From: Methylocella sp.
Lineage (GTDB): Bacteria; Pseudomonadota; Alphaproteobacteria; Rhizobiales; Beijerinckiaceae
Assembly (NCBI GenBank): GCA_036560885.1
Contig: DATBQJ010000146.1
Location: 1-63,979 of the forward strand
Direction of reading: 5' to 3'
DNA length: 63,979 bases
Part shown: in pieces, positions 1-63,979 of the stretch
Layout of the letters: each line of letters begins with the position of its first letter
Position numbering within the stretch: position 1 is the first letter of the stretch
Translations under genes and position numbers: made by a program
Notes under the pieces: generated by a model
Seen by the model: only the letters and a program-made list of their open reading frames with translations
The model's database searches: none
What the model was told of the DNA's origin: nothing

Positions 1-92
1 TTCAGAAGTCGCCGGTTGTCGATCTTCACGTTGCCCCGTTGCAACGGCAGAAGCGGCGACACCAGCGCGTATTGCAAATCAGTTAGTTCCAT
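1..92 (-). CDS. IS5-family transposase, N-terminal part (partial; absent from the ORF track)
   Basis: My translation from the ATG at 92 is MELTDLQYALVSPLLPLQRGNVKIDNRRLL, matching the LTD.Q...LLP..RG....DNR.L pattern of IS5 transposase N-termini. Confidence 0.8.
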   Translation of the reverse strand, partial: MELTDLQYALVSPLLPLQRGNVKIDNRRLL

Positions 93-138
93 CCCGCATT
101 GATGGAGCCCTTAACCTTTCTTTTGTGTTAACAGGCCC
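1..138 (-). mobile_element. Left end of an IS5-family (IS427-like group) insertion sequence, running off the window edge
   Basis: The minus strand reads CTA|GGGCCTGTTAACAC at a CTAG site (138-141), followed by a transposase-like start at 92. It interrupts the upstream gene straight after GKTDIL. Confidence 0.8.
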
Positions 139-1077
139 TAGGATGTCGGTCTTGCCTTGATAGTTAAAGGTCTCTCCAGTCGCTTGCCCTTCATACTGGC
201 CGTTGAGCTGGACAAGAAAATGCTGGCGTAAATCCTCTTCGTCGATTGTCGTAAAAGCCGACGGGCTCCTCTCCATGAGGAACGCCATATTCATCATAAT
301 GTCGAGAATATTCTGGTACTCGCCTTCGTCAAGAACCGGTTCGGGTTTGTACGGCGCAGTGCCCGCTACAGGAAGCTTCGGCGCGATCCGCTTCCGCGCG
401 ACAGGTGCGGTGTAGGTTGCCGATGCATCCGGCCGCTTTTTCATCGCGAACCCAAGTCCCGCAACGAGATTGCGATTATTCAATAGCTTTTGTTTGCGAC
501 GTTCAATGTGACCACGCGCAAGCTCCCGCAGACCGGTATTAAACGGGTTGGTATCAGCCCTTTGCCAATCGAGATATTTTTTGATGTCAGCAATCTGGCT
601 CTTCAGCGCGTTACTGACTCGTGCTTGTTCAAGCTGCACCCCGGCAACCTGAAGTACGAGATGATCATTCTGAACTATTGCACGCGGCGGCATCGACGAA
701 AATGTATTCGGACGCAATCGAAAAAGATTCCCGTTGCCTGTGAATGGCACAACAAGCTCCACCAACGTACCGGAAAGACGCAGCGGGCGAGACTCGTCGA
801 AATGCCCGTAAAGAAAGTTGTCGTTCACCTCGACCTCGGCCTCACGCTGATCTACAAGCGCCTGGTCATCCTGAAGTTCAGGTGTATCGAGACGGAACTC
901 ATTCTCAACATAGGTGCAAAGGTCTTCGATAGAGGAATTCGTAATGTGGTTCTCGTCGAGGCTATCGACCCACGATTTCACCTGCTGTTTCCTCTGTTCA
1001 ATGGTGGCGAACATATCGCTTTCGGCAAATAGATAATTTTGCTTATCGCGCCCATGGCTCATATGCCAAATCTCCAC
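79..1077 (-). pseudogene. Conserved hypothetical protein with probable C-terminal PD-(D/E)XK-like domain, truncated by the IS at about 139
   Basis: The motif EEDLRQHFLVQLN...GETFNYQGKTDIL is followed by an IS-derived tail (GPVNTKERLRAPSMRDGTN). Confidence 0.65.
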
Positions 1078-1166
1078 ATGCGTTAGTTCTGCATCAAAGC
1101 GCCTTGGTACTCGTCCTCTTCTTCGCTGTCATCAAGCTCAAGAGAAGAGTTGCTTAAGTGGGCCGT

Positions 1167-1736
1167 TTAGATTATCTTTTCAATGCGCCGGTCGGGCACA
1201 AACCACATGAGCGCGACGGCAATATAGAGCGCGATCGCGATCCACGGCTGAACAAAGGCAAGCCCAATCGCCACAGTGTACGCCGAGAGGGAAAGCTTGG
1301 TTTTCAAATCGCTTCCGACGGCGCGGGCCAACCGCGAATCCGCGCCGTTGATGGCGATCAGCATCCGTTCCAGCAAAAGATAGCCGATCGCCGCCATAAC
1401 AAGAACAAATCCATAGGCCGCGGTCGGCAGCGCGGCGAAACCGGTCTCGTCCATCCAACGGATCACGAACGGCACCAGGGAAAGCCAAAACAGCAAGAAC
1501 ATGTTCGGCCACAGGACCCGGCCGTCGACGCGCTCGCTTGCCTGCAGCATGTGGTGGTGGTTGTTCCAAAAGATGGCAACATTGGTGTAGCTCAGCGCAT
1601 AAGCAAGGAATACGGGCGCGCTGGATGCTAGCGCGGCGAAATCTGGGCCATGCGGCACCTTCATCTCCAGCACAATGATGGTGATGATGATTGCGATCAC
1701 CCCATCGGTGAAAGCTTCTAGGCGGCCTTTGTGCAT
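1167..1736 (-). CDS. TMEM175 family (DUF1211) membrane protein, putative K+ channel
   Basis: Signature RLEAFTDGVIAIIITI and FWNNHHH. The start is trimmed to MHKG at 1736. Confidence 0.9.
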   Translation of the reverse strand: MHKGRLEAFTDGVIAIIITIIVLEMKVPHGPDFAALASSAPVFLAYALSYTNVAIFWNNHHHMLQASERVDGRVLWPNMFLLFWLSLVPFVIRWMDETGFAALPTAAYGFVLVMAAIGYLLLERMLIAINGADSRLARAVGSDLKTKLSLSAYTVAIGLAFVQPWIAIALYIAVALMWFVPDRRIEKII

Positions 1737-1863
1737 CACAGACCTTTCTCGCAAAGGCAGACATAATAGAACAGCAGGCTCTATTGATAAGGCCGACCGC
1801 CCACCGGAACTAGGCAAAAAGACAATCGCTGCGCCTCGCGCATGTATATTTTTGACGGCGCCG

Positions 1864-1903
1864 ATCGTACCAAAAAGTTTCACGTGAAACATTTTGGTGC
1901 GAT
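1864..1903. repeat. 40-bp palindromic repeat with parS-like core (copy 1)
   Basis: ATCGTACCAAAAAGTTTCACGTGAAACATTTTGGTGCGAT. The core at 1876-1891 matches TGTTTCACGTGAAACA at 15/16 positions. Confidence 0.85.
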
Positions 1904-2002
1904 TGGCAGGCAAATCCGGACAAAGAGTTTAGAGACCGGACCCGCTGTCCGGCCAGCGAAACTTCCCGTTGCCGTTCGCGGGCCTGCATGGTAGCTGCCG
2001 CC

Positions 2003-2965
2003 ATGCTCGAAGGCCTGCCCCCAAATAGCGCCACGCATGTGATGCGCCTTTCGTGCGGCGAGGCGGCGGCGCGCAGGATCGCGGACATCATTGTCGAGAC
2101 TTTTGATCCGGCCACGACCGCTGCCGCGGCCTTTGAGGAGGCGCCGGACGCAGTCGGATCGAAGGATGGTCCTTGGGTCGTCGAAGCCTATTTTGGCGAG
2201 CCGCCTGATGAAGCAAATGTGCGTGCCCTCGTCGCTGTTGTCGCGGGCGCCGCCACCGCCCGCGCGGCAAGCTTCGGCCGCGTCGATGAATGCGATTGGG
2301 TTGCCGCTTCCCTCGCGGGGCTGCAGCCGGTGCGGGCGGGGCGTTTCAACGTGCATGGCGCGCATGGACGCGGCGCGGTCAAGGCCAACGACATTGCAAT
2401 CGAGATCGAGGCAGCGCTCGCCTTTGGCACCGGCCACCATGGTTCGACTCGCGGCTGCCTCCAAATGTTGGATCTCGTCGCACGCAAGCACCGGCCTCGC
2501 GCGATTCTCGATCTTGGTACCGGCTCCGGCATCCTCGCCATCGCGGCGGCAAGATTGTTCAAGCGCAGCGTGCGTGCGGGGGATATTGATCCCGTTTGCG
2601 TGAAAGCGGCCACCGCAAACGCAAGGCGCAATCGCGCTGAGCGCTTCGTGCGGTTCGTTCTCGCGAAAGGCGCCGCACATCCGTTTTTGCAGCAAGGGGC
2701 GCCTTACGATTTGGTGCTTGCCAATATTCTCGCACGTCCTCTGCACGATCTCGCGCCTGAAATTGCGCGATTAACGGCGCCCGGCGCGGACATTATTCTC
2801 TCAGGGCTCATCGCGCGGGATGTCCGTGGTATTATCGCGGGCTATGGGGTGCAAGGCATTGCCCTGGCGCGTCTAATCGACATCGACGGCTGGGCGACGT
2901 TGTTCATGCGGCGCTGCGGCGGCCGGCGCGAAAACCTACAGTGTCTTCATCCGCGCAAACGTTAG
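2003..2965 (+). CDS. prmA: 50S ribosomal protein L11 methyltransferase
   Basis: Motifs LAFGTGHHGSTRGCL, LDLGTGSGILAI and LVLANILA. Confidence 0.93.
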   Translation: MLEGLPPNSATHVMRLSCGEAAARRIADIIVETFDPATTAAAAFEEAPDAVGSKDGPWVVEAYFGEPPDEANVRALVAVVAGAATARAASFGRVDECDWVAASLAGLQPVRAGRFNVHGAHGRGAVKANDIAIEIEAALAFGTGHHGSTRGCLQMLDLVARKHRPRAILDLGTGSGILAIAAARLFKRSVRAGDIDPVCVKAATANARRNRAERFVRFVLAKGAAHPFLQQGAPYDLVLANILARPLHDLAPEIARLTAPGADIILSGLIARDVRGIIAGYGVQGIALARLIDIDGWATLFMRRCGGRRENLQCLHPRKR

Positions 2966-4372
2966 CCGCAGATGCGCGATCGTGAGGCTGCGCAAGCCGG
3001 CGACATCGAATCCCAACACGACGACAGTGTAGACGGCCACGCCGGTGGCAATCTGTTCGGCGAGCGTCACAAGTCCTGGCTCTTGAGCGCGCATTGGCAA
3101 AACGATCGCAGACATCAACGCATTGGCGAAAATCGTGACGGCGAGATCGCGTGGACGAGGCCATTGCCGTTTTGTGCGGCTTGCGAAACCGGTCAGCACG
3201 ATGAGCGCGACAAGCATCGCGCCGGCCTGGGCAATCGCGAGGTTGACGGCGCCGCCACCTCTCGGCAAGAACAGGAGCAGCAGAGGGTCGGCGGCACAAG
3301 CCGCCAAGGCCGCGACAATCAAAGGCGCGGTTTTTTTTTCGATCTGGAAGACCGGATTTATGGCGTATTGAATCATGGCCATGGAGAAGAGGCCGGTCAT
3401 CATCAAAGGCAACAGCAAGTCGAAATGGCCTCGATACGCCTCCGGCACGGCCAATTGCTCAATCGAGGGAAGGGTCAGCCAAAGACCTGTGCAGGCAGGC
3501 AAGACCATGGCGATGACGATGGTCATGTTGCGGGCGATCTGCCGCCTCGCCTCGGACGGACCATGCAATTCGTGCGTCGCGACCGCAATCTGGAACAACA
3601 CAATATCGAGGGCCGAGCCGATCGCCTGGATTGCCTTGGTTCCGAAATCATAAGCCAAGGAAAATTGTCCGGTTTCCGAAAATCCATCAAGGATCGCGAG
3701 GATCGAGCGATTGGCAAGCGGGATCGCAAGGTAAAGCACGTTGGCGCCGACGATGGGCAAACTATAGGCCATCAGCGAACGGGCAATGGAAAGGCGCGCG
3801 AGATGAGGTTGCGAGGCCGGATCGTGCAACGCCGCGCGCGCGGTGGCGACCGATCCGGCGAGACTGATGATGGTGCCGGCAAGAGTCATCTTGGCGGAGC
3901 CGAACAGGAAGGCTCCGCTGCCCATGAGAACGAAAGCCACGATATTCTTGACAAGAAGCAGCCGGGTAAAAAGCCTATCGTCGAAGCGGGCACGAACCAA
4001 CGCCGTATGATAATCGAACAGCCCATTGGCGGCGGCGGTGGCGAGCGCCAGGGTGATCAAACCATTAGTTAATGTAAATCTGATCCCGGTGAACAGAAGA
4101 AGGCTCGCGCCGGCCGCAAGCCCGGCGGCGATCATTGTAAAGCCGAAATCGAGCGTCGCCCGCAGCGCTGGCTCCTCGTCACGTATCCGTTCGGAATAAA
4201 ACCGTGTGGCCCCAAGCCGGATCCAATCGAAAAAGCCGGTCTGCACGAAAATCGCGGTCGCGTAGGCAAGCGCAAACCGGCCATATTCCTCGGGGCCAAG
4301 AAATTTCGCGACAAGAAGTCCGATCGCGAAATTGAACAGGATATTGCACAGAGAAACCAGGAAAACCGTCAT
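2936..4372 (-). CDS. Polysaccharide biosynthesis flippase-like (Wzx/MOP) membrane protein
   Basis: Many transmembrane segments; N-terminal motif AKFLGPEEYGRFALA. Confidence 0.8.
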   Translation of the reverse strand: MTVFLVSLCNILFNFAIGLLVAKFLGPEEYGRFALAYATAIFVQTGFFDWIRLGATRFYSERIRDEEPALRATLDFGFTMIAAGLAAGASLLLFTGIRFTLTNGLITLALATAAANGLFDYHTALVRARFDDRLFTRLLLVKNIVAFVLMGSGAFLFGSAKMTLAGTIISLAGSVATARAALHDPASQPHLARLSIARSLMAYSLPIVGANVLYLAIPLANRSILAILDGFSETGQFSLAYDFGTKAIQAIGSALDIVLFQIAVATHELHGPSEARRQIARNMTIVIAMVLPACTGLWLTLPSIEQLAVPEAYRGHFDLLLPLMMTGLFSMAMIQYAINPVFQIEKKTAPLIVAALAACAADPLLLLFLPRGGGAVNLAIAQAGAMLVALIVLTGFASRTKRQWPRPRDLAVTIFANALMSAIVLPMRAQEPGLVTLAEQIATGVAVYTVVVLGFDVAGLRSLTIAHLRLTFARMKTL

Positions 4373-4632
4373 CGAAGGAGCGCGCCGGGCCGTTGTGCGG
4401 CCGCACATGTGCTGGCACCGACCAGGGCATTATTGGAATCCAAAAGCCATGCGGCTACGGCGGGCATCGCAACAAAATTATTTGTTATCGTCATGAATTT
4501 CTCCAGCACCGTGGAGATTTTATCCTCAGGTGCTCTAAGGGCTCACGTTAATTTTACGAATCCCGCCAAATTGCCGGCGCCTCCGCGAGGACTTGGGCTT
4601 TTCCCTTATCCCACAACAAGCTAGAAGGGCGG

Positions 4633-5361
4633 ATGACGCACGATGTCACGCTTCCCTCCGCCGCGCTTGCAGGTCTTCTATCATTCCTGAGCCCCTGTGT
4701 GCTGCCGCTGGTTCCACCCTATCTTACGTTTATTGCCGGAACGACAATCGAAGAGGTTGCCAGCCGCGAAGCCCGCGCGCGGCGCGACATTTTCTTCGCG
4801 GCGGCGCTTTTCGTCTTGGGCTTTTCCACGGTCTTCGTTGGCCTCGGCGCGACAGCTTCGGCTTTCGGCCGACTGCTACATCAATACTTCTTGACGCTTT
4901 CGCTTCTTGCCGGGGTCGCGATCATCGCAATGGGCTTGCATTTTTTGGGCGTCTTCCGGTTTGCTTTTCTTTATCGTGAGGTTCGGCCCTCCGTGGGAAA
5001 GCCGGCCGGAATTTGGGGCGCCTACATCATGGGGTTGGCTTTCGGTTTCGGCTGGACGCCCTGCATTGGCCCCATTCTCGCGGCGATTCTCGCGGTCGCT
5101 GCGTCAGAGGAGACGGTCGGCAAGGGCATTGCGTTGCTGGCCTCCTATTCGGCGGGGCTTGGCCTGCCGTTTTTGCTGGCGGCATTGGCAATCGAACCCT
5201 TTGTTCGCGGTGTCAAGCGGTTTCGCCCCTACTTTGGCGCGATGGAGCGGGTGACCGGCGTTCTGCTCGTAGCGACGGGAATAGGGTTTTTGACTGGATC
5301 GATTGGGGATTTCTCGGCCTGGCTCTTGCAGACCTTTCCCAGCCTTGCCAATTTGGGATAA
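4633..5361 (+). CDS. ccdA: Cytochrome c biogenesis protein CcdA
   Basis: Motifs GLLSFLSPCVLPLVP and FGWTPCIGPIL. Confidence 0.93.
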   Translation: MTHDVTLPSAALAGLLSFLSPCVLPLVPPYLTFIAGTTIEEVASREARARRDIFFAAALFVLGFSTVFVGLGATASAFGRLLHQYFLTLSLLAGVAIIAMGLHFLGVFRFAFLYREVRPSVGKPAGIWGAYIMGLAFGFGWTPCIGPILAAILAVAASEETVGKGIALLASYSAGLGLPFLLAALAIEPFVRGVKRFRPYFGAMERVTGVLLVATGIGFLTGSIGDFSAWLLQTFPSLANLG

Positions 5362-5530
5362 ACGGCTTTCAAAGCGATTTGCAACCGCTACAATGAATGG
5401 CTGTGGCTTGAGGTTCTCGCCGGTGGCGCATAGTTTTTTTGCCGAAGCGTTTGCTAACATGAAAACGACCCATCGCACGCTGTTCTTTGACGGAAAGATC
5501 CCTGCGATGAAGAAGGACCCCGGCGAGGGC

Positions 5531-6061
5531 ATGACCAAATCCAACAATGGACACGCGGAGATACGCGCCGTGCCAGGTCAGGGCGTCGATCCGGCGCGGT
5601 TTCGCGACGCGATGAGCCGTGTCGCTGCCGCCGTTCATATTGTCACGACCGATGGACCGGCGGGTCTTGCCGGAATTACCGCGACTTCCGTCGCCTCGGT
5701 CACGGACGAACCCCCAATGATGTTGTTTTGCATCAACAAAACCTCGCCTTCTGCGGCAAGGATGATCGCGAACGGCGTATTTTGCATCAACACTCTTGCC
5801 CCCTCGCACGAGGCGCTTGCTGATATATTTGCCGGCCGCACCGGTCACCGTCTTGAGGAAAGATTTGCGGGCGGCGAATGGACCAAGCTTGTCACTGGCG
5901 CTCCAGTGCTTAAGAGCGCGGCCGTGGCGTTAGATTGCCGTCTTGTCGAGGCAAAAAGCGTCATGACGCATTTTGTCATGATTGGCGCTGTCGAAGCGGC
6001 GGACTTTGGTCTGGAAGGCGGCAACCTCGGCTACGCTCACCGCAAATACGACACGGCGTGA
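5531..6061 (+). CDS. Flavin reductase (RutF/HpaC-like)
   Basis: FRDAMSRVAAAVHIVTTDGPAG...TATSVASV..EPP, plus C-terminal THFVMIG. Confidence 0.88.
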   Translation: MTKSNNGHAEIRAVPGQGVDPARFRDAMSRVAAAVHIVTTDGPAGLAGITATSVASVTDEPPMMLFCINKTSPSAARMIANGVFCINTLAPSHEALADIFAGRTGHRLEERFAGGEWTKLVTGAPVLKSAAVALDCRLVEAKSVMTHFVMIGAVEAADFGLEGGNLGYAHRKYDTA

Positions 6062-6123
6062 GGTGTGCCGGAACGGACATTTATTCAGCTTTTTTTTGCC
6101 AAGTCGCTTCTTTTTGACCGGCC

Positions 6124-6978
6124 TTACAGCTGCTTTCTTCGCCGCCGCCTTTTTGCCGGAGCCCTTGGGCGGGGAGGGGGCGCGGCCGCCGCGGTTTCAA
6201 CAGCGGTCAGGAAATCGATGACCGCCTTGGTGAAATTCGCTTCATCCTCGATATTCGACATATGCGAAGCTTCCAGCGTGATGAATTCGGCGCCTTTGAT
6301 GGAACTGGCCACCAAAGCGCCTGACGCTGGCGGAGTCGAAAGATCGTGCCGCCCGGCAATGACGAGAACCTTGTTGGTGATGCTTCGAATGGCTTCGCGC
6401 TGATCCATGTCGCGGACGGCCGCGCAAGCGGCCAAATAGCCATGCAGCGGCGTCGTCCGGACCATTTCCAGCACGCGCTCCACTTTTTCCAAATTGGCGT
6501 CGCGGAAAGTCTTTGTGAACCAGCGCTCGGCGGCCGCAATAGCGACGTCATTCATGCCGCTATCTCGAGCCGATTGAATGCGTTTGTTCCACAGGTCGGG
6601 ACCCGGTATTTGGGCAGCCGTGCCTGCAAGCACCGCTCGGCCGATGCGTTCGCGCGCATGGACCATGAGCCATAATCCGACGATGCTGCCCATCGAAAGG
6701 CCCAGCCAATGGACTCTCTCGAGCCCGAGCGCATCCATGATAGCGAGCGCGTCACGGGCAAGGCCTTCGACCGAATAAGGTCCTTGTTTGGCAGTGCTTG
6801 CGCCAGCTCCGCGTGAATCGTAGCGCACGACTTGGAATTGTCTGGTTAAAGCGGGGATTTGAGGGTCCCAGAAACGAAGATTGGTCCCCATTGGGTTGGA
6901 GAGCATCAAGACGGGCTTGTTTTCGCCGCCCTCGATCAAAACGTTGAAGGTCTCGCCGGCGATGGTAATACCACTCAT
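6124..6978 (-). CDS. pcaD: 3-oxoadipate enol-lactonase (alpha/beta hydrolase)
   Basis: LSNPMGTNL.FWDPQ, RYDSRG, nucleophile elbow GLSMG, and HMSNIE. Confidence 0.8.
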   Translation of the reverse strand: MSGITIAGETFNVLIEGGENKPVLMLSNPMGTNLRFWDPQIPALTRQFQVVRYDSRGAGASTAKQGPYSVEGLARDALAIMDALGLERVHWLGLSMGSIVGLWLMVHARERIGRAVLAGTAAQIPGPDLWNKRIQSARDSGMNDVAIAAAERWFTKTFRDANLEKVERVLEMVRTTPLHGYLAACAAVRDMDQREAIRSITNKVLVIAGRHDLSTPPASGALVASSIKGAEFITLEASHMSNIEDEANFTKAVIDFLTAVETAAAAPPPRPRAPAKRRRRRKQL

Positions 6979-7406
6979 ACTTTAGCTCCCGAAATCACTG
7001 AATTCCCGCGAGGCGGCATCGCCGCGGCGCCGGAAGATGTTTTTGAACTGGCGGAGTGCGGCCCCCGCAATTGCTACCGGCATCGATACAAAGGAGTCTT
7101 TGCGCCTGCTTCGCGGCATTTGGCCGTCGTGAGACCAACCGGCAGTTCTAAGCAGTCCTGCGCTGATAGGGCAACAATGAGGTTTGGTGATTCAGTTTCG
7201 GGAGGTGATTCGGAGGCTCCCTCATATCAAGCAATTCTCCTGTCTCTAGAACCGAATAGTCTCGCGCGGAACTGGAACCCAGGACCGTCGCCGGAAACGT
7301 TACCGCCCGATGACAACGCCACTTCCTTTGGGCTATATATCGTTGAATCGTGAACGAAAGGCGCCGCGAAAGGCGAACCGGTCCGCACGGATTCAATGGC
7401 AAGCCG

Positions 7407-7907
7407 ATGGCGGATCTTTCCCTCACCCTCAGCCCGCAAACGTCGGCCGACCTCGCGGCGATCGAGAAGCTCGACGAGCGCGCTTTCGGGCCGGGCCGGT
7501 TTGCCCGCTCGGCGTACAGGCTGCGCGAAGGGAGCGAGCCGGACTACGCCTTGTCCTTCGTCGCGAGGGTCGGCACTTTGCTTGTTGGCGCCAACCGCAT
7601 GACGCCAATTATCTGCGCCAACCGGCCCGCGCTGCTGCTAGGCCCGCTGACGGTCGATCCGCCATTTCGGGCGGGTGGAATTGGCGAAGAGCTGGTGATG
7701 AAATCGCTCGACGCCGCGCGAGCGGCTGGCCATGGATTGGTTTTGCTCGTTGGCGACATGTCTTATTATGGCCGGATGGGTTTCGCGCCGGTGCCGCTGG
7801 GCAGGCTCGTTTTCGCGGGGCCCGTCGATCCGGAGCGTTTGCTTTATTGCGAACTCATCGAAGGCGCCTTCGAAGGCGTGCAGGGAAAGGTGCGGCGGGC
7901 AAGGTAG
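7407..7907 (+). CDS. GNAT family N-acetyltransferase (YhbS-like)
   Basis: AFGPGRFARSAYRLRE, LLGPLTVDP, GIG motif, LVGD.SYY.RMGF. Confidence 0.88.
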   Translation: MADLSLTLSPQTSADLAAIEKLDERAFGPGRFARSAYRLREGSEPDYALSFVARVGTLLVGANRMTPIICANRPALLLGPLTVDPPFRAGGIGEELVMKSLDAARAAGHGLVLLVGDMSYYGRMGFAPVPLGRLVFAGPVDPERLLYCELIEGAFEGVQGKVRRAR

Positions 7908-7958
7908 CTCTGTGCCCACTGGAAGCCTCCGCGCGTTCCCGGGCAAAAAATGGCGCGC

Positions 7959-8020
7959 GAGCTTGATCTCGAAAAAGGCGCTGGCTTTTTCGAAAAGATC
8001 ATGCAGCAAAACAAAGATTG
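7959..8020. repeat. Degenerate rhizobial intergenic palindromic repeat
   Basis: Imperfect inverted repeat GAGCTTGATCTCGAAAAAG...CTTTTTCGAAAAGATCATGC followed by an A-rich tail, resembling the neighbouring element. Confidence 0.5.
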
Positions 8021-8057
8021 GAAACCATCCGCGATGCAGCTTGATGCGATCATGCCT

Positions 8058-8161
8058 TAGAGCATTTTCGAGCGAAGTGGACACCGGTTCGCGTTAAAAA
8101 AATGCGATAAAACAAAAATGTAGAGCGCTTTCTGATCCTTCTGAATCAGAAAGCGCTCTAG
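8058..8161. repeat. Approximately 104-bp MITE/RIME-like intergenic repeat (copy 1)
   Basis: Near-identical to 38734-38838. It has the hairpin TAGAGCGCTTTCTGAT...ATCAGAAAGCGCTCTA and ends in CTAG. Confidence 0.85.
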
Positions 8162-8832
8162 CCCGCCCGCGCGGACGGACTGAGCTCTCCGGCAGCGCTC
8201 CGGACTGCTGCAACGAAAGCCGCGATCTTGTTTGCGTCTTTCACCCCCGGAGCATTTTCGACGCCGGACGAAACGTCGACACCCGGTGCGCCAGTTTGGG
8301 CAAGCGCTTCCGCCACGTTGTTGGCATCGAGGCCACCCGCGAGGAGCCACGGCTTTGTGGTTTTGATCCTGGCAAGCAGGCTCCAATCAAAACTTGTCCC
8401 ACTGCCTCCGGGAAGGCCGCCGGCGTGGGGCGGTTTGGCATCGAACAACAGGAAATCGGCAACGTCATCGTAAACCGGTACAAGCGCAAGATCGGTCTGC
8501 TCAGAGATCCCAATCGCCTTCATTACGGGGCGGCCGAAACAGGCGCGAATGGTGGCAACCCGTGCCGGGGTTTCACACCCATGCAATTGAATGAGCCCAG
8601 GATCGAGCGCTTTAATCGCCGCCGCGAGCAAGGCATCGCTTGCATCAACCGTCACCAAAACCTTGCACGTCCGGCCCGCCGCGCGCCGGCCGAGATTTCC
8701 GGCGAGCTCCAGGGAGACGTGGCGCGGACTCTTGTCATAAAAGACAAAACCCGCCATGCTGGCGCCCTGGTCAAGCGCGGCGTCGAGCGAGGCTTGCGTC
8801 GCGAGGCCGCAGATTTTGACGATGACGCTCAT
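8158..8832 (-). CDS. trpF: Phosphoribosylanthranilate isomerase
   Basis: VKICGL, QLHG.E, LAGGL, GVDVSSGVE. Confidence 0.96.
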   Translation of the reverse strand: MSVIVKICGLATQASLDAALDQGASMAGFVFYDKSPRHVSLELAGNLGRRAAGRTCKVLVTVDASDALLAAAIKALDPGLIQLHGCETPARVATIRACFGRPVMKAIGISEQTDLALVPVYDDVADFLLFDAKPPHAGGLPGGSGTSFDWSLLARIKTTKPWLLAGGLDANNVAEALAQTGAPGVDVSSGVENAPGVKDANKIAAFVAAVRSAAGELSPSARAG

Positions 8833-8963
8833 CGGCCTGCCCTGCCGGTATCGTTCAAGCGGAATGGTTCGTTTATACTAAAGTGGCACGGCTTTGGGCG
8901 GCAACATTTTGCGGGCGCGGCGAACCGGTTCTGGCGTTTTCCAGCCGGTCCTCTTTGAAAATG

Positions 8964-9290
8964 TTACGGAATCTTTCGTTTTTCGCCCGGCCGTGGAAGC
9001 GATAGCCGCGCGATTTCCGCCCGCAGCGAGTCCGCCTCCCGTCTCGCCCGGCGCGCCGCGCGACGGTGCCTCCCTTGTTCGAGATAGGTTGCGACGCCGC
9101 CGAAAATAACCCCAATTATGATGGCAACGCCTAGAACTACGAAAAGCTGCACGGTGATTTGGGTGCCCTCAGGAGCGGGCCCGGCAAACGGATCAAGGTA
9201 AATAACCACCGGATGGCGGTTGGCAACCGCCACTGCCACCACAGCGAGCGCAAGCGGAACCAGAAATAAGAGTTTCAAAAGTTGCTTCAT
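8964..9290 (-). CDS. LapA family (DUF1049) membrane protein
   Basis: Two TM segments with ANRHPV...DPF and a basic coiled tail; typical position downstream of ihfB. Confidence 0.8.
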   Translation of the reverse strand: MKQLLKLLFLVPLALAVVAVAVANRHPVVIYLDPFAGPAPEGTQITVQLFVVLGVAIIIGVIFGGVATYLEQGRHRRAARRARREADSLRAEIARLSLPRPGEKRKIP

Positions 9291-9488
9291 TTAGGTCCGC
9301 CGGTGAATTCGCGCGCCTCAAAGCGCGCTTCTAGAGGATTTTTCGCACGTTAGTAAGACCCTGACGAATGCCAAACGCCAGATCCACCGCCTGGCCGGTT
9401 GGGCCGATCGGGCGCGCTCCCCTCGCAGCCAGCCAAAGCTTAAAGGCGAGCAATCGAACATCTGATTGTGCAATTGCGGGGGAAAGCG

Positions 9489-9779
9489 TCAGCCGCCATG
9501 GCCCTGGTTCAAGCGTTCCCGCATTTCCTTGCCGGTCTTGAAAAAAGGAACCGTCTTTTTGTTCACCGGAACATGCGCTCCGGTACGCGGATTGCGTCCA
9601 ATTCTCGCGTCCCGGTGTTTCACCGAGAAGGCGCCGAACCCGCGCAGTTCGACCCGGGCGCCGCGTGCCAAAGCGCTGGAGATTTCCCCGAGAATGGCAT
9701 TGACGATTTTTTCCACATCGCGAAGGTAGAGATGCGGATTACGGCTGGCAATCTTCTGTACGAGCTCGGATTTGATCAT
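9489..9779 (-). CDS. ihfB: Integration host factor subunit beta
   Basis: MIKSELV...[23 protein letters not shown]...[14 protein letters not shown]. Confidence 0.97.
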
Positions 9780-9828
9780 CGGCCCCTCCCCCTATTTTGG
9801 CCAAAACTAACCCGTGGGATGCCGCGCT

Positions 9829-10806
9829 TCAGTTGGCGCCATTAACTTGCCAAATCGAAACAAGGCCGTCAAGAATACGCTCTTGGGCGGCACTCGCGGC
9901 ACGATCGAGCGCGCCGCTCAGCCCGCCAAGCCCGAGCAATTCCGCGGCCCGCGCGGAAAAGCTCAAGATGCCCAAACGTTCCAGCGTACGTTCTTGTTTG
10001 TAGTCTCGCACCGGCAGCCCCTTTTGAATATTTTTTTCCTTCTCCAGCCATTCTATGGCTTCGCGTTCGCCGCCGAGTCGATCGACGAGATGCAGTTCGA
10101 TGCCCTGGCGGCCGGTAAAGACGCGTCCGTCCGCGACAGCCTCGAGCTGCTCGCTTGTCATATTCCGGCGCTCCTTCACCAGCGCCTTGAACCAGGTGAA
10201 ACTGTCGCCGACGAGCGCGGCGAGCGCGGCGCGCGCTTCCGGGCTCGTTGGCTCGAACCCGTTCGGCGAAGCCTTCAGTGGGGAAGATTTCACGTCCTCC
10301 ACTTTCACCCCAATTGTGTCGAGCAATTTGGCGAAGTTTGGATATTGAACTAGGACGCCGATCGAACCAACCAGCGCATTACCCAGGGCGACGATCTGGT
10401 CGGTCCCCAGCGCGGCCACATAGCCCCCGGAGGCAGCCAAGCTTCCGACCACGGCAACTGCCGGTTTCTTGGCCGAGAGACGCCGGAGCGCTTCGTAGAG
10501 CCGCTCCGCTCCCGCTGTTGTGCCGCCGGGACTGTCGATCGAAATCAGTACCGCTTCCGCGGCTTTGGAATCTTCTATTTTCTGGATCAGTTTCAGAGTT
10601 TCGCGATCGCCGGTGATGATGCCTTCGATGGCCAGCCTCGCGATATGCGGCGTGAAACCAATGGACCCATCCGGCCCAAGCAGGCGGAAGCTCGCGGCAC
10701 CGGCGGCGAGGATCACTGCCGCGATGGCGGCGATTCGCCAATACGATAATTTTCGCCGCAGAATACGGCGCTCGGCAAGATAATCCGGAAAAAGCGGCGC
10801 AGCCAT
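9829..10806 (-). CDS. sppA: Signal peptide peptidase SppA (S49)
   Basis: IDSPGG, AASGGY, GSIGV, ADGRVFTGRQ. The start is trimmed to MAAP. Confidence 0.93.
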   Translation of the reverse strand: MAAPLFPDYLAERRILRRKLSYWRIAAIAAVILAAGAASFRLLGPDGSIGFTPHIARLAIEGIITGDRETLKLIQKIEDSKAAEAVLISIDSPGGTTAGAERLYEALRRLSAKKPAVAVVGSLAASGGYVAALGTDQIVALGNALVGSIGVLVQYPNFAKLLDTIGVKVEDVKSSPLKASPNGFEPTSPEARAALAALVGDSFTWFKALVKERRNMTSEQLEAVADGRVFTGRQGIELHLVDRLGGEREAIEWLEKEKNIQKGLPVRDYKQERTLERLGILSFSARAAELLGLGGLSGALDRAASAAQERILDGLVSIWQVNGAN

Positions 10807-11209
10807 GACTCTCCAGGGGTTCGAGTTCCAGCGAGCGGGCCGGTCCGCGCCGGCGGCTGGGATTTGTGGCGCTATCAAAGCAGATTTGTAGCGATTGGAC
10901 AACCGGCGGTGCGGCGGCAACTGGCTGCACGATCTTTGCCGGCACTTATTTTCGCTGTTCCAGCGGCGGGCAAAAAAGAGAGTGCGGAACCAATGGTGCC
11001 TCCCGGCGCAGCCGTCCCAAGCTCGTTCGACTGCGACGCTGGGTGAGGCGAGGCTTAGGCCAGGTTCGCGCAAGCCCGCAGACCTATTTGGTTCGTGCCA
11101 GGATGTCTCCTGCCTAGCGGTTCGGAAGCAACGATGACTTCCAAGCCTACGGCACGCCGGCGGGGGCGGTTGCTGGTCCCCTCAGGCTACGTAATAGAGA
11201 TGTAGTACA

Positions 11210-11941
11210 ATGATGAAAGATCTAAATTCATTGAGGTCTCGACTTTCAAAACTGCGCCTCGGTCTGGTGGCTTTTTTCTATGAAATTTACCGCAGGCGCG
11301 CGGTCTTCTGGCCCTGGGCGGATCGAGTTTTAATATTTCTTTCATTCATTATAGTAGTTATCCGTCTATACGGGCAACCGCTGGATTTATTTATTACGGG
11401 CTTGGCGTTCCCGCTATTTCTTCTGATCCTTATTTTTCGCAGTCCGCTCTTGGCCGGGCCTCCGCCGCCACTGTTGGGGTTAATTGGACTGGTAATGAGC
11501 TATCCAACTCTATCGTTTCTCGAATTTCCTGGTAAAACTGTCTCAGGTTATACAGGAACTGTCATTTTATATACTATAGTATTTTATATAATAGTTCTAG
11601 CGTGGGCATTTTATACAATTAGACGAAGCTTTGCAATTTTTCCTTCGGCACGCGCACTTGTCACGGGGGGCCCTTACACCATGGTACGGCACCCGATATA
11701 TTCTTCATATTTGCACTTGGCGATATGCGTCACGGTGCTTATGCCGACTCTCCAAAACTTCATCGTAACCGCTATATTCGGCCTGGGTCTCTTTTTGAGG
11801 GCCAAATGCGAGGAGGATCTTCTTGCCGGAGCCGAGGGGTATGGCACTTTTCATAACCGCGTGAAGAAGCTTTTTTTCAGCGCGCCACTTTCAGCTCCCG
11901 CCGGTCTTGCAGCCGCGGCCGTTTGGTTCGGGCGGCTGTGA
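11210..11941 (+). CDS. ICMT/PEMT-like integral membrane methyltransferase family protein
   Basis: LVTGGPYTMVRHPIYSS...EE motif; multiple TM segments; visibly AT-richer than the flanks. Confidence 0.72.
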   Translation: MMKDLNSLRSRLSKLRLGLVAFFYEIYRRRAVFWPWADRVLIFLSFIIVVIRLYGQPLDLFITGLAFPLFLLILIFRSPLLAGPPPPLLGLIGLVMSYPTLSFLEFPGKTVSGYTGTVILYTIVFYIIVLAWAFYTIRRSFAIFPSARALVTGGPYTMVRHPIYSSYLHLAICVTVLMPTLQNFIVTAIFGLGLFLRAKCEEDLLAGAEGYGTFHNRVKKLFFSAPLSAPAGLAAAAVWFGRL

Positions 11942-12410
11942 CAAATCGCATCGTCGAAACTTCCCTCCAGTCTACGAAACTGGAGCACTTGCCGGCGGCC
12001 AGACTCCAGTCGAAGAACCTCATCACTCGATGCACCAGCCGTTCTCCAGGGCTGCCTTTTGCGCTCCAGAACAGGATGCTGATGATGTGAGCTAAATCGC
12101 GGTCCTACCGCCACAAATTAGGACGCTATCCGGCGAATACGGAACAATGCGGATACCGAATGACGGCGTACGTTCGTCAAATTTCATGACGGACGGGAGT
12201 GATCTGATGGAAAGGCCAGTGAAACGGAGTTTTGGCGCTTTTGGGTGCTTTCATCGGGTGTGCTGGGGTGGATAAGCTCTGTGGCCCGATATAACGCAAA
12301 TATCGGATCTACACCTATTTTTTCGTGGGGATGAGGAGGTATGAAGCGCTATGTTCTGTGCAGTGCGCGGCTCGTGAATATGCGCACCGCTCGCTGAACC
12401 CGGTGGCCGT

Positions 12411-13796
12411 GTGGTGTCCCCCAATGCAAATGCCGTTGTAAATCCTCCCCGCGTCAGCCATGCCCGCGTGGTGCGGCTTGCGCTACCGATGACGCTCGCC
12501 CATTTGTCGACGCCGTTGCTCGGCATCGCCGACGCGGCGATCATTGGCAGGCTCGGCCAGGCGCATCTGCTCGGCGCGATCGCCGCCGCCGCCGTCATTT
12601 TCGACTTCATCTTCTGGAGTTTCGGTTTTTTGCGCATGGGGACGGCGGGGCTCACCGCGCAAGCCCTTGGCGCCGGCGATGCGGCCGAGCAACGCGCGAC
12701 GCTCATTCGCGCCGTGATCGTTGCCACTTGTATCGGAGCCGCGATGATTTTGCTCCAGGCGCCGATCGCCTGGATCAGCTTTGGCGCGCTCGATGCCAGC
12801 CCCGAAGTCACCGGCGCGGCGCGGCTTTATTTCGACATAAGGATCTGGTCGGCGCCTTTTGTTCTTGTCAATTACGCGGTGCTCGGCGCAATCGTCGGAC
12901 GCGGGCGGACCGGCATGGCGCTCGTCCTCCAACTTTTAATTCATGTGGTTAACATTGGCTTCAACGTCGCTCTTGTATACGGCTTGGCGTTAGGCGTGCG
13001 GGGCTCGGCGGCGGGCACGCTGGCGGCTGAGGGATTGGGCGGGCTCGCTGGTGTTTTTGTCGTTTGGTGCATGTACGGCGACCTTCTTTCGATCAAAGGC
13101 AAACTCATTCTCGATCGCGGAAAAATCGCACGGATGTTTGCGATCAATCGCGATATTTTCGTCCGCAACACGGCGCTGCTCTTTGCCTTCGCGTTTTTTA
13201 CCGCCCAGGGCGCGCGGGGCGGCGATATCGTTCTCGCGGGCAATGCGATATTGATCAATCTCATTCTCGTTGCGGCTTATTTTCTCGACGGCTTCGCGAC
13301 CGCCGCCGAGCAGATGTGTGGCCAATCGATCGGCGCGCGGGACGCCAAGGGTTTTCGCTCGGCGGTGCGCATTACGGCCTTTTGGTCCTTCGCCTTCGCC
13401 GCCGGCTTGGCGGCCGTGGCGCTTATTTCCGGCAAACCGTTCATCGATTTCCTTACGACCGATCCGCAGGTCCGGGCCTATGCCCGCGATTATCTTTTGT
13501 TCGCTGCGCTCGCCCCGCTTGCGGGCGCCCTCGCTTATGAACTCGACGGTGTGTTCGCCGGTGCGACATGGACGCGCGACATGCGCAACATGATGCTCGT
13601 TTCGCTCGCGCTTTATATCGCAAGCTTCTATCTGTTGCGGCCTCTCGGCAACGCCGGTCTATGGCTCTCGCTTCTGCTTTTTCTACTCGCGCGCGGCCTC
13701 ACACAAGCGTGGCGCTATCGAAAATTGTCTGCGTTAAGTTTTCCACTCGCCCAATCCGCGGCCGCGGCGCCGGTCGCGTCAGTGAGCCGGGGATAG
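12411..13796 (+). CDS. MATE family efflux transporter (DinF-like)
   Basis: LALPMTLAHLSTPLLG..D.AIIG, FLRMGTAG; about 12 TM segments. Confidence 0.92.
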   Translation: MVSPNANAVVNPPRVSHARVVRLALPMTLAHLSTPLLGIADAAIIGRLGQAHLLGAIAAAAVIFDFIFWSFGFLRMGTAGLTAQALGAGDAAEQRATLIRAVIVATCIGAAMILLQAPIAWISFGALDASPEVTGAARLYFDIRIWSAPFVLVNYAVLGAIVGRGRTGMALVLQLLIHVVNIGFNVALVYGLALGVRGSAAGTLAAEGLGGLAGVFVVWCMYGDLLSIKGKLILDRGKIARMFAINRDIFVRNTALLFAFAFFTAQGARGGDIVLAGNAILINLILVAAYFLDGFATAAEQMCGQSIGARDAKGFRSAVRITAFWSFAFAAGLAAVALISGKPFIDFLTTDPQVRAYARDYLLFAALAPLAGALAYELDGVFAGATWTRDMRNMMLVSLALYIASFYLLRPLGNAGLWLSLLLFLLARGLTQAWRYRKLSALSFPLAQSAAAAPVASVSRG

Positions 13797-14824
13797 GACT
13801 TTCGCGCGGAGAGATGGACGAGGCCACGTTTGATTTCGTCTGCAATCGCAAGCCCTTTGAACACGAAGGATGTATAGAGCTGCACGAGACTTGCGCCGGC
13901 CTCGATCTTGGCGAAAGCGGTTTCCGCGCTGTCCACGCCGCCAGCGCCGATCAGCGGAAACTGTTTCTCGACGCGCAGGTAGGCGGCAGCGAGCATCTGT
14001 GTCGAAAGCTCAAACAACGGCCGGCCGGAGAGGCCGCCGGGTTCGTTAGCGGAATGGTCCCGTAACGTCGCGGGCCGTGAGACCGTGGTATTCGAGACAA
14101 TGAGGCCGTCGATTTTCCGCGCGCGGGCACAGCCAATGATCTCGTCGAGTTCAGCGAGCGTAAGATCGGGTGCGATCTTCAGAAGCAAGGGTTTGCGGCC
14201 AAAGCGTTCCGCCGCGATGTCGCGCGCGGCGAGCACGCGCGCAAGTAGATCGTCGAGCGCATCGGCACGCTGCAAATCGCGCAACCCCGGCGTGTTCGGC
14301 GAAGAAACATTGATCACAAAATAGTCCGCGACATCCGCGAAAACCTCGATGCCGCGCACATAATCATCCACACGATTGCGCGAATTTTTGTTCGCGCCGA
14401 GGTTGACCCCGATTATTCCCGGCCCTTTCTTGCGCAGGGCGAGACGCGCGTGGACGGCCGCATGTCCTTGGCTCGGGAAGCCAAGGCGGTTGATCACCGC
14501 CTCGTCGTGGGTGAGACGAAACAGGCGCGGGCGCGATTGGCCTGCCTGCGGCTCCGGCGTGACCGTGCCCACTTCGGTAAAGCCGAAACCCAGACGCAAT
14601 AGGGCATCGGCTACTTCGCCGTTCTTGTCAAAACCCGCCGCGAGTCCCAGTGGATTTGGAATATCGAGGCCGAACGCGTGGATCGCGAGGCAAGGGTCGT
14701 CTCGCTGGGGCGGCCGCGGAAATTCATTCAGTATCTTAAGTGCCTTTATTGCCCATCCATGTGCCTCCTCAGGATCGAGACGGAACAAGACCGGACGCGC
14801 CACCGCACCCAGAAAGCCGATCAT
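13715..14824 (-). CDS. pyrD: Quinone-dependent dihydroorotate dehydrogenase
   Basis: NPLGLAAGFDKNG, NVSSPNTPGLR, KIAPD, GGLSG, LVQLYT. Confidence 0.96.
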   Translation of the reverse strand: MIGFLGAVARPVLFRLDPEEAHGWAIKALKILNEFPRPPQRDDPCLAIHAFGLDIPNPLGLAAGFDKNGEVADALLRLGFGFTEVGTVTPEPQAGQSRPRLFRLTHDEAVINRLGFPSQGHAAVHARLALRKKGPGIIGVNLGANKNSRNRVDDYVRGIEVFADVADYFVINVSSPNTPGLRDLQRADALDDLLARVLAARDIAAERFGRKPLLLKIAPDLTLAELDEIIGCARARKIDGLIVSNTTVSRPATLRDHSANEPGGLSGRPLFELSTQMLAAAYLRVEKQFPLIGAGGVDSAETAFAKIEAGASLVQLYTSFVFKGLAIADEIKRGLVHLSARKSYPRLTDATGAAAADWASGKLNADNFR

Positions 14825-15165
14825 TCCAAAAGACCAGTGAAATCGTGCCCACCGTCCGGCCGGAGCGGCAGCGGTTTTGTCCAGACCACGGCATCGAGAG
14901 GCAAGTTACCATAAAGGTGTGGAAAAAGCGCGCCGCCGCGCGATTGCTCGAAACGCAAGCCGTCGCCGAGCTGCTTTGTGTCGATTGCGATGAGCAGCAA
15001 ATCATCCTTGCCGCTAAAATGTTTCGCGGCTGTTGCTTCGGCCTGCTCGGCGGTCGAGAAATGGATGTAACCGTCGGCGATATCGGCCGGCGCGCCCTCG
15101 AACCGGCCCTTGTCCTGGGCCTTGCGCCACAAGGAGGCAGGAGCGATTTTGTAGATCAAATCCAT
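14821..15165 (-). CDS. DUF952 domain protein
   Basis: IYKI...D..DGYIHFST...SRGGALFPHLYG; translationally coupled to pyrD. Confidence 0.92.
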   Translation of the reverse strand: MDLIYKIAPASLWRKAQDKGRFEGAPADIADGYIHFSTAEQAEATAAKHFSGKDDLLLIAIDTKQLGDGLRFEQSRGGALFPHLYGNLPLDAVVWTKPLPLRPDGGHDFTGLLE

Positions 15166-15404
15166 GGTCCGGCCAAGTCTTTGGTGCCTCTCTTAATACA
15201 AAGACCGTTGCGAGGGCGACCCAAGTTTAGAGGCGTTGAAGAAAATCTCCGATATCGGGTTGGTCCTTGTGAGAGAGACCGGCTACTGGTTGCCCGCGCT
15301 TCAACCTCTCTGGGATGCATACGCATAGCAAAAGGCTCTTTGGCGCCGATGCGTTGCGTCGGGGTAGCCGGCCAAATACTGGCTTGCCGCCTCGAACCGG
15401 CGCG

Positions 15405-16325
15405 TCAGGTCGTGCGCGCGGGATGTTTCATCGCCCTGATCGCGTCGCGCGCCGCCCGCGCGGGCTTAAGAGCGTTTCGCCTGACGGCGCCATAGACGCT
15501 TCGCTTGACCGCATCCTTGAAACCCGAAACCCGCGGCGGGGTAGGACTTAACCCCAGGCGGCGAAGCCAATAATTGGTCCTGTAGACATCCGCCGTGATT
15601 GCGTCGAGATAGTGGAAATTAACGTTCAGCGAGACCGACACCTCGGGCCCATTCTGCACCCAGTGGGGGGCGCCGACCGGAATGTGGACGCCCTGTCCGG
15701 GAAGGAGTTCGATCACTCTGGCGCGGTTTTGATATTGCGGCCGGTAGACTGCTGCATTGTTATCTACTGCCCAGAATTTTTCGATCTCCTGCTCCGGCAA
15801 CACATCGCGATCCATGGGGTCGAAAATGCTGATCGTTTTGCGGCCTCGGATCTGATAGAGCCAGCTGCATTCACGGTCGATATGGTAGGTGCTGATCCGG
15901 TTGGGCGAGTTGACGAAGATGATCGCATCGCGAAGCTTCATGACTTGTCCAAGGTCTCGCCCCGATAACGCGATGATCTCGTCCATGCAGGCGTCGAGCA
16001 GCCCGGCGTATTCGGCATCTTCTTGCACATGGCGTAAAACAATGAACGCGCCCGCCGTCTCGATGCGCCGCATAAGCTCATCGACCGGCACGTCGCAAGG
16101 CGGCGTCTGATCCCAGCGCTGATCGACCCGGATCTCGCCCGCGTCGTAGTACACATTGTCCGGGTCGCGCGACCGCCGGCGGGCCAGCGCGAGCAGCCGG
16201 TCAGTCTCAAAAAGAGGATTATCCGAAAGCCGATGCGCGAAAGTAAAGCAATTTCTGTCGAAGTTGCGGGCAAACACCGCAGGGTCCGCTTCTAGCAGCC
16301 GTTCAGGAGAGACTGTGGCCGGCAC
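15405..16325 (-). CDS. JmjC/Cupin_8-like Fe(II)/2-oxoglutarate dioxygenase-like protein A
   Basis: HxD...H triad (TYHIDRE...GAPHWV) and QIRGRK. GTG start at 16325 with GGAGA upstream; the ORF extends to 16367. Confidence 0.78.
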   Translation of the reverse strand: MPATVSPERLLEADPAVFARNFDRNCFTFAHRLSDNPLFETDRLLALARRRSRDPDNVYYDAGEIRVDQRWDQTPPCDVPVDELMRRIETAGAFIVLRHVQEDAEYAGLLDACMDEIIALSGRDLGQVMKLRDAIIFVNSPNRISTYHIDRECSWLYQIRGRKTISIFDPMDRDVLPEQEIEKFWAVDNNAAVYRPQYQNRARVIELLPGQGVHIPVGAPHWVQNGPEVSVSLNVNFHYLDAITADVYRTNYWLRRLGLSPTPPRVSGFKDAVKRSVYGAVRRNALKPARAARDAIRAMKHPARTT

Positions 16326-16517
16326 GGAACAAATCTCCACACAGAACAAAACTATCGAACGAAACAAGTCAGCAGATATAATGCAAATAACTAACCTCTA
16401 CGAGACAATGATTGGGGCGTATGAAAACACCAGGCAGTTCGACAAGCACGCCATGTGTTCTACACCTGCGAAGCGCTCTCCCCACGCCTTGCCTTTAGCT
16501 ATACTTTAATACTCTCT

Positions 16518-16551
16518 ATTTTGGTAAAGCTGCCCCGCACTTTTGTCAAGG
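16518..16551 (-). promoter_or_regulatory. Sigma70-like promoter element, copy 1 (upstream of JmjC A)
   Basis: The minus strand reads CCTTGACA-N17-TACCAAAAT; 31/34 identical to 17824-17857. Confidence 0.6.
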
Positions 16552-16671
16552 CGGAGCAGGTCTCCGAGCCGGGGAACCGGGTGAAGAATTGCGGGACAGA
16601 CGGCAAAAGCTCTGAATCTGCCGCGATCCTCTGATTCGATTTCCGCCTGAAAATGAAGGGGCATTCACTCG

Positions 16672-17643
16672 TCAATGCCTGCTCGTCCTTCGGCTCATCC
16701 GCTTAGCGAGCCTGAAGGGTGCCTTGAGCTTGTTCATGCCGGAATATAGCAACTCATCGGTACTTGCTGGATTTGCCTTTGTAAGCATTTCGAAGGTGCG
16801 ATGTTTCAGCCTGTCCCTAACCCGCGATTGGCCAGGCGGCAGCGGCCGAAATCCGAGATGGCGGAGACAATAATTCGCCTGATAAATCCTCGCCCTATAT
16901 GTCACGGGGGAGAGGGTGAACCAGATGCTGACGCTCACGGAGACGTTGGTCCCGTTCGTCACCAAGTGAGGTGCCAAGGGCGGGTGATGGACAGCTGTTC
17001 CAGGTGTCAGGTGAAACACCGTACCAGATTCCAAGATTTCTTCGCGGTAGATTCCGGCCATCGGATTCCCCGCGTAGAACCGCTCGATTTCATTTTCGGT
17101 CAGCACGAAGCGGTCCTGGGGGTCGAAGAGACGAACATTTTTTTCGCCTCGAATCTGAAAAAGGAAATTCGAGTCATGATCGAAATGGTATGGCGTGACC
17201 ATATTGGGAGACGCCACGAAAACTGTGATCCCTGACAAGCCAATGTCGTGCCGCAAGGGCAGCCCAGTGAGGTCCTCTATCTCGCCGATCGTCTTGTGGA
17301 GGATGTGATCATAACCGGGGTCCAATTCCTCAAGGCTAGATATTTTAAACCAAATCTTACCCTCTTCGACATGACGTATGGCTTGGAGCAGCCTGTCTCG
17401 CAGCGGAGCGCTGTTGAATTTCGCATCCCCTTCGACTGTGAGCGCGAATTTTGTTGGATCGCCCCTATCGATGGCTCCCTTGGCTAGGGTAAGCAACTTG
17501 GAGATATCAAAGAGGGGATGGTTCGCCAGAGTATGGCGAAAAAGGTAAGGCGCGGAATTAAGCCGCTTCCAAATGCCCGGATTTTCGCGTCCAATGATAC
17601 GCGTGTTGTCTTTTGCCTGCTCGACCAGAGTTGAAAGAGACAT
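16672..17643 (-). CDS. JmjC/Cupin_8-like dioxygenase-like protein B
   Basis: TPYHFDHDSNFLFQIRGEK...APHLV; paralogous to protein A (shared F.H.L...PLF and NY.LR.LG..P.PP). Confidence 0.8.
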   Translation of the reverse strand: MSLSTLVEQAKDNTRIIGRENPGIWKRLNSAPYLFRHTLANHPLFDISKLLTLAKGAIDRGDPTKFALTVEGDAKFNSAPLRDRLLQAIRHVEEGKIWFKISSLEELDPGYDHILHKTIGEIEDLTGLPLRHDIGLSGITVFVASPNMVTPYHFDHDSNFLFQIRGEKNVRLFDPQDRFVLTENEIERFYAGNPMAGIYREEILESGTVFHLTPGTAVHHPPLAPHLVTNGTNVSVSVSIWFTLSPVTYRARIYQANYCLRHLGFRPLPPGQSRVRDRLKHRTFEMLTKANPASTDELLYSGMNKLKAPFRLAKRMSRRTSRH

Positions 17644-17823
17644 CGTTGAGTGCCCCGCAGGTGAACAATGCACTATGGTCACTAATGCTTTTATGCTTTC
17701 CGATGTGCTATCCTTCGCTTGCCCCCTGTACAGGAAACTTGCACTTCCGATCCATGTAGGAGGTTGCACCGGTTGGGCGAAAGGGTGCGTTGTTTTCCAC
17801 GATAAATTACCGCGATCGTCTCG

Positions 17824-17857
17824 ATTTTGGTAAAGTTGCCTCGCAGTTTTGTCAAGG
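17824..17857 (-). promoter_or_regulatory. Sigma70-like promoter element, copy 2 (upstream of JmjC B)
   Basis: The minus strand reads CCTTGACAAAACTGCGAGGCAACTTTACCAAAAT. Confidence 0.6.
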
Positions 17858-17961
17858 AAAGGCGGATTTCGGGCAGCGTCGTAAATGCCACAACTGCTAG
17901 GATCACGTTTGGGCCAACTTCCTTATCGGATCGCCATCCGCCAAATCATGTTTGCTCCACC

Positions 17962-19632
17962 TCAGGAAAAATATGCTGCATGTTGGCGCTTAAGATCGCC
18001 GCTCAAGGCATCGGCAATGAGTTTGCGTGTTTCGGCGATCCCGTAAAGCGCCACGAATGACCCAAATCGCGGGCCGCGGCTTTCGCCGAGCAGCACGCCA
18101 TAAAGCATGGCGAACCAATCGTTCGAGACGCCGGGACGCTCTGCCGTTGCCCCCTTGGCTTTCATATCCTGATAGCGCGGCAATTTCCGCGCGACATCGT
18201 AGAGCACTGTCTGAATCGCTTCCGCGCTGGCGTCCGGGGGCAGGGCGCAGAGAGCGGCGGACAGTTTTTCGAGCGCCTCGCGCTCGATTTCGTCCGGCTC
18301 GCGAAAGCTTTTCGCGGGGAGCACGAAATCGCGGAAATAGCGCACCGCATAAGCGACCAGCCGGTCGAGGCGCGGATGCGTCGCGGCTGAGACATCCGGC
18401 GCATAGCGGCGCAGAAAACCCCAGAGAACCTGCGGATCTTCGCTGTTTGCTACAGCGGCTAGGTTTAGCAACATGCCAAAGGTAATTAGCGTGGCTTGGC
18501 TGCCATGCCCGCGCAAGACTTCGGGAGGCGGCGGCTCGCCCGAATGAATATGCCAAACCGGATTGCCGAGACGCTCCTTGGCCGCTTGCCTTGGAAAGGC
18601 GTCGAGAAAGCCAAGATAATCATCGACCGTGCGCGGGATAACGTCGAAATAGAGCCGCTTGGCGGCGGTTGGTTTCTGATACATGAAAAGCGACAAACTT
18701 TCGGGGCTCGCATAGGCGAGCCATTCGTCAATCGTCAGGCCATTGCCTTTCGACTTCGAGATTTTTTGGCCCTTTTCGTCGAGGAACAATTCATAAGTGA
18801 ATCCTTCTGGCGGCGTGCCGCCGAGCGCGCGGGTGATCGCGCCCGACAGTTTGACCGATTCGATCAGATCCTTGCCGGCCATCTCATAGTCCACCTTGAG
18901 CGCATACCAGCGCATCGCCCAATCCGGCTTCCATTGCAGCTTGCAGGCGCCGCCCGTAACCGGGGTCTCGAAAATCTCCTTCGTGTCCGGATCGCGCCAG
19001 TTGAGCGTGCCCGCGCCGGCATCGATCCCTTCGATCGGCACCTGCATCACAACGCCGGTCCTTGGATGTACCGGTAGAAACGGCGAGTAAGTGGCGGCTC
19101 GCTCCTCGCGAAAGCTCGGCAGCATGATCGCCATGACTTCGTCGTAATGCGCCAGGATGTGGAGAAGCGCGGCGTCGAAGCGGCCAGACCTATAGTAATC
19201 CGTCGCCGAAGCGAATTCGTAGTCGAATCCGAATTGATCGAGAAAGGCGCGCAGCCGCGCGTTGTTGTGCGCGCCAAAGCTCGGATGGGTGCCGAAGGGG
19301 TCTGGAACTTCGGTGAGCGGCCGGCCCAAATGGGCGGCGACAAGCTCCTTGTTCGGAACATTGTCCGGCACCTTGCGAAGGCCGTCCATATCGTCCGAAA
19401 ATGCAATGAGGCGGGTCTTGATCTTGTCCCCGGTCAAGACCCGGAACGCGTGGCGCACCATGCTCGTGCGGGCGACCTCGCCAAAAGTTCCGATATGCGG
19501 TAGGCCGGAAGGCCCGTAGCCGGTCTCGAAAAGCACCTCGGTCTGGCCGGTTGCCGCAATCCGCCGGAGGAGCTTGCGCGCTTCCTCGAATGGCCAGGCA
19601 TTGCTTTGATCGAGAGCTCCCGCGAAAGACAT
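17962..19632 (-). CDS. lysS: Lysine--tRNA ligase (class I)
   Basis: [17 protein letters not shown] (HIGH-like) and KISKSKGN (KMSKS-like). Confidence 0.96.
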
Positions 19633-19820
19633 GGCAAGACCTTGGGAAGGAAAGGAAGTTCACGGCGAGCGATCCACAAACGATAAGGAGCACGGGGTCG
19701 CGCGTCAATTACCCCTCGCCTAGATCATGTGCAGGAGAGACGGTTCGCCCGGTGCCGCGAATTTGCGGGTGGGCGTTTCGAGTGTCGTGAAATGGCCGCA
19801 GCGCTTTCGCGGCGATTTGG

Positions 19821-19860
19821 ATCGTACCAAAATGTTTCACGTGAAACATTTTGGTACGAT
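19821..19860. repeat. Perfect 40-bp palindrome with exact parS consensus core (copy 2)
   Basis: ATCGTACCAAAATGTTTCACGTGAAACATTTTGGTACGAT; core TGTTTCACGTGAAACA at 19833-19848. Confidence 0.9.
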
Positions 19861-20047
19861 TGGGGCCAAAATACTTACAAGGCGTCAGACAGCGGCCACG
19901 TCTTCGATCATGTAAGATCGATCGATTTTTTGGTGCAATTCCAGGAGGGTGCAGCCGCCGCCTCGATGGCCAAGCCCATTGCCGGAAAAAGTATCGCCGG
20001 TGTAAGTTTCGTTGAGCGACGGGTTCAGACGCTTTTCCCGAAAGCTC

Positions 20048-20869
20048 TTACGATTGTCCCTTGCGATAGGCTGCGAGGTCTTGGTCGGTAATACTCTTCG
20101 CCTCGGTCAGGCGATAATGACGTTCTTGAACGATTGAGACGTCGTTCCCGTCGAAATTCAGTTCGAACAACGCAATCACGTCATCGGCCATGAATTGCGC
20201 CGAAACGGGGCGCGGAATCGAATGCGCGTAACGAGGCTCGGTCTCGCAAAATGCCGTATCTTGAATCGTCTGGATCGCTCCGAGAAAATCGGTTCCGCCT
20301 TTTGCTTGCACGGGCACGACGTACTGCGCTCCGCGCGTATCGACGCCCACATATAGCTCGTCAATTTCGATCTGGCCGTAGTTGGGAATTTTGGTTCGGA
20401 GGTGGCTTTGCAGAGAATAGGCCGTGATTCCCAGAAAGGTATCAATCAATCGATTGTAACGAATCTTGGCGAGTAGCGCTTGCTCATCGGTGAAAGCGTA
20501 ATGCGCGATGATTTCCGGCGTCGCATCCGGAACCTTGCGAACCAGCAGCCCCGGTGTCGGTTCGATGTAAGCTAGGTTGCTCAATCTGAATCGATAGCGA
20601 GCGTCACCAGCGCCTAAAATCAGCCAATGTTTGCCTTCGGGTTGCGTGCCGAGAATGTTTGTCGGGAGCTTTTTACGATAACGGAATGTGTAAATTACGT
20701 CGCCTAAGTTCTTGGGCTTCTTTACACCCAGCGCGGGCGCAACTGCGTCAATCTCCTCGCGTTGGAATTCGAAGTCGGCGGAACCCGATGTGTAATAATC
20801 GAAAAATATCTTCTCAATGATCGCCCCGTAAGCCGTCGTTTTCTTATCTTTCTTAGAACTTTTAGCCAT
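20048..20869 (-). CDS. Putative type II restriction endonuclease (XorII-like by recall)
   Basis: 273 aa from MAKSSK; overlaps the methyltransferase stop; PD-(D/E)XK-like QIEIDELYVG...VPVQAK. Confidence 0.72.
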   Translation of the reverse strand: MAKSSKKDKKTTAYGAIIEKIFFDYYTSGSADFEFQREEIDAVAPALGVKKPKNLGDVIYTFRYRKKLPTNILGTQPEGKHWLILGAGDARYRFRLSNLAYIEPTPGLLVRKVPDATPEIIAHYAFTDEQALLAKIRYNRLIDTFLGITAYSLQSHLRTKIPNYGQIEIDELYVGVDTRGAQYVVPVQAKGGTDFLGAIQTIQDTAFCETEPRYAHSIPRPVSAQFMADDVIALFELNFDGNDVSIVQERHYRLTEAKSITDQDLAAYRKGQS

Positions 20870-22199
20870 GAACCACCCTAAGGCGGCTGCGAGCTTCCTC
20901 GATCTCGTGTTGCTTTCTTTTCTTCGCGCCGCTTTTGCGGTCGCGGCGGCCGATAGGCGGCACGACGCCGAAGTATTCCGCCGCCTCCGACATTTCCATG
21001 TAGAGCAACGCCGTATCGCCCAAATCGATTGACTGCTCGGGCCGCCCCGCACAAAGGCCGAAAACTCCAGTCACGGCCGTCGCGATCGCGTGGGCAAGGG
21101 GAGGAGGCACGGCGTTCCCGATCTGCCGTGCGCCGTGCCATTTGGTCGCGTGGAAGCGGAACCAGTCAGGAAAACCGTGAAGGCGCGCCATTTCACGCAC
21201 TGTGACGCAACGGGCGTGTTGGTAATGGATCGGTCGCGGACTGGTGAAAGCGCCGCGCGCGCCGTCCGTGCCGGCGCGCAGAGTGTTCGACAAGCCGTCG
21301 GACGACAACTTGAAAAAGCGGCTGATCGGTTCGACTTCGCCGGGGAATGTCTCCACATAACGACTGCGTGAAATAGCCGTATGCGTCGTGCGTGCACTCG
21401 ACGTGAGCACGCTCGGATTCCAGTTCCGCACATACCCGTAGTGCCATGCGTCGTTGCTGAGGCAGCGCAGGGTGGCGGCATAAGGGGCAGGCTTGCCGAA
21501 CGACGTCGTGCACACGGCGTCGGTGTCGATCAGCGTCTCGAAATGATCGGCGTCGGGTATGTCGCCAAGCGCGTCGCGGCATGTAGGTCCGTTTGGTAGG
21601 CCGGGAATCGGCCCCCGGTCGTCGACGGCATTGAAGAGGGGCGGAGGATACGAGGGGAGCCTCTCGCCTTTCTTCGCGCCGAGCAGGATGAGGCGTTGCC
21701 TATGCTGTGGCACGCCGTAGCTGGCGGCGTCCAAAACGTGCCACGGCAAGCGCACGGCATAACCCGCGCGATCGAAGGCAGCGACCAGTTCATCGAGGAA
21801 GATGCGATGCGTGCCAACAGTGAGTCCTTTTACGTTTTCGAAGACGAAGGTGCGTGCATTCAGTTCGGCGACGATGCGTACGAATTCGAGTACGAGATTG
21901 TTGCGCGGATCTTCGAATGCTCGCTGTCCGATCAACGAAAAGCCTTGGCAGGGCGGCCCGCCGAATACGCAATCGATCGGCCGGTTGCCGATGCCCGCGG
22001 CCAAACGGATATCGGCCGCCTTTAACCCGATAACCGATCGCGGCAGAACGGCCGTGTCGGGAAAGTTGAATTTGTGGATAGCGCAATGAACCGGGTCGAT
22101 TTCGACGGCAGCCGCCACATCGAAGCCCGCCTGTTCGAATCCGAGGCTCATGCCCCCCGCTCCAGCAAAGAGATCGATTCCGATTGGTCGTTTCTCCAT
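20862..22199 (-). CDS. dcm: DNA (cytosine-5)-methyltransferase
   Basis: Motifs I DLFAGAGG, IV GGPPCQGFS, VI ENVKG, VIII QHRQR and X GNAVPP. Confidence 0.95.
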   Translation of the reverse strand: MEKRPIGIDLFAGAGGMSLGFEQAGFDVAAAVEIDPVHCAIHKFNFPDTAVLPRSVIGLKAADIRLAAGIGNRPIDCVFGGPPCQGFSLIGQRAFEDPRNNLVLEFVRIVAELNARTFVFENVKGLTVGTHRIFLDELVAAFDRAGYAVRLPWHVLDAASYGVPQHRQRLILLGAKKGERLPSYPPPLFNAVDDRGPIPGLPNGPTCRDALGDIPDADHFETLIDTDAVCTTSFGKPAPYAATLRCLSNDAWHYGYVRNWNPSVLTSSARTTHTAISRSRYVETFPGEVEPISRFFKLSSDGLSNTLRAGTDGARGAFTSPRPIHYQHARCVTVREMARLHGFPDWFRFHATKWHGARQIGNAVPPPLAHAIATAVTGVFGLCAGRPEQSIDLGDTALLYMEMSEAAEYFGVVPPIGRRDRKSGAKKRKQHEIEEARSRLRVVHG

Positions 22200-22223
22200 A
22201 GGTCCTCCACCACTGAATCGGGG

Positions 22224-22255
22224 ATGCTAGCAGTGTTGGAACATTATGTCGATCG
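22224..22255 (-). promoter_or_regulatory. Predicted methyltransferase promoter with a CGATCG site overlapping the -35 box
   Basis: The minus strand reads TCGACA (22252-22247)-N17-TAGCAT (22229-22224), then GGAGG and the ATG at 22199. CGATCG lies at 22250-22255. Confidence 0.6.
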
Positions 22256-22271
22256 GAAACTTACATGAAAC

Positions 22272-22682
22272 TTACGACGCACTTAAGAATTCCACGATTC
22301 GTTGCCGAAGAGCCGGGCGATCTTTGGTTTGGCACTGCCAAACGGTAAAAACCCGCCATCCGAGTGTGGCCAGGGCCGCCACGGCCGCCGTATCGCGCTC
22401 GCGATTGCGGGCGATCTTGGGTTGCCAGAATTCGAGGCGAGACTTGGGCAAGCGGCCGATTTTGCAGCCGTGGCCATGCCAGAAACATCCGTGAACGAAA
22501 ATTACCTTGTGGCGGGTGGGAAAACACAAATCGGGATTGCCGGGGAGGTCTTTGCGGTGAAGCCGGAAGCGGAATCCGGCTGCATGGGCGAGGCGGCGCA
22601 CAAGTAGTTCTGGCGCCGTGTCTTTGCCCCGAACGCGCCGCATGAGGTTGCTGCGCTGTTCGATCGTCAGCCGATCCGTCAT
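22272..22682 (-). CDS. vsr: Very short patch repair endonuclease
   Basis: RS.LMRRVRGKDTAPE, LPGNPD, FVHGCFWHGH, VWQC. Confidence 0.95.
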   Translation of the reverse strand: MTDRLTIEQRSNLMRRVRGKDTAPELLVRRLAHAAGFRFRLHRKDLPGNPDLCFPTRHKVIFVHGCFWHGHGCKIGRLPKSRLEFWQPKIARNRERDTAAVAALATLGWRVFTVWQCQTKDRPALRQRIVEFLSAS

Positions 22683-22843
22683 TGGGCGCTCGCACCGTAC
22701 CGAGGAAGGGGCTTTTCTGTCCCCGGGTGAGTCGGTCTCCGTCCCGCCACCGCAGGCTTAACTCTAGCACAACTGACATTCGCCAAGTTGCAAGGACGAG
22801 GGCTTCCGTGTGGAGTCTCCCGACGCGCCGACGCCCGCGCAAA

Positions 22844-24802
22844 TCAGACCGTCACCTGGGCGCCGAGCTCGACGACGCGATCGGACGGAATGGAGAAAAA
22901 GTCGGTCGCGTTCGCCGCTTGCCGCGACAGCGCGATAAAAAGCCGGTCCTGCCACAAAGGCATCTCCGACTTAGGCGCAGGCCTGATCGTCCGGCGGCCC
23001 AGGATGAATGATGTCGTCATGATGTCGCATTTCATGCCGGCCTTGCGCAATAGGGCCAGCGCCGCTGGAACGCGCGGACTTTCCATATAACCAAAATGCA
23101 AAATTACGCAGGTAAAATCCTCGGAAAGTTTTTCAATCTGATAGCGCTTGCTGTAGGCCACACGGGGCGTGTTTTCGGTCATGACCGACAAAAGCCAGAC
23201 GCGTTCGTGCAAAACCTTGTTGTGTTTGAGATTGTGCAGCAGGGCAGGGGGCGCGATCTCAGGCGAATTCGTGAGGAAAATCGCAGTTCCGGGTACCCGT
23301 ATCGGTTTCGATTTCTCCAGCATCCGGATGAGATCGGGAATGGGGATCGAATCGCGGCGAAGTTTTTCGGTGAGAATATGAGTGCCGCGAACCCAGGTCC
23401 ACATCACGATCATCGCGCCGCCCGCGAGCATCAGTGGCACCCAGCCGCCATCGACGATCTTCATGAGATTGGCGGTAAGAAAAGCAAGATCGATCGCGAG
23501 GAATCCAGATACGAACAGCGCCGCGAGCCAGACCGGCCAATGCCAGCATTTCCACACGACCACGAAGGCGAGCGCGGTGGTCACCACCATCGTGCCGGTG
23601 ACCGCGATGCCATAGGCGGACGCCAGCGCACTCGAACTCTTGAACAACATCACCAGCAGGAGAACCCCGAGCAAGAGCAGACGGTTAATGCGCGGAATGA
23701 AGATCTGGCCTTCCTGGGTGTCCGAGGTGTGCAAGATAAGCATTCGCGGCAACAGTCCGAGCTGGATCGCCTGGCGGGCCAGCGAGAAGGCGCCGGTGAT
23801 GACCGCCTGGCTCGCGATGACCGTGGCAATCGTGGAAAGAATGACCAGCGGCAGCAGCGCCCAGTGCGGCGCGAGAAGGAAAAACGGATTTTCCACCGCC
23901 ATCGGATCGGCGAGAACGAGCGCCCCTTGGCCGAGATAATTCAAGGTCAGCGCCGGCAGCACGAAGACCATCCACGCTGTCTGGATGGGGGCGCGGCCGA
24001 AATGGCCCATGTCCGCGTAAAGCGCCTCCGCTCCGGTCACCGCAAGAAATACCGAACCCAGCACCACAAAACCGAGCATGCCGTGGTCGAACAAAAACCT
24101 TAAACCGTGAATCGGGTTGAAGGCCTGAAGAATGCGTGGCGCATCGCCAATGTGGGCCGCGCCGAGAAGGCCGATCGTCAGAAAAAAAACCGCCATGACC
24201 GGGCCGAAGAAGGCGGCGACGCGCGCGGTCCCGCGCCTTTGCGCCCAGAAGATCGAAATCAGAATGACGACGGTGAGCGGGAGGATATAGGCCGAAAAAA
24301 CCGGCGTGACGAGTTCGAGGCCTTCAAGCGCGGAAAGAACCGAGATCGCCGGTGTGATGACCGCGTCGCCTGAAAACAGCGCCGCCCCCGCGACGCCAAG
24401 AAAAAAAACCGGCGCCACACCATGACCGAGTGCTGATTGGGCCAGCGCCATCAGCGACAAGGTGCCACCTTCGCCCTTGTTGTCGGCGTACATAAGAAAT
24501 AGCACATATTTCGCGGTCACCGTGAAAAACAATGCCCAAATCAGCAGCGACACGGTTCCAATCACGCCCGCATCGGTCACCCCGGTGGCTTTGATATGAT
24601 GAAGCGATTCGCGCAGCGCATAGAGGGGGCTCGTCCCGATGTCGCCATAGACGACGCCAAGCGACCCGAGCGCCATCGCGGCAAAGGCGGTTTTTCGCGG
24701 GACCGGGGCTACGGGATCGCACGCGTCCCCCCGCGCGGTCGGCGGGCCTTGCTCTTGCGCGATTTGTCGCCCCATTCGAATGTCCTTCGAATCCGCCGTC
24801 AT
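22844..24802 (-). CDS. kup: Potassium transporter Kup
   Basis: [38 protein letters not shown]. Confidence 0.96.
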
Positions 24803-25238
24803 GCGCCGGTAGAATTGCCGGAACCTTGTTGTTGCATTGCAATATAGTCGTTTCCAGGCCGGGAGAGAAGGGGGTGGTTTTGACCGATGGCCCGGTGGAG
24901 GTGCCGGAGTTGGTCATGATCCGAGCCGGAATAAGCCTCTTCGGCCTGGGGCCGCCGAGCCTTGTGATCCATATGCGCCAGGAACCATGAACCAAGCAAA
25001 TGGTTGCGCGGTTTTGTGAAAAGCCCCTGCGAAGTTAGGCGATAATTTTTCATGCCGGCAATAGCCACGGGAACGTGAGACTTTATCAAATAATGGGCGC
25101 GCGGCCTTGCGTGAAGGGTTGACGGCCGGCCGCCAAAATGTGGCGGCGCTCGAACCAACAAGGATTATGCGTAATCTTCCATACCGTGCGATGTCCACAG
25201 CCCGGATCACATTGTAAAGCGCTGCAAGAGGCTAGACT

Positions 25239-26084
25239 TTAGCGGCCGATGTCCACGTAAGCACTGAAGTCCGGCGGAAGAATGGGCTGGGCGCCGGTAA
25301 TAATTTTTGGCAGGGAAACGCGAGCTAGCCTATGGGCGGCGGGATACGTGACATTTAACGGCCGGTGCGCCGGTAGCGGGACGGCTTGCGGGGCCTCGGC
25401 GGGCGTTGGTTCGCTTGCCGGCTCGCCGGGCGATTGGACCACGATGCCGCCGGCCGCGGGCATGAGTTCCACCGGGCGCGTTGACGGCAGCGGTATGTCC
25501 GCGAGCAAAACGCTGGCCAGCACAGGTTTCGCGGCCGGCTGCGGCGAAGCCGCCGCGCGATCGTGTTTCGCCACCTCGCCGGTGCTGAAGACCGACAGCA
25601 TTTTGTCCATCACGCCAGCGAGGAAAGGCTTTTCGGCGCCGGGCTCTGCGGCAAGGGGAGGCTTCCCAGCGGCGGCCGATGCGGCCATAATCCTTGTCGC
25701 AATGGTCTTGGGCGCGTTGCAATCCCTGATCCCAAGCTCAATCAATTCGCTTCCGCTCAAAACTTTGTAATGCCGGGTCAAGGTTCCAAGCCGCGCCCGC
25801 ACGGCGGCCGGATAGGATTCAAATAATTGTTGCGAAACCTCAGGGTTGGTTTGATGATTGCGGGGATCGTAGGCAAGATGAAATTTGAGCGTGCTGCCTG
25901 GATAGACGCAAACATTGGGCAGGCCGAGCGCCATGGTGCAAGCCGAGCGGCACTCGTGCAGTCTGACCTCGCGTTCCGACGCCCGGTAGATCGCGGTTTG
26001 ACTCTGGTAATCCGCGACGACGCCCCCGACATCCTTCATGACGATGACGGGCGCCGGCATCGGCGGCGGCTCAAGATAACTCAA
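25239..26084 (-). CDS. Hypothetical protein (N-terminal D.GG...C.SACT domain, Pro/Ala-rich tail)
   Basis: Coherent ORF with DVGG and ECRSACTM motifs reminiscent of ClpP/crotonase-like alphaproteobacterial hypotheticals; start uncertain. Confidence 0.6.
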   Translation of the reverse strand: MSYLEPPPMPAPVIVMKDVGGVVADYQSQTAIYRASEREVRLHECRSACTMALGLPNVCVYPGSTLKFHLAYDPRNHQTNPEVSQQLFESYPAAVRARLGTLTRHYKVLSGSELIELGIRDCNAPKTIATRIMAASAAAGKPPLAAEPGAEKPFLAGVMDKMLSVFSTGEVAKHDRAAASPQPAAKPVLASVLLADIPLPSTRPVELMPAAGGIVVQSPGEPASEPTPAEAPQAVPLPAHRPLNVTYPAAHRLARVSLPKIITGAQPILPPDFSAYVDIGR

Positions 26085-26335
26085 TACCCACCTTGCAACT
26101 CATATTCGCCGGGCCCAACGCGATGCTTTTTGAGCCGTGCCCTCTCCAAACATAAGTAAACGTGGTGTACCCATTCTTAACAAATCGCGGCGAAACTGCG
26201 GATTCTGGCGCCTGCTCGATATCGATCATCCGAGCGCGATTTTGCTTTTAAATGAAGCGCGACATTGACCGCGTGGATTAATCCGTAGTGATGCCGGGAG
26301 CCCGGCGGCTGTCCAGGTTGGCGTGAGCAAAAAAG

Positions 26336-27505
26336 ATGTCCTTGCAAAACAATATCGCCGCCGGTCCAGGCTTTGGAGTCTATGTGCATTGGCCGTTTTG
26401 CCTCTCCAAATGTCCTTATTGCGATTTCAACAGCCATGTGCGCGCGAAGCCGGTCGACGAGGCCCGTTTTGTAGCGGCCATAAGGTCGGAACTCGCGCAC
26501 CGCGCGGCGTTGACCCAAGGCCGCACGGTAGCCTCGATCTTTTTTGGGGGCGGCACGCCATCCTTGATGAAGCCGCAAACAACCGCCGCCATCCTCGACG
26601 CGATCGCCGCGCTCTGGCCGGTCGCGCCCAAGGTCGAGATCACCTTGGAGGCCAATCCGACAAGCGTCGAGGCGGAGCGGTTGCGCGGCTTCCGGGCGGC
26701 CGGCGTCAACCGTGTTTCGCTTGGCGTCCAAGCGATGAACGACGCGGATTTGAAAGCGCTCGGCAGGGGCCACACGGCCGAGGAGGCGATGCGCGCAGTG
26801 GACCTCGCGGGAGTCGTCTTCGAGCGCTATTCCTTCGATCTGATCTATGCGCGGCCCGGCCAAACGACAGCCGGCTGGCGGGACGAATTGGAGCGCGCGA
26901 TTCTCCGCGCGCGCGATCATATCTCGCTTTATCAGCTCACGATCGAGCCAGACACGATGTTCGAGCGCTTGCGCGATGCGGGCAAGCTGAGCGTCCCCGA
27001 TAATGATCGCGCCCGCGCAATGTGGGACGTGACCCAGGATGTCACGTCGAAGGCCGGGCTTCCCGCCTATGAAATTTCCAATCACGCGCGCCCTGGCGCG
27101 GAGAGCCGGCACAACCTCATCTATTGGAGATATGGCGAATATGTCGGCGCTGGGCCCGGCGCGCATGGCCGGATTTTGACGGCAGAAGGCCGCCGCGCGC
27201 AAGCGACGGAGCGCCATCCCGAAACGTGGCTGACCGTGGTCGAGAGCGAAGGCCATGCCTTGGTCGAAGACGATTATTTGTCGGCGGAGGCGCAGGGCGA
27301 CGAATTCCTGCTGATGGGCTTGCGTCTTGCCGAAGGAATCGAGCCGTCCGAGTTCCTGGCGATGTCTGGCCGGAGTCTCGATCCCGGCCGCGTTGCCTCG
27401 CTCATCGCCGATGGCATGGTCGAATATACGTCACGCGGGCGCCTTAGGGTTAGCGCGGAAGGCTTTCCGGTGCTAGACGCGGTCGTCGCCGATCTCGCCG
27501 CCTGA
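26336..27505 (+). CDS. hemW: Radical SAM heme chaperone HemW
   Basis: YVHWPFCLSKCPYCDFNS, FFGGGTPS, YEISNHA, HNLIYW. Confidence 0.93.
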   Translation: MSLQNNIAAGPGFGVYVHWPFCLSKCPYCDFNSHVRAKPVDEARFVAAIRSELAHRAALTQGRTVASIFFGGGTPSLMKPQTTAAILDAIAALWPVAPKVEITLEANPTSVEAERLRGFRAAGVNRVSLGVQAMNDADLKALGRGHTAEEAMRAVDLAGVVFERYSFDLIYARPGQTTAGWRDELERAILRARDHISLYQLTIEPDTMFERLRDAGKLSVPDNDRARAMWDVTQDVTSKAGLPAYEISNHARPGAESRHNLIYWRYGEYVGAGPGAHGRILTAEGRRAQATERHPETWLTVVESEGHALVEDDYLSAEAQGDEFLLMGLRLAEGIEPSEFLAMSGRSLDPGRVASLIADGMVEYTSRGRLRVSAEGFPVLDAVVADLAA

Positions 27506-27573
27506 GCAAGGGAAACCGTCCGAGCCCCTATGGCGCTTGATTCTTGGGCCATCACCAATATGGCGCGGGGCAG

Positions 27574-27783
27574 GCCGACCTCTACGATCCCGATGTCATG
27601 CCGGAGGAACTGCGCAAGGCGCATCGCGCGCTCGACAAGGCGGTCGATAGGCTCTATCGCAAGGAGCCATTTGCGAGTGACCGCGAGCGCGTTGAGCATC
27701 TTTTCGGCCTGTACGAAAAGCTCACCACGCCGATGCTCGCTGCAGCCGCCGCCGCCAAACCCAAGCGGGGCCGGAAAAAGTGA
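27574..27783 (+). pseudogene. C-terminal remnant of an MmeI-like (type IIL) restriction-modification enzyme
   Basis: ADLYDPDVMPEELRKAHRALDKAVDRLY...F.SDRERVEHLFGLYEKLT matches MmeI/YeeA C-termini; the rest of the gene is absent. Confidence 0.8.
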
Positions 27784-28079
27784 AAGGCCGGCAACAAGGT
27801 TGGCCGCAACTATTTCCAATGAATTAATATCTACCACTCTAGACGTCCGTGAGTGCATACTCGCCATAATACTTGCGATAAAATTAATTAACAGAATAAC
27901 GTAGTGTTAACAAACTCGAATCGTAAAATTTATCTTTACTTAATATTTGATTTTCCTAAGCATATAAAGCTTGGATTCAGCGTGTTGCTTAAACTGGTTT
28001 TCATTTGTGATTCGTATTTTGGTTTGCATCGACGCGCCGGCAGGCAAGTCGCCGCAATGCAAACGAAGAGGTTAATCCC

Positions 28080-28589
28080 ATGTTGAGTGTCCAGAAAAGC
28101 GAGGCCGCGCAGCCTCGCGCCGTGCTTGCTGAGGTCCGGCCGGCCTATCTCGAGGCTTTGACGCTGGTCGAGAGGCTACATCGCCGCCTTCTCGACGTGA
28201 TTAAGGACGAATTCGACCGGCGCGGCCGCAGCGACATCAACTCCGTGCAAGCCTTGCTGCTTTATAATATCAGCGACAAGGAATTGACCGCCGGCGAATT
28301 AAGGACGCGCGGCTATTACCTTGGTTCGAACGTCTCTTATAATGTCAAGAAACTGGTCGAAACCGGCTATCTGCATCATGCGCGCTCGCGCATTGACCGC
28401 CGCGCCGTGCGAATCAGCCTGACCGACAAGGGCAGGGACGTCCACACCATCGTCTCTGGGCTCTACGACAAGCATGCCGCCACGGTGGAGCAAATCGGTG
28501 GAATCAACTCCGGCGAGTTCGCAAGACTTAACCAATCGCTGGTCCGGCTCGAACGTTTCTGGACAGACCAGATAAGGTACAGACTGTGA
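28080..28589 (+). CDS. ldtR: MarR-family transcriptional regulator LdtR
   Basis: LVERLHRRLLDVIKDEFDRRG..DINSVQALLLYNI...RGYYLGSNVSYN; lies upstream of an L,D-transpeptidase. Confidence 0.9.
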   Translation: MLSVQKSEAAQPRAVLAEVRPAYLEALTLVERLHRRLLDVIKDEFDRRGRSDINSVQALLLYNISDKELTAGELRTRGYYLGSNVSYNVKKLVETGYLHHARSRIDRRAVRISLTDKGRDVHTIVSGLYDKHAATVEQIGGINSGEFARLNQSLVRLERFWTDQIRYRL

Positions 28590-28835
28590 CCCGCAGGATA
28601 CGATGCGAAGCTAAAGATTAAATCTGACTGCGGGAGCCCTTTGCCCCGGGTTATTTTGGACACGGTGTTATTTCGAACCTAATCGCCACAAATTCGCCGT
28701 CCTGTTTGCGCCTTTGTTGTCGCTCGGCGCCACCTTGAAAGAAAAGCAGGTCACGCTGCTCGTGTCTTGAGTTTGGGTGTTAACTAGGTCTTCACGAAGC
28801 TCTTCCAAACCAATTGACGCATCAGGCCGGGAGGC

Positions 28836-30317
28836 ATGGCCGCGCCGGATCGTCTGAGACCGGGATATTGTCCGCCCGTGCCGGATCGCAGCACACAGCC
28901 GAATAAGCATTGGAAGGGCGTAGGATTGGAGGTCGAGACATTGGGATTCAAAACGAAAAAAGATTTGTCGCGCCTGGCGAATCGTCATTGTTGCCAATTT
29001 GGGCGGGCGGCGGTTGTAATCACCGCCTTCGGTTTAATTCATGCCGCCGGCGCGGCCGCCGAGCCGCGCTACGCAGCTTTCGGCGAGCAGGCCGAATGGG
29101 CGCAACGTTACGATGCTGATCCTCGCCTTTCGGTCCATCGCTCCAACACGCCGGTTCTCTCGGTCGAATCCATGGCGGCGACCGAACAAGCCATCGAATC
29201 CTACCGTCAAATCGTTGCCAATGGCGGCTGGGTCACGGTTCCTGCGGGACAGACTCTCAAACTCGGCGTAAACGGCCAGGCCGTGGTCGCGCTGCGCAAA
29301 CGGCTCGTGGCGTCGGGCGATCTCGATCCCTCGGCAGGTGCTTCGCCGGTCTTCGATTCCTACGTCGATGCCGCGGTGAAACATTTTCAGGCCCGCCACG
29401 GTCTGCTCCAGAGCGGGGTGGTCTCAAAGGAGACCTTTATCGCGCTCAATATCCCGGCAGATGTGCGGCTGCACCAGCTCGAGGTGAACCTCGTCCGATT
29501 GCGCTCCTATTCCGGCAACCTTGGCGAACGTTTCGTCATGGCGAATATCCCGGCGATGGCTGTCGAGACGGTCGAGAACGGCGTTGTCGTGACACATCAC
29601 GCGGCGGGCGTCGGCAAGATCGACCGCCAATCGCCGGTCATGATGACGAAGGCGATCGACATTAATTTCAATCCGTATTGGACCGTGCCCGCTTCGATCA
29701 TCCGCAAGGATTTGATCCCGCGCATGCAAAAGGATCAAAATTATCTGGCCGACCATAAGATCCGGATTTTCGACAAGGACGGCCAGGAGCTACAATCCGG
29801 TCAGATCAATTGGAACTCGCTTGATGCAGTCAATTATAAATTCCGCCAGGATCCGGGTGGCGATCTCAATTCGCTTGGCGTGGTGCGCATCAACATCAAC
29901 AATCCCTATGGTGTCTATATGCATGACACCCCCGAGAAAGGCATTTTTGGCGACGATGACCGGTTTGTGTCGTCCGGCTGTATCCGGGTCCAAAATGTTC
30001 GCGATTATGTGACCTGGTTGCTCAAGGACACGCCGGGTTGGGATCGCGATCATATCGACGAAGTGATCCGCTCGGGTGAACGTGTGGATGCAAAGCTCGC
30101 CGCTCCTGTTCCGGTATATTGGGTGTACATCACGGCGTGGGCCACACCGGAGGGTCTTGCCGAGTTCCGCGAAGATATTTATCAGCGCGACGGTTTCGGG
30201 CCGGAAACGGCCGCCGACGCTTCCCCGGCCCCGCTCCCGCAAGTGCAACCGCCGCCGCAACCCCGCGCGGTCAGCGTGCGAAGTACCGTTCTCGAACCGA
30301 TGAATGACGACGAATAA
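28836..30317 (+). CDS. Murein L,D-transpeptidase (YcbB-like) with peptidoglycan-binding domain
   Basis: AVKHFQARHGL; YMHDTP...SSGCIRV catalytic motif; true start probably somewhat downstream. Confidence 0.9.
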   Translation: MAAPDRLRPGYCPPVPDRSTQPNKHWKGVGLEVETLGFKTKKDLSRLANRHCCQFGRAAVVITAFGLIHAAGAAAEPRYAAFGEQAEWAQRYDADPRLSVHRSNTPVLSVESMAATEQAIESYRQIVANGGWVTVPAGQTLKLGVNGQAVVALRKRLVASGDLDPSAGASPVFDSYVDAAVKHFQARHGLLQSGVVSKETFIALNIPADVRLHQLEVNLVRLRSYSGNLGERFVMANIPAMAVETVENGVVVTHHAAGVGKIDRQSPVMMTKAIDINFNPYWTVPASIIRKDLIPRMQKDQNYLADHKIRIFDKDGQELQSGQINWNSLDAVNYKFRQDPGGDLNSLGVVRININNPYGVYMHDTPEKGIFGDDDRFVSSGCIRVQNVRDYVTWLLKDTPGWDRDHIDEVIRSGERVDAKLAAPVPVYWVYITAWATPEGLAEFREDIYQRDGFGPETAADASPAPLPQVQPPPQPRAVSVRSTVLEPMNDDE

Positions 30318-30387
30318 TTTCTGCCTCGAGTGGCAACGGCCGAAAGGCGGTGGGGGCGATGGACCACGCCGACCTTCGCCTCCGGCA

Positions 30388-31884
30388 CTATTGTTGAACT
30401 ATGCTGAATTCGGTACGCCGGTCGTTGCGCAGGCGATCTTCCATTGCACTGTTGCTGCGGCCTTCCATTGTCCCGGTTTCGCCGGCTGACGACTTGGTGC
30501 TGCCGTATCCCTTCGCGCTCAGAATGGCGGGATTGACCCCGGCATCGACGAGGATTTGGCGCGCGGCGTTGGCCCGGCGTTGCGAGAGTTCTTTATTTGC
30601 GGTGGGATTGCCGATGCTATCAGCGTAGCCGCTGATTTGAACCAGTGTTCCAGGAGGCAATTGCTTCATCTGAGGGGCCACCTGCCGCAGGCGAATCTTG
30701 CCGCTCGACGGAATTTTGGCGCTATCTTCAGCGAAATAAATGGTTGGCAGATGAATGTCCGGCTGATTTGCAGCGACAACTGAGTTTTTGGATGCTGCCG
30801 CCGTTTTAGTCGGGCCACTGCCGGCAAGCGCAGCAACCGCAAATTGGGGCCCGAGAACGGATTTCACCGAACTTATGATCCCGTCGCGATCCGCATCAGG
30901 GATCGTTCCCCCAACACTAATGGCATTTCCTTCAAACACCGCTTCTGACCCTTGGGTTTTGAAGTTAGCGAGCGCTGCCTTGAGGTCCTTCGTCCAGTCC
31001 GCCTGGCCGGCATGTTGATCCACAGCGAGATCGCCAGTTATTTTGTCGGCTCCGAACACCGTTTTGAGCGAATCGATGATTGCGGTGCGACTGGTGTCAT
31101 CTCCGACGGTGCCGGAGTAGACAATGAGGCCATCCACATTGCTAAGCGCCAAGCTCGCGGGTATCGTAGGCGCGGGCGCGGGCGCGGACGCCGGCTTGCC
31201 AAGTGCTAAATTCGCCGGAGAAGGAGGCCCGGGCTGGATTGCCACACGCGCATTTTGCGCCGTGACCGGCGCGGACTGTACGGCCACACGGTTGACGTCG
31301 CTTCCTGCTGAAATCGCGTATCCCAAGGCCCCGAGCGTAATCACTACAGAGGCGGCCGGAACGAACAACCGTCCTAGCCCGGGAGCGCTGCCGCCGCCTC
31401 CCATGCTGCTCGTCGGAATTGGCGTAGCTCCAGGCACCATAGTATCGTCGGCGCGGGAGGATGAACGCGGGATGGTCGCGCCAGGGAAACGCAATACCTC
31501 CGCGGGAATCACCGGCGGGATAGCTCCGCCTTGGGCCAGCTGGCCGATGATTTTAGGTATCGCATAGCCCAAAATCGTTGTTGCGAAGCGTTGGCTTATG
31601 CCGACTTTATCGGCAATCTCGCTAATGATGTCGGAGCCTAGTGCCTCCTCTACTTCTTGCCCCGACAGCGGCACGGCATCGGTTCCTTCCACCCAAGAAG
31701 CAATTTCGGCGACGAAACCCGCGGCCTTGAACTTCTCCAGGAAGCCGCCAATGCCGCCTGGCTGTCGAGCAACCAGATTCACGGCCTCTCGAATAAGCGA
31801 ACGGCCCTTGGGTCCAAGATGATATCGCGCGCTGATTTCTTGAATGAGAGTTTCAAAAGTAGTGAGCTTGTCAAGAGTCGCCAT
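30388..31884 (-). CDS. OmpA-family peptidoglycan-binding protein with N-terminal YidB/DUF937-like domain
   Basis: N-terminal GGIGGFLEKFKAAG...SWV; central TM segment; C-terminal GYADSIG...NKELSQRRA...KGYG...DRRTEF. Confidence 0.82.
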   Translation of the reverse strand: MATLDKLTTFETLIQEISARYHLGPKGRSLIREAVNLVARQPGGIGGFLEKFKAAGFVAEIASWVEGTDAVPLSGQEVEEALGSDIISEIADKVGISQRFATTILGYAIPKIIGQLAQGGAIPPVIPAEVLRFPGATIPRSSSRADDTMVPGATPIPTSSMGGGGSAPGLGRLFVPAASVVITLGALGYAISAGSDVNRVAVQSAPVTAQNARVAIQPGPPSPANLALGKPASAPAPAPTIPASLALSNVDGLIVYSGTVGDDTSRTAIIDSLKTVFGADKITGDLAVDQHAGQADWTKDLKAALANFKTQGSEAVFEGNAISVGGTIPDADRDGIISSVKSVLGPQFAVAALAGSGPTKTAAASKNSVVAANQPDIHLPTIYFAEDSAKIPSSGKIRLRQVAPQMKQLPPGTLVQISGYADSIGNPTANKELSQRRANAARQILVDAGVNPAILSAKGYGSTKSSAGETGTMEGRSNSAMEDRLRNDRRTEFSIVQQ

Positions 31885-32573
31885 CTTGCCTCGTCTCCTT
31901 ACTTGAAAAATGCCAGCTGCCTCCGCGCGTCTCACGAACAGACGTTTGGTCCCTCCCAACGAACGGATAACCGCGGCTGGATGCGAAAGCTGCCCGACAT
32001 GCTCGCCTTTTATATATAGCCGCTTGCGGCAAAGCGCAGAGCCGGAGGCTTTGATTTTGCCATCGGCGGGCGGTTTAGTTTTCCCCCGCGATATTTAACG
32101 TTCGGTGCAGCTTGCGCGCCAAACCACCGCCTTTCGAAAACCGTAACCGGCGGCGTCTCGTGGGCTCTACCCCAATCGATGTATCACATACGTCGCTATG
32201 CGTAACTCTTACTTTCATGCCCCGCTTTGAGTCCGTCATTCAATAACCCGGAGCACGGAGGGATTGTTTCGCAATGACCAGCCGAGGCTACTGTGGAAGA
32301 GATCGCGAGCCGCAGGGGCCACGAAGTGCGCGGGGGAGCGCCGAAAAGGGAGTAAGAGCTCTTGCCGCCGCGCAAGTCTCATCACAACGATTTGACACTT
32401 ACATCCCGCATTTTCACCTGGAACCACCTCAAGATGAGACGATATGAATTCTTGAATGGTCACATTTAGGCTAGAGGCCGCGCCCCTATCTCGTGGCCTG
32501 CCAGCGGATGCTGCAGCAAATCCGCGGCGATGGCGCGCTCTCATAGAATCTTCAACCCTAAATGGAGAAACCT

Positions 32574-33254
32574 ATGTCTCTGACATACGAGGAGATGACA
32601 AGCCACGAGCGCTCCGCCAAGGGCGGGTTCGTGGATGCCATCGGTGGCGTTGCCACTATTGTCCTGGCTATCTTGGGGTTGGCGGGTCTTGCTCCGACCA
32701 TGATGATCGGAATTGCAACCATCGTCTTCGGCGTGGCCCTGCTGATCCAAGGCGGGACAATGTTATCCGAGTACGCCCGGATAATTTTTCCACCCGGCGC
32801 GAACGCTGCTTCCGTTGACCATTTCGGCGGCAACAGCCTGTCGGCCGTTTTCCTGGTCGGTGCCGCCGGTATCGTCCTTGGCCTGCTGGCCTTGCTGGGC
32901 ATTAATCACTTGCTCACGTCGGTTGCGGTTATCGCGTTCGGCACTGCCTTGGTGCTGAGCAGCAATTCGGTGTGGCATTTGCATGTGCTCAAGCATGCGG
33001 TGGCAAGAGCCGAAAGCCAATCACAGCTTGCCGGAAGCGAATTTCTGGCAACCGAGATGGCCTCCGGTTCCGCGAGCATTCAGGCGCTCGCCGGGTTGGC
33101 CGCGATCGTGCTCGGCATTCTCGCGGTCGCGGGGATGGATGTAACAGTCCTGACCCTGGTCGCGTTGCTCGCACTTGGTGCCACGCTGGTCATGAGCGGA
33201 AGCACGCTGAGCGGGACAGTGATGAGCTTGATGCGGCCTTCGACTCAGATCTGA
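32574..33254 (+). CDS. Hypothetical membrane protein with three internal two-helix repeats
   Basis: Three G..G.A.IVL.IL.L.G units; GGAGA RBS upstream. Confidence 0.75.
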   Translation: MSLTYEEMTSHERSAKGGFVDAIGGVATIVLAILGLAGLAPTMMIGIATIVFGVALLIQGGTMLSEYARIIFPPGANAASVDHFGGNSLSAVFLVGAAGIVLGLLALLGINHLLTSVAVIAFGTALVLSSNSVWHLHVLKHAVARAESQSQLAGSEFLATEMASGSASIQALAGLAAIVLGILAVAGMDVTVLTLVALLALGATLVMSGSTLSGTVMSLMRPSTQI

Positions 33255-33815
33255 AGGCGAGCCACGAATATGGACGGGCGCTGCTAAACTGAAGTTGAGA
33301 TCCTAAGCGCACGCCTCCCTGTGATCCGCGGCAATGGGCTGCGCCCACGGTTGCCAAAAGGGGCATGTCCGAGGCCGACGTTGCAACTTCGCCTGACGCC
33401 CCGCCAAATGGCGTGGCCCTATGCATCCGCGTACCCCGCCGCGCAACAATCGATCTATGCGATCAATCGATGCGCGGCGGAAGGGCGGCTAACAAAAGCC
33501 TTCCCCTAGACCATGTGCTTAAAATAGGCGCGCGCTTGTTGCGTTTGGCACAATCCAACTCATCGAATTTGAACGGTTCCTTCGATCACGTGATTCCACG
33601 TGAGGGGGAAGCCTTCCAACTGAACTCGCACTATGTGACACCAAAGCCGCACAAATTGTTTTTCTGAACGTCATCCACAACTTCCTGCGGGACTGGGCTT
33701 TTGCACCTGCATCCGGATGCTATGCTAGCGGCTATCTAGAAATTGTTTGTACGCGGTTAGTCCGCATGCCGCGTGGGAACCAATTTCCGGCCGCGCGCGA
33801 TTTTGGAGGTGAACC

Positions 33816-34403
33816 TTGGATGGCAAAAATTTAGCCTCTCGCCGGTTCGATTTCGATCCCGCTTTTGAGTTGGCGGCGATCGAAACTGTCGGCCTTGTCG
33901 AAATTGCCGGACGCGTTAAATGGTTCGACATCGCGAAAGGCTACGGCTTTATCGTGCCGGATAACGGCGGCGCCGACGTTCTTTTGCATGTCACCACCTT
34001 GCGCAAGGACGGCTTTAGCGCCGCGTGCGAGGGAGCCCGCGTCGTCTGCGAGGCCGTACGCCGGGCGAAGGGGCTTCAGGTTCTAAAAATTATCTCAATG
34101 GATGAACCGGCCGCCGGACGCCGCTCCGAATGGAAACCGCCGCAGGGCTCTTCCGAGGTGGCGCCAGTGGGCGGGTTTCAAATCGCCATTGTCAAATGGT
34201 TCAACCGGCCGCGCGGATTTGGTTTTCTGACCCAAGGCGAGGGGACACAAGATATTTTTGTCCATATGGAAACTTTGCGCCGTTACGGGCTTGCGGAGGT
34301 GCGGCCGGGAGAAAGCCTCCTCGTGCGTTTCGGTGATGGCCCGAAGGGACTTATGGCGGCCGAAGTGCGGCCACTCGATGCGGCAATGCCTATCCCGCAC
34401 TGA
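33816..34403 (+). CDS. Tandem cold-shock domain protein
   Basis: Two cold-shock domains: VKWFDIAKGYGFI...DVLLH and VKWFNRPRGFGFL...DIFVH. Confidence 0.92.
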   Translation: MDGKNLASRRFDFDPAFELAAIETVGLVEIAGRVKWFDIAKGYGFIVPDNGGADVLLHVTTLRKDGFSAACEGARVVCEAVRRAKGLQVLKIISMDEPAAGRRSEWKPPQGSSEVAPVGGFQIAIVKWFNRPRGFGFLTQGEGTQDIFVHMETLRRYGLAEVRPGESLLVRFGDGPKGLMAAEVRPLDAAMPIPH

Positions 34404-34623
34404 GAGTGTCTCCGTTGGCGGGTTAGCGGCGGTCAGCTCCGCTGCGGCCGCGGGCCGGACGTTGCGGGTGAAGGTCGTTGGCGGGGGCCGGTCCGAGTCG
34501 GCCAGCAAGCGGCTCGCCTTCAGCCCTTCAATCGGGTAGTTTTTTGGAACGTTGACTGATTAATGACCGCTTGCGACATCTACGCGGCGTGCACCGTCAA
34601 AGGAGTCATCACGGACAAATTCA

Positions 34624-36702
34624 GTGACGGACGTCTTCAACGAGCCGGGTTGGGCCCGTGGCACGAGGGCCCTAGCTCGACTGAGCACAGCTTTGAAAAA
34701 TGCGGCGGGGGCCGCGGGTCCGTCGCTGCTTTTTGGGCTGCGTCTATGGGCCTCTGTCTGCCTTGCTCTCTATCTCGCGTTCTGGCTCGAGCTCGAAAAT
34801 GCCTTTTGGGCCGGCACTACAGCCGCTCTCGTTTGTCAGCCCCATCTGGGGGCTTCGCTGCGCAAGGGATGGTACCGCATGATCGGCACCCTGGTCGGTG
34901 CCGCGGCGATCGTGGTACTGACCGCGTGCTTCCCGCAGGACCGCGCCCTGTTCCTCCTCGCCCTGCCGCTATGGTGCGCTGCATGCGCTCTCGTCGCCAC
35001 GCTTCTGCATAATTTTGCGTCCTACGCGGCGGCGCTGGCCGGCTTCACGGCCGCGATCATCGCAGCCGACGTGCTTGGCGCGACGGGCGGCCCGAACGCG
35101 GATGCGGTCTTCCTGCTCGCGGTTTACCGCGCCAGCGAGATCTGCATCGGTATTGTAAGCGCCGGCGTCGTTCTCGCTGGGACCGATTTCGGCGCCGCCC
35201 GGCGCCGCCTGGCCGCGTTATTTGCTGCTCTGGCAGCCGAAATCACGGACCAGTTTACCGGCATGTTGGCGCTAGCCGGGCCGGAAATGCCGGAGACGCA
35301 AACTGCCCGGCGCGAACTCGTGCGGCGGGCCAGTGCGCTCGATCCGGTCATCGACGAGGCGAAGGGAGAATCTTCTCAAATCCGTTATCATTCGCCGGTA
35401 TTGCAGAGAGCTGTGGACGGCTTGTTCTCCGCCCAGTGCGGCTGGCGCACGGTAGCGGTACTGCTGGTCCGGCTGCCGGGCGACAAGGCTCGGCAGGAGG
35501 GCGATGCCGTCCTGCGAAGCATTCCGGACGACCTGCGATCCGCGGAGCACGGTGTGCCAGCAGACTATATGACAGACCCCGACCGCCGGCGCCGGGCCTG
35601 CGAGATGGCGGTGCGGACGTTGACCGCTCTACCGGCCGGCACACCATCACTGCGGCTGCTTGCCGACCAGACGGCTAAGGTGTTCGACGGCATCGCGGAC
35701 GCGCTCAACGGACTGGCGCTGCTTGCCGGCGCTCCTGTTTGTCCCGTTCCCCGGGGCCGTGGCTTCCGGCTTCGCGTGCCCGATTGGCTGCCTTCACTCG
35801 TCAATGCGGGGCGCGCGTTCGTCGCGATCGGCCTCGTTGAGCTCTTCTGGATCATGACGGCGTGGCCGAATGGCGCCTTCGCCATCACCTTCGCCGCCAT
35901 CGTAATTCTGCTGTTATCGCCACAAGCCGAGCGAGCCTACGCGGCCGCGATGCGTTTCATGATCGGCCTCGCTCTTGCCACCATCTTCACGGCGATCATC
36001 GCATTTGCAGTGCTGCCGGGGCTTGAGACCTTCGAGGCCTTCTGCCTCGCTATTGGTCTTTACCTGATACCCGTCGGGGCCCTCGTGGCCCAACCATGGC
36101 AGACGTTGACTTTTACCGCCATGATAGTCGGTTTTATGCCGCTGCTCTCGCCCGCGAACCAGATGAGCTACGACCCTCAGCAATTTTACAACCTCGCGCT
36201 GGCGATCGTCGCGGGAAGCGGCACCGCGGTGTTTTCGTTTCGTTTGATGCCGCCGCTGTCGCCCGCGTTTCGGGCTCGCCGGCTGCTGGCGCTGACCTTG
36301 CGGGATCTGCGCCGACTCGGAAAGGATCGTATCTCATGGTCAGCCGAGGATTGGGAGGGCCGCATATACGGCCGGCTCGCAACATTCCCGGACGCCGCCG
36401 AGCCATTGCAGCGATCGCAGCTTTTGGCGGGGTCATCGGTGGGCACCGAAATCATCCGGCTTCGCCACATGACCCACCAGCTCGGTCTGAACTTGGATCT
36501 CGACGCCGCGCTCCGGCCCTTAGCGCAAGGAAGCAGCGCAATCGCGACCGCAGGGCTTGCCCGGCTCGATGACCGCCTCTCCTCTTTCCCCGGCGCTGGG
36601 TCAGCGGCGTCTCTTGCTCTCCAGGCGCGCGGGAGTATCCTTGTAATCGCGGAGGCGCTCATCACGCATGCCTCTTACTTCGACGCAGGAGCGCCCGAGT
36701 GA
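34624..36702 (+). CDS. FUSC family (AaeB/FusC-like) efflux membrane protein
   Basis: LALYLAFWLELENAFWA...QP.LGASLRKG.YRMIGT. Confidence 0.9.
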   Translation: MTDVFNEPGWARGTRALARLSTALKNAAGAAGPSLLFGLRLWASVCLALYLAFWLELENAFWAGTTAALVCQPHLGASLRKGWYRMIGTLVGAAAIVVLTACFPQDRALFLLALPLWCAACALVATLLHNFASYAAALAGFTAAIIAADVLGATGGPNADAVFLLAVYRASEICIGIVSAGVVLAGTDFGAARRRLAALFAALAAEITDQFTGMLALAGPEMPETQTARRELVRRASALDPVIDEAKGESSQIRYHSPVLQRAVDGLFSAQCGWRTVAVLLVRLPGDKARQEGDAVLRSIPDDLRSAEHGVPADYMTDPDRRRRACEMAVRTLTALPAGTPSLRLLADQTAKVFDGIADALNGLALLAGAPVCPVPRGRGFRLRVPDWLPSLVNAGRAFVAIGLVELFWIMTAWPNGAFAITFAAIVILLLSPQAERAYAAAMRFMIGLALATIFTAIIAFAVLPGLETFEAFCLAIGLYLIPVGALVAQPWQTLTFTAMIVGFMPLLSPANQMSYDPQQFYNLALAIVAGSGTAVFSFRLMPPLSPAFRARRLLALTLRDLRRLGKDRISWSAEDWEGRIYGRLATFPDAAEPLQRSQLLAGSSVGTEIIRLRHMTHQLGLNLDLDAALRPLAQGSSAIATAGLARLDDRLSSFPGAGSAASLALQARGSILVIAEALITHASYFDAGAPE

Positions 36703-36902
36703 GGTTCACCGAGATCGATTTGTACGGCGTTTACGTTGCGCCGATGTCGTTGATGATGGCCGCGGCGTGGCTCATCACGATCGCGCTGCGCCGGGTTGCG
36801 AGCCGCTTCGGCGTGTTGCGTTATGTTTGGCATCCAGCTCTGTTCGTGTTCGCCGTTTACATGATCGTACTGTCGTCCATAACGCTAATCGTCGCGCGCT
36901 GA
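36699..36902 (+). CDS. DUF1656 (AaeX-like) small membrane protein
   Basis: EIDLYGVYV...RYVWHPALF. Confidence 0.9.
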   Translation: MRFTEIDLYGVYVAPMSLMMAAAWLITIALRRVASRFGVLRYVWHPALFVFAVYMIVLSSITLIVAR

Positions 36903-36909
36903 GCTCGCC

Positions 36910-37890
36910 ATGACCGAAGCTCAAACCGAAGCTAAGAGCATCAGGACGGCAGAGGAACGCGAAGCCGTGTGGTCCCCCGGCCTGGCGCCCCGCCAAAAGG
37001 CCAGGCCACGCCCAAGCCTAAGAATCATTCCAGTTTTGATCACTTTGGTGACGGTTGCGCTTGCCGTGGCGTTGGGTTGGGCGATGTGGGACACTTATAT
37101 GGGGGCACCTTGGACGCGCGACGGGACCGTGCGCGTCTATGTCGTCACCATGGCACCCGAGGTCGCTGGGCGAATCGTTGGGCTGCCCGTCGTCGACAAC
37201 CAGTTTGTGCACAAGGGCGATTTGTTGATGGTGATCGACCCGAGAGACTACACGATCGCCGTCAGTCGTGGCGAGGCGGCTGTGAAACAAGCTGAGGCTA
37301 ATGCGCGGAACTCAGAGATACAGTCGCGGCGCCGGCAAAAACTGGGTCCGAATGCCGTCACATTAGAGGATCAGCAGACATATGCGACGACGGCGGTTGC
37401 AGACCAAGCGCTATATCAGCAAGCCATAGCAAATCTGGACCAGGCGCGGGTCAACCTCGAGCGCACTCAGGTCCGCTCTCCGGTGAATGGCTGGGTGACC
37501 CACCTGCTCGCGCAGCTCGGCGACTACGCGAATGTCGGGCAGAATATAATCTCCCTCGTCGATGCCGACTCATTTTGGGTCGACGGCTATTTCGAGGAGA
37601 TTTACCTCGGTTCGATTCATGAGGGCGATCCTGCCGAGATCAAACCTATGGGCTACAGTCAAATCGTTCGTGGCCACGTCGACAGCATCGCGCGCGCCAT
37701 CAACGTCCCGAACGCGCTAGCCAACCAGCAAGGGCTTGCAACGGTCAATCCGATCTTCACCTGGGTCCGCCTTGCCCAGCGAATTCCGGTACGCATCCAC
37801 ATCGATGCGGTTCCGGAGGGCATGGTCTTAGCGGCTGGGATGACGACCACCGTGCAGATCAATCCTCAACCCCGGCCGCAAGTCCAGTGA
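36910..37890 (+). CDS. HlyD/AaeA family membrane fusion protein
   Basis: PWTRDGTVR...APEVAG...DNQFVHKGD...FTWVRLAQRIPVRI. Confidence 0.92.
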   Translation: MTEAQTEAKSIRTAEEREAVWSPGLAPRQKARPRPSLRIIPVLITLVTVALAVALGWAMWDTYMGAPWTRDGTVRVYVVTMAPEVAGRIVGLPVVDNQFVHKGDLLMVIDPRDYTIAVSRGEAAVKQAEANARNSEIQSRRRQKLGPNAVTLEDQQTYATTAVADQALYQQAIANLDQARVNLERTQVRSPVNGWVTHLLAQLGDYANVGQNIISLVDADSFWVDGYFEEIYLGSIHEGDPAEIKPMGYSQIVRGHVDSIARAINVPNALANQQGLATVNPIFTWVRLAQRIPVRIHIDAVPEGMVLAAGMTTTVQINPQPRPQVQ

Positions 37891-37903
37891 CGCAGTAGCC
37901 TAG

Positions 37904-37948
37904 ACCTTGGCAGCTTGGAAGGTGCCCATACCTTGGCAGCTTGGAAGG
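37904..37948 (+). repeat. 19-bp direct repeat, two copies (ACCTTGGCAGCTTGGAAGG)
   Basis: Exact copies at 37904-37922 and 37930-37948. Confidence 0.85.
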
Positions 37949-37956
37949 GAAAGCGC

Positions 37957-38526
37957 ATGGTTTTTATCAAATTGTTTTCATCTCAGACTGCATCCAAAAA
38001 ATCTGCGCCTTGCTGCGATCGTACGCTAACCATCCGCCGCGCCAGTTTGACGCGCGGGGTTTTGCCCTTCCTTCGCCTTTACGCAACCCTGGTTTTTCTC
38101 GGCGCGAGTCCGGCGGCGCTCGCCATCGACGCGCCGCCGCCGCAAGGCAACCTCGAAAGGCTGCAAATCGTCACCGCCAGCGGAACCCACGAATTTTCCG
38201 TGGAAGTCATGCGCAGCGAGCCGCAACGCGAACGGGGCCTGATGTTCCGCCGGTTTCTTCCGCAAGATCGTGGCATGTTGTTTGATTTCGGGACCGAGCG
38301 GCCGGTGATGATGTGGATGAAAAATACTTACTTGCCGCTCGATATGATCTTCATCAGCCGGGCCGGCAAAGTGTCTGGACTCGCCGAAAATACCGAGCCC
38401 TTGTCGGAAAAAATTATCCCCTCGGGCGCTCCGGCCTATGGCGTTCTCGAAGTCAATGCCGGGACGGCAGCTCGTATCGGCTTGCGGATCGGGGACGATG
38501 TCCGCCACCCTCTATTCGCCAAGTGA
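37957..38526 (+). CDS. DUF192 domain protein
   Basis: RERGLMFR...GMLFDF...MWMKNTYLPLDMIFI...VLEVNAG. Confidence 0.92.
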   Translation: MVFIKLFSSQTASKKSAPCCDRTLTIRRASLTRGVLPFLRLYATLVFLGASPAALAIDAPPPQGNLERLQIVTASGTHEFSVEVMRSEPQRERGLMFRRFLPQDRGMLFDFGTERPVMMWMKNTYLPLDMIFISRAGKVSGLAENTEPLSEKIIPSGAPAYGVLEVNAGTAARIGLRIGDDVRHPLFAK

Positions 38527-38604
38527 CGAAGACCCCGTCCTTGTTCGCGGCGCCTCCGCGTGATAGCGAACACGCGGCAATAGGTCAGGGGGAACCTTGC
38601 CATG

Positions 38605-38681
38605 CGGGGCATAGCGCAGTCTGGTAGCGCGGAAGTTTTGGGTACTTCAGGTCGCAGGTTCGAATCCTGCTGCCCCGACCA
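38605..38681 (+). tRNA. tRNA-Pro (TGG)
   Basis: 77-nt cloverleaf; anticodon arm GAAGT-TTTGGGT-ACTTC; T-loop GTTCGAATC; encoded CCA. Confidence 0.96.
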
Positions 38682-38733
38682 ATCTCACAGCGGCCTGGCT
38701 CTCGACAGCAAATCAAGGTGGGAGTAACCTCGC

Positions 38734-38838
38734 CTAGTGCATTTTCGAGCGAAATGGACACCGGTTCGCTTTAAGAAAATGCGATAAAACAAAAACCTAG
38801 AGCGCTTTCTGATTCCACTAAATCAGAAAGCGCTCTAG
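38734..38838. repeat. Approximately 105-bp MITE/RIME-like intergenic repeat (copy 2)
   Basis: Bounded by CTAG at both ends; near-identical to 8058-8161. Confidence 0.85.
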
Positions 38839-38882
38839 GTCCGCGTAAATGCCCGTCTGCTTCGAGATAAGAGCGATCGACA

Positions 38883-39188
38883 ATGACTGCACGGATTTAC
38901 CGCCCCTCCCGGACCACGACCCAATCTGGTATTGCCATGTCCAAGCTATGGGTTTTGGAATTTGAACCCGCCGCGCCACGTCAGATCGACCCGTTGATGG
39001 GCTGGACGAGTTCGAGCGATATGACGAGTCAGGTGCGGCTGAAGTTCGCCACCAAGGAAGAAGCGATTGCTTATGCCGGGAAGTATGGCTTGAGTTACAG
39101 GGTCGAGGACACCAAGCCAGGTCCCCGGAAAATCCAAAGCTATTCCGATAATTTCAAAACGACCCGTCTTAGCCAATGGACCCACTGA
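38883..39188 (+). CDS. ETC complex I subunit (NDUFS4-like)
   Basis: ARIYRP...QSG...DPLMGWTSSSD...V.LKF.TKEEAIAYA. Confidence 0.92.
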   Translation: MTARIYRPSRTTTQSGIAMSKLWVLEFEPAAPRQIDPLMGWTSSSDMTSQVRLKFATKEEAIAYAGKYGLSYRVEDTKPGPRKIQSYSDNFKTTRLSQWTH

Positions 39189-39291
39189 GCCAGCATTTTT
39201 TCATACTTGACTTGAATATAGTTATGTAAACTACTGTTTTATAGGTGAAATTAGCACTAGAGAACTCGCCGCTCCGGCGCAAGGCACGGCC

Positions 39292-39368
39292 GGCCCCGTA
39301 GCTCAGCTGGATAGAGCAGCCGCCTTCTAAGCGGCAGGCCGCAGGTTCGAGCCCTGCCGGGGTCGCCA
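39292..39368 (+). tRNA. tRNA-Arg (TCT)
   Basis: 77-nt cloverleaf; anticodon arm GCCGC-CTTCTAA-GCGGC; GTTCGAG T-loop; encoded CCA. Confidence 0.96.
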
Positions 39369-39465
39369 ACACCGGGCATACGAGTCCCAATAGGGCGATT
39401 CGGCGGATGATGTGCGAACGAGTGCGCCGTATCGAGAATGGCCGGATGCGCCATAGACAGAAGGC

Positions 39466-40260
39466 TCAATTGACTGGAATAAGACTTTTGTCCTCATTTC
39501 TCTTGAGCTTGAAATAGGCTTCGAGCGTGCCCGGCTCCGCGTAATAGACAACTTCCTTCGCCTTCAGCTCCATCAGCCGTTGCAGGAAATTTGTTCGATA
39601 GAGCGAGGCGTTTACGTAGAGGTCTCCGGACATCGCCTGCGCGGTCTTCAAATCCTCGAGAAAACCCTTCAGATCATCCGGCTTGCCGTTTTCACCAATA
39701 TGGTTGCGCACAGTTTGGATCGCGTCGTTCAGCTGAATGAAGCAATGCGACATGGCGATGTGCCATGTCTTTACGGACAACCGGTTAAGACCGGAGACTT
39801 CGTCGCCATGCGAGTCTTTGAAGAATGCGTTGTGGCAATCGATCTTGGAAATATCGCGCAAACTGACCGGGACGGAATTGCCGAGCGCACTGTCTACGGC
39901 CATGTCGATGCGGCTCAGGAGCGGGGCGTCGCCGACATTCCATTTCGTCAACAGATCATCGTAGATTTTCGTGGCCTCCTTGAGCCGGTCGTCGTGTCCT
40001 GGGTGTGGCGCGGCGCTTTGCGAGAGTTCGTCGAGCAACCGGAACCCGCGGTACCATCGCTCATGCGCAAGGGCGATCGCGTCCGCATGAATCTGCTCCG
40101 CGTTCTTGATATTTTCTTCGAGACGGGCGAGACGCTTGTCGCGCACCCATGTCACGTAACCGAACGCACCAGAAAGAATGGAACCGAGAAGCCCCACGGT
40201 CAGCAGTTTCACGATATCCGGTTTGACGGTCTCCCAGAGTCCTTTGTCCCCCTCCGCCAC
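39466..40260 (-). CDS. Hypothetical membrane-anchored protein
   Basis: GTG start with GGAGG RBS; N-terminal TM segment followed by a helical region; no recognised family. Confidence 0.7.
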   Translation of the reverse strand: MAEGDKGLWETVKPDIVKLLTVGLLGSILSGAFGYVTWVRDKRLARLEENIKNAEQIHADAIALAHERWYRGFRLLDELSQSAAPHPGHDDRLKEATKIYDDLLTKWNVGDAPLLSRIDMAVDSALGNSVPVSLRDISKIDCHNAFFKDSHGDEVSGLNRLSVKTWHIAMSHCFIQLNDAIQTVRNHIGENGKPDDLKGFLEDLKTAQAMSGDLYVNASLYRTNFLQRLMELKAKEVVYYAEPGTLEAYFKLKRNEDKSLIPVN

Positions 40261-40293
40261 GATCGCCTCCGCTTTGCGCTGCCCTATTTTGCG

Positions 40294-41529
40294 CTATTCC
40301 AATTCCGGGGTTTCGTCAAAAAGCCTTCGATGCTCCGCAACGGCATAGCGGTCGGTCATTCCGGCGATGTAATCGCAAATAAGCCGCGCCCGGCGAGCTT
40401 CGCCGGCGCCCGCCTTGGCGGCGGCCTCCGCCCAATCGGCCGGCATCGGTTCCTGGGCCGTAAAAAACCAAGAAAAAAGATCGCGAACGATCAGGCCCGC
40501 TTGCTCGCGAATACGGACGAACCGTTGATGCCGGTACATGTTTTTTAGCAGAAAGCTTCTGATCGACTTATCGGCGCTCAACGCCGCCGGCGAAAACCCT
40601 ATTAGGGGCGCGCGTTGAGAGTGCACGTCCTCGACGCTCGCGACCCTGGAGGCTGCGATTCGCCGCCGGCTCTCGGCAATCGCGTCCTCGATAAAAAACG
40701 CGATCAGCCGGCGCACCAATTCGTGAACGGCACGGACCAGTTCGAGGCCAGGATGAAGCGCCGCGATCTCACCATTGATATCACGGAGGAAATCGGTTTC
40801 GTCAATTTGGGCAAAATCGATGAGGCCCGCGTGCAAGGCGTCGTCGAGGTCATGCGCGTTATAGGCGATGCCGTCGGCGAGTGCCGCGGCCTGTGCCTCG
40901 GCGGAAGCAAAACGCGCAAGTTCGAGATTATGAACAGAATTGTATTCAAGGATCGCGGCGGGAAGTCCGCGTTTCGCATATCGCGCAGCCACTTTGCCAT
41001 CGGCGTGCAAAAGCGGGCCATTATGCTTGACGAGCCCTTCCAGGGTTTCCCAAGTTAGATTGAGTCCATCGAAGGCCGCGTAACGGCGTTCGAGCTTGGT
41101 GACAATGCGCAGCGCCTGTGCATTATGATCGAAGCCGCCGTAAGGAGCCATCAGTTCGTCGAGCACATCCTCGCCGGTGTGGCCAAACGGCGTGTGGCCT
41201 AGATCATGCGCAAGCGCAAGCGCCTCGGCGAGATCGTCGTCGAGGCCGAGCGCGCGGGCAAGCGTGCGCGCGATTTGACCAACTTCGAGCGAATGCGTGA
41301 GCCTGGTACGGAAATGGTCTCCCTCGTGCGGAACGAAGACCTGCGTCTTGTGGGCCAGCCTGCGGAACGCTGTACAATGGAGGATGCGGTCGCGGTCGCG
41401 CTGAAAAACCGAGCGCAATGGGGAATGAGGCTCCGCAATCAACCGTCCGCGGCTTTGTGCCGCATTGGTGGCGTATGGAGCGCGCGGGAGAACGCCAGCG
41501 AAATCGGGAGAAAAGTGGCAGACTGGCAT
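40294..41529 (-). CDS. dgt: Deoxyguanosinetriphosphate triphosphohydrolase
   Basis: [37 protein letters not shown]; start uncertain. Confidence 0.93.
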
Positions 41530-41653
41530 GCAAACCTGAATTGTGCCGCGCGACACGTTGCAGCGGCGGGCCTCCGGGCGTATTTATTTCAAGAGGAGGC
41601 AAGCGGGTCCCGCGTGCCGTTTGATCCTTAACGTGCCTTTCGAGGTATTCAAA

Positions 41654-41998
41654 ATGACCGAAGCCACCGTGGACGCCCCTGTTGAACTTACCGGAAACGC
41701 CGCGCGGCGCATCGCGGAGATTTTGAAGAGCGAACCGTCGGGTTCGTTTCTGCGCATCGGCGTCGATGGCGGCGGATGCTCGGGGTTTACCTATACCTAT
41801 AACATTTCGGCGGAACAATCCGCCGGCGATCTCGTGATCGAGCGCGACGGTGCGACGGTTGCGATTGATCCGGTCTCACTCGATCTGCTGCGCGGATCAA
41901 GGATTGATTTCATCGACGATTTGATGGGCCGGATGTTCAAAATCGACAATCCGGCGGCGACGGCGTCCTGTGGTTGCGGATCGAGCTTCGCTATCTAG
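41654..41998 (+). CDS. erpA: A-type Fe-S carrier (ErpA-like)
   Basis: GGGCSGF and NPAATASCGCGSSF; divergent from dgt. Confidence 0.85.
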   Translation: MTEATVDAPVELTGNAARRIAEILKSEPSGSFLRIGVDGGGCSGFTYTYNISAEQSAGDLVIERDGATVAIDPVSLDLLRGSRIDFIDDLMGRMFKIDNPAATASCGCGSSFAI

Positions 41999-42227
41999 TG
42001 TTCAGGCCCGTTTTTGGCCGTTTCACCGGCGCCGAAGTCGCCAGCCTTCGCGAAAGCAGGCGCGCCGATTATGAACGTTTGCCGGAAGGCAGGACCGCGA
42101 TTTTCAGCAGGCTTATCTTGGAAGCGGAAAAACCGACTTGTTCATGCCCCGGTTTTACGGAAATTCCGGGCTTTCCATAGCCATGCCGGTCCAATCCATA
42201 GCTAAGAGCATGTTTCAAAATCCTCGC

Positions 42228-42336
42228 TTTTATCTTGAGGAGCCCAAGAAGTGGGCGTCTCGAAGGATACGCCGCGAGGTCCCCGGGCGCCCTCGCCCTT
42301 CGAGACGCTTGCTCCGCAAGCTCCTCAGGGTGAAGG
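42228..42336. repeat. Rhizobial palindromic (RIME/RPE-like) intergenic element
   Basis: Nested inverted repeats TGAGGAGC...GCTCCTCA and GCGTCTCGAAGG...CCTTCGAGACGC. Confidence 0.75.
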
Positions 42337-42345
42337 TTTGGGTTC

Positions 42346-45300
42346 GTGATTGATCTTGAACGCGTGGCCGCCAGACTCGTCAAGGGTGGCTCGCTCACGC
42401 TCTCCTCCGTGGCGGACGGTTTCGACGCTTTCTGCGTTGCTGATCTCGCCCACGCGCTGGCGAAAGACGCGGAAAGCCGGGCTGTCGCGCTCATACATGT
42501 CGCGCGCGACGGCCAGCGCGCCCGTGCCTTCGGCGAGACGCTGGGTTTCGCCGCGCCGGACATCGAGGTCCTCGATTTTCCAGCCTGGGATTGCCAGCCC
42601 TACGACCGTATATCGCCCGATACCGCGATTTCGGCGCGCCGCATCGTCGTCCTCTCGCGTCTTGCCCGTTCCCGCTCCGCATTGGAGCGGCCGCGGATTC
42701 TGTCCACCACGGTGAATGGCCTGGTCCAGAGGGTGGCGCCCCTTAGCACTATCGCGGCCGGCACGTTTTCAGCCGCGCCGGGCAATGTGGTCGATCGGGA
42801 CGCGCTGGTAAACTGGCTCGAAACCAATGGCTTCGCGCGGGCATCGAGCGTGCGCGACACTGGCGAATATGCCGTGCGTGGCGGCATCCTCGATCTTTTT
42901 CCGCCCGGAATGCCGCGGCCCATGCGCCTCGATTTTTTCGGCGATGCGCTCGAATCGATCCGCACCTTCGATCCTGAAACGCAACGCACGACCGGCCAGC
43001 TCCGCGCGCTCGATCTCGTGCCGATGAGCGAAGTGCAATTGACGAGTGAATCGATGCGGCGGTTTCGCCAGGCCTATGTCGCGCATTTCGGCGCGCAGAC
43101 GCGCGGCGACGCGCTGTACGAAGCCGTCAGCGAAGGCCGCCGCCATCAAGGTTTCGAACATTGGCTGCCGCTGTTTTACGAAAAGCTCGACACATTGTTC
43201 GATTATTGCGCCGGCGCTCCTTTGACCTTCGATCCACTCGCCGAGGCGGCGGCGAGCGAGCGTTTCGCGCAAATCGAGGATTATTTTAGCGCACGGAAAA
43301 GTGCGCATGATGCCGATCCCAATTGTTCAACCTATAAGCCACTCCCGCCCACCGCCCTCTATCTTGCCGAGCCCGAGTGGCGCGCGCGCATCGGTGCGGC
43401 AAGCGCCGTATCTTTGTCGCCCTTCGCGCAGCCGGAAACCGGCGAGGGCCTCGCCGTCGATTGCGGCTCGAAACCCGGCCGCAATTTCGCTACCGAGCGC
43501 GCCGATCCAAACGCCAATGTCTTTTCCGCTGCCATCGGCCATATGCGCGCGCTGCAAGCAGGCGGCAAGCGGGTTGTTCTCGCCGCTTGGTCGGACGGCT
43601 CGCGCGAGCGGCTCGCTCATGTCCTCGCGGACCACGGCTTTGCTAGCACGGCGCCGGTGTCCTCGCTTGCGCAAGCCCTTGCGCTTTCGCCAGCCACAGT
43701 GGCGCTCGCCGTTATTGGCGTCGAGCAAGGCTTCGAGGCGCAAGATCTGGCGCTTATCGGCGAACAGGACATCTTGGGCGATCGGCTGGCCGGAGGCCGC
43801 CGCAAGCCGCGCCACGCCCAGGATTTTTTGACCGAAGCAGGTGCGCTCACGGCGGGCGACATTGTCGTCCATATCGATCATGGGATCGCGCGTTTCGCTG
43901 GGCTGAAGGCGATCGAGGCGGCGGGCGCCCCGCATGACTGCCTCGAACTGCATTATGCCGAGGGCGCCAAGCTTTTTCTGCCGGTCGAAAATCTCGAGCT
44001 TTTGTCGCGCTACGGCTCCGAGGAGGCAGAGGTCGAACTCGACAGATTGGGTGGCGCGGGTTGGCAGAAGCGCAAGGCGCGTATGCGCAAGCGCATTCTC
44101 GAAATGGCGGCGGGCCTAATTAAGATTGCCGCGGCGCGACAGACCAAGGCAGCCCCGAAACTCGTTCCACCGGAAGGTCTTTATGCGGAATTCTGCGCGG
44201 GCTTTCCTTATGAAGAAACCGGCGACCAGCAGGCCGCGATCGACGCAGTCTTGGACGACATGGCGTCCGGCAGGCCAATGGACCGCCTCGTCTGCGGCGA
44301 TGTCGGTTTCGGCAAGACCGAGGTGGCCCTGCGCGCGGCCTTCGCTGCTTCGATCGAAGGCAAGCAAGTCGCCGTGATCGTGCCGACGACGCTTCTCGCC
44401 CGTCAGCATTACAAGAATTTCGCCGCGCGGTTCGCGCATTTGCCGGTCAAGATCGCGCAAATGTCGCGGATGGTCGGCACCGCCGAGCTTAAATCCGCCA
44501 AGCTTGGCGCCGCCTCCGGCGAGATCGATATCATCGTTGGCACCCATGCGGTGCTTGGGAAGGGTGTGAGCTTCAAGGATCTCGGTCTCGTCGTCATCGA
44601 CGAAGAGCAGCATTTCGGCGTCAAGCACAAGGAGCGCCTCAAGGAATTGCGCGCCGAGGTCCATATCTTGACCTTGTCGGCGACGCCTATTCCGCGCACC
44701 CTGCAGCTTGCCCTGACCGGTGCGCGCGAACTCTCGATCATCGCGACCCCGCCGGTCGACCGGCTGACGGTCCGGACCTTTATATCGCCGTTTGACGAAC
44801 TTCTCGTGCGGGAAGCGCTGCTGCGCGAGAGATATCGCGGCGGCCAGAGCTTTTATGTTTGTCCGCGGATCGACGACATCGCGGCCGCAAGCGCTTTCCT
44901 GCGGCAAAATGTTCCGGAAATTAAATTCGTGGTTGCGCATGGCCAGTTGGCGGCAGCCGAACTCGAAGCCAGGATGGCGGCGTTCTACGACGGCCAATAT
45001 GATGTGCTGCTTTCGACGGCGATCGTCGAATCCGGCCTCGATATTCCCACCGCCAATACGCTCGTCGTGCATCGCGCTGACATGTTCGGTCTCGCCCAGC
45101 TTTATCAATTGCGTGGCCGGGTCGGGCGCGCGAAAATCCGCGCCTATGCGCTGTTCACGGTGCCCCCCAACCGCACTATGACACCGCAGGCCGAACGGCG
45201 TCTCAAGGTGCTGCATGCGCTCGATACACTTGGTGCCGGATTCGAACTTGCGAGCCATGATCTCGATATTCGCGGCGCCGGAAATCTGCTCGGCGACGAA

Positions 45301-45867
45301 CAGTCGGGTCATATCAGAGAAGTCGGCTACGAACTCTATCAAGAGATGCTGCGCGAGGCGGTCGAAGCCTTGCGAGCGGGTATCGAGGAACCCGTCGAGG
45401 AGACATGGTCGCCTTCGATCACGCTTGGCACGCCGGTGACGATCCCTGAGGATTACGTCCCCGATCTAAACTTGCGTCTTAGCCTCTACCGCCGCCTGTC
45501 AACGCTTACGTCGGACGCCGACATCGAGGGTTTTGCCGCGGAGATGATCGACCGTTTTGGGCCGCTGCCTGGCGAAGTCCAGGAATTGATGCAATTGGTC
45601 GCGATCAAGGTCTTGTGCCGCGAAGCGCATGTCGAAAAGGTCGAAGCCGGTCCAAAGGGCGTCATTGTCGCATTCCGCGACAATTCTTTCGCCAACCCGC
45701 AAGGACTTGTGCGCTACATCGCCGAGCAAGGTCCGCAAGCCAAGGTGCGGCCGGACAGAAAAATCGTTTTCGTGCGCGATTTTGAGACGAAAGCCGCCAG
45801 GTTGGTGGGCACTAGGCAAATTTTGCACACGCTCGCGGCAATCGCAGCGAAAAAGAGGGCCGCGTGA
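42346..45867 (+). CDS. mfd: Transcription-repair coupling factor
   Basis: RGGILDLF, MDRLVCGDVGFGKTEVA, DEEQHFGV, QLRGRVGR and TRCF C-terminus. Confidence 0.97.
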   Translation: MIDLERVAARLVKGGSLTLSSVADGFDAFCVADLAHALAKDAESRAVALIHVARDGQRARAFGETLGFAAPDIEVLDFPAWDCQPYDRISPDTAISARRIVVLSRLARSRSALERPRILSTTVNGLVQRVAPLSTIAAGTFSAAPGNVVDRDALVNWLETNGFARASSVRDTGEYAVRGGILDLFPPGMPRPMRLDFFGDALESIRTFDPETQRTTGQLRALDLVPMSEVQLTSESMRRFRQAYVAHFGAQTRGDALYEAVSEGRRHQGFEHWLPLFYEKLDTLFDYCAGAPLTFDPLAEAAASERFAQIEDYFSARKSAHDADPNCSTYKPLPPTALYLAEPEWRARIGAASAVSLSPFAQPETGEGLAVDCGSKPGRNFATERADPNANVFSAAIGHMRALQAGGKRVVLAAWSDGSRERLAHVLADHGFASTAPVSSLAQALALSPATVALAVIGVEQGFEAQDLALIGEQDILGDRLAGGRRKPRHAQDFLTEAGALTAGDIVVHIDHGIARFAGLKAIEAAGAPHDCLELHYAEGAKLFLPVENLELLSRYGSEEAEVELDRLGGAGWQKRKARMRKRILEMAAGLIKIAAARQTKAAPKLVPPEGLYAEFCAGFPYEETGDQQAAIDAVLDDMASGRPMDRLVCGDVGFGKTEVALRAAFAASIEGKQVAVIVPTTLLARQHYKNFAARFAHLPVKIAQMSRMVGTAELKSAKLGAASGEIDIIVGTHAVLGKGVSFKDLGLVVIDEEQHFGVKHKERLKELRAEVHILTLSATPIPRTLQLALTGARELSIIATPPVDRLTVRTFISPFDELLVREALLRERYRGGQSFYVCPRIDDIAAASAFLRQNVPEIKFVVAHGQLAAAELEARMAAFYDGQYDVLLSTAIVESGLDIPTANTLVVHRADMFGLAQLYQLRGRVGRAKIRAYALFTVPPNRTMTPQAERRLKVLHALDTLGAGFELASHDLDIRGAGNLLGDEQSGHIREVGYELYQEMLREAVEALRAGIEEPVEETWSPSITLGTPVTIPEDYVPDLNLRLSLYRRLSTLTSDADIEGFAAEMIDRFGPLPGEVQELMQLVAIKVLCREAHVEKVEAGPKGVIVAFRDNSFANPQGLVRYIAEQGPQAKVRPDRKIVFVRDFETKAARLVGTRQILHTLAAIAAKKRAA

Positions 45868-46019
45868 GGCTCAAAGTGGATGCCGCTAACCGGCAAGCTT
45901 GCGGCGGCGAACCGGAGGAAAGGCCAGCACTTCGTAAGAAGGCTCTCAAAAACCGTCATTCCCATGCTATATAAGGATCAGCAAATCAAGTTTATCGTTG
46001 GGACGTTTGGAGGGTAGGG

Positions 46020-46397
46020 ATGGCGAATCCCCAATTTGCAGTCTTGTCACTGACGGAAGCCGCCGCGGCCCGTGCGCGAAAACTTATCGACGCCGCTGGG
46101 CGGCCGGTCGCAGGGTTGCGGGTCGGGATCAAGAAGGGCGGCTGCGCTGGCATGACTTACACGATGGATCTCGCCAGCGACGTTCAGGCGACCGATGAAG
46201 TCATCGAGGACCAGGGCGTGAAAATCCTCATTTCGCCGAAAGATTTGATGTTTTTGCTCGGCACCAAGCTCGATTTCGAGACCGGTAAATTGCAGGCAAG
46301 CTTCACCTTTCAGAACCCGAATCAGACGGGAGCGTGCGGCTGCGGGGAATCGGTTTCGATCGCGCCGGCGGGCGAGGCTCAGGGTAAGGCCGTTTAA
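46020..46397 (+). CDS. A-type Fe-S assembly accessory protein (SufA/IscA-like)
   Basis: GIKKGGCAGM and NPNQTGACGCGES. Confidence 0.9.
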   Translation: MANPQFAVLSLTEAAAARARKLIDAAGRPVAGLRVGIKKGGCAGMTYTMDLASDVQATDEVIEDQGVKILISPKDLMFLLGTKLDFETGKLQASFTFQNPNQTGACGCGESVSIAPAGEAQGKAV

Positions 46398-46455
46398 TAG
46401 GGACTCCCCATCCTGCCGCCCGCGTCGCTTGGCCGCATCGCATGGACATCGGAAC

Positions 46456-47436
46456 ATGGCGAACGAACGACTGCTTCGGCTGAAGACAGGAGCTATTGAC
46501 GAAACGCGGAAACTATTCGGGATATTTATTTATCTTTGGGTTCTGTTGAGTTTGTTTTCTCTTCATAAAGCGCTCGTCTTGAATGACGAGAGCCTACTTT
46601 ACCATCAAGGGTTTGCTATTATTAACGCATTGGCCTTGGCAAAGGTCATTTTGGTGGCAGAGATTTTTCATGTCGGAGACAATTTAGAAAATAGACCGCT
46701 CATCTATACAATCATGTTCAAGTCTGCCATTTTTGCAGTGATACTGATATGCTTCCATATAATCGAGGATTCGCTTATCGGAATATTTCATGGCAAGACG
46801 GTTTCCCAAAGCATTTCCGAAATCGGCGGCGGAAAGCTGCAGGGAATATTCATGATTGGAATCATCATGTTTGTCGTGTTGATGCCTTTCTTCGCCTTCC
46901 GGGAACTCGACCGGGCTATCGGGCCGGAACAATTGCACTCCCTCTTGTTTGGAATAAAAACCAAGTCCGTCACAGGTCCACCGGTTATGCAGGCACCGGC
47001 AATGCCGGAAACCGGCAAAGACGACCATTATAATCTACAGCGTTTTGTTGACGCGCAAAGTCAAGTGTTCGAGGAAGTATGCGCGGAACTAAGGGAAGGA
47101 TACAAAAGTGGACATTGGATGTGGTTTATCTTTCCGCAGATTGAAGGTCTAGGCTCCAGCCAGCTAGCACGGAAATTCGCGATTTCTTCTCGTGAGGAAG
47201 CTGAGGCCTATTTGATTCACCCAATTCTTGGGCCAAGACTGCGACACTGTACTCGTTTAATAACCCTCGTAGAGGGACGTTCGATTGACCAGATCTTCGG
47301 TTACCCCGATGATCTCAAATTCCATTCTTCCATGACATTGTTTGCCAATGCCACTTCTGACAATCAGGTGTTTAAGAATGCCTTGCACAAGTATTTTGGA
47401 GACGAACAGGACCGCTTGACGCTCGAGCGACTGTGA
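46456..47436 (+). CDS. Membrane domain fused in frame to a DUF1810 domain
   Basis: About four N-terminal TM segments, then YNLQRFVDAQ...K.GHWMWFIFPQ...HPILGPRL...KFHSSMTLF. Confidence 0.78.
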   Translation: MANERLLRLKTGAIDETRKLFGIFIYLWVLLSLFSLHKALVLNDESLLYHQGFAIINALALAKVILVAEIFHVGDNLENRPLIYTIMFKSAIFAVILICFHIIEDSLIGIFHGKTVSQSISEIGGGKLQGIFMIGIIMFVVLMPFFAFRELDRAIGPEQLHSLLFGIKTKSVTGPPVMQAPAMPETGKDDHYNLQRFVDAQSQVFEEVCAELREGYKSGHWMWFIFPQIEGLGSSQLARKFAISSREEAEAYLIHPILGPRLRHCTRLITLVEGRSIDQIFGYPDDLKFHSSMTLFANATSDNQVFKNALHKYFGDEQDRLTLERL

Positions 47437-47651
47437 TCGTTGTCCAAGTTAGCTCGCCGCCCGTTAAGATTTCATCCATCATTGACTAGGCGTATATTTG
47501 CGGTGCAGCTAATTGTTCATGTTTTCCGCGTTTAATACCACCCACCTTAGACTTGACCTGTGCCTGTTGGCGGGATGTGATCGAGGCGATGGCTACGCTT
47601 CGCCTCCTGCCAGCCTTCCGCAAGGTTTTCCGGTTAGCAGGGAATTCTGAA

Positions 47652-47969
47652 TTACTTGGCCGACCCAGGTCCACCTGCTCCCGTCAAGGCGACGCGGCGC
47701 CGGCGAGGCATGGTTTCGACAATCACCGCTCGCGCGGTTCGTTCGCGGCCGCTGGAGGTAACGATTTCGGCGCTGTTGCGAGAGGGCCCCATCTTCAACA
47801 GCTCGGCGCGCACCGCGTCCACCGGCAGGTCCATCAGTGAGGCGGCGATTTCGGCCTGCGCATGAATTTCGCTGGTCAACCCGCGCGCCGCCGCAATCGC
47901 TTCCTTCAGCGTAGGTGGATCGAAACGAACCCGCCTAGTCCCATATTTCGTATTCCAAACCTCAGACAT
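47652..47969 (-). CDS. Conserved hypothetical protein
   Basis: WNTKYGTRRVR.DPPTL.EAIAAA.GL...EIAASLM pattern; basic tail. Confidence 0.65.
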   Translation of the reverse strand: MSEVWNTKYGTRRVRFDPPTLKEAIAAARGLTSEIHAQAEIAASLMDLPVDAVRAELLKMGPSRNSAEIVTSSGRERTARAVIVETMPRRRRVALTGAGGPGSAK

Positions 47970-48223
47970 GGTAGCGTTTCCCAATCCGCCCGCGTTAGCT
48001 CATGGTGCGTTGCAATAGAGTATTTTGCAAAGCGCAGGAATTCAAGGCTGCGTGGCCACGTGACGCAAAATGTCTCGTAAAACGAATAACGTTTATCAAA
48101 AGCGCATAGTCATTATATAATTATTTTCTTCATTGTGGAAGCGTAGAGGGACGGTTTTCGCTTCCGGATGGTCGCAGAAAGCTTAAACTTAACATCATAA
48201 AAGCGTTTCGCGATGGCAAGTGT

Positions 48224-48862
48224 CTAGCGCTGGCGACTGGCCAAGCAGGCGCGGGCAAAGGTCCGGAACGCGCGAGCGCGATGCGACAAGGCGGGCGTGT
48301 CATCGGCGGGAATCCCATGTTTCTCTTGCCCCGTCATTTCGCCAAAAGTTCGCGAAAACCCGTCCGGCAAAAAAATCGGATCGTAGCCAAACCCAAGACC
48401 CCCGCGCGGCGGGAAAACGAGTTCGCCGAACACCTTACCCTCGAAACTTTGGGTTTCCCCATCCGGAAAGGCAAGCGCAAGGGCGCTCACGAAATGGGCC
48501 TTGAATGGCGGACGGACGCTTGCCGCTTGCAGCGCCTGTTCGACTTTTTTCATGGCCGCGCCGAAATCCCGCGCGGGCCCCGCCCAGCGGGCGGAATTTA
48601 TGCCCGGCGCGCCATCAAGCGCCTCTACACACAGGCCTGAATCGTCGGCGAGTGCTGGAATTTTGGCGCTATCAGCGGCGGCGCGGGCTTTTATTACGGC
48701 GTTGGCGACAAAGCTCGCGCCGGTTTCTTCCGGCTCCGGCAGGCCGAGCTCCGCGGCCGCGAGCGCCACCACGCCGTAAGGCGCGAGGAGTTCCCGCATC
48801 TCGGCGAGCTTTCCCGCATTATGGGTCGCTATGACGAGCTTTCCTTCGAGCCGGCGCGGCAT
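48224..48862 (-). CDS. rdgB: Non-canonical purine NTP pyrophosphatase
   Basis: [24 protein letters not shown]. Confidence 0.95.
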
Positions 48863-48863
48863 A

Positions 48864-49577
48864 TCAGCCGGCCGCGCTCTTCTGCAGCTCCACGAGCTTT
48901 GCGATTCCGGATTTTGCGAGCGCCAGCAAGGCTTGCAACTGAACCTCGGTGAAGACCGCCGCTTCCGCTGTTGCCTGCACCTCGACGAGCGACCCCGCGC
49001 CGGTCATCACGAAATTCGCATCGGTTTCGGCCGCCGAATCCTCTTCGTAATCGAGGTCGAGCACCGCTTCGCCATTCGAAATACCGCAAGAAATCGCCGC
49101 GACATGATCGCGCAAGGGATGATCCTTGACGATCGAGCGGCCGTGCATCCATTTGAGGCAATCGTGCAAGGCGACCCAGGCGCCGGTGATCGCGGCGGTC
49201 CTTGTGCCGCCATCGGCTTGCAGCACATCGCAGTCGAGAGTGATCTGACGTTCGCCCAAGGCTTGCAGATTGGTGACCGCGCGGAGACTCCGGCCAATCA
49301 GCCGTTGAATCTCATGGGTGCGTCCGGACGGTCTGCCGGAGGCGCCTTCGCGGCGCGTGCGCGTGTGGGTTGCCCGTGGCAGCATGCCGTATTCGGCGGT
49401 GATCCAACCGCGTCCCTGACCGCGCAGCCAGGAAGGCGGCTTGTCTTCCAGGGAAGCCGTGCACAGCACATGGGTCAAGCCAAATTTGACGAGGCAAGAG
49501 CCTTCGGCATAGCGCGCGACATTGCGTTCGAGCGAAACGGGCCGCAATTCGCCGGCCGCGCGTTTGGAAGGACGCAT
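48864..49577 (-). CDS. rph: Ribonuclease PH
   Basis: [40 protein letters not shown]. Confidence 0.97.
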
Positions 49578-49789
49578 GCAAAACTCCGGTTGAAATGAGG
49601 CTTGCTTCTAGTGGCTCGACGCCAGTCGCGCAACCGGGGGCACGGATCGAGCGGATTGCACCACGGCGCGGCGAGCGGCGAATTCCGGCGACGCGCGGTT
49701 GAAGTAGCATTATTCAAACTCGTTGTGCGGATATAAATAGAGCTGAAGCAAGCGCTGCCGCGCCGGATTTTAACGAGGAGTTCGCCTCC

Positions 49790-50635
49790 TTGAAAAGGTT
49801 TCATGGTTCACACGTCGCGCGGCGGATGAGCGCGGCCGCACAAAGAATGTGTGTTTCGTCCGCCGTATTTCTGGCGGCGCTCTTGTGGGTCTTGCCGTCG
49901 CGGGCGCAGACTTCGCTCGACGAAGCCTACCATGTCATCGCGTCAAAAAATTTCGTTGATCTCACCCACGCTTTTGGCCCTGACACGCCGGTCTGGTCCG
50001 GCTTCGGGCAAGCGCGGATGAGCCCCGCCATCGACCCCAAAACCCGCCAACCCTACACGATCGAGAAGGACGGCTTTCGCGCGACATATTACGAAATGGC
50101 CGGCCAATATGGCACCCACATCGACCCGCCCGCGCATTTTGCGAAAGACGGGATCACAATGGACAAAATCCCGCTTCGCGAGATGATTTTGCCGCTCGTC
50201 GTATTCGACGCGACGCCCTATCTTGGCCTCGATCCGAGCCACGCTTTTTCAGTTGACGATCTCCACGCGTGGGAGGCGCAATATGGCCGTGTGCCGGGCG
50301 GCGCCTTCGCGGCGCTACGAACTGGTATGTCCAAGGAGTTTGAGACGGACCCCGGAAAATTCAAGCGCACGCCATTTCCGGGCTGGTCGCTCGAGGTTGT
50401 AAAATTCCTTGTCGAAGAGCGCGGGATCACGGCGATTGGGCATGAATCTTTAGACGCCGACACGACCGCAAACATGGCGACCGAAACCTATCTTTTGGGA
50501 AGCGGCCATTATCAGATCGAAGTCATGGCCAATCTCGACAAAGTACCGGCCACGGGCGCCTTGATTGTGGTGGTCTGGCCGAAGGTCAAGAACGGTCTTG
50601 GTTTTCCTGCGCGAGCCTTTGCAATCCTGCCGTGA
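49790..50635 (+). CDS. Cyclase family (kynurenine formamidase-like) protein, probably exported
   Basis: VDLTH, GTHIDPPAHF; signal-peptide-like N-terminus. Confidence 0.88.
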   Translation: MKRFHGSHVARRMSAAAQRMCVSSAVFLAALLWVLPSRAQTSLDEAYHVIASKNFVDLTHAFGPDTPVWSGFGQARMSPAIDPKTRQPYTIEKDGFRATYYEMAGQYGTHIDPPAHFAKDGITMDKIPLREMILPLVVFDATPYLGLDPSHAFSVDDLHAWEAQYGRVPGGAFAALRTGMSKEFETDPGKFKRTPFPGWSLEVVKFLVEERGITAIGHESLDADTTANMATETYLLGSGHYQIEVMANLDKVPATGALIVVVWPKVKNGLGFPARAFAILP

Positions 50636-50809
50636 CGCTCAATTGCCGGCAGAATCCGTCTCGCCCGCCTTGGCCAAGACCTTCTCGTCCGGCGAAGGCG
50701 GCTGGCCGATGAAATGCATCTGCGCCCGGTGCTGCGCCGCCATCTCCGGTCTGGCGCCGTTAGGCCGTCATCGGCTCAACGCTGTTGCACGCGAAGATAC
50801 AAAAGGCCG

Positions 50810-52369
50810 CTAGCGTGCCCGGTAGCCCGGTCTGGCGCCCACGGTCTCCTGGCCCTCTGCCATGCGGGGCAGGTTGAGGCTGATCCCGGCATACATCCAC
50901 AGCAATTCGAGAACCTGGTACTCCAGGACGGGATCCATCAAGCCGTTCACCGCCACGCCGCAAAACACCACCACGAGAACGTTTGCGAAAAACCTGATCT
51001 CCGGATCGGGCGAGCGGCGCGATTCCCGCCAGGCCAGCAACGCCGCCTTGAAGAAGAATGCTACGAATAATAGCACACCGAAGACGCCAATCTCCGATGT
51101 TAAGCTGAGATAGAAGTTGTGAGTCGGCTCCAAATAAAACTGGGTGTCCGGATCGTACGGGTTGTATGTGACGTTGGCATACTTTGGCTTCTGTCCGGTG
51201 CCGTTGTTCAATCCCACCCCGAGAAACGGATGGTCGAGGATCATTTTCGCGGTCGCTTCGTACTGAAGAAAACGCACGGACACCGAATCTTCGCGAACCG
51301 TGAATTGCTCATAGAGCTTGGGAGTCGCCGCCGCCAGTCCGGCCAGACCGAGCATCACGATCAGGATCACTTCCTCGCGCTTCAACAGGCGGTCCCGCAC
51401 CATGATCAAAAACGCGAGTACGCACTGAACGGCTATCGTAATATAGGCGACCCTGGTAAACGTGAGCACAATGCCCAGCAGCCCGAAGGCCGTGAGAGCC
51501 GTAAACACGAGTCGCATACCGAACATGGTGTTCCGAGCACAAAGAAACAGCGCAAATGGAAGCACCATCAAGCACAAATGTGCCGTCGAACCTGGCGATG
51601 CCAAGGTCCCGTAGGCCCGCACCACGGACCCTTCATCGGAGCGGTCTACGGATAAATAGTCCTTGATCTGGTCCGTATCTTGAAAGGATTCGCCGAATGT
51701 GAGGGGCGTTAAATACCCTGTCTCGAACCGCGCCACGGTCACTCCCGCCTGGGCCACCAGGATTATCACCCCAACGATAGCAAACACCCGGATGGCGCTC
51801 TTCGAATCCAGGCAGTTGACTGCGTATAGATAGACAATGAAGTACTTGAACTGCTGCGATAATTCGACAATGCCGAGATACGGAGACGCGGCCCCCACTA
51901 AGGACAATACGGCTACGCCGAAATATCCCACGGCCAGCCAGGTGACAGGTGGAAAGCGCATCGGCTTCCCATGGAACATGCAGTCGTTGGCCCAGATGGC
52001 GAGAAGAACCAGAAGCACCAAATCGGACACAGTAATCTGAAACGTAAAATTCTGAATTTCGTAGTCAATCTTCAACTTGTCGATCACCGCAAGACCATCG
52101 TTCAGGTTCTTGCTGATCATGAATTGCATGGACAACAGAAAAATAGCGAACCAATACAGCCGGAAATTTTTGACAAACGCCGTCGACAGCACCAACGCCA
52201 AACCCAGCGGCAGCAAGCTCACGTAAGCCGTCTTTGTGACGTACAATGCAAGCGCGATGAATGTGCCGATGCCGCCCCCAAGGCAGAGCACGAGCAGGAA
52301 CTGGCGCGAAAGAACCCGGTTCCCGGCCGGGGTCCGCAGCGGACCAAGCGTGGGCGGCAAAATAGTCAT
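50810..52369 (-). CDS. O-antigen ligase/Wzy_C family protein
   Basis: Many TM segments; LTFTR, HPFLGVG, HNFYL...E.GVFG. Confidence 0.82.
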   Translation of the reverse strand: MTILPPTLGPLRTPAGNRVLSRQFLLVLCLGGGIGTFIALALYVTKTAYVSLLPLGLALVLSTAFVKNFRLYWFAIFLLSMQFMISKNLNDGLAVIDKLKIDYEIQNFTFQITVSDLVLLVLLAIWANDCMFHGKPMRFPPVTWLAVGYFGVAVLSLVGAASPYLGIVELSQQFKYFIVYLYAVNCLDSKSAIRVFAIVGVIILVAQAGVTVARFETGYLTPLTFGESFQDTDQIKDYLSVDRSDEGSVVRAYGTLASPGSTAHLCLMVLPFALFLCARNTMFGMRLVFTALTAFGLLGIVLTFTRVAYITIAVQCVLAFLIMVRDRLLKREEVILIVMLGLAGLAAATPKLYEQFTVREDSVSVRFLQYEATAKMILDHPFLGVGLNNGTGQKPKYANVTYNPYDPDTQFYLEPTHNFYLSLTSEIGVFGVLLFVAFFFKAALLAWRESRRSPDPEIRFFANVLVVVFCGVAVNGLMDPVLEYQVLELLWMYAGISLNLPRMAEGQETVGARPGYRAR

Positions 52370-52844
52370 TGGCGGCCCGCGAGCACGTGTCTGATCATGG
52401 GACGGACGCCGACGGTTCCCCTGCAAGCGAGCGGTCTGCCGCAGCTTGCCAAGGAAGTCTGTTTGCGGCCCGGTCCCCAGCAAGGAGATGTGGGTAGAGG
52501 CGGGACCGACGGCACGGAAACCGGCCAATCGTACTCCCGGCGTGTGGGAGGGGATGAAATTTCAACGAACGGAGGGCCAAGCAACTGCGCCGCCCCGTCG
52601 AGGTCCTGGATGGAGGCGGGATAAGCTTGCGGCACGAGCGGCACCCCATCGGCGCCGGCCATAACGTGGCGCTTGCGCCCGTGTACCTTTATGAAGGAGG
52701 CCCCATAGTGAGGCCGCTCCCATCTGTTTGACGTCCCGGGCCGCAACAATGAAACCTGCACCTTAGTTACGCCCCATTTTGTTGTAGCGCTGCGAGGCGA
52801 GCGGAAGCTCGCAGTTCGCCCGATCATCCGAAGTTGAAACAGTT

Positions 52845-53993
52845 GTGACGATAACAACCCCGGGCGCCCTTTCCAACACCAATCTTCCCGGCGTCAATTT
52901 CTATAGTCCAATTGGAGTTGTCAGCGGCCTCGGCTCTGCGGGCCGCGGATATCTGGCTGCACTGCGGGCCGCCGCGGTTCCTGTATCGATTGTACCAGTT
53001 CACGAACTGTTCGTCCATCAGCCGAGCGTGCGGAGCGCCGAGCGCCCGCAACGGCCCAGTTACCCAATCGCGCTCGTCCACATCAACGCCGATGCTGTTC
53101 ATCGCTTCCTGCATTTTCATGCACGAACCTTTGTGCGCGCGCACTACAAGATAGGGATATGGGTGTGGGAGATGCCCGCGCTGCGCGACGAGTGGTGGAG
53201 CGAGCTTCGTCACTTCGACGAAATCTGGGTTCCGTCGGCCTTTTGTCAACGGGCGGTTCAGGCAGTGACCGCAAAACCAGTGATCGTAGTGCCACATGTC
53301 GTGTCGCCGAGCGAGGCGCCGCAGCCAGGATGCCGCGAAAAGCTGCAAATCGGCGATGACGAATTCGTGTTTCTTTATGTGTTCGACGCTTCGAGCAGCG
53401 TCGCGCGGAAGAATCCGCATTGCCTCGTGGATGCTTTCGAAGCCGCTTTCCCGGATCAAGACCGGGTCCGGCTGGTGCTCAAGGTATCGAACGCGCACGA
53501 AGACCCCGAGTTTTCCGAATATTTGGAGGCCCTGGCCAGGCGCGAACCCCGCTGCGTGGTGTTGCGCCAAATGATGCGACCACACGAGATCGTGGGGCTG
53601 ATCCACGCCTGCGATTGCTATGTTTCGCCGCATCGCACGGAGGGCTTCGGGCTGACCGTGGCCGAGGCGATGGCCCTCGGTGTGCCCGTGATTGCGACGG
53701 ACTACGGCGGGACGGCCGACTTTGTGACGGAAGAGACTGGATTTCCTCTTCGCTATCGTTTGGTGGAAGTCGATTCGGACCACGGTCCTTATGCAAAGGG
53801 GGCAATATGGCCGGATCCGTCACGCGAACACTTGCAGGAATTGCTGCGCTACATGGTCTCAAATCCAGGCGAGGCGGCAGCAAGAGGGCGCCGCGCGCGC
53901 GCGTGCATGATCGAGGGCTATTCGGCACCAGCGGTGGGACGGCGCATTGGCGAACGGCTCGCAGCGATCCCAGCGGGGTCGCATGCCAGTTGA
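52845..53993 (+). CDS. Glycosyltransferase family 4
   Basis: RKNP; YVSPHRTEGFGLTVAEAMALGVPVIATDYGG. Confidence 0.9.
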   Translation: MTITTPGALSNTNLPGVNFYSPIGVVSGLGSAGRGYLAALRAAAVPVSIVPVHELFVHQPSVRSAERPQRPSYPIALVHINADAVHRFLHFHARTFVRAHYKIGIWVWEMPALRDEWWSELRHFDEIWVPSAFCQRAVQAVTAKPVIVVPHVVSPSEAPQPGCREKLQIGDDEFVFLYVFDASSSVARKNPHCLVDAFEAAFPDQDRVRLVLKVSNAHEDPEFSEYLEALARREPRCVVLRQMMRPHEIVGLIHACDCYVSPHRTEGFGLTVAEAMALGVPVIATDYGGTADFVTEETGFPLRYRLVEVDSDHGPYAKGAIWPDPSREHLQELLRYMVSNPGEAAARGRRARACMIEGYSAPAVGRRIGERLAAIPAGSHAS

Positions 53994-54705
53994 AGAACGA
54001 AGTTTGAACGGCCCCTCACCGCTTCGCCGCTTCGTCGCGGTTACCCGCGACTTTGGATTGGCCGTCGCGACGCGAGTGGCGTACTCCAAGGTCCGGGGCA
54101 AGCTGTGCCCCGCCTTGGCGCTGCCTGACGCGCCGATCTATAATACCAGGCGACGGGAACTGAGCCTTCTTCTAAGCACCGCCGGGCAATGCGCCGCCAC
54201 ATTGGATGCCGTGGTCGAAGTTCTCGCCGGGCGGGGCGGCTCGGACTGGGAGGTCTGCATCTGCGAGCGGTCTCCGGTGGCGCCGGATATGGTGGGCACG
54301 CTCGCGTGCATCCGTGGAACGCAGCCGTGGATTCGGATCGTGAGGAGTGATACGTCTGTCGATGATGCGACTGCCGCTCGATGGACGGTCGAGCAGGCCA
54401 CGGGGCAGTTTGTCGCGCTCGTGGCACCGGGACACACGCCCGATGCCGGCGCAATCACCAGGCTCCTCGCCCAATTGCATAATGATACCGGAGTTGATGC
54501 CGCCGTGCTGATTGGAACGGAAGGGGCTCCGAATTCGCCGGCCCGGTGGGCCGGGTGCCGCCTGGTGTTGCAGCGGAAATCCGGATATTTGGCGGCCTTC
54601 CCAGAGCGCTGGCCACTCACCGCGACGGCGCTCGCCAAATATTTGGACGAGGCGGGCGTACCCACCGTGTACATCACGGAACAGAAGAGTGAAGCGCCGG
54701 ATTGA
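53983..54705 (+). CDS. Degenerate GT2-like protein
   Basis: DWEVCIC...IRIV...ATGQFVALV resembles a GT-A N-terminus but lacks DxD; overlaps the upstream GT4 stop. Confidence 0.55.
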   Translation: MPVEERSLNGPSPLRRFVAVTRDFGLAVATRVAYSKVRGKLCPALALPDAPIYNTRRRELSLLLSTAGQCAATLDAVVEVLAGRGGSDWEVCICERSPVAPDMVGTLACIRGTQPWIRIVRSDTSVDDATAARWTVEQATGQFVALVAPGHTPDAGAITRLLAQLHNDTGVDAAVLIGTEGAPNSPARWAGCRLVLQRKSGYLAAFPERWPLTATALAKYLDEAGVPTVYITEQKSEAPD

Positions 54706-54822
54706 ACCTGCGCGAACCATCACGGCATTAAGGGACGGTGCGGGCTGGCCGTTACGGTATCAAGTTTTTTTCCAGCCGGGCATCCGGTTACCTGCCGACG
54801 AGGGGAATTACGGTTGCCGGAG

Positions 54823-56250
54823 TCAATCCCGGCTGGATGGGAAACTCATCATGTCCTTGATCACCGCGGGAGAGAAGCAGGACGAGAGTCTCAGCAATGC
54901 CGCTGTTACCGCCGCATAGAGCAACATCAGCCACACCGGATGCACCGCATCGCGCAGCGCGTAGCAGACCGATCCTACCCCGATGCTGATCAATGCCGGT
55001 TTCAAGGCAAGACGGAACCAGTTCACCGGCGTCAATTTCCGCGCAATCAAGCGATAGCGCAGAGTCGCCGACGTGGCGACGCCGCCGACCCGCCCGAACG
55101 CGGCCCCAATCGGTCCGAATGCTGGCAGCAGGACCAGATTCAGCACGATGTTGGTCAGGGGATTGAAGGCCAAACGGTGGACGTCCTCACGCTGTCTGTG
55201 TGCCGCCTGCAGGATTACGCTCATCTCGGTGTCGACTGATTCGATCGCCAAATAGATCATCAAAATCCTGAGGATCCAGAGCGCGCTCCCGAAGCCCGTT
55301 CCAAACAGAATCTCCAGAATCGGCCCGGCGAACACCCAGACCCCGACGCACGCCGGGACGACGAACGCAAACAGGACTTGATACCAGGCGCCAAAGCGAT
55401 TGGGATCGCGGTCGCCTTGCTTGTTGAAGCTGTAGGCGATCCGGGTCATCAGGAGTTGGGCAAACAGATTGGGGACGATCAGACCGATTTCCATGATCTT
55501 CGTTGCCGCGGCATAGTAGCCGACCGCCGCGATATCTACCCATCCGGACACCATGATCGTGTTGATGCGCATTGTGAGCATGCCGAGCATGCTGCCGATG
55601 CCAAAGGTGAAAACGGTCCTCGCCGTTCGCACCAGGAGGCCGGGGTCGAACGGCGCGCGCACCGGGAGTACCCGGCGGTACAAAAGAGTCACAGCGATGG
55701 ACGCAGACGCGACCTTGCCGGCGACAAGTGTTATCATCAGTGCAGTTGCGCCGTACCCCGACACGAGCAGGAAGAGGCTGACGCACATCACGATCGTGAC
55801 CTCAGCCAGCAGCGCCAGGAATGTAAAATGCATCTTGCGCAGGGCAAGGAACACCGAACGGCAGGCGGTGTTGAGGAAGGCTGGAATTAATGCCAGGCTG
55901 GCGATGCTGATGACCTGAACGAGGTCTGTCGAGTACCCCATCAGCCGGACCGCTGCCAGCATGAGAGCGATGGCCACGATCCCGCTTCCAAGTCCCAGCA
56001 ACATCGCATGAACCACTTGTCCCGCGGCTTCCCGGCCGTGCCCTCCGACTTCGCGCATGAGGAACTCGGGAATCCCGAAGCTGCTCATACCCTGAAACAG
56101 CATCAGCCATGAGAAGGCGAGCGCATAGGTGCCGAGCAACTCCGGGCCGGACACGCGCGAGATGATGATGAAGAGGACCCCGCTGGAAACCAACGACAAA
56201 GCTACTTCGCCGAGAGTGAATGCCAGCTGGAACCAAGGTTTATGGACCAT
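54823..56250 (-). CDS. Wzx-type flippase
   Basis: GPELLGTYALA, VGYYAAA, NIVLNLVLLPAFGPIGAA; many TM segments. Confidence 0.88.
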   Translation of the reverse strand: MVHKPWFQLAFTLGEVALSLVSSGVLFIIISRVSGPELLGTYALAFSWLMLFQGMSSFGIPEFLMREVGGHGREAAGQVVHAMLLGLGSGIVAIALMLAAVRLMGYSTDLVQVISIASLALIPAFLNTACRSVFLALRKMHFTFLALLAEVTIVMCVSLFLLVSGYGATALMITLVAGKVASASIAVTLLYRRVLPVRAPFDPGLLVRTARTVFTFGIGSMLGMLTMRINTIMVSGWVDIAAVGYYAAATKIMEIGLIVPNLFAQLLMTRIAYSFNKQGDRDPNRFGAWYQVLFAFVVPACVGVWVFAGPILEILFGTGFGSALWILRILMIYLAIESVDTEMSVILQAAHRQREDVHRLAFNPLTNIVLNLVLLPAFGPIGAAFGRVGGVATSATLRYRLIARKLTPVNWFRLALKPALISIGVGSVCYALRDAVHPVWLMLLYAAVTAALLRLSSCFSPAVIKDMMSFPSSRD

Positions 56251-56744
56251 CGAAAACTCGCCATTCTGGGAACTGCTCCCGTTAAGCCGCGCACGGCCCA
56301 GGCGTAGCAAGCAAGCGAGGTACATCGCGGCCGATTGATGGCCAGGCCCTCGTGGGCGAAACATTATGCGCCGGGGTCGCCTGCTGCTGCCGTGCCGCCA
56401 TGTTTTGCCCGCATAGGCGGAATCGCCCTGTGGAAGGTTTGGGCTGGCGGCGTCTCGTCAAGCCAGCGCCGCGGCAAAACTTCCGGCAGGTTGTGGCCGC
56501 TCGGCGCGCCGGTTGTGTCCCAAACGGTCCCACTTTTTATCGCGGCGCGAGATTGAACATGGAGGTCAAAGTAGTCGCACATCTTCGATGTGCGATTGGT
56601 GCCCTCGATTTGGACCATAAGGGATTGGAGCCGGATAGCGTCGCCTCGCCTTGGCTGGGTCCGCTGCGGCGTCCGATATCGGGAAAAGCACGAATGTCAG
56701 GAACAAAATGGACCGCGCGCGAAGCCTTCGTATCGCGGTCCTCC

Positions 56745-57878
56745 TCATTCGGCGGCGAGACTGGCGCAGACCGCGAGCGTCGCTTCGGCCGCGCCGCGCC
56801 ATGAGTACTGCTTCACCCGCTCGAGGCCCCTCGCGACCAGCGTCTCGCGCAAGGCTGTGCCGGTGAGGATCCGCTCCATGCTGCGGCTCATGTCGTCCAC
56901 ATCGTACGGATCGAATGTGTCGGCGGCATCGCCCGCGATCTCGGGCAAGGTGGTATTGTTGGCCACCGTTACAGGCACTCCGGCTACCATCGCTTCATGA
57001 ACCTGCAGGCCCCATCCTTCGTAGAATGAAGGATAGACGAAGAGATCTGCCCCTTGGTAGAGCGCCAGCACATCGCCGGACGGTACATAGCCGAGAACCT
57101 TGATGTCATGCGCGAATTGACTGCTCTCTACGCGGCGGTGGAATTCCGGATACGGCCACAGGCTCCGCCCGCCAATGACAAGCTGATGCGGCAGCCCGCT
57201 GCGGGCCTTCAACCGTCCAAAAGCCTCGACCAGACCCTCAAGGTTTTTCCGGGGGTGGATATCATTTAAGGAGAGAATGTACTGCGGCCCGATCCCGTAC
57301 CTTGTGCGTACATCCGAGATCTTAGCCGCGGATAGACGTTCGGTGAATTCCGTGCGGACGCCGTGCGGCACTACGACAATTTTCTCGGCGGGGACGTGCA
57401 GAATGCGCATGATCTCGCGCCGGGAGAATTCCGTCGTGGTGACGATCCGGCCGGCCCGCTTAACCGAGCTACGTGTTGCGAGCGTCCTGGGTAAAGCGAT
57501 ATGCGGCGGCAACCAGCCCGGATTTGCCAGCCAGAAGACGTCGGCAAGCAACAGAACCGTCTTGCAGGGCGCGTAGGCAGGGACGGTGGAAAATGAGAGA
57601 AGGACATCGACTGGATGCCGTTCCAGCGCGATCGGATAGGCGATCAAATTGCGCAAGAACGAGCTTCTCGCGTAGCGAGGTAGCGTGACGACTTGACAAT
57701 TGGGCCGGGGATCGATGCCAAGGTCGCCGTCGAGGGCGTACACCTTGAACCGCTCCTGCGGCCAGCACTCCAGCATCTCTTGCAGGAGATACCTGGCATG
57801 AACGCCATGGCCGGAGCGGGATCCAAAGCTGCTGCCCTGCCACAGAAACTTGCCATCGTAGCCAATGGTCAGGGCCAT
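56745..57878 (-). CDS. Glycosyltransferase family 4
   Basis: PRKNL; FVYPSFYEGWGLQVHEAM. Confidence 0.92.
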   Translation of the reverse strand: MALTIGYDGKFLWQGSSFGSRSGHGVHARYLLQEMLECWPQERFKVYALDGDLGIDPRPNCQVVTLPRYARSSFLRNLIAYPIALERHPVDVLLSFSTVPAYAPCKTVLLLADVFWLANPGWLPPHIALPRTLATRSSVKRAGRIVTTTEFSRREIMRILHVPAEKIVVVPHGVRTEFTERLSAAKISDVRTRYGIGPQYILSLNDIHPRKNLEGLVEAFGRLKARSGLPHQLVIGGRSLWPYPEFHRRVESSQFAHDIKVLGYVPSGDVLALYQGADLFVYPSFYEGWGLQVHEAMVAGVPVTVANNTTLPEIAGDAADTFDPYDVDDMSRSMERILTGTALRETLVARGLERVKQYSWRGAAEATLAVCASLAAE

Positions 57879-58305
57879 GCCGACGCCACTTCATTCTCCG
57901 CTGCAAATTCCAGCGGCACCGGCAGGCGGTGGCGCTCCTCATCTCGACAGTCATGAATGATCGTCGTGCCGTCTCCGGCAGTCAATCCGAAGTGGGCTAG
58001 GCTGGCCCGGGAGCCACGCCTTGCGCAGGCTGCCGCCCTCGCTCGCCATTGACGATGATGTCGGGATAACCTAGAAACTGGCGAGCGGCAAGTCATTTGA
58101 GTGAATGGGCTTTCGTTAGTTAAGGTATTAGGTCTTGGTTCTTTGACGCTTCCATCAGTGGCTTTGCGAATGCACTCCGGGGTTTGAAACGCGGGCTGCT
58201 GCCATCGCATTGCCGTTAGTGAAAGCGGCCTTTAAGTCCCTCGGGGAATTGCGCGGGGCTAATATATCATGACCTACCCGCAGCAATTTTGTGAAAATTT
58301 TTGAC

Positions 58306-59301
58306 ATGGCCGAAGATCTCACGGTCCTCATTGCCAACCTTGGTCAGCTGGACAACCTCCGTTCGTGCCTCAGGTCTCTCTTCGATACAGTTAACGAAAC
58401 CTCGTTGCGGGTGATCGTCGGATTCAATTTCCAGGGTGAGAGCGATACCCCGCGCGCGCTCGCAGACAGTTTTCCTCAGGTGGAGCAATTAAGGGCGCCG
58501 GGGAAACTCGGATATTGCCGCGCCTACAATCAACTAATGGCGCGGAGCACCGGCCGCTACGTCCTTCTGCTGGACGACGACACCATCCTCCGGGCCGGCA
58601 CCATCGACGGGATGGTACGTTTCATGGACGCGCATCCCGAAGTTGGGATCGCCGGATGCCGAACCACCAACCCCGATCGAAGTTATCAGAAGACCACGGG
58701 CTTGATGTTCAGCATGGGAACGGAAATTATCAACGTTGTGCGCCCGGCCGCTTTCTTGAACGACGGCATCGATGACTCTGTCACTACCTGGAAAGAGGCC
58801 GGCTGGTTGAACGGCCATTTTCTCATGGTGCGGGCACAGGTGATTGAAAAGGTGGGTGTGCTCGACGAGTATTTCTACACGTTTTTATGCGAAGCTGATT
58901 GGTGTCTGCGCATTTACCGTGCGGGCTGGAAGGTCGCTTACGTTCCAGACGTCGAGGTTATGCACATCGGCGGGGCGCACAGCGTGGCATCGAAAGTGAA
59001 GAGCCATAATAATCTCATCAGGGGCCACATCAACCGTTACTACTTTATGCGCAAGCACTATGGCAACGCCGCCGTTCAAATGTTTCGTCTCATCATGAGT
59101 GCAGGCGCCATGCTGCGTCTGGTGAACTACGCTGCCTTATGGCTCGTCAGCCCAAAACGTCGGCCGGAAGCAGGGCCCAAGGTCAATGCCTTTTGGACGA
59201 TCATGTTGCGGGGCGCCGCGGCTCACCCCGAGGACCTGACAGAGGAACTACGGCGCGAGAATGCAGATTTTGGCTCATTCCGGCCAAGTCTTCCGGGGTG
59301 A
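58306..59301 (+). CDS. Glycosyltransferase family 2
   Basis: GRYVLLLDDD; LDEYFY...EADWCLR...GWKV.YVP...H. Confidence 0.92.
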   Translation: MAEDLTVLIANLGQLDNLRSCLRSLFDTVNETSLRVIVGFNFQGESDTPRALADSFPQVEQLRAPGKLGYCRAYNQLMARSTGRYVLLLDDDTILRAGTIDGMVRFMDAHPEVGIAGCRTTNPDRSYQKTTGLMFSMGTEIINVVRPAAFLNDGIDDSVTTWKEAGWLNGHFLMVRAQVIEKVGVLDEYFYTFLCEADWCLRIYRAGWKVAYVPDVEVMHIGGAHSVASKVKSHNNLIRGHINRYYFMRKHYGNAAVQMFRLIMSAGAMLRLVNYAALWLVSPKRRPEAGPKVNAFWTIMLRGAAAHPEDLTEELRRENADFGSFRPSLPG

Positions 59302-59372
59302 AGCCAGTAGGGGTTTCCGCCTACCTCGCCGCCGCGTCTGCGTACGTACATTTGCCCGAATACTGATCCCAC

Positions 59373-59391
59373 AAACATTTTGGTGCGATTG
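59373..59391. repeat. Half-copy of the parS-core palindromic repeat
   Basis: AAACATTTTGGTGCGATTG is 19/19 identical to 1887-1905. Confidence 0.7.
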
Positions 59392-59404
59392 AGCCAATAC
59401 GCAT

Positions 59405-60676
<1,272 letters not shown>

Positions 60677-60832
60677 TTAGGTTTGAAGTTGCCGGAAGGC
60701 AACCGGAAAGACCGCTCAAGGAACTTGGAGATCCGCGCTTCGGCATGCCGGTACGGTGGGTTCGGATTTACGCTGCGTTAACACTGAAATTACTTTAGCG
60801 GTGCAGTGGGCACGGAAACTAACTATCAGCCG

Positions 60833-60858
60833 GGAACCTTGCACGGGCTAGTTGCGTT
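60833..60858 (+). promoter_or_regulatory. Predicted EcfG (general stress response) promoter
   Basis: Exact GGAAC-N17-CGTT match about 60 nt upstream of the ORF at 60921. Confidence 0.6.
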
Positions 60859-60920
60859 CACGCCGAAATCCAGGAAATTTCTACGTGTCCTGACTTTGCC
60901 GCCGAATGGAAGGTTGCGCT

Positions 60921-61160
60921 ATGTCAATCGCGGATAATTTCGACCACAAGTCCGATGCCGGTTTCGTCCGCGCCTATGACGCGCGCGCCGCCCGGCGGCA
61001 ATTTCAGGTTTCGAGCATGCTCGTTCTCGTGCTATTGCTGTCTGCCATTGCGCTGGGAATATTGGCGCAGCTCGGTCCCCAGACCGTGACCGGACGGTCT
61101 GCGGCGGTCAAAACGGGCGGCCATCATATCGCGGAAACGTTACTGGACATTCGCCGCTGA
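60921..61160 (+). CDS. Small hypothetical membrane protein
   Basis: One TM segment; GGAAGG upstream; terminator downstream. Confidence 0.65.
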   Translation: MSIADNFDHKSDAGFVRAYDARAARRQFQVSSMLVLVLLLSAIALGILAQLGPQTVTGRSAAVKTGGHHIAETLLDIRR

Positions 61161-61214
61161 CTTGACAGAATTGCAGGCAATCTCCCCTTTGGTCCTCGGG
61201 GGGCCTAAAAGTAA

Positions 61215-61249
61215 GGGGCCGCGCTTTATCCGGCGCGGCCCCTGTTTTT
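61215..61249 (+). terminator. Rho-independent terminator
   Basis: GGGGCCGCGC-N8-GCGCGGCCCC followed by TGTTTTT. Confidence 0.7.
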
Positions 61250-61347
61250 GGAAGAGCCGGCGAAAAAAAATACCGCACGGCCAAATTTTCGCCGCGCCGC
61301 GAACGGTTAAGCTGAGCGCTTCTGTTCGATCCGATTCGGACCTTTTT

Positions 61348-61536
61348 ATGCACTTCAGATTGACCCCGCCGGGCATGGCTATTTTTTGTGTTTCGCTCAT
61401 TCTGGCCATTGCCGCGGTGGCGACCCTCTACACCCATGTTCCGTTCGCCGGGCATTTTATCGGCACGCATCGTTTCTGGGTGATGGCTGCGGCTTATGCG
61501 GCGCTGCTTGCGGGCGTACTTTTCGAGGGGTTGTAG
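61348..61536 (+). CDS. Small two-TM hypothetical protein
   Basis: LTPP...F.VSLILA...FW.M..AY..LL.GVLF.GL pattern. Confidence 0.65.
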   Translation: MHFRLTPPGMAIFCVSLILAIAAVATLYTHVPFAGHFIGTHRFWVMAAAYAALLAGVLFEGL

Positions 61537-61692
61537 GACCTCCGTTGCAAGCTGCGCCTTCGGGCGAGCTTCACGGCGCGCAGACGCCAACTTTTTGCCG
61601 AATAAGCACCGTCCATTACAAAACATTAAATTGCTTTTCTAATGCATCTTTGACGATACTCATTGGTCCTTCCTCAGATTCGGGATACCCCC

Positions 61693-62196
61693 ATGAAAAA
61701 GTACCTTATGATAGCGGCAACGGCGGCGTTTCTCGCTTGGCCTAACCTATCCTCCAGCGTCTTGGCCGATCCACCCGAAGCAACCGAGCATTTCGGAACG
61801 TCCCATCCACAATTTTCACCCGAGGACTTTGCTGCTTTTACAGATGCCCGAATTGCAGCACTGAAAGCGGGACTGAAGTTAACGCCAGGGCAAGAAAAAA
61901 ACTGGCCCGCTCTCGAAACGGCATTACGCGAGCAAGCGGCAGCGCGCGGGAAGCGTATGGCGGAATGGCGCGAAAGAGCCAAAGAACCGCAGGAGCATCG
62001 CAGCGTGATTGAAGGCCTTCAAGAACGTGCTAAGCGCCTCACGGCACGATCCACGGAAATGGAAAAACTTGCCGAGGCCGCAAAGCCCCTCTACGATAGT
62101 CTCGATGACGCACAACAACGCCGCTTCAGGCCACTTCTTCGCATGGCAAGCGGGAAACATTGGCGTTATGGACATGAAGGCTTTCATCACGGCTAG
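61693..62196 (+). CDS. Spy/CpxP (LTXXQ) family periplasmic chaperone
   Basis: Signal peptide; DARIAALKAGLKLTPGQE.NW; PLYDSLDDAQ. Confidence 0.85.
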   Translation: MKKYLMIAATAAFLAWPNLSSSVLADPPEATEHFGTSHPQFSPEDFAAFTDARIAALKAGLKLTPGQEKNWPALETALREQAAARGKRMAEWRERAKEPQEHRSVIEGLQERAKRLTARSTEMEKLAEAAKPLYDSLDDAQQRRFRPLLRMASGKHWRYGHEGFHHG

Positions 62197-62237
62197 GTCG
62201 TCGATGGGTTAAGACTGCGCCAAGCATAGGGATCGAT

Positions 62238-62260
62238 AAGGTGGAGACACTCTCCACCTT
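62238..62260. terminator. Perfect 10-bp hairpin downstream of the Spy-like gene
   Basis: AAGGTGGAGA-CAC-TCTCCACCTT; no strong U-tract. Confidence 0.45.
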
Positions 62261-62691
62261 CATTGTGACCGCTGGCGCAACCAAACCTTGTGCATAGTAC
62301 AGCAGATCGACGCCTGTTCATAAAATTAATCATGTCTCTTCCTCGAAAGCTGGCTGGCTCAAATTACGGCGACCCGAAGCCTATGGCGCAGTTCGTTTGA
62401 GAGCTGCCTCGTCATTCACCGGATAAAATGAGGCAGCTTTCGCAGCAAGGAAAGGTGCCACGCGATCTCGCGCCGGCGAGGCGCGCTGCCGCACGCGGTT
62501 CAGACCCAGGGCAAAAAGCGGCTCAACGCCGCTCATCGAATTCCTCCGGCGTATCGCGCCAGGAAGGCTGCGGGAACGCGCAACGCCGGCAAAATCCGCG
62601 CTTTTTTTCAAAAGGACACGCTGAAATACGCCACCTGAAATGCTAATTACCGATGGAACGATGAATATTTCAGGAACGCGGAGGTAGGATC

Positions 62692-63246
62692 ATGGCTGCT
62701 GCTGCACCAGAAATTATCCTCGATACGCTGGCCCCGGATTTTTCGCTGCCCGCCACCGATAAAAAAACTTATGCGCTGAAAGACGTGGCGGGCGAAAACG
62801 GCACGGTGATCGTCTTCATTTGTAATCATTGCCCCTATGTGAAGGCGGTGATCGACCGGCTTGTCGCGGATGCTCGCGTATTGATGGCTGAAGGTATTGG
62901 CTTCGCGGCCGTTTGCTCGAACGATGCCACGGGATATCCCGAGGATTCCTTCGCCAATATGAAACGGTTCGCGCAGGCGCATAAATTTCCGTTTCCCTAT
63001 CTTCACGACGAAACCCAGGCTGTAGCGCGTGCGTATGGTGCGGTCTGCACCCCCGATTACTTCGGCTACAGCAAGGATTTGAAATTGAAATATCGCGGCC
63101 GCCTTGACGAAGGCCGCACCGCGCCCCCTCCTGCGGGCGCAAGGCGAGAACTAGTCGAGGCGATGCGGAGCATCGCGACAACGGGCACGACGCCCGAAAA
63201 TCAAATTCCATCCATTGGCTGTTCGATCAAATGGAAGGCGGCATAG
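62692..63246 (+). CDS. Thioredoxin-family (AhpC/TSA-like) protein
   Basis: FICNHCPYV, YPEDS, A.CTPD, SIGCSIKW. Confidence 0.92.
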   Translation: MAAAAPEIILDTLAPDFSLPATDKKTYALKDVAGENGTVIVFICNHCPYVKAVIDRLVADARVLMAEGIGFAAVCSNDATGYPEDSFANMKRFAQAHKFPFPYLHDETQAVARAYGAVCTPDYFGYSKDLKLKYRGRLDEGRTAPPPAGARRELVEAMRSIATTGTTPENQIPSIGCSIKWKAA

Positions 63247-63637
63247 CCTTGTCGCGCGTAAAACTCCACGCGCCGCCGCCCGCCGCAGAGTGATAAAGGA
63301 GGACAAAGCAATAAAGGACCGCCAGCTCGCCTCCATTGAGAATGGGAAAGAAGTTTTTTTGCGCATGCGCGAGAAAATAGGCAAACGCCATTTCGCCGGA
63401 GAGGATGAAAGCAACCGGGCGGGTGCATAGGCCAAGGAGAAGCAGAACGCCGCCGACGAGTTCCAAGACGCCCGCGATGCCCAAGAGGGAGAGGAGCTGG
63501 AGGTTGTCGAACATTGCGACATGAGGAAAGCCGAAAAGCTTCGCCGTGCCATGCTGGAGCAGCAGCAGGGCCGTGACGATCCGCAAGAGACCAAGCAGCC
63601 GCGGCTGCCAAGCAGCGGCGATGTTCGTCAAATCCAT
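63227..63637 (-). CDS. DoxX family membrane protein
   Basis: LRIVTALLLLQHG..KLFG; LSGEMAFAYF..H; NGGELA. Confidence 0.92.
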   Translation of the reverse strand: MDLTNIAAAWQPRLLGLLRIVTALLLLQHGTAKLFGFPHVAMFDNLQLLSLLGIAGVLELVGGVLLLLGLCTRPVAFILSGEMAFAYFLAHAQKNFFPILNGGELAVLYCFVLLYHSAAGGGAWSFTRDKAMPPSI

Positions 63638-63773
63638 GATGACCATTCCTTTGCTGAAAGAGCCTCGCATGGGTGATTCCCCTTTGCCGAAGTCGCCCCA
63701 TTGCGCTCCTTTGTCTCGAACACCAAGTGTCTGTCCTATATATAAGCTCCGCCGGCATCCGAGGAATTAGCCG

Positions 63774-63979
63774 ATGATCCCGATTGCGATTGTTTTGACC
63801 ATTGTCCTGTCAGGGACGCTTGGAATCACACTTATGTACCGTCAGGCCGCCGCGGTCGCTGCCCATCGCGAGCAAGTTCCGGACGGATTTGCCGATTGGA
63901 TCAGCGCCGAGGTACACCGGCGGGCGGCCGCCTACACACTGGCCCGTACGCGCCTGGCGATTGTGGAGACCGTCTTCGA
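63774..63979 (+). CDS. M48 (Ste24-like) metallopeptidase, N-terminal part (partial)
   Basis: My translation MIPIAIVL...RQAAAVAAHREQVPDGFADWISAEVHRRAAAYTLARTRL resembles Ste24/M48_N; runs off the window. Confidence 0.72.
   Translation, partial: MIPIAIVLTIVLSGTLGITLMYRQAAAVAAHREQVPDGFADWISAEVHRRAAAYTLARTRLAIVETVF

Follow-up and report, generated by a model that had tools for sequence, protein, structure and literature searches.

The question raised by this locus is whether a parS sequence set in a perfect palindrome, on a different contig from parB, belongs to a mobile repeat, to a scar of recombination or to a system that the ParB of the host may use. The window (the whole stretch of 63,979 nucleotides that was analysed) comes from a Methylocella genome of 3.49 Mb in 287 contigs (G000, 92% complete), in which parB is located on contig C122. 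As the earlier note had proposed, the 40 bp at 19821–19860 form a perfect palindrome, which is its own reverse complement and has no strand, composed of two 12-bp arms around a 16-mer at 19833–19848 (likewise strandless). This 16-mer is an exact match to the parS consensus and a predicted ParB loading site, the ParB of the host keeping the equivalents of R173 and G201. The second copy, at 1864–1903 (strandless), does differ from the first at 2 of 40 positions, as claimed, and the first base of its core (1876–1891) is changed. The supposed half-copy at 59373–59391 (plus strand) is identical to 1887–1905 of the second copy, but it comprises one arm and only the last five bases of the 16-mer and is therefore not a parS; it is likely a decayed or recombined copy. 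The window contains three matches to the parS 16-mer at up to three mismatches against 0.09 expected from 100 shuffles, the third match (at 17003) having three mismatches. A search of the window against Rfam returned two tRNAs only and nothing for the palindrome.

The gene neighbourhood described for these copies could be recognised in part. TMEM175 (1167–1739), prmA, lysS, a cytosine methyltransferase, an aspartate-aminotransferase-family gene and a glycosyltransferase were all found, but the family search gave nothing for the supposed restriction enzyme at 20048–20869 or for the ORF at 79–1077. Both flanks of the main copy were reproduced in contigs from two of four sequencing runs, which may represent the samples of origin. 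The summed contig depth over 19824–19900 in runs X1 and X2 was 4,000–6,700 on the palindrome versus less than 10 on the adjoining cassette, which indicates a word common to many organisms or loci in those soils. This cassette, the cytosine methyltransferase with an unannotated 273-aa ORF (20048–22199), is likely to be a recent arrival, since the two closest relatives lack it in the 1.5 kb upstream of lysS. The window also holds a second family of 104-bp repeats, which contain an internal palindrome and are 90% alike, at 8058–8161 and 38735–38838, the latter copy coming after a tRNA at 38605–38678; we presume it to be akin to CIR/RIME-type repeats. A 39-bp repeat at 16513–16551 and 17819–17857, upstream of each of two Cupin_8 genes (15405–16367 and 16672–17769), is likely a duplicated promoter region.

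Alignment of the copies revealed a constant order outward from the centre, namely half-core, T tract, 8-bp half-site, 11 variable bases and inverted half-site. The consensus of the pair is TGTMMGRT-N11-AYCKKACA, the whole bipartite site taking 27 bp. In the main copy it occupies 19853–19879 (strandless), with the inner half-site at 19853–19860, the spacer at 19861–19871 and the inverted outer half-site at 19872–19879; its counterpart in the second copy, placed by sequence and alignment, is at 1896–1922 (strandless, outer half-site 1915–1922). With a spacer of 11 bases, an outer half-site was found in 144 of 374 halves; no other length between 5 and 19 gave more than seven. Spacer positions 22–28 carry only 0.1–0.5 bits and the spacers of G000 are just 49% alike. 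Of the spacer-11 sites of G000, 29/33 are within 60 bp of a core, a figure that is partly circular because the matrix was derived from these same copies. Most copies have the half-site pair on one side only, and some possess a long arm, extending to about +335, that carries more half-site-like words. The long arm of the main copy (19880–20011, plus strand), common to a subset of copies, has 75–77% identity to the five closest paralogous arms and includes half-site-like words at 19911–19918, 19925–19940 and 20001–20008. The word at 19925–19940 had been taken for a degenerate arm closing a unit of about 120 bp; it is present, but it is internal to a longer similarity that continues to about 20011 and is therefore no unit end. 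A strict version of the pattern gave 20–42 sites in nine genomes and none in nine two-site genomes, and also 0–1 in carriers such as G000 and G035, in which the inner half starts differently. The repeat is, in our reading of the alignments, a composite site made of a well-conserved predicted parS core and one or more inverted half-site pairs with a variable spacer of fixed 11-bp length.

The composite site is neither rare nor confined to the window. G000 has 36 matches to the 40-mer at up to nine mismatches (34 at up to six), 33 of the 36 outside called genes, together with plain cores without arms between mnmE and mnmG on contig C29. A lone near-perfect core was noticed within the htpG reading frame (G000:C111:24491). 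Exact 14-bp cores number 1–2 in 13, 3–8 in 10 and 9–91 in 34 of the 57 genus genomes (all genus counts leave out G019); G004 has 61, and G008, G013 and G026 have two each, next to parB in G013 and G026. A sequence-only model built from 63 copies gave, with both strands counted, at least 13 strand matches in 42 of these genomes (the upper counts being mostly at least 80), 6–10 in four and 0–2 in 11, which places the repeat in at least 42/57 genomes of the genus, at about 3 to more than 40 model-matched sites per carrier and with wide variation inside a clade. These carriers are kin and not independent, so that two or three origins, not 42, should be counted. In the family's other genera (146 genomes), the model (R1) found one 26-bp match. 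Among 300 other genomes of the order, 298 have 0–5 exact cores, the exceptions being G145 (81) and G181 (9), the latter a 2.0-Mb genome from another family. A genome scan across all species gave at least 115 loci; the 80 listed with their titles belong to Methylocella, Methylocapsa, USC-alpha Beijerinckiaceae or unclassified proteobacterial MAGs. We found no account of this repeat in the literature, nor any paper pairing parS with Methylocapsa; supplements, the tables of the 2007 parS survey of Livny et al. and subscription papers may carry such counts.

In all the distances given below, the native parS locus stands in for the origin. In four single-contig genomes, the located copies that are more than 250 kb away from it make up 96% of 57 in G004, 97% of 30 in G035 and 100% of 16 in G064 (genome length taken as 3.33 Mb), and in G036 the same holds for 88% of 25 clusters. 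The view that a parS-bearing repeat is dispersed away from the origin has thus held up, and the opposite picture, a few copies all near oriC, is not what these genomes present. An ordinary origin-proximal parS cluster is ruled out by the chromosome-wide spread and the distances from the native site, and the clustering near the origin or parAB that marks parS is not displayed by the dispersed copies, again with the native parS as proxy. Within 250 kb of the native site there are six copies against 16.2 expected (P = 0.0035 for a window picked after looking; P = 0.08 at 300 kb). Even spacing is significant in G036 only (gap CV 0.55, P = 0.0009), the values elsewhere being P = 0.10 in G004, 0.31 in G035 and 0.91 in G064. 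The collected evidence indicates that this is a real, lineage-wide lattice of predicted composite parS sites.

The core appears to be held more tightly than its surroundings. In G004 only one further core appears when one mismatch is allowed in addition to the 61 exact ones (62 in total, against 1 in the control). In G000, with the polymorphic core positions 6 and 8 from the centre left out, mismatches affect 5/432 core positions versus 51/864 in the arms (p = 3e-5), and the two bases that confer parS specificity differ in 2/144 cases. In the consulted part of PMC7383237, guanine 1 and base 6 define parS versus NBS, and the ParB residues R173 and G201 confer parS specificity; the common core variant of G000 concerns another base and spares both positions, and the equivalents of both residues are kept in 35/35 ParB sequences. 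Still, 28/68 halves in G000 carry a change that may affect binding, and repair within the palindrome could keep the centre uniform without selection, mimicking part of the constraint pattern. SMC matches were obtained in all five genomes tested (three above the cut-off, split matches in G000 and G026), and no MipZ match was obtained at 1e-15 in G000, G004, G036, G026 or G008, with Caulobacter as the positive control; neither SMC presence nor MipZ absence separates genomes with the sites from those without. Residues 61 and 135 of the ParB alignment (G000 numbering) are D and A in six two-site genomes versus E and P in both carrier clades, a split that reflects few independent changes and may be due to chance.

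The native parS lies between mnmE and mnmG, upstream of mnmG/gidA, and its flank is of another kind. Among 30 gidA loci (L268–L297; with G019 omitted and one locus without a site, 28 were counted; G000:C29:1191 is the example from the host), the native core is followed in 25/28 by a word at most three mismatches from the Irr ICE box consensus given in the consulted part of PMC1698941, and all 25 are carriers. No such word was found at the three two-site gidA loci or in any of 72 dispersed halves. The ICE-like word, a palindrome adjoining the native parS, could link the mnmG-parAB operon or the centromere with iron, or it may mark the true centromere. Native and dispersed cores of G004 have variants in common, and G081 has a hybrid copy with one native-type and one dispersed-type flank. 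In a ParB tree of 34 rows (a single gene with a midpoint root, covering 34 of 58 genomes), support of 100/100 was obtained both for a clade of 24 carriers and for the four genomes of the G036 clade, which branches among two-site genomes. In G036, about 25 clusters, mostly of 2–3 perfect cores, stand in G/C-tract flanks, and most of the 13 loci viewed have the same half-sites close by; the native centromere of this genome is amplified to 11 cores in about 500 bp (L377:3363-3881), plus one after mnmG. In G145, from another family, many loci hold tandem arrays of about 50 bp (L018–L032 and L421–L428); the cores total 81, of which 36 surround gidA-parAB, and no bipartite site was seen in the eight G145 regions read. 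Outside the main carrier clade, parS is therefore also scattered, in other flanks and with amplification of the native cluster, in a second clade of this genus and in one genome from elsewhere in the order.

The positions of the copies turn over. The unit is upstream of lysS in 3/29 genomes (three flanks being short); upstream of prmA, among 29 genomes, G000 and G020 have it and G081 has a different copy, and in G017, G031 and G068 TMEM175 adjoins prmA without the unit, with boundaries that do not align. At 15 G035 sites with an adjoining G000 orthologue, a same-side G000 copy occurs at seven, two of these decayed, and both flanks are syntenic at just 1/51 testable sites. At lysS, three close genomes share 91–93% identity on the gene side and 77–79% on the arm side, and only G000 of the three has the methyltransferase cassette there; the arm side is no nearer than paralogous arms are, which makes it likely that arms were swapped at the palindrome. 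Long arms are also copied between loci. The suggestion of recombination scars was therefore sound as far as flank exchange and turnover between species are concerned. The claimed enrichment at core/accessory junctions fared less well: it is seen over all gaps (12/18 vs 89/259, p = 0.01) but fades to 11/16 vs 62/149 at gaps of at least 300 bp (p = 0.06) and to 8/12 vs 37/67 at gaps of at least 500 bp (p = 0.54). This test covered 29 target and 31 control regions and used the 18 sites that a strict filter retained; 'accessory' denotes the lack of a 60% match in the incomplete G000, and the unit itself lengthens gaps; the enrichment is weak after gap-length matching.

The mobile-element proposal was not supported in its specific forms. 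A MITE of 120 bp with terminal repeats is ruled out by the variable, one-sided extent of the similarity, which has no terminal repeats, and by the missing target duplication (none of at least 4 bp in 28 two-sided copies at three offsets). No autonomous mobiliser with matching ends was seen between close pairs, in viral contigs or in plasmids, part of the transposase families being covered. The copies are multicopy extragenic palindromes as REP elements are, but a RAYT-type mobiliser does not accompany them: PF01797 occurs in two of five genomes, with none in G036 and a fragment in G000. A small peptide read through the palindrome is likewise rejected (a start codon in 59/72 halves, frames from 10 to at least 59 codons, G004 mostly without the start base).

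Several candidates for a protein that would bind the half-site pairs were considered. An IntA-like recombinase is found in 6/58 genomes, of which two have distant versions (35–37%) in the element-rich G009 and G070, and an HTH_13/DUF1403 protein in 17/58. The former is missing from G000, G004, G010, G022 and G036 and the latter from G000, G010, G022 and G036; local profiles of both gave nothing close in G000. Their distributions do not track the unit, and neither is therefore accepted as partner. XerD is rejected on the predicted dif site on G000:C73, whose XerD arm differs at a near-invariant base; an integrase common to G004, G036 and, as a fragment, G000 looked like a prophage type; and the genes downstream of parB are not shared between genomes. 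The xerC of G036 (L387) has a frame shift near its end, which may be an assembly error. A module of recombinase, att-like site and DUF1403 occurs at L368:5038-8193, L369:4855-7338 and L409, with an ScpB-like gene in L368, where it may be a mobile unit carrying an SMC-subunit homologue.

The reading that we prefer, at odds slightly better than even (about 55%), is that the dispersed composite sites are functional ParB loading sites kept by selection and used together with a putative partner protein. ParB would load at the dispersed cores and recruit SMC along the chromosome arms, while a second dimeric protein would likely bind the flanking half-site pairs and might halt the ParB clamp or lock it in place; the nearest known mechanism is the locking of KorB by KorA. 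With their clamps locked by the partner, the dispersed sites would not compete as centromeres, and the true centromere between mnmE and mnmG would stand out through its own type of flank or a much larger number of sites. New copies would likely arise through duplication and crossovers inside the shared 40-bp palindrome while old ones decay, so that positions turn over and the lattice persists. In favour of this reading are the spread of the sites, the constraint on the core, the retained ParB specificity residues, the variants common to native and dispersed cores in G004, the repeated outcome in the G036 clade and G145, the scarcity of copies close to the native site and the SMC matches. The variation in copy number and the decayed copies fit drift or selfish spread and count against selection.

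A rather unlikely alternative holds that a selfish non-autonomous element, or a relic of IntA-type integration, captured parS, the pairs being recombinase sites at which accessory DNA enters or is swapped and the extra parS being tolerated. The attA of IntA, as described in part of PMC4928290, has the same half-site and 11-bp geometry, in G061 two lone perfect sites lie between an IntA-like tyrosine recombinase and DUF1403, and the lysS exchange with its G000-only cassette, the long arms duplicated across loci and the junction excess of 12/18 all agree with such traffic. Against it, the IntA-like genes are restricted to 6/58 genomes and missing from the five named above. Tyrosine recombination needs matching overlaps, whereas the spacers here differ from copy to copy. 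A selfish element is further opposed by the lack of target duplications and of any match to the repeat in viral contigs and plasmids, by the unrelated housekeeping genes that lie between close copy pairs, and by G145, which scatters parS without such half-site pairs. The likeness to IntA att may nevertheless show where the arms originated.

We regard as quite improbable the idea that the copies are an operator network, in which loaded ParB clamps locked by the partner repress nearby promoters, e.g., those of recent acquisitions, in the manner of KorB and KorA on RK2. The location of 33/36 copies outside called genes, the share of divergent gene gaps among those holding copies (13/31 vs 431/1620 genome-wide, p = 0.066) and the layout of a ParB site beside a partner site (consulted part of PMC11790492) are what it would predict, yet the genes beside the copies are unrelated in function and mostly not common to different species, they are not lower in GC3 (p = 0.77), and the even spacing in G036 is unexpected for a regulon. 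A REP-like hairpin acting as single-stranded DNA or RNA, with the parS match incidental, seems very improbable. The palindrome folds strongly (z = −5.3) and 93% of cells are paired in the 63-row alignment, above all 500 shuffles, but this alignment pools genomes and its covariation is therefore inflated, three variable pairs are broken in 15–17 of the 63 rows, and the commonest G000 variant sits on one half only, on either side, in 24/34 copies and on both halves in two (p = 0.013; C114 and C159 left out). The missing Rfam match and the absence of a Y1 transposase from G036 also count against it.

Beyond the preferred reading of ParB loading sites with a partner, a broader scheme is possible, though doubtful: holocentric-like chromosomes may have arisen on more than one occasion, and their parS code would have two tiers, in which a dominant centromere, amplified or specially flanked, is combined with a tuned ParB/SMC lattice on both arms, gated by a clamp-locking protein that reads IntA-derived sites. 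The carriers include MAGs of the upland soil cluster alpha, soil methane-oxidising bacteria that are slow-growing oxidisers of atmospheric methane. According to experiments in Caulobacter and to genome surveys, parS sites have to remain close to the origin. In the present case, entire clades belonging to that class retain tens of intact sites on both arms, and at least two other lineages likewise scatter parS in different flanks. If ParB occupies these sites, such genomes offer natural test cases for centromere dominance and for the effect of several SMC loading sites.

Among the known systems, Noc of the ParB family uses NBS sites that are spread chromosome-wide and excluded from the terminus region. 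An exclusion of this type is not evident here when the chromosome fifth opposite the native parS is taken in place of the terminus, this fifth holding 11, 6, 6 and 2 sites in the four genomes. The two systems share a ParB-family protein with a palindromic site (consulted part of PMC7383237), but Noc is a distinct paralogue that uses another site. ParABS of Caulobacter crescentus has the same 16-bp site and the same ParB specificity residues. There, according to the part of PMC5815017 consulted, the parS cluster is about 8 kb from the origin and a second cluster is tolerated mainly within about 500 kb and strongly disfavoured mid-arm, whereas here 88–100% of the located copies in four genomes are more than 250 kb from the native site and MipZ was not found in five genomes. 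Pseudomonas aeruginosa also has ParB sites away from its origin, with ten full parS, four of them near oriC, and short half-parS (PMC4368675, PMC5961200 and PMC10419367, each in part); here a composite unit is repeated, with full sites numbering in the dozens. MITEs, REP and CIR elements (PMC3184786, in part) are similarly short, multicopy, intergenic, palindromic and limited to one lineage, but the present repeat has no terminal repeats or target duplication, no matching transposase was seen, and its conservation resides in binding-site-like words and not in ends. The attA of Rhizobium etli IntA (PMC4928290, in part), with its inverted half-sites 11 bp apart, is nearly the same in half-site sequence and in separation; its inner bases are AA/TT and its cognate recombinase adjoins it, while in our sites the inner bases and central regions differ, the spacers vary, parS lies directly alongside and most carriers lack the recombinase. 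In plasmid RK2, KorA bound at OA stalls and locks the KorB clamp loaded at OB (PMC11790492, in part), and the arrangement of a ParB-family site beside a putative partner site is alike; KorB and KorA are plasmid proteins with their own operators, whereas the composite sites described here would bring the same logic to chromosomal ParB and canonical parS.
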